A stretch of 60,493 bases of DNA, counting the filler, from Pirum gemmata (lineage: Eukaryota): NCBI GenBank assembly GCA_002812295.1. It is 10 parts of 10 records of this genome, joined end to end, with 100 filler letters (N's around TTAATTAATTAA, not from the genome) between each part and the next. Parts side by side here need not be neighbours in the genome. Positions count along the whole stretch, not along the records: positions 47,989 to 53,887 come from PDIN01000408.1; positions 53,988 to 60,493 come from PDIN01000409.1; 8 more parts are not named here. The stretch is one strand, 5' to 3'. The notes beneath the pieces were generated by a model, which ran no database searches, was not told the origin of the DNA, and was given only the letters and a program-made list of their open reading frames with translations. This document shows, piece after piece, positions 1 to 60,493 of this stretch (within the stretch, counting starts at the first letter, position 1; each line of letters begins with the position of its first letter). The position numbers and the translations under genes were made by a program.

Positions 1-518
1 AAAAAAAAAAAAAAAAAAAAAAAAAAAAACAAAAACAGGTGTGCTGATCGAAATTCCAATAATTAGTTCGAGCCGAACTTTCAAGCTCTTTTAAGACAAC
101 CCTTTATTGGCTAAAAGAAATGATTATAAAAAAAATTGAAAAAAATATTTTTTAGATCGTCAAAAAAAAATGCAAATCGAACCTATATAAAAAACTCGAA
201 TATAACATACTTTCTGAGATTTTCTGAGCTCTTTCTGGCCTTTCTGTAAAATAAGAAAAATGGACTAAATAAAAACAAAAACAAAAAAGTGATAGTAATA
301 ATAATAATGAATTCGAAGTTTTTATTAATATATGTATAAATTTATATATATTTGATAAATTTAAAACTAAAAAATAAAAAATATAAAAAATATATTAATT
401 GTTTTGTTATAATTTTTTTTATAATTTTCATTATTGCTTTATTATTATTGATTTTTTTAAAAATATACTGATAGTATTAGTAATTATTATCATTATTATT
501 TATTTTGATTTCCTTATC

Positions 519-2261
519 ATGAAATTACATTTTTTAAAAATTGCAGTTATGGCCAATGCCATAACCATAACTTGTACTGCCGCAGTCCCTACACCCGCTA
601 CACCCGCTATTGATAACCATAATAGTATATTGGGCCCTATAGTGGACATAGTTACTTCTCTGTGGGTTAAAGTTGATGACCAAATTAAAAAACATAAATT
701 TGATTATAAATCCCAACTTAATGTTACTTATTTCAAAGACCCATTTTGTTCAGAAAAAATTACAGAAGAAATTATTCCTATTGGGAAAGAGGACAGTGTT
801 TTCGGGAGAGATCATATGTATTTAGAAAAGTATAACCTCAATGAAGATCAAAAACAAAAAATGAAAGAAATAAGAGATAAGGCTGCTGCTTCTCACTTTA
901 AAAAAGAAAGAGAAGCAGAGCTGAGAAAAGTTTTGGATTTAATTGTGACAAGTAACGATGTTAACGAATTGGGTCGAAAATATGGTGAAGTTAGAAATGC
1001 CAAGGTGGCTGAATTGAACCAGAGATTTAATATTGCTGCTATTCACGAAATGAATAGTAAAACTAAATACCAACAGAATAAATATAAAGAGCAATTAGAA
1101 TTCTTGATGATGCAAGTAAAAGCAGAATTTAGTAATGCTAAAAAAATTGGAAAGTATTATTATTTGAAACACGATGAAGAGGAACGAATTAAATACACTA
1201 TTAAAGCCCAGGGATTTCCCTTCGGAAGAATTGGGATGGATTATGCTCCACAAATTAAAGAGGATGGGGTAAGTGTAAGTTTTTTTAATATGACAACCGA
1301 ATTCGATACAACCATATTAGAAACCAAAACATTTGATATTGGTAAAGTAAAAGTGGAAGCTGACACAGTCGATCCCGTCCCTGGAGTAATGATATATAAA
1401 GAATTTTTTTTTGAAAAAGGTAAGACTATGCCTGGTGAACAAAACAACGCAATAGTAACAGGTCGTGTATTTAATGTTTCTTCTGGTTGTTTGCCTGTCT
1501 CCAAAGACGACGGTGAATATTTAAAAGTAGCCACAAAAAATGCCGATGGCACTTATTTATACTACAATGCTCGTGTTGGGAATAATATAAATAATCTTTT
1601 GGTATTTCAAGCGATTGATTTGTTCTTTTTCAACGAAAATTTCCAACGTGATTTTAGCAACTTTAGTAAAGATGTCAACTTTGAGAAATTTAAACAATTA
1701 ACAACTACAACTTTGGTAGAATTTTTCACCAACCCTGCTTTTATGGCCATATATGAACACGATCGCACCAGTTTTCCTATTTCTAACATAGTATTACAAG
1801 TTTCCAAAAGTATTTTAATCAACTTGAAAACCGGAGATTTAGCGACACACAAACGTGCCGTTTTTGATATCGTTTATACTTGGGCCAGAGAAAAAAACGA
1901 TTGGACTGTTCATCGGGAAGAAACATATAATGAGAATATGCAAAAGGCACTTCATGATCATTCTTATGTTGGTAAAATGGTAACGGGTAAGATGTTAGAC
2001 AATGCTATTGTAAAAAATATGTTTTTCAAAGTAGCTGATTTTACTTTTTCTGCCACTCTTAATTACTCTTGGTGGGCGGCTAATTGTTTAAAGGCTAAAG
2101 TATGGTACAGAAAGGAATGTGACCATATACCTTCTCTACATGATCATATATCTAGTATGAAGGAAGAAAAGAAAGTTGAACCTGTACATACGGATCCTGT
2201 GCCATCATTGTACAATGAACAGTTTGTTATGGTGAACGGAGTGAAATATATTAAAGCATAA
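519..2261 (+). CDS. Intronless hypothetical protein (580 aa) with putative N-terminal signal peptide; no recognisable domain
   Basis: Long ORF with normal amino-acid composition. The first credible ATG is at 519 (MKLHFLKIAVMANAITITCTAAVP); the track extension 399-518 is AT-rich low-complexity sequence. Stop TAA at 2259-2261. Confidence 0.8.
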   Translation: MKLHFLKIAVMANAITITCTAAVPTPATPAIDNHNSILGPIVDIVTSLWVKVDDQIKKHKFDYKSQLNVTYFKDPFCSEKITEEIIPIGKEDSVFGRDHMYLEKYNLNEDQKQKMKEIRDKAAASHFKKEREAELRKVLDLIVTSNDVNELGRKYGEVRNAKVAELNQRFNIAAIHEMNSKTKYQQNKYKEQLEFLMMQVKAEFSNAKKIGKYYYLKHDEEERIKYTIKAQGFPFGRIGMDYAPQIKEDGVSVSFFNMTTEFDTTILETKTFDIGKVKVEADTVDPVPGVMIYKEFFFEKGKTMPGEQNNAIVTGRVFNVSSGCLPVSKDDGEYLKVATKNADGTYLYYNARVGNNINNLLVFQAIDLFFFNENFQRDFSNFSKDVNFEKFKQLTTTTLVEFFTNPAFMAIYEHDRTSFPISNIVLQVSKSILINLKTGDLATHKRAVFDIVYTWAREKNDWTVHREETYNENMQKALHDHSYVGKMVTGKMLDNAIVKNMFFKVADFTFSATLNYSWWAANCLKAKVWYRKECDHIPSLHDHISSMKEEKKVEPVHTDPVPSLYNEQFVMVNGVKYIKA

Positions 2262-2571
2262 TAATTATAATAGGTATCAGGAGAACACTAATACCCATTT
2301 TCTATGTAATAGTGATGAATGACATCTTACAACCTCTCTGCACTCCTCTTCATACGAGACCAATATTAATAGTAAAGAAAAGAAGGAAGGGATAAATAAC
2401 CATAAAACCGATTGCAATCCAGCTGTGTCTGTACCATAGTTGTACTATGAAAATTTTACATTTGTTTTAATAAATAATTGGTTATTGATCCCTTAATATT
2501 ATAAGCTATGCTAAAGTGTAATTAACGAGCTATATATAATTAATGGTTTTGGATTCGACGTATTGTAATAT

Positions 2572-2643
2572 ATAGACACTTTAAAAAGTGATAAATGTGC
2601 GAATGCTGGACTTTAGACTAAAGCCCAGGATTCGCACATTTAT
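2572..2643. repeat. Family I repeat end (TATAGACACTTT...TGTGCGAAT.CTGG) folded into a 53-bp near-perfect palindrome at 2591-2643
   Basis: Arms ATAAATGTGCGAATgCTGGaCTTTAG / CTAAAGcCCAGgATTCGCACATTTAT. Related ends at about 32551-32596, 35496-35595, 35716-35787, 36214-36270 and 51054-51073. Confidence 0.65.
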
Positions 2644-2769
2644 GTATTATATGTAAAATATTAATAATAAAATAAATACAAACAGTATAGTAAAAATTAC
2701 ATGCTTTTTTAATTCATTTTATTATATTTTTATTGTACAATTAATATATAATATTATAATATTATACGA

Positions 2770-2870
2770 AGTCCACAATCGCTATCCCAATATAATATGT
2801 AGTACCAATAGCAACTCCGTCACCATGACACTACTAACACTTCATCGTATTGGGTTCTGTTTTCATTCAA
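2770..2870 (-). pseudogene. Degenerate fragment paralogous to exon 1 of the adjacent Cys-rich peptide gene
   Basis: The minus strand reads GAAAAC..TACGATGAAGTGTTAG..CATGGTGACGGAGTTGCTATTGGTACT..GATAGCGATTGTGG. This matches the EN..YDAVL..HGDGVVIGT..DADCG codons of the intact gene, with deletions. Confidence 0.7.
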
Positions 2871-2896
2871 GGCAGCAAAAAAAGTACTAATCAAAA

Positions 2897-3271
2897 TTAT
2901 GATGAACAACAGCAAATTTTGTTTCCTGTGTTATAATGTGAATAATTATATAAATTTAATTCTTTTATTCATTGGAATGACTACTTTTACTGAAATAATA
3001 ATAATAATAATAATACATTGAATATAATAATAATAATAATAATAATTAATTACAATTAAAATAACAATATTAATTTCAATAACTATAATATTATATAACA
3101 GTACCATAACAATAATAATAATAACACAATAACAATAACGGCAACTAAAATATAACAGTTACTATATTATATGTATATAACTATAGCAAGCTTAATTATA
3201 AAAATAACAATATTAGTAACAATGACAAAATTGACAACAACAACAACAACAGCAACAATAATAACAACAGC

Positions 3272-3315
<44 letters not shown>

Positions 3316-3592
3316 AAAAAAAAATACCTGTCCAGCAATTCGCTGGCCATGTGATGCAAGTTTTACCTTCGCCACAATCGGCATCACAACTAGTAGAACA
3401 AGCTGGGGCAGTACCAATAACAACTCCATCACCATGGCCACCAGATTTGCAGTATGAGTCACAAGAAGTCGAGCCTAGCACTGCATCGTAGAAAATCGGA
3501 GTTTGGCCGTTTAAGTTTTCATCCACGGAAGCAGGTATAGCGACGACGCAACCAACTGCATAAACGGAGAAAACTGTAGCAAAAAAGTTCAT
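2897..3592 (-). CDS. Secreted small cysteine-rich peptide, 97 aa; join(complement 3328..3592, 2897..2925)
   Basis: ATG at 3592, signal peptide MNFFATVFSVYAVGCVVA. A phase-1 GT..AG intron at 2926-3327 joins ...ANCWTG to NKICCCSS*. The mature part has 10 Cys and a GTAPAC...CWTGxKxCC motif. Confidence 0.85.
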
Positions 3593-3879
3593 GATTACTA
3601 TTTGTTTTGACTTGAATCTAATTAATTTTTTTTTTCTTTTATTGTTTTTTATTGTTGTTTTATTTCTGTTTTTAATGTTGTTTTTATTGTTGCTTTTAAT
3701 GTTTTTCTTTATTGTTGTTTTTATTTGTTGTTTTATTGTTGTTTTTATTGTTGTTTTTATTGTTGTTTTTATTGTTGTTTTACTATTTCGTGTTTGTGTG
3801 AATTTTCTTTGGCTTTTATACACAATTTATTAATTATAATAATAATAATAAAATAATAATAATAAAATAATAATAATAA

Positions 3880-3914
<35 letters not shown>

Positions 3915-4025
3915 ATAATAATAATAATTAAAAAATGGTCCAGAAAAAAAAGTAATTGAACTTGTCAAATTATGGTTATTTATTATGATAGTTAATTGAT
4001 ATAATATTATAATATTATACTATAA

Positions 4026-4110
4026 CTTAGACGATTTCTCAAATTTTGGTACCTGTACTTTCATTGGTTGGGATCATTTTGAGATTTTTTAGATTTTTGA
4101 ACTCATATGG
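4026..4110 (+). mobile_element. MITE family G fragment
   Basis: Matches the 3' part of the full copy at 44847-45072 (GATTTCTCAAATTTTGGTA...GATCATTTTGAGATTTTT...CTCATATGG). Confidence 0.65.
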
Positions 4111-4152
4111 CACTAGTCATATGGCAGATGCCGACAGCTGGATGCCGAATAG

Positions 4153-4290
4153 TAACTGAAATTACCGAATTATTTTGGTATTTTATATTAATACTGAATG
4201 TTGTATTTACTCTATATTTACTAACCAGATTGAATTATACACTTAAACAGTGCCAAATTAAAGATTGAGAGGACAACTGTAATTAATGAA
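4153..4290 (+). mobile_element. MITE family B fragment
   Basis: AATTATACACTTAAACAGTGCCAAATTAAAGATTGAGAGGACAACTGTAAT is shared with 20119-20292 and 34767-34955. Confidence 0.65.
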
Positions 4291-4656
4291 AAAAATAATG
4301 ATAAAAAAAATTATTCTTTTATTATTATTGGTACGATAATAATAATAATATTATTATTATGATAGAGATCTAAAATTCTAAATTTGTTCATTGTAAAAAT
4401 TCTATTTTGTCATTGACTCATTGCTGTTCTTTCTAGGCTGTTCTTTTTTTTTTTTTTTACAGTAGTCTATGATAGGTCTACTACTACCACCAGCAGCTAG
4501 GCTAGCTAGGCTAAGCTAGCTAGGAGTGAGACAGCGTGAGACTATGATAGCACCAACCTTTTCCAAATCAGCTGTTATATGATAGCCCCTATGACCTAGC
4601 TACTAGCTAGGCCTCTATGACATGGTCTAGTCTACAGTGTTTGTTATACAGAGCGT

Positions 4657-4847
4657 TATCGTGCTTTTCAGTAGTTTTGTCATCAGAAAATATACAAAAA
4701 AGACTACCAAATTAATACAATATAAATCCATTTCATTTAATTTGGTATATTTTATTATCTATTTACTCATTTTTAAAAAGGTCAGTTTAAATATCATAAT
4801 CAACCAAATAAAGATTTGGAGTGACAAAATAAATGAAAAGCACAATA
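4657..4847 (+). mobile_element. MITE family A (about 190 bp, TA-flanked, Tc1/mariner-like)
   Basis: TIRs TCGTGCTTTTCAGTAGTTTTGTCA / TGACAAAATAAATGAAAAGCACAA, with TA on both sides. About 20 copies or fragments in the window. Confidence 0.85.
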
Positions 4848-5080
4848 CACTGTGTTAATATATTATTATACAGCTGTTATTTATTACAAAAATATTATAT
4901 CATAAAATTTTTATTGTTAAAACCTGCTTAGTATCATATAGCCAGATTTATAGGAGACTAATAGGAGCTACTAGCTAGTAGTAGTCTAGCTAGCTAGCTA
5001 GTAGCTACGATAACTCTAGGCTATCATACCAGCAGCTCTACTACCTAGCTAGCTACCTATTTTACTACCTGTAGTAGCTA

Positions 5081-5260
5081 GGGATCTTTCAAATAATACG
5101 TCACGTCAAGGGGTGGGTAGGTAGGTGGTATTTGACCGGAAAATAACGTCGAGGGGTAGTTAGGTAGGGGTATTTGAAACTGCATTTGACCGGAAATTGG
5201 CGTTACGTAGTATTTGAAGCTTCATTTGACTGGAAATTGGCGTTACGTAGTATTTGAAGC
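5081..5260 (+). mobile_element. MITE family D (PIF/Harbinger-like), degenerate copy with internal 40-bp tandem duplication
   Basis: Homologous to 48882-49029. CATTTGAC.GGAAATTGGCGTTACGTAGTATTTGAAGCT occurs twice. Confidence 0.75.
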
Positions 5261-5886
5261 TAGCTAGCTAGTAGCTCTAGGAGGAGTAGTAGAGCAAGGA
5301 CCAAAAAAAAAAGTGGGCAAAACACGAGGCAAAAAAAAGAGGCCCCGAAACCCAAAAAGTCAGAAGCGAGATATTTTCTTTTTGGTATGTCTATTGAAAG
5401 AGTATTGAAAGATACCTATATATCAAATAGATATGAGTCAAAGTAGTCATATTGTCTATAATATTTTAAAACATTATAATATTATTATATTTTTATATGA
5501 ATATATTATACTATAATATAGTCAATAGCCATTAAATACTAAGAAATACATATCGTACATCATAATATTATCATATTTATTATAATTTGTAAAGAAACAA
5601 GAAAACAAAAATGTCAAAAAATTATTATTAAACATTAGATATTACGATAAGAGATTAATTATAACAATAAACCATACTTTAAATTTTGATTAAAAAATAA
5701 ATTAAAATAATAATCTAGTAATAATTATAATAAAAATAATAATAATAATAATAATAGTAATTTATAATAATGCAATTTCTAATAATAATTATAATAAAAA
5801 TAATATTAATATAATAATATCATAGCAATAATAATAATAATAGTAATAATGCAACTTCTACTATGATGCCACTCTACGGTATGCTC

Positions 5887-5986
5887 NNNNNNNNNNNNNN
5901 NNNNNNNNNNNNNNNNNNNNNNNNNNNNNNTTAATTAATTAANNNNNNNNNNNNNNNNNNNNNNNNNNNNNNNNNNNNNNNNNNNN
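5887..5986. other. Artificial contig spacer (N44-TTAATTAATTAA-N44); identical spacers at 11853-11952, 17841-17940, 23843-23942, 29871-29970, 35872-35971, 41915-42014, 47889-47988, 53888-53987
   Basis: The same 100-nt block recurs about every 6 kb. TTAATTAATTAA supplies stops in all six frames. Confidence 0.98.
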
Positions 5987-6133
5987 TTAGTATTAGTATT
6001 AGTATTAGTATTAATATTAGTATTAGTATTAATATTAGTATTAGTATTGGTATTATTATTATTATTATTATAATATTATTTTAAGCTAGATATTAATATG
6101 ATATCAGGGTATAATAAATATATATGATCTATA

Positions 6134-6349
6134 ATGAACAAGTTATTTCCACCCCCACCAACTGTAGATATGGCTAAGGAAAGAAGAGAGGAATCAGAAC
6201 CGGTTATACAGGGGAAAATCAAAACAGATGAAACACTAAAAAAAATGGAAAAAGAAAGAGAACTATTGATGATATACAACAAGAAAAAAAAGATAAAACT
6301 TTTAAAAGTTAAATTATTAGAAGGCTTTTATAGTAGTAATTTTTCTTAA
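6134..6349 (+). CDS. Possible short ORF or exon (71 aa, charged)
   Basis: ATG start and non-repetitive, protein-like composition between microsatellites; no motif recognised. Confidence 0.25.
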   Translation: MNKLFPPPPTVDMAKERREESEPVIQGKIKTDETLKKMEKERELLMIYNKKKKIKLLKVKLLEGFYSSNFS

Positions 6350-6674
6350 TTAAGTAATTTTTTAGTCTCACAGCATTAATATTTCTGTTCTATTGTTGAT
6401 TAAAAATATTGATATATTCACTGATTCTAATATTTTGTCCAGAGTTTGATTGACAGCTAACTAGTCTATTTAAATAGAAACATTATCGAAATTGTCAGTA
6501 ACTAAATTTTCAAGAGAGACTCAGAGAGAGAGTTAATTTTCCAAGAACATTTTCATTGACAGAAAATATTCCCAAAGCAGTTTTTTTTTTTTTTTCGCTT
6601 TTTTTTTTTTTTGTTTTTTCACTTTTTTTTTCCAATCATACTACTAGCTAGCTGTCATAGCTATCATACTAGTA

Positions 6675-7098
6675 TAATATTAGTATTAGTATTAGTATTA
6701 AATATTAGTATTAGTATTAGTATTAGTATTAGCATTAGCATTAGCATTAGTATTAGTATTAATATTAGTATTAGTATTAGTATTAGTATTAGTATTAGTA
6801 TTAATGTTATAATATTTTTTTATGGAATGTTTTTAATAGGATTCTGTTGTAAATCTAAATGAGTTAAATTACTCATACCTAATAACATAAATCAATAGTA
6901 TTAATTAATATTAGTATATTAAATTAGTATTAGTCGAATCTATAAATACTATCATATCATACAAGCTAGTAGAGTCTCTAGCTACTAGTATACTAGACTA
7001 CAACTACTAATACTAATACTATTATGATACTACTATTACTATTACTATTATTACTATTACTACAAATTACCACTACTACTACCACTACCACCACCACC

Positions 7099-7159
<61 letters not shown>

Positions 7160-7223
7160 GTTCTTTCTACTATTACTACTACTTCTACTATACTGTTATT
7201 ATGTACATGTTATACTGCTACTA

Positions 7224-7265
<42 letters not shown>

Positions 7266-7770
7266 TCTAGATCTAGCTACTACTACCACTACCACTACTT
7301 CTACTACTACTACTAGTACTACTGCTACCACAACTACTACCACTACTACTACCGCTACCACTACCACTACCACTACTACTACTACTACTACTAGTACTGC
7401 TACTACTACTACTACTAGTACTACCACTACTACCACTACTAGTACTACTACTAGTACTACTATTAATATTAGCACTACTACTATAGCTATTACTACACTA
7501 TTATTATTATTACTACTACTACCAGTACTACTACCACTACCACTACCACCACTACTACTACTGCTACTACTACTAGTATTACTGCTGTTACTAATTATAA
7601 CTTCTACTAGTACTAGTACTAGTACTACTACGTACTACTACTACTACTGTTGCTACGTACTACCACCACCACCACCACCATTTCTACTACTACTATTACT
7701 AATATTAACTACTAGTTCTAGTACTAGTACTATTATTATTATTATCAGCTACTACCACTACCGCTACTAG
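6675..7770. repeat. Microsatellite field (ATTAGT)n, (ACT)n, (ACC)n, (ATT)n
   Basis: Directly visible. It explains the poly-T/L/V/IS ORFs in the track. Confidence 0.95.
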
Positions 7771-8736
7771 TATTCTATTATTAAATTAAGATATAATATC
7801 ATACTACTTACAAATTTAAACTATTCTTTCATAGTACGAACGAGCACGAGCACGAGTACGACAATTATATACAACAAAATTTTAATCTTATTTTAATTGA
7901 TTTTCTGAATAATCGAAGGAAAAAAAAAAAGACAATGAAATAGTAATGAAATATAGTTCAATATATTAATATCAAAAATTATTTTAAAAATGAATTATAA
8001 ATTAAAAATCATGAGTTTCTTTTTTTATTCGATTTTAAATTTTATAATTAGTATGGTATATTGAAACTTAAAATTGGTATCTTTATTATAAAAGATAAAT
8101 TTGAAATTATAGCAAATTACTCAAATTGTATTCATATAATAATAATTGGGTACTTTTAATTTCAGCATCATAAAAAAACTGAATTTTAAAAAATATCAGA
8201 AGACTAGCTATGAAAGTATCATGAAAAATATAATAAAAACTGAATAAAAACAATTATGGGTTTTACTATTTTTTTTGTTTTCATTTTTTATTTTTTGGTT
8301 TTGTGGAATACGATTATAATTTTTTTTTCTAAAGTCACTAGGTATATAAGCAATTGGTGATAACTTATGTTTAGAAAAACTTCAAGTGCATGTATAGCAT
8401 AGCTACTTTACAAGAAATTAAAAATTAATTAAATTTAAAACTAATAATCAAAACAAAATAAACAAAACAAAACCGAAAACTACCCTTTTCTTTTTTCCAA
8501 ACCAATAGTATAACATAATAAATCTAATAATTAAAATATACCTTATTATATGTATATTATTATTATTAATTATTATTATAGTATTATAAGCATCTTATAT
8601 ATATTATTATATCTAATATTTTAATATCTAATATAAAGTAGTATTATCTTTTTTTTTTTTTTTTTTAATTTATTTTTAAAAAAAAAATTTAAGCAAAATA
8701 GATTTTTAAATTTATTACCTCTAGAAATTAGCCAAG

Positions 8737-10202
8737 ATGATGCACGCAATAAAAAGAAGTTTTGGACAACACAAAATCCAACCCCAAGAAAAAACGATGA
8801 ATTCAGATTTTGAAATTCTTCGGATATCATATAAACATGTAAGTTTATATATATATAGCTGTTTACTTTTATTAGTAATTCTTTAACAGTAGTAGTGGTA
8901 GTGGTAGTGGTAGTGGTAGTAGTGATTCTCGCTAGTAATAGTAATAGTAATAGTAATAGTAATAATAACAAAAATTATTAACAGTGTAGTATTTTAGCAA
9001 ACTCCTTTAGTTCTCTAGATCTCTAGATCTCTCCCTCTCTCTTCATTTTTATCTTTATATTTTGATAAAAATAATTACTGATTTACTAATGTTTTATTTT
9101 TTATGTAAAGTGTGAAAAAGATTTGAAAGCTTTCGAATCGTCATTGCAAGGAGTAAGCACGGGTTGGAAAAAGGTGGCAACATCCAATAACGATTACCTC
9201 ACTGCCTACGAAAATATGTACGTGAGATCTGACAAACAGTTAAAGAAAGAGGCGAAAGCTAATAAACGAAATGTGAAGCCCATTGCCTTAGACGCCACTC
9301 CCGAACCCAAGCAAGACATCACTGGTCACGTTAGTAAGACCCCTAAACCATACGTTTCTTCTGATGAATTTATGATTAAACAAAAACAAGAACAACAACT
9401 TATACACACGTTCGAACCTAAAAAAGTGGTTCAAAGTTGGGAAACTAAAACCCAGGAGTTTATTAAAGCAGAAGGGAAATTACCCAGTTGTCAAGTGGAA
9501 ATTAAAAATGCGTTGAAGTTTTTAGAAAAAGTGGACCATCAGATCGAAAAGAGAAATGACTACGTCACTGAACTGGATTATTACCGAGCTAAAGTAGTCG
9601 ATATGCATAACTTGAAAAATAAAGAGAGTCCCAAAAATAAAGCCCGATTATACAAAGCGGAAGCGCAAGTGAAATCTCTCACAGAAACTTACGAAGAACA
9701 AGAACGTATTTGTATTACTAATATGAATAAAGCAATACAATTAAAGCATGACATAGCTTTGCGCTCGACTATGGCCTTTTTTCACACTCAAAAGGTAATT
9801 TTTGAAACCAACCCATTTAATAAACTGTATGACGATTTTGTCAAGCAACATGAAGAATTAAACCCCTCCGCTGAATGGCCTGATTTATCCATGAGTTTTG
9901 TGGAACAAAGTCATAAAGTAAAAGGGTCATCCAATGGGAAAATGGTACATTCTATAACGCTTGAAGAAGGAAATGGGGAAAATAGCAACCACGATAATAT
10001 TTACGAAGACGCCAATGAACCCCCAAAAAATGATAGTGAAGCTAAAAATGAAGAATCCAACGAAGCGAAAGAAACCCCCGAAGAAACCCCCAAAGAAACC
10101 CCAAAAGAAACCCCAAAAGAAACCCCAAAAGAAACCAATGAATCCCAAAAAAATAACTCGAAACCAATTGCAAAGGATGACGATAGTGAGGCAGTTTTGT
10201 AA
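8737..10202 (+). CDS. BAR-domain protein (amphiphysin/BIN/Rvs-like), 397 aa; join(8737..8838, 9111..10202)
   Basis: Phase-0 intron GTAAGT(8839)...TACTAAT...AAAG(9110) gives EKTMNSDFEILRISYKH-CEKDLKAF. BAR-like motifs IEKRNDYVTELDYYRAKV and RLYKAEAQVKSLTETYE. Acidic tail with ETPK repeats. A further upstream exon is possible (in-frame CTCTAG acceptor at about 8724). Confidence 0.8.
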
Positions 10203-10206
10203 TAAC

Positions 10207-10239
<33 letters not shown>

Positions 10240-10431
10240 CGAAAAGAATATATTAATGAAAAGAATAAATTTTTTTAAAATATATATATTATTATTATTA
10301 TGATAACAATAACAATAGTAATAATAATAATAGTAATAATAATAATAATAATATTTTAATAATATAATAATAATAATTAAAGATTGTAGGTAACATTTTT
10401 TTTTGATAAAGTATGACTATGAAACAGCTAT

Positions 10432-10625
10432 GAAACCGTAGAAATCATTTTTTTTTTTAGACTTCTTTTCTAAAAACTTTTAATACTAACTAGCCAATTT
10501 ATTTTTAAAAACTTTCCATTGGTTCATAATAGAGTTCTATTAATTAGAAGATTTCTCAAAACTTTGGTAGTACTTTGATTAAAATTGGAGCATTTTGAGA
10601 TTTTTGGATTTTGATTTCTATCCGG
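10432..10625 (+). mobile_element. MITE family G copy
   Basis: GTAGAAATCATTTTT..AGACTTCTTTTCTAAAAAC...CCATTGGTTCATAATAGAG...TATCCGG; matches 44847-45072. Confidence 0.75.
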
Positions 10626-10762
10626 ATTCCGGAGTTAAAAAAAAATTCACAGTCAAAAAAAATTCATGGCCAAGGAAGTGCCAAGGAGTGGGCAAGGTGA
10701 CCATGAAAAATTCCAGTTATCCTCTAACAACGGGAGAGGGCCCTCAGAGAGGCGACTGTAGT

Positions 10763-10983
10763 CAGTAGGGTGCGATATCTACTGGAACTTTTTTCGAAAA
10801 AATGCTTATCGAGCCAACCTTAGTTCCGCGTTCTTACTAATAATAGCGGTTAAATAGCTTAAAATAGTAAATCTAATTATAGTAGATACTAATTAAAGTA
10901 ATAGTATTAACATTAATAGTAATAAAACCATAAATCGGAAAAGTTCTGGCAGCTGTTCGGTAATAATAAAATGACGTCATCTC
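10763..10983 (-). mobile_element. MITE family E copy (about 235 bp)
   Basis: Reverse-complement match to 47078-47318. Confidence 0.8.
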
Positions 10984-11192
10984 GAGGTAAGTCTGTGTGA
11001 CTGTAAAATTTTTTTAATTGACTGTAAGTTCAAGGATTTGAAGTCCTTGGTAAGTTGTAAACAAAGTCTAGCTAGTAGTACAGTAGTAGTACTAGACTAG
11101 CTACTAGGCCTTCTACAGGCCAGGCCTTTAGAAAAAATAAACAAAAAAAAATTCCTATGATAGCTACTACTAGCTAGATAGCTGCATATAGC

Positions 11193-11344
11193 TAGGAGGA
11201 TGAGATGACGTCATCTTACTAATTGGACGCTCGGACCGGCGAACTTCCAGAAATTTGCCTAAAGTTACTATAAATAGTATAATAAACTCTTTTTAAAGTA
11301 ACTGTCAAAAAAGTTCGCCATAATAAGAGTTCTCACCCCTCCTA
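11193..11344 (+). mobile_element. MITE family F, internally deleted copy, TA-flanked
   Basis: TA-GGAGGATGAGA...TCTCACCCCTCC-TA. A longer inverted copy lies at 47437-47691. It shares the GAGATGACGTCAT terminal motif with family E. Confidence 0.8.
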
Positions 11345-11357
11345 TATAGCTGCAGTT

Positions 11358-49029: not shown

Positions 49030-51142
49030 TCTAGCTAGCTAGCTAGCTACTACTAGAGACTGAGGTAGTACCCCCGTGTAGTATTCATAGCTATCGGAAC
49101 TGCTATCGGATAGGATAGAAAATGCTAAAAACAGATTCAGCTGGGTTCCTAGTAAAACTTCCTACTAGTTCTACTAGTACACCTACAGTAATAAAGTGTA
49201 ACTGTAATAATATATTATGATGATGATGAAAAATTTAAAAAATTTATATATTTTAATATGTATTTTGCTACTTTGATAAGGTTTGTAGTTCGCTTTCAAA
49301 TGTTACTTTTCCAGATTCCAGACCAAGTTTAATTAAAGTGTAAAGTATCTTCTGTTGCTCATGATTGTATTCATTTTGACTAATAATGTTAACTAGCTAG
49401 TAGATATAGCTAGTGCTCTCTAGACTAGCTAGCTAGCAGTTCTCTAGTAGCTAGCTAGACTAAGTGCTACTAAATCTTATCCACATTATCATAATAATAG
49501 TTCTGGCACAAAATTTAATGCCCCCCCAAAAACAAAGGTGGTCATGCACGATGTAAACGAGATGTCAATTTCTCGTTAAAATTCTCTCATTATACAATTT
49601 GTAACCAACATTGATGAATGCTGGGTACATCAGTTTATCCAATCTAGTATGAATCAACTCTGGTACCAAATGCAAAATTTAATATTCACCCCTACTAATT
49701 ATAAAATTACTTTGCTACGTTGGATAGCTCAAATTTAAACTGCACAATTCTATCATAGTATAGCTCTACAGTCTATTACCAACACATCCGCTATTACCAA
49801 TATTTGAGGATTGCTCACACCACTAAATTTGAACCCGGAACTGTTACTAACGGGAACAGTTAAAAGCATTGATAATACAGTTAAAATTGATAATCTTAGT
49901 TAACACTACACCACCACTTACTACTACACCACCACTTACTACCACCCCCTTTAAATTCCTCGATAGACGTTTGGATTACCAAAATACAACGAAAGCGCAC
50001 AGCTTTAAAAGGTATATTTAATACCTAATAAATTAATCAACTATTGGTGGATCCAATTAATACATAAACCTGTTTGTGTATGGAAACATTCAACAATGGT
50101 GTTTTCATTTTCCCTTACTGTAATCAATCTTTCACAGTTTAAAACAAACCTTTTTAGTTATTGTAAACTGAAATTTACTTGGTCTACAGCCAGTAAGTCA
50201 CCAAAATCTAATATTAGGTACCAATATAGTGGACAATGTCATGTTCCACACCACTTTCACAAACACCTGGCAATATATTATCAGTGTTGCAAACTTTCGA
50301 ATGTTCAAGATTTTCAACAAAATCTATAACAACAAAAATACAAAAATCAATAATATGTTTTTTTAAAAAAACACGTAAAACGCGAACTCAAAGACATACT
50401 TTATAATTATATCAACAACTACAAGAATGTCCTTATGCGCATATTATATTTTTTAAAACAATATACTTTTCAATATGATACCTTGACCCTATTAGCTAAG
50501 CAACTATGATATAGTTATATTTTCTAATAATAAAGATTTAGAAGGGGGGGGGTAGCTGCTACAGTGATCTCTGTAATTAGGTCTCTCGGAGACTACAATT
50601 GCGACAAAGGCAATTTTAGGGAAAAAACGGAAAAAAAAAGAAAAAATCAAAAAAATTAAAAAAAATATATAATAAAAATCTAGTCTTTTCAGAGGTGTTT
50701 CAGAGATTTTTTTTAAAAAAAACAGTTTTAATTTTTGATTTGCATCAATAAATAATTTTGTCATTGAGATAATAACAAGATAATCCACTTTTTAATTTTT
50801 GACCATTTTGAAGACGTACACTAAGACAAACACTAACCTAATTACAGAGATTATTATAGAGTACTTACTGTAGCTAGGCCCTATAAACTAGCTATCGATT
50901 GATAAGACTTAGTAGAGTCTTAGTAGGCACTCTAAGGGAGTCTAAGCACGTCAAGATACAACCTGTTCCAAAGAACTTCCAAAGAATTTTTACCAGAAGC
51001 AAAGACCCATTCCTGGAGTCTTTGGCTAAAACTTGCAAAACTAGACCATATTATATAGACACTTTATGCGAGTTGACATTTAGTTTATATTGACTCTCTT
51101 AGTCTCTCTTATTACACATAAAAAAACTATAATGTGGAAGAC

Positions 51143-51179
<37 letters not shown>

Positions 51180-51579
51180 TTTAAGTCATTTTTTTAAATA
51201 TTATTAACGTAACAACTAAATTGATATTATTTTGTTGAAAGGGCCAAGTGGTTTTTATTACTTTCTTTAAACGTCATCCAAGCGTCTTCATCTGTCCCTT
51301 TCAAGCTTTTAATCGTTACGTCATACTACGTCATATCAAATTCATTTATTACAAATTATTTTCGTCTTCCTTTTAGTAATAATAATAATAATCAATCAAT
51401 CAATCAATCAATAAACGTAATACTAACAATAATCATAATCGTAGTCATAATCATGAGTGTAAAGTGTATAGATAACTATAGATACGTGATAACATCTCAA
51501 TCACTCCTGGGTTTATTATTATTATTATTATTAATTAACTATTATTATTATTTATTATTATTATTATTATTTATTATTG

Positions 51580-51815
51580 TTGCCAGATAAAATTGTATGA
51601 TAAATCAAAAAAAAATAATTTAGACTTCTTTTCTAAAAACCTAAAAACAGTCTAAAAACCTAGCCAAATTATTTTTAAAAATAGCCAAATTATTTGAAAC
51701 TAGCCAAATTATTTTTAAAAACTAGCCATTGGTTCATAATAGAGTTTTTTAGTTAGCCGATTTCTCATAATTTGGTAGTACTTTTATTAAAATTGGATCA
51801 TTTTGAGATTTTTTC
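51580..51815 (+). mobile_element. MITE family G copy with triplicated TAGCCAAATTATTT
   Basis: Homology to 44847-45072. Confidence 0.75.
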
Positions 51816-51932
51816 ACCATGGTAAGGGATGCCTTATATATGCCTTAAACTCTTATTATTATATTCAGATATTCAGGGCATGGTAAATGCATTTAGGGCA
51901 TAGTAAAATTTGCCATTTATTATTTTTTGACT

Positions 51933-51980
<48 letters not shown>

Positions 51981-52768
51981 TTTAGTCTAAATTGGGGATA
52001 CAGTGATATAAAAACACTATAAAAACTCAGCTGGTGATAATAAAAATAATATGATACCTCCAGACTACCTCCAGTATAAAAACTCTCCAATAATAATCTC
52101 AAGATCTGCTATAATTATATAAAAAAAACACTGTTTCAAACTTTCAATACTGTCTAAGTCTGTGTTATTCAAGTTCATTGAATACCGTTTCGAAAAGCCA
52201 CACTGTTTCGCGAATCACGACCGTTTCACGCACTTTTCTCAGGTTTCAACACATGTGTTTCACGTGGAGGAGTGGAGATGTGTGGAGATGAGCTTGGAGA
52301 TGTATCATAATTTATTATACTATATTATTATCTCATATATAGTGCATATTTGATATGTGTAGCAAATTTTGGTTTTTAATATAATATTTTTGCTATATAT
52401 AATGCATTTCTGGGAAAGTAAAGGTCATAATGATGACTATATAGTACTCCCAAGGAAGTTTGGCTGCTAATAAAACAATATTTACCACCTACTAATTCTA
52501 TTATTTATATGACCCCTTTTACTATCACAAAAGTGATGTGGTAACTATGTGGCATGATTTAGGTTATGACTTATCCTAATGAAGATTTTTCTACTCATAA
52601 TTTGTTATATGTTTAGACATATGTGTATGATATATTTACACAACATTTTGTGCATCAGGCAGTATAGTGGACTAAGTGGACTAGCTAACTAGCTAGTCAG
52701 CTATATGATAGACTGCTGGTAGAACCGTAGAGCTGGTAGACTGTAGCCTACTCTAGCTATCGTAGCAA

Positions 52769-52910
52769 GAGAGCGTCCAAATAATACGTCGCGTCAAGGG
52801 GTAAGTAGGTAGGTGCTTTTGACCTGAAATTAACGTTGAGGAGTAGGTAGGTAGGGGTTTGAAGGTGCATTTGACTGGAAATTGGCGTTACGTAGTATTT
52901 GAACGCTCCC
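52769..52910 (+). mobile_element. MITE family D copy
   Basis: GAGAGCGTCCAAATAATACGTC...GCGTTACGTAGTATTTGAACGCTCCC. Confidence 0.85.
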
Positions 52911-53156
52911 AAGCTAGGAAACATCCATAACATAATAAAGGACGCCATCGACTCAGTAAAAATTTTCCGACGAGGTCGTCGGATCCATCCGACCCCCAGA
53001 ACCCTATATTTCCGATTTCCGATTCGGAATGAACACCGAGTATGCTACTAGCTAGCTAGTGAATGCTAGTGAGTATGTGAGTAAAAAACATGAGTGGCCC
53101 AATGACTCTGCAGTGAGAGCTACTACTGCTACTAGCTAGCTAGCTAATTAGCTAGC

Positions 53157-53382
53157 TAGGCTTCTCCCAATTCTGCTCTGTTTAAAAATCGAGATTTCGA
53201 GTCTATATATTAATGAATAAGTTCGAAATGTTCAAGCTTACAATTAAGTATTCAAATATATTATTTATTTATTAATAAACCTGAAAAATACGAAAAAACA
53301 TTTTTTCGAACGGAGCTGAATTTTGGCTTTTTTTGACAGCAGAAATTCGAGTTTTTGGGTTTGAGCAGAATTGGGAGGACCC
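53157..53382 (+). mobile_element. MITE family H, full length
   Basis: TA-GGCTTCTCCCAATTCTGCTC...GAGCAGAATTGGGAGGACC; inverted copy at 60097-60379. Confidence 0.82.
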
Positions 53383-53413
53383 ACCCGTGTACTGCGCCCG
53401 TGTAGACTTTTTG

Positions 53414-53487
53414 TACATGGGTGACAAACATAGCGCAGACTTTTTTTTGTCTACACAAGTGACAAACATAGAGGTTGGTGTCACCCA

Positions 53488-53491
<4 letters not shown>
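53414..53491. mobile_element. Putative 74-bp TA-flanked mini-TIR element
   Basis: TA-CATGGGTGACA...TGTCACCCATG-TA with internal direct repeat GTGACAAACATAG. Confidence 0.5.
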
Positions 53492-53523
<32 letters not shown>

Positions 53524-53989
53524 AAATTTACATTTTTTTTTAAAAAAACTACCCATTATTTAAATATGGTAACAGAATATCTCTCTTTAGTATGTCTACG
53601 TGGGTGACTACAGCTGTGACTACTCAACCGTTAGACAAAAAAAAATTCAAAAAAAGTCTATAGACTAAGTATAGACTATGGCCCTTGGGGTAACATGTAT
53701 GGGTGACAATTATATTAGTCTTATGACATATGATATGATAATAAAATAAAAAAAAATAAATATATAAAATAATAAAAATAAAAAATTTAATAAATTATAA
53801 GGAGATTATTTAGTTTATTTATTAATCTAAGTAAGCTTAATTTCATTTAACATTATTAATATTAATATAACAAAAAAAAAAAAAAAANNNNNNNNNNNNN
53901 NNNNNNNNNNNNNNNNNNNNNNNNNNNNNNNTTAATTAATTAANNNNNNNNNNNNNNNNNNNNNNNNNNNNNNNNNNNNNNNNNNNNGA

Positions 53990-55024
53990 GTTCCAAGATT
54001 TTCTGAATTGATGTCTGCTACGAAGGAGCCTAAAGGTTTAAACATGTTTGTTTCGTTAAAACAAAAATTTGCTAAACCTTTCCATCCAAAACATTTGAGG
54101 GAGGTTGTAAAGCATAATTTAAAACAAATACTTGTTCAAGATATCATCCTTGATTATGATATACGTATTGGAAATGCTAAACAAATTTGGTATGATGCAG
54201 TGCATATCATTCGAGGAATTAAAAATGAAATAGTATACCAAAGTAAATTTCATATTGTATTTAATATCGATAATGAAGCTTTTTTCCGTTATGATCTAGA
54301 CATGTTTAAAGTAAGTGACATTTTAGAAAAAGAGTTTTCTGAATGGCGAATATTACCTAGTCCAATACGAATAGGTCAACTACATTTTTTTTGGATAAAT
54401 ATTCCACAAGATCTTTACCAAAACATGGTAAGCTTTTATTTTTTTATGTATAATATAATGATTCCTAAGATTTTAAATACCAAACTTTTTGGAATTTCTA
54501 AAATTGGGGATTATTTATTTCAATACAACGAAGAAGATGAGAGAATAGATTTACAAGTAGAAGGTTGTAACTTGATACAAATACTTAATAGTGAAATATT
54601 CGATAATACTACTGCCAGTTGTAACAATATGTGGGAAATCTATAACTTATTGGGAATTGAAGCTACACGTCAATATTTGATTGAAGAATTTGAAAAAGTA
54701 TTGAATTCAGATGGTATTACTATATTCCAGTCACATATTTTATTATTAGTAGATGTTATGTGTTTTACAGGTTCAATAACTAGTATTTCTCGTTACGGAA
54801 CTAGAAATAAAGAAAGTCCTTTAGCCAGAGCTTCATTTGAAGAATCTTTAGATAATTTTCTAAGAGCAGTAATTTTTACCGAAACTGACACCGGGGTAAG
54901 TGTTAGTGCATCCGTTATGTTAGCCAAAACCAGTAAAACTGGAACTGGATTTTGTGGATTAAAATTACAAATTAATCATGAGAAGGTAAATACTATTATC
55001 AATAAGCTAAACCAAATGTTGTAA
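53990..55024 (+). CDS. rpb1: DNA-directed RNA polymerase largest subunit (RPB1/RPO1), C-terminal fragment, NCLDV-like; 5' end cut by the contig start
   Basis: The frame is open from the contig edge: VPRFSELMSATKEPK. Conserved NNMWEIYNLLGIEATR, HILLLVDVM, SISRYG, PLARASFEE and KTGTG. No heptad CTD and no introns. Confidence 0.92.
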   Translation, partial: VPRFSELMSATKEPKGLNMFVSLKQKFAKPFHPKHLREVVKHNLKQILVQDIILDYDIRIGNAKQIWYDAVHIIRGIKNEIVYQSKFHIVFNIDNEAFFRYDLDMFKVSDILEKEFSEWRILPSPIRIGQLHFFWINIPQDLYQNMVSFYFFMYNIMIPKILNTKLFGISKIGDYLFQYNEEDERIDLQVEGCNLIQILNSEIFDNTTASCNNMWEIYNLLGIEATRQYLIEEFEKVLNSDGITIFQSHILLLVDVMCFTGSITSISRYGTRNKESPLARASFEESLDNFLRAVIFTETDTGVSVSASVMLAKTSKTGTGFCGLKLQINHEKVNTIINKLNQML

Positions 55025-55294
55025 CATTAATTTTTTATTTATACATAAATAAATGTTGTTGTTGATATCAGTTTTTCTTTTACTTGTTATCTTCTATATT
55101 ATTAAAGTTATTTTTTCTTTAAGTCCAATGAGTTTAAATTCTTTTAGCCACACGCGAAATTTTCATTGAAAAAAAAAAAGAAAATTAATTTCTATTGAAT
55201 TAGATATTTTATGGAATCAATAATTTCGTTTTTTTGAAAAAATATTATTTGTATAAAAAGAAAAAATAGGCATATTTCTTAGTAAAAATAAAAA

Positions 55295-56155
55295 ATGAAT
55301 TTGTTATATATTTTTCAAAATGATGCATGGCGTTATCAACATAATTATTTTTTTTGGTGTTTTCGTTACTTGGGAGAAAAAAGTTTAAGTTTTGATTTTT
55401 TTTTGGACGAAACTAATAAACGTGTATGTAAAAATATTTTACTTGATGAACAATGTTTATTTATTTTGGAAATTTTATTGATGTACAATCCCGACCCAAA
55501 CCGTTATGAAATAAAAACTGGAAAAAGATTATGCTTTGCTTTAGCTAGAAAAGGGTTTGAAAAATCTTTAATATTTTATATTAGAAAAAGCAAACAAAAA
55601 TTAAGTTTAGAAGAATACATACATTTATTTAATTTTGCATTTAGTTATGGCAATGTGCACATGTATGATTTTTTTAAAGAAAAATCGCTAACGATAAAAG
55701 ATTTAAATTTTAAAAATACTTTTCACGTAAAGACATATAAATTTTTGGTTGAACAACACAATTTTTCACTGGATAACGTACCATGGTATCCAATATTAGT
55801 AAATTTGTCTAGTAAAGTAGAGTGTAAGCAATGGTTCATAACAAACTTTCGTAAAAGCAATGATAATATAACGTTTTGGGATCAAGTTGAAATTATAGAA
55901 AATATTATCGATCATAATCACAAAGTAATGACTAACGAACAATACATGTATCTAGCAGAGAACCGATCAAGATATATTGAAAATCCATACAAGAGAAAAT
56001 ACTTTATGAATTTTTTAAATTTTATTAATAGAACGGATAATGAAGATTTTCGATTCGCTAAAGTATGTTTACGATTGGTTTTTGACTTTAAAATCAAAGA
56101 ACCTATTGTAGTATACAGACAAAAAAAAATTACTGACTATTTTTTTGTAAATTGA
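55295..56155 (+). CDS. Degenerate ankyrin-repeat protein with C-terminal PIP box (286 aa), giant-virus-like
   Basis: Ankyrin-like ILEILLMYNPDPN..KTGKRLCFALARKG and LFNFAFSYGN. Ends RQKKITDYFFVN. Intronless, with A-rich AAAAATG start. Confidence 0.7.
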   Translation: MNLLYIFQNDAWRYQHNYFFWCFRYLGEKSLSFDFFLDETNKRVCKNILLDEQCLFILEILLMYNPDPNRYEIKTGKRLCFALARKGFEKSLIFYIRKSKQKLSLEEYIHLFNFAFSYGNVHMYDFFKEKSLTIKDLNFKNTFHVKTYKFLVEQHNFSLDNVPWYPILVNLSSKVECKQWFITNFRKSNDNITFWDQVEIIENIIDHNHKVMTNEQYMYLAENRSRYIENPYKRKYFMNFLNFINRTDNEDFRFAKVCLRLVFDFKIKEPIVVYRQKKITDYFFVN

Positions 56156-56239
56156 AAAAGCGGTTTATTTTAATTGTTTCATTGCATTTTTAAATTGTGA
56201 CATTAATTTAAAAGAATTGATATTGGAAAATAAAAAAAC

Positions 56240-56833
56240 ATGGAAAGCGTAACAATTATTAACGAAAATAACGAAAATAACGAAAACGAAGATTCTAATA
56301 ACGATAATACAAATTCTATATCTTTGGATGACGTTGATCCAACTCAAACTCATCAAGATGGTTGGAATAGTGTAAATCATTCTTTGCTACAAAAGATGTA
56401 CAAAATGGTAAAAGTGCGTTCCAAAGAAACTGCTAAATCGAGTGATAGTTTTAAATCAAAAAATAAGTGGTCTTTTATTGGAATCACTTCATATATGACT
56501 CTAATATCTATAGTCAGTTTTATAGGAATTTCTGACGGTTTAAGTGAAAATCAAAAAAACGGGTTTCTAATTGCAGCAGGTGCTGGGAATTTAATTGGCA
56601 GTGCGATGTTAACTATTTACCAAAATCAACAATACGCTAAAAAAGATACTATGAATTCGGTGATGAGTAATCTCTTTTTCAGTTTACAAAATGATTTACA
56701 AACTTTAATTTATTCTCCAACGGACACCAGAGGTCAAGCAAATCAAGTGATAACAAGAAATCAGAAATCTATGTCTGGTGGTTGTAAAAATTGTTGCGGT
56801 GGTGGTTGTAAAAATTGTTGCGGTGGTGGATAG
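56240..56833 (+). CDS. Two-TM SLATT-like protein of the kind common in NCLDV genomes (197 aa; C-terminus possibly aberrant)
   Basis: Pattern W...LLQK...S, TM1 (WSFIGITSYMTLISIVSFIG), TM2 (FLIAAGAGNLIGSAMLTIY), then helical FFSLQNDLQTLI..P...R. The tail GGCKNCCG x2 comes from a 24-bp duplication. Confidence 0.65.
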   Translation: MESVTIINENNENNENEDSNNDNTNSISLDDVDPTQTHQDGWNSVNHSLLQKMYKMVKVRSKETAKSSDSFKSKNKWSFIGITSYMTLISIVSFIGISDGLSENQKNGFLIAAGAGNLIGSAMLTIYQNQQYAKKDTMNSVMSNLFFSLQNDLQTLIYSPTDTRGQANQVITRNQKSMSGGCKNCCGGGCKNCCGGG

Positions 56834-57022
56834 GCGGTTGCTTCTCCAAATTTTAATTTTCTTACTTTCTTGACTTTCTTGACTTTATTTTTTGTTTTGG
56901 ACTTATAGTTGAGTCCAGAATAATTTGGTGATTTTCTATTTGTTTTTATAGTTCTCAATGATCCTTAAAAATCATGCGAGATGGTGCTTTTCGAATAGAT
57001 GTTGAAGCACCTACTGATATAG
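56761..57022 (-). pseudogene. Possible frameshifted 3' remnant of a convergent basic-protein gene
   Basis: AISVGASTSIRKAPSRMIF, a frameshift, then LRTIKTNRKSP...KVKKVKKVRKLKFG..PPPQQFLQ x2. No proper start; its 5' side abuts the Harbinger-type terminus. Confidence 0.3.
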
Positions 57023-57032
57023 CAAAAAAGTG

Positions 57033-57148
57033 GTTTTTTGCGTTATGTCATATTACGAAAACCTACCCCCCTACTGCGTCACGGCCTGTCACAAAAATCC
57101 GACCCCCCCTACCTACCCCCAAGCGTTACGTAATTATTGAACGCTCCC
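57033..57148 (-). mobile_element. Single PIF/Harbinger-type terminus with subterminal repeats, interior facing left
   Basis: The minus strand begins GGGAGCGTTCAATAATTACGTAACGC, followed by G-runs, TGTGACA/CGTGACG and a second TAACGC. The outer flank is TTA. The TIR is nearly the same as family D. Confidence 0.75.
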
Positions 57149-57177
57149 TTATAATTATGATGTAGTTTCACAAATGT

Positions 57178-57385
57178 TATCGTCTATTTCATTACCGTTG
57201 TCCTCTCAATCTTTTTTAAGGAATACTGTTTAAGTGTATAATTGAACTTTTTTATAAAATACAGCATTATCATTAATTGATATTATTTGATTCTTTTATC
57301 AATAATCTAAATAATCGATATATATTTATTAAATATATAACAAAAGTATAAAATACCAAAAAAATCATGCCTGATAGTCTAACAG
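57178..57385 (-). mobile_element. MITE family B copy, degenerate
   Basis: TATCGTCTATTTCATTACCGTTGTCCTCTCAATCTTT..TACTGTTTAAGTGTATAATTGAACTT is the inverse of family B. Confidence 0.7.
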
Positions 57386-57813
57386 TGTTTTTCAATACTT
57401 TTTGAATGCTAACGTCTAACAGTGTTTTTCAATACTTTTTCAATACTGTTTGTTGACCAGTTCAAAAACTGAAATTTGCAAATAATTAGTCTATTATTGT
57501 AATTAAAGTTGCCATAAACCTCTCATACCCTAGTAGCTAGTCTCTATTCGTCAGATAGCGCTGTCATTTCTAACTATCGATACTCTAGCTAGTAGCTAGC
57601 TAGCCTTCAGGCAATGAACTGGTCTTTTTGAAATATTTTTTTAAGACTCAAGAATTCTGATTGGATAATCTTTGTCAAATTTTTAAGACTCTATTTTTCA
57701 CTGGATAAAATAATAAAATTACCATAAAAAGTCAATGAATAACCAAATTAAGTAAAATGTAAGATTGTTACCATCTTTAGTAATATAAACCATAAAATAA
57801 GACTTTGAAATCC

Positions 57814-57848
<35 letters not shown>

Positions 57849-57851
57849 TAG

Positions 57852-57883
<32 letters not shown>

Positions 57884-57944
57884 AAATTAGACACCTGGAT
57901 TTCTTATCGATAATTACCTAGATTATTTGACATAATAAAATAGT

Positions 57945-58285
57945 AATAAAATATACAATAAAGAATTTGGTATATTTTATCATCTATTTATTCGTTTTTA
58001 AAAAAATGTCAATTCAAAGGTTATAAACCACCAAATAAATATGCATAACTATTCAGAATGACAAAGTAAAATGAAAAGCACAAAATAAAATTCGTATCGT
58101 GCTTTTCAGTTATTTTGTCGTCATAAAAAAATAAACAATAAATAGTACCAAATTAATACAATATAAGTCCATTTCATTTTATTTGGTATATTTTATTATT
58201 ATATTTATTTATTTAAAAGTATCAATTTAAATATTATAAACAACCAGATAAATATTCGGAGTGACAAAATAAATGGAAAGCATAC
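57945..58285 (+). mobile_element. Two tandem family A MITEs (about 57945-58083 and 58095-58285)
   Basis: Family A termini and interior. Confidence 0.82.
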
Positions 58286-58799
58286 CACTGAAAAACACCA
58301 TACTTTGTCCCTCGGTCTACACCATGATTTTCATTGTGTTGGATAATGAGCTAGGGAAAGTTACCTAGCTAGATAAATGGTGGGGGGTCATGATTCTACT
58401 GTTTGTAAACATGATGATAATGATGATAATGATGATAATGATGATAATGATAATGATAATGATATCGATAATGATAACGATAACGATAATGATTTTAAAA
58501 AGAAAGATGAAGAATATTAATATTGATATATGATATAATGATAATGATAATGATTATGGCAATGGCAATGATAACTATAATGGCAATGGTAATGGTAATG
58601 ATAATGATATTGGTAATAATAATATAGTATTAATTAATATTAATGATAATGAGATGAATTTATCATATGATTTCTAAGTGTACTTCGAAATTCGATCGGT
58701 AAAATAGGAGTTTAGTAATGGACTAGTATTAATAACAGACTAATGGCGTTGTCTTAATCTTGGGCAGTCTTTTGAGTTTTGAAATTTTGACGTTTCAAT

Positions 58800-59380
58800 A
58801 ATAAGGATAAGGATAAGAATAAGGATAAGAATAAGAATAAGAATAAGAATAAGAATAAGAATAAGAATAAGAATAAGAATAAGAATAAGAATAAGAATAA
58901 GAATAATAATAAGAATAATAATAAGAATAAGAATAAGAGCAAGAATAAGAATAAGAATAAGAATAAGAATAAGAATAAGAATAAGAATAGCCCTAAAATT
59001 ATTATTATTCAAAGCAAGGACTACTCTGGCTAGCTTTCTACCTCTAGCTGAGCTAGCTACAATGCTACATAGCTACTACTAGCTAGCTAGTACTTAGCTA
59101 GCTAGTAGGTCTACACCAGAGNAGAATAAGAATAAGAATAAGAATAAGAATAAGAATAAGAATAATAATAAGAATAATAATAAGAATAAGAATAAGAGCA
59201 AGAATAAGAATAAGAATAAGAATAAGAATAAGAATAAGAATAAGAATAGCCCTAAAATTATTATTATTCAAAGCAAGGACTACTCTGGCTAGCTTTCTAC
59301 CTCTAGCTGAGCTAGCTACAATGCTACATAGCTACTACTAGCTAGCTAGTACTTAGCTAGCTAGTAGGTCTACACCAGAG
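58800..59380. repeat. (AGAATA)n microsatellite plus an exact duplication of about 260 bp across a single N (59122); probable assembly artefact
   Basis: The block ending ...GGTCTACACCAGAG occurs identically on both sides of the N. Confidence 0.85.
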
Positions 59381-59593
59381 ACTACAAGAATTTTTTTTTT
59401 TTCAATTTTTTTTTGAACTCCTTGTTGAACTCCATGTTATTATTCAAACATCAATAATAACCCGAAACTTTTCGGGTTTGCTCGAAAAATAAGATGGGTT
59501 CAAGCCTAATCAAATTTTGATAATTGTGCTTTTCGAACATAGATAATTGAAAAAACAAACTCGAAATTATGAGACTTATTTATATATAGAATA

Positions 59594-59737
59594 GGAAGCG
59601 TTCAAATACTACGTAACGCCAATTTCCGGTCAAATACAGCTTCAAATACCCTACCTTCCTACCCCTCGACGTTAAATTCCGGTCAAATACCACCTACTTG
59701 CCTACCCCTTGACGTGACGTATTATTTGAACGCTCCC
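59594..59737 (-). mobile_element. MITE family D copy with 3-bp TSD (ATA)
   Basis: ATA-GGAAGCGTTCAAATA...TATTTGAACGCTCCC-ATA. Confidence 0.88.
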
Positions 59738-59818
59738 ATAATAAACATAGGTGGTTATTTTTGAAACCTTCTCGCAGTTCTTCAGACTTCTTCTCGCATT
59801 TTCTATTTTTTTTTTTTT

Positions 59819-59847
59819 NNNNNNNNNNNNNNNNNNNNNNNNNNNNN
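59819..59847. other. Intra-scaffold gap (29 N, no linker)
   Basis: N run lacking TTAATTAATTAA. Confidence 0.95.
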
Positions 59848-60096
59848 TGGCAGCGAAGTTTTTTTTTTTTACAAAATCTGGTCTATTTTATATCATATAG
59901 ACCAAGGACTTTTTTTGAAGTCCTTGTATAGACTCATCACTGTATCATAACACTATCATAACCTACTACTTGCCTGGCACTTAGGCATAGCTAGCTGTGC
60001 AATGTATGCATACTATTGGATAGGTCCTGGGTTTGTGAAACGAGATAGTTTGACACCAATCAGATTGCACTTTGATTAGTTTTATAGATCGGAATA

Positions 60097-60379
60097 AACC
60101 TCTCACAATTCTGCTCGAGCCCGAAAACTCGAATTTCTGCTATCGAAGAAAAAGCCAAAATTCAGCCGTGTTCGAAAATTATTTTTTCCATTTTTTTCGG
60201 GTTTATAAATAAATAAATATACTCGAATAATTAATTGTTAGCTTAAAATGTTCGAACTTATTATATTAAAATACATAGGCTCGAATACTTAAATGTTAGC
60301 TTAAAATGTTCGAACTTACTAATTGATGCACAGGCTCGAAAATTCGATTTTTAAACAAAGCATAATTGGGAGAAGCCTA
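60097..60379 (-). mobile_element. MITE family H copy with internal duplication
   Basis: CCTCTCACAATTCTGCTC...GCATAATTGGGAGAAGCC-TA; TGTTAGCTTAAAATGTTCGAACTTA occurs twice. Confidence 0.8.
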
Positions 60380-60493
60380 GATCGGAAGCTTGAAAAAGAA
60401 AAATTCTACAAGAATTATATTATTATTGGTTCATTTTTGAATCATTTCTTCCTTGATTGGCGAGGAAGGGGAAGGGGAAGGGGAAGGGGAAGG

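What the first reader, a model, noticed from the sequence alone, without database searches (positions are those of the whole stretch)
53988..57030. Endogenous giant-virus (NCLDV) segment joined to host repeat DNA
Seen: three tightly packed, co-oriented, intronless ORFs with no microsatellites or CTAG tracts, unlike every other contig. They are followed without an N gap by MITE families B, A and D, which are shared with host contigs. The first ORF is an RPB1 C-terminus that stops 17 residues after GTG with no heptad CTD. Known: NCLDVs encode CTD-less multi-subunit RNA polymerases and many ankyrin proteins, and giant-virus insertions occur in several protist and algal genomes. Inference: this is an integrated viral fragment. 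The wording VPRFSEL, SISRYG and ASFEESLDNFL recalls Pimascovirales-type enzymes (irido/marseille/pithovirus group) rather than cellular Pol I/II/III, but this comes from memory of motifs.
Basis: partly seen in the sequence, partly recalled or inferred. Interest (0 to 1): 0.88.

Follow-up and report, generated by a model that had tools for sequence, protein, structure and literature searches.

The report
Giant-virus DNA in animal-relative protist
A 3-kb stretch of giant-virus genes, including part of a viral RNA polymerase from the iridovirus/marseillevirus order, runs directly into host transposon DNA in the genome assembly of Pirum gemmata, a single-celled relative of animals, and is likely a viral insertion that a published screen of this species did not report.

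Summary
The observation mostly holds. Positions 53988-57033 carry three co-oriented open frames (82% coding), no microsatellites and chance-level CTAG. They run without an N gap into a truncated host MITE. The tail after GTG is 24 residues, not 17. ORF2 and ORF3 match EukProt models of Pirum gemmata (Ichthyosporea), which names the host. ORF1 is the C-terminal third of a Nucleocytoviricota RNA polymerase large subunit: 219 bits to metagenomic proteins, at most 82 to cellular structures. It falls in Pimascovirales (100/99), among the uncultured PM_01 family (97/93), on a long branch. No eukaryote rows were in the tree. ORF3 resembles two-helix SLATT-type proteins of giant viruses; ORF2 is a weak ankyrin lead. 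In one DNA run the block has depth 359, against 369 and 294 for host-side pieces, and two short parts show about 2- and 4-fold depth, suggesting more copies. The virus-MITE joint is not bridged by any listed contig, so a mis-join is not excluded. Endogenous giant viruses are a known kind. This case is notable because a published ViralRecall screen found none in Pirum, the species reportedly lacks DNA methyltransferases, and the only host assignment for PM_01 that I found is Opalozoa.

The parts
53990..55024 (+). ORF1: C-terminal 344 aa of a Pimascovirales (PM_01-like) RNA polymerase largest subunit; 5' part cut off by the contig start; no stops or frameshifts; 24-aa tail after GTG
55053..55169 (+). 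Possible 38-aa ORF with one strongly hydrophobic segment; not shown to be a gene
   Evidence: sequence only
55295..56155 (+). ORF2: 286-aa orphan; weak lead to viral ankyrin-repeat proteins; matches EukProt model Pgem_evm3s12513
   Evidence: searches began one codon late, at 55298
56240..56833 (+). ORF3: 197-aa protein with two predicted membrane helices (residues 77-100, 108-127), like SLATT-type proteins of giant viruses; matches EukProt model Pgem_evm4s12513; a paralog, Pgem_evm12s16871, is 70% identical
56764..56964 (-). 67-codon lysine-rich open frame without a start codon, overlapping the end of ORF3; possibly the tail of a fourth, broken gene cut at the junction
   Evidence: no relative found
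57034..57148 (.). Junction repeat: truncated very-high-copy host MITE; right terminal repeat present and followed by TTA, left end missing; the left boundary is approximate
57149..59818 (.). Host-type DNA: dispersed repeats shared with other contigs of the window (for example 57177-57269 and 59593-59737), CTAG tracts and microsatellites

Best explanation
This block is DNA of a Pimascovirales giant virus, closest to the uncultured PM_01 family, that is likely integrated in the nuclear genome of the ichthyosporean Pirum gemmata. Shown: the viral identity of ORF1, the virus-like gene layout, the species match, the gap-free join to a host MITE in this assembly, and depth equal to host-side pieces in one run. 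Inferred: viral DNA from a non-lethal infection reached a nucleus of the multinucleate cell and was patched into a chromosome break by host repair, at or inside a MITE, which would explain why that MITE lacks its left end. A later deletion next to a MITE that had jumped into a longer insert would look the same. The insert was then inherited. Intact frames suggest it is young. Extra depth over parts of ORF1 and ORF3, and a 70% identical ORF3 paralog on another scaffold, suggest several related inserts. The genes are most likely passive passengers rather than a working virus at this locus.
For: Sequence: the best hit is 219 bits, 41% identity over 96% of ORF1, against at most 82 bits for archaeal, 72 for RPC1, 70 for RPB1 and 57 for RPA1 structures. 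Of 24 GVMAG names looked up, 12 are in the Aylward 2021 table; 9 of those 12 are PM_01, including the two best-scoring loci.

Tree of 75 rows: Pimascovirales clade 100/99; a 44-row clade holding all 9 PM_01 rows 97/93. The placement is the same with 168 rows. AU tests reject grouping with archaea (p 0.005) and with the iridovirus-length row plus its sister (p 0.023).

ORF3's three best Atlas clusters are 90-97% viral, commonest Nucleocytoviricota.

Host: ORF2 and ORF3 equal Pirum gemmata models on one scaffold, apart from predicted introns.

Depth in run X1: block 358.7; host-side exact pieces 368.9 and 293.9 (ratios 0.97 and 1.22); first 99 nt 4.3-fold; an ORF3 variant 2.1-fold.
Against: No listed contig of X1 bridges 56993-57126: one exact piece ends at 56992, the next starts at 57127, and 6,998 records were not shown. 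The join runs into a repeat with about 3,800 times the block's summed depth, a classic place for mis-joins. X1 may be the source sample of the assembly, so it is not independent. Contig depth is no copy number, and no independent single-copy host gene was laid. The left junction is unseen. ORF1 is on a long branch (1.69) and has no supported sister; the single-gene tree nests an iridovirus-length row inside PM_01, so family rank is soft. No eukaryote sequence was in the tree. ORF2 and ORF3 have no alignable viral relative. A published ViralRecall screen reported no reliable hit in this species (PMC11244446).
Confidence: 0.72

Rival explanations
1. A free or episomal Pimascovirales virus persists in the culture, and the assembler joined its DNA to host DNA at a high-copy MITE.
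For: Genes are intact. The join falls at a very high-copy repeat, and no listed contig bridges it. Giant viruses that persistently infect cultured zoosporic fungi are described (PMC13533422, passages).
Against: Depth matches host-side pieces within 3-22%, which would be a coincidence for a free virus. Only short parts of ORF1 and ORF3 have higher depth, which fits scattered fragments better than one clonal genome. A graph assembler normally needs reads across a joint to write it without Ns (established knowledge).
Confidence: 0.13
2. The block is the edge of a large, still complete latent provirus that can reactivate, broken into contigs by short-read assembly.
For: About 2,490 coding nt carry no stop or frameshift. 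The contig starts inside RPB1 at a stretch with 4.3-fold depth, so more viral DNA lies to the left. The ORF3 paralog is model number 12 on its scaffold, which hints at a gene-dense contig (inferred from the name).
Against: The right end is a truncated MITE beside a possibly broken gene, with no sign of a clean viral terminus. ORF1 departs from 7 of 53 near-invariant columns, against a median of 2 in homologs, with 3 of 101 departing as much. No capsid or other hallmark gene could be looked for, because no whole genome is held.
Confidence: 0.1
3. ORF1 is a divergent host RNA polymerase paralog, or an old domesticated viral gene, in an ordinary gene-dense host stretch.
For: EukProt lists ORF2 and ORF3 as host genes with introns. 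The best solved-structure matches are cellular. Eukaryotic subunits were not in the tree.
Against: Identity to cellular structures is only 18-24%, against 37-41% to viral proteins. The placement is strongly supported inside Pimascovirales. ORF3 also looks viral, and the block lacks host sequence features.
Confidence: 0.05

Closest known systems
Giant endogenous viral elements (GEVEs) of the ichthyosporean Amoebidium appalachense (Sarre et al. 2024, PMC11244446; passages, Discussion and Table S5 rows seen)
   Same: Nucleocytoviricota DNA in an ichthyosporean genome, as incomplete multi-locus inserts mixed with host transposons.
   Different: Those belong to Pandoravirales near Mamonoviridae and are silenced by 5mC. 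This one is Pimascovirales, in a species for which that paper reports no DNA methyltransferase beyond DNMT2 and DNMT6 and no reliable ViralRecall hit. Only 3 kb is seen here.
Pimascovirales family PM_01 (Aylward et al. 2021, PMC8575486; passages and supplement rows seen), e.g. GVMAG-S-1101169-75 (g87), GVMAG-M-3300009182-61 (g88), GVMAG-S-3300011013-114 (g90)
   Same: Best-scoring labelled relatives of ORF1 (188-198 bits); same clade at 97/93; short tail without heptads.
   Different: At most 37% identical over the tree's columns, on a long branch with no supported sister. PM_01 was known only from 64 MAGs. Its first host assignment is Opalozoa (bioRxiv 10.64898/2026.10.11.758280, passages), from active infections rather than an insertion.
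SLATT (two-helix) domain proteins and unnamed Nucleocytoviricota membrane-protein clusters
   Same: ORF3 has two predicted helices; Atlas scores 0.93-0.91 to viral clusters; SLATT_4 match at E 0.041.
   Different: The match is 13.7 bits against a cut-off of 55, only 10% of one Atlas cluster carries SLATT_4, and no alignable relative exists outside Pirum.

Membership tests
Nucleocytoviricota RNA polymerase large subunit | Groups with viral, not archaeal, subunits | tested here: met
   Tree; AU p 0.005 against grouping with archaea; TIGR02389 140.6 bits, below its 420.65 cut-off
Nucleocytoviricota RNA polymerase large subunit | Excluded from eukaryotic RPA1/RPB1/RPC1 clades in a tree | tested here: inconclusive
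   No eukaryote rows could be fetched for the tree; by score 36-72 bits against 219, which strongly favours viral
Order Pimascovirales | Marker gene falls inside the order | tested here: met
   100/99 clade with PM_01, PM_06 and an iridovirus-length row, excluding 2 labelled Imitervirales; 99 in FastTree with 168 rows; one marker only
Family PM_01 | Monophyly with PM_01 in a multi-marker tree | tested here: inconclusive
   Inside a 97/93 clade with 9 of 9 labelled PM_01 rows, but that clade also holds the iridovirus-length row and ORF1's branch is long; other markers unavailable
Giant endogenous viral element (GEVE) | Gene-dense, intron-poor block of viral genes distinct from host DNA | tested here: met
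   82% coding; 0 of 261 host windows share its lack of microsatellites and CTAG excess
Giant endogenous viral element (GEVE) | Physical link to host DNA | tested here: inconclusive
   Gap-free in this assembly; not bridged by any listed contig, 6,998 records not shown; left end unseen
Giant endogenous viral element (GEVE) | Read depth equal to the host's | tested here: met
   358.7 against 368.9 and 293.9 for two host-side pieces in one run; no independent host gene laid
Giant endogenous viral element (GEVE) | Several hallmark genes (capsid, ATPase, PolB, VLTF3) | not testable with these tools
   No whole genome held; one hallmark gene in this contig
Giant endogenous viral element (GEVE) | Transcriptional silencing or 5mC marking | not testable with these tools
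   No methylation data; no RNA holder listed, which is no evidence either way
Ankyrin-repeat proteins (ORF2) | Ankyrin profile match or fold | tested here: inconclusive
   No Pfam hit; Atlas 0.95 but recognition 1936, below 2300, and 155 shared features; model pLDDT 46

The most novel reading that the evidence does not exclude
Pirum gemmata carries several recent, possibly large insertions of a deep-branching PM_01-type giant virus. That would make it the first opisthokont host, and a cultured one, for the largest uncultured Pimascovirales family, and a holozoan that keeps giant-virus DNA without cytosine methylation, so silencing must use another route or the virus is still latent.
Probability: 0.3. 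Interest if true: 0.8.

Novelty: new member of a known kind. Interest (0 to 1): 0.6.

Why it matters
PM_01 is the largest Pimascovirales family and was described only from metagenomes; the one host assignment I found is Opalozoa, in a 2026 preprint. An insertion in Pirum would add an animal-relative host that grows in culture, and a second, unrelated giant-virus order in Ichthyosporea. Sarre et al. 2024 propose that 5mC silencing lets hosts keep giant-virus DNA, and found none in Pirum. This locus suggests that screens of fragmented assemblies miss such inserts. It makes the methylation idea testable in a species reported to lack DNA methyltransferases. A 3-kb fragment alone does not contradict their claim, which concerns large insertions being rare.

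Tried and rejected
No whole genome is held, so no genome-wide hallmark search was possible.

ORF2: no homolog among 255 candidates; only its own EukProt model among 1.84 billion representatives; single-sequence fold at pLDDT 46; VIA best Z 6.7 to assorted helical proteins, uninformative; NCBIfam RTX match at E 0.017, 13 bits against a cut-off of 1000, taken as chance.

ORF3 and the minus-strand frame: no relative in viral contigs. ORF2 and ORF3 had no hit in the ORFs of 91 fetched loci or in the + strand ORFs of 80 later loci, and an ORF3 profile found nothing better than E 0.74 in loci L001-L119, so gene order is not shown to be conserved.

Fold searches of ORF1 confirm the polymerase fold but do not rank families well: BFVD top named hits are IIV-3, Marseillevirus LCMAC103 and Pithovirus sibericum at 18-24% identity.

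An attempt to fetch eukaryotic subunits with an archaeal-led alignment gave 80 viral-collection loci, none with heptads, all scoring 57-90 bits to ORF1.

No RNA holder listed. Run X2 shows only the MITE; its expected single-copy depth is about 1.4, so this says nothing. Run X3, another organism, has only 20-27 nt matches among its listed pieces. Reads were laid on 53988-57800 only, so depth further right is unknown.

Five GTDB hits look like viral contigs binned into prokaryote MAGs: four were in the tree and fall among Pimascovirales, and genome G001 also has a true RpoA2.

Earlier findings: nothing by sequence or by viral words in this genome.
Full report
Setting. The window is ten short contigs joined by N spacers. 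The finding is the first 3 kb of the last contig, which starts at 53988. No whole genome is held.

Observation. Three + strand frames lie at 53990-55024, 55295-56155 and 56240-56833, covering about 82% of the block. The block has no microsatellite bases and 7 CTAG against 7.4 expected; host contigs have 330 against 135 expected. Of 261 equal-length windows from the other nine contigs, 21 lack microsatellites, 48 have at most 7 CTAG, and none has both. There is no N up to 59121. The tail after GTG is 24 residues, not 17. The first repeat, about 57034-57148, keeps the right terminal repeat of a MITE family also present at 48882-49029, 52771-52910 and 59593-59737, but has no left end. Further shared repeats follow.

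Host. ORF3 equals EukProt Pirum_gemmata P013438 (Pgem_evm4s12513) except for 22 residues that the model cuts as an intron, and ORF2 matches P013437 (Pgem_evm3s12513). The window therefore most likely comes from the assembly of this ichthyosporean. A second model, Pgem_evm12s16871, is 70% identical to ORF3 and lies on another scaffold.

ORF1 by score. It matches PF04998. Solved cellular subunits score at most 82 bits (archaeal), 72 (RPC1), 70 (RPB1) and 57 (RPA1), mostly over the last 140-230 residues. Among proteins of 603-2000 aa, 527 of 2,904 candidates passed; the best scores 219 bits at 41% identity over 96% of the query, and most of the 120 listed are split, intein-bearing forms. I looked up 24 GVMAG names from the fetched loci in the Aylward 2021 supplement. 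Twelve are there: 9 PM_01, 1 PM_06 and 2 Imitervirales. PM_01 rows score 123-198 bits, PM_06 125 and Imitervirales 81-82.

ORF1 by tree. From 104 extracted rows I dropped 29 partial or redundant ones. In the careful tree (75 rows, 341 columns, archaeal RpoA2 as outgroup), ORF1 lies in a 50-row Pimascovirales clade (100/99) and a 44-row clade (97/93) holding all 9 PM_01 rows. That clade also holds L051, whose contig length equals Wiseana iridescent virus in the table. The end branch is long (1.69) and has no supported sister. AU tests on 46 rows reject grouping with archaea (p 0.005) and with L051 plus L028 (p 0.023). Adding 68 rows from a broader scan leaves the placement unchanged. No eukaryote row was available, so that alternative rests on scores.

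ORF2 and ORF3. ORF3 has two predicted helices. Its best Atlas clusters are 90-97% viral, commonest Nucleocytoviricota, with recognition 2497, and it has a sub-threshold SLATT_4 match. ORF2 is an orphan with a weak ankyrin lead.

Integration. One listed run, X1, holds 85% of the sampled words; it may be the assembly's own source. In it an exact 2,692-nt contig covers 54114-56805 at depth 358.7. Exact host-side pieces at 57317-57559 and 57551-57683 have depths 368.9 and 293.9. The first 99 nt have 1541 and a variant of part of ORF3 has 764, about 4.3 and 2.1 times the block. Of three listed differences in that variant, two are silent. The MITE bin has about 3,800 times the block's summed depth. 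The tool warns that these depths are no copy numbers. Against integration: no listed exact contig covers 56993-57126, and 6,998 records were not shown, so the joint is unconfirmed. The left end is unseen.

Mechanism. Most likely (0.72), viral DNA from a survived infection was captured by chromosome repair at or inside a MITE and then inherited, with further related fragments elsewhere. The capture step, the age and the passivity of the genes are inferred. Rivals are a free or episomal virus mis-joined at the repeat (0.13), the edge of a complete latent provirus (0.10), and a host or domesticated gene (0.05).

Literature. Sarre et al. 2024 (PMC11244446; passages, Discussion, Table S5 rows) describe Pandoravirales inserts in Amoebidium. 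They report no reliable ViralRecall hit in Pirum gemmata and no DNMTs other than DNMT2 and DNMT6 in the other sequenced ichthyosporeans, and say species without 5mC rarely carry large inserts. The result cells of Table S5 were empty in the text copy. Aylward et al. 2021 (PMC8575486; passages and supplement rows) define PM_01 as 64 MAGs. A preprint (10.64898/2026.10.11.758280; passages only; supplements not seen) gives Opalozoa as the first PM_01 host. The GVMAGs V2 paper (PMC13524828; passages, one section, four supplement files searched, one unreadable) does not name Pirum or Ichthyosporea in what I could search. I also read passages of PMC11286789, PMC13533422 and PMC12344493. I found no report of this insertion in searches; the last, ichthyospor plus Pimascovirales, returned 0 papers. 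Of most papers listed there I saw only the listing. Most subscription journals are not held, and broad virus-to-eukaryote transfer surveys may list these genes in supplements I could not see.

Verdict. This is a new member of a known kind, made more interesting by the host, the viral family and the methylation context. Interest 0.6.

Noticed in passing
window 399-2261 +: Uninterrupted 620-codon frame (about 580 aa from the likely ATG) with a hydrophobic, signal-peptide-like start and no Pfam match.
   Followed up: no
window 9090-10202 +: 370-codon frame, helical and charged, with a PKET/PEET repeat near its end; no Pfam match.
   Followed up: no
window 42150-42845 -: Leucine-rich-repeat frame (LRR_8, E 2e-23) with a signal-peptide-like start.
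   Followed up: no
window 58864-59380: Exact 258-nt duplication with a single N between the copies, probably a scaffolding artefact.
   Followed up: no
window 56764-56833, both strands: A 24-nt tandem repeat reads CKNCCGGG twice at the end of ORF3 and PPPQQFLQ twice on the opposite strand; the ORF3 paralog's model lacks this tail.
   Followed up: partly
L087-L091: Five GTDB prokaryote MAG contigs carry Pimascovirales-type RNA polymerase genes, probably viral contigs binned by mistake; the genome behind L090 also has a true archaeal RpoA2.
   Followed up: partly
window 1-53887: The host genome has a 2.4-fold excess of CTAG (330 against 135 expected), in tracts that often flank MITEs.
   Followed up: no
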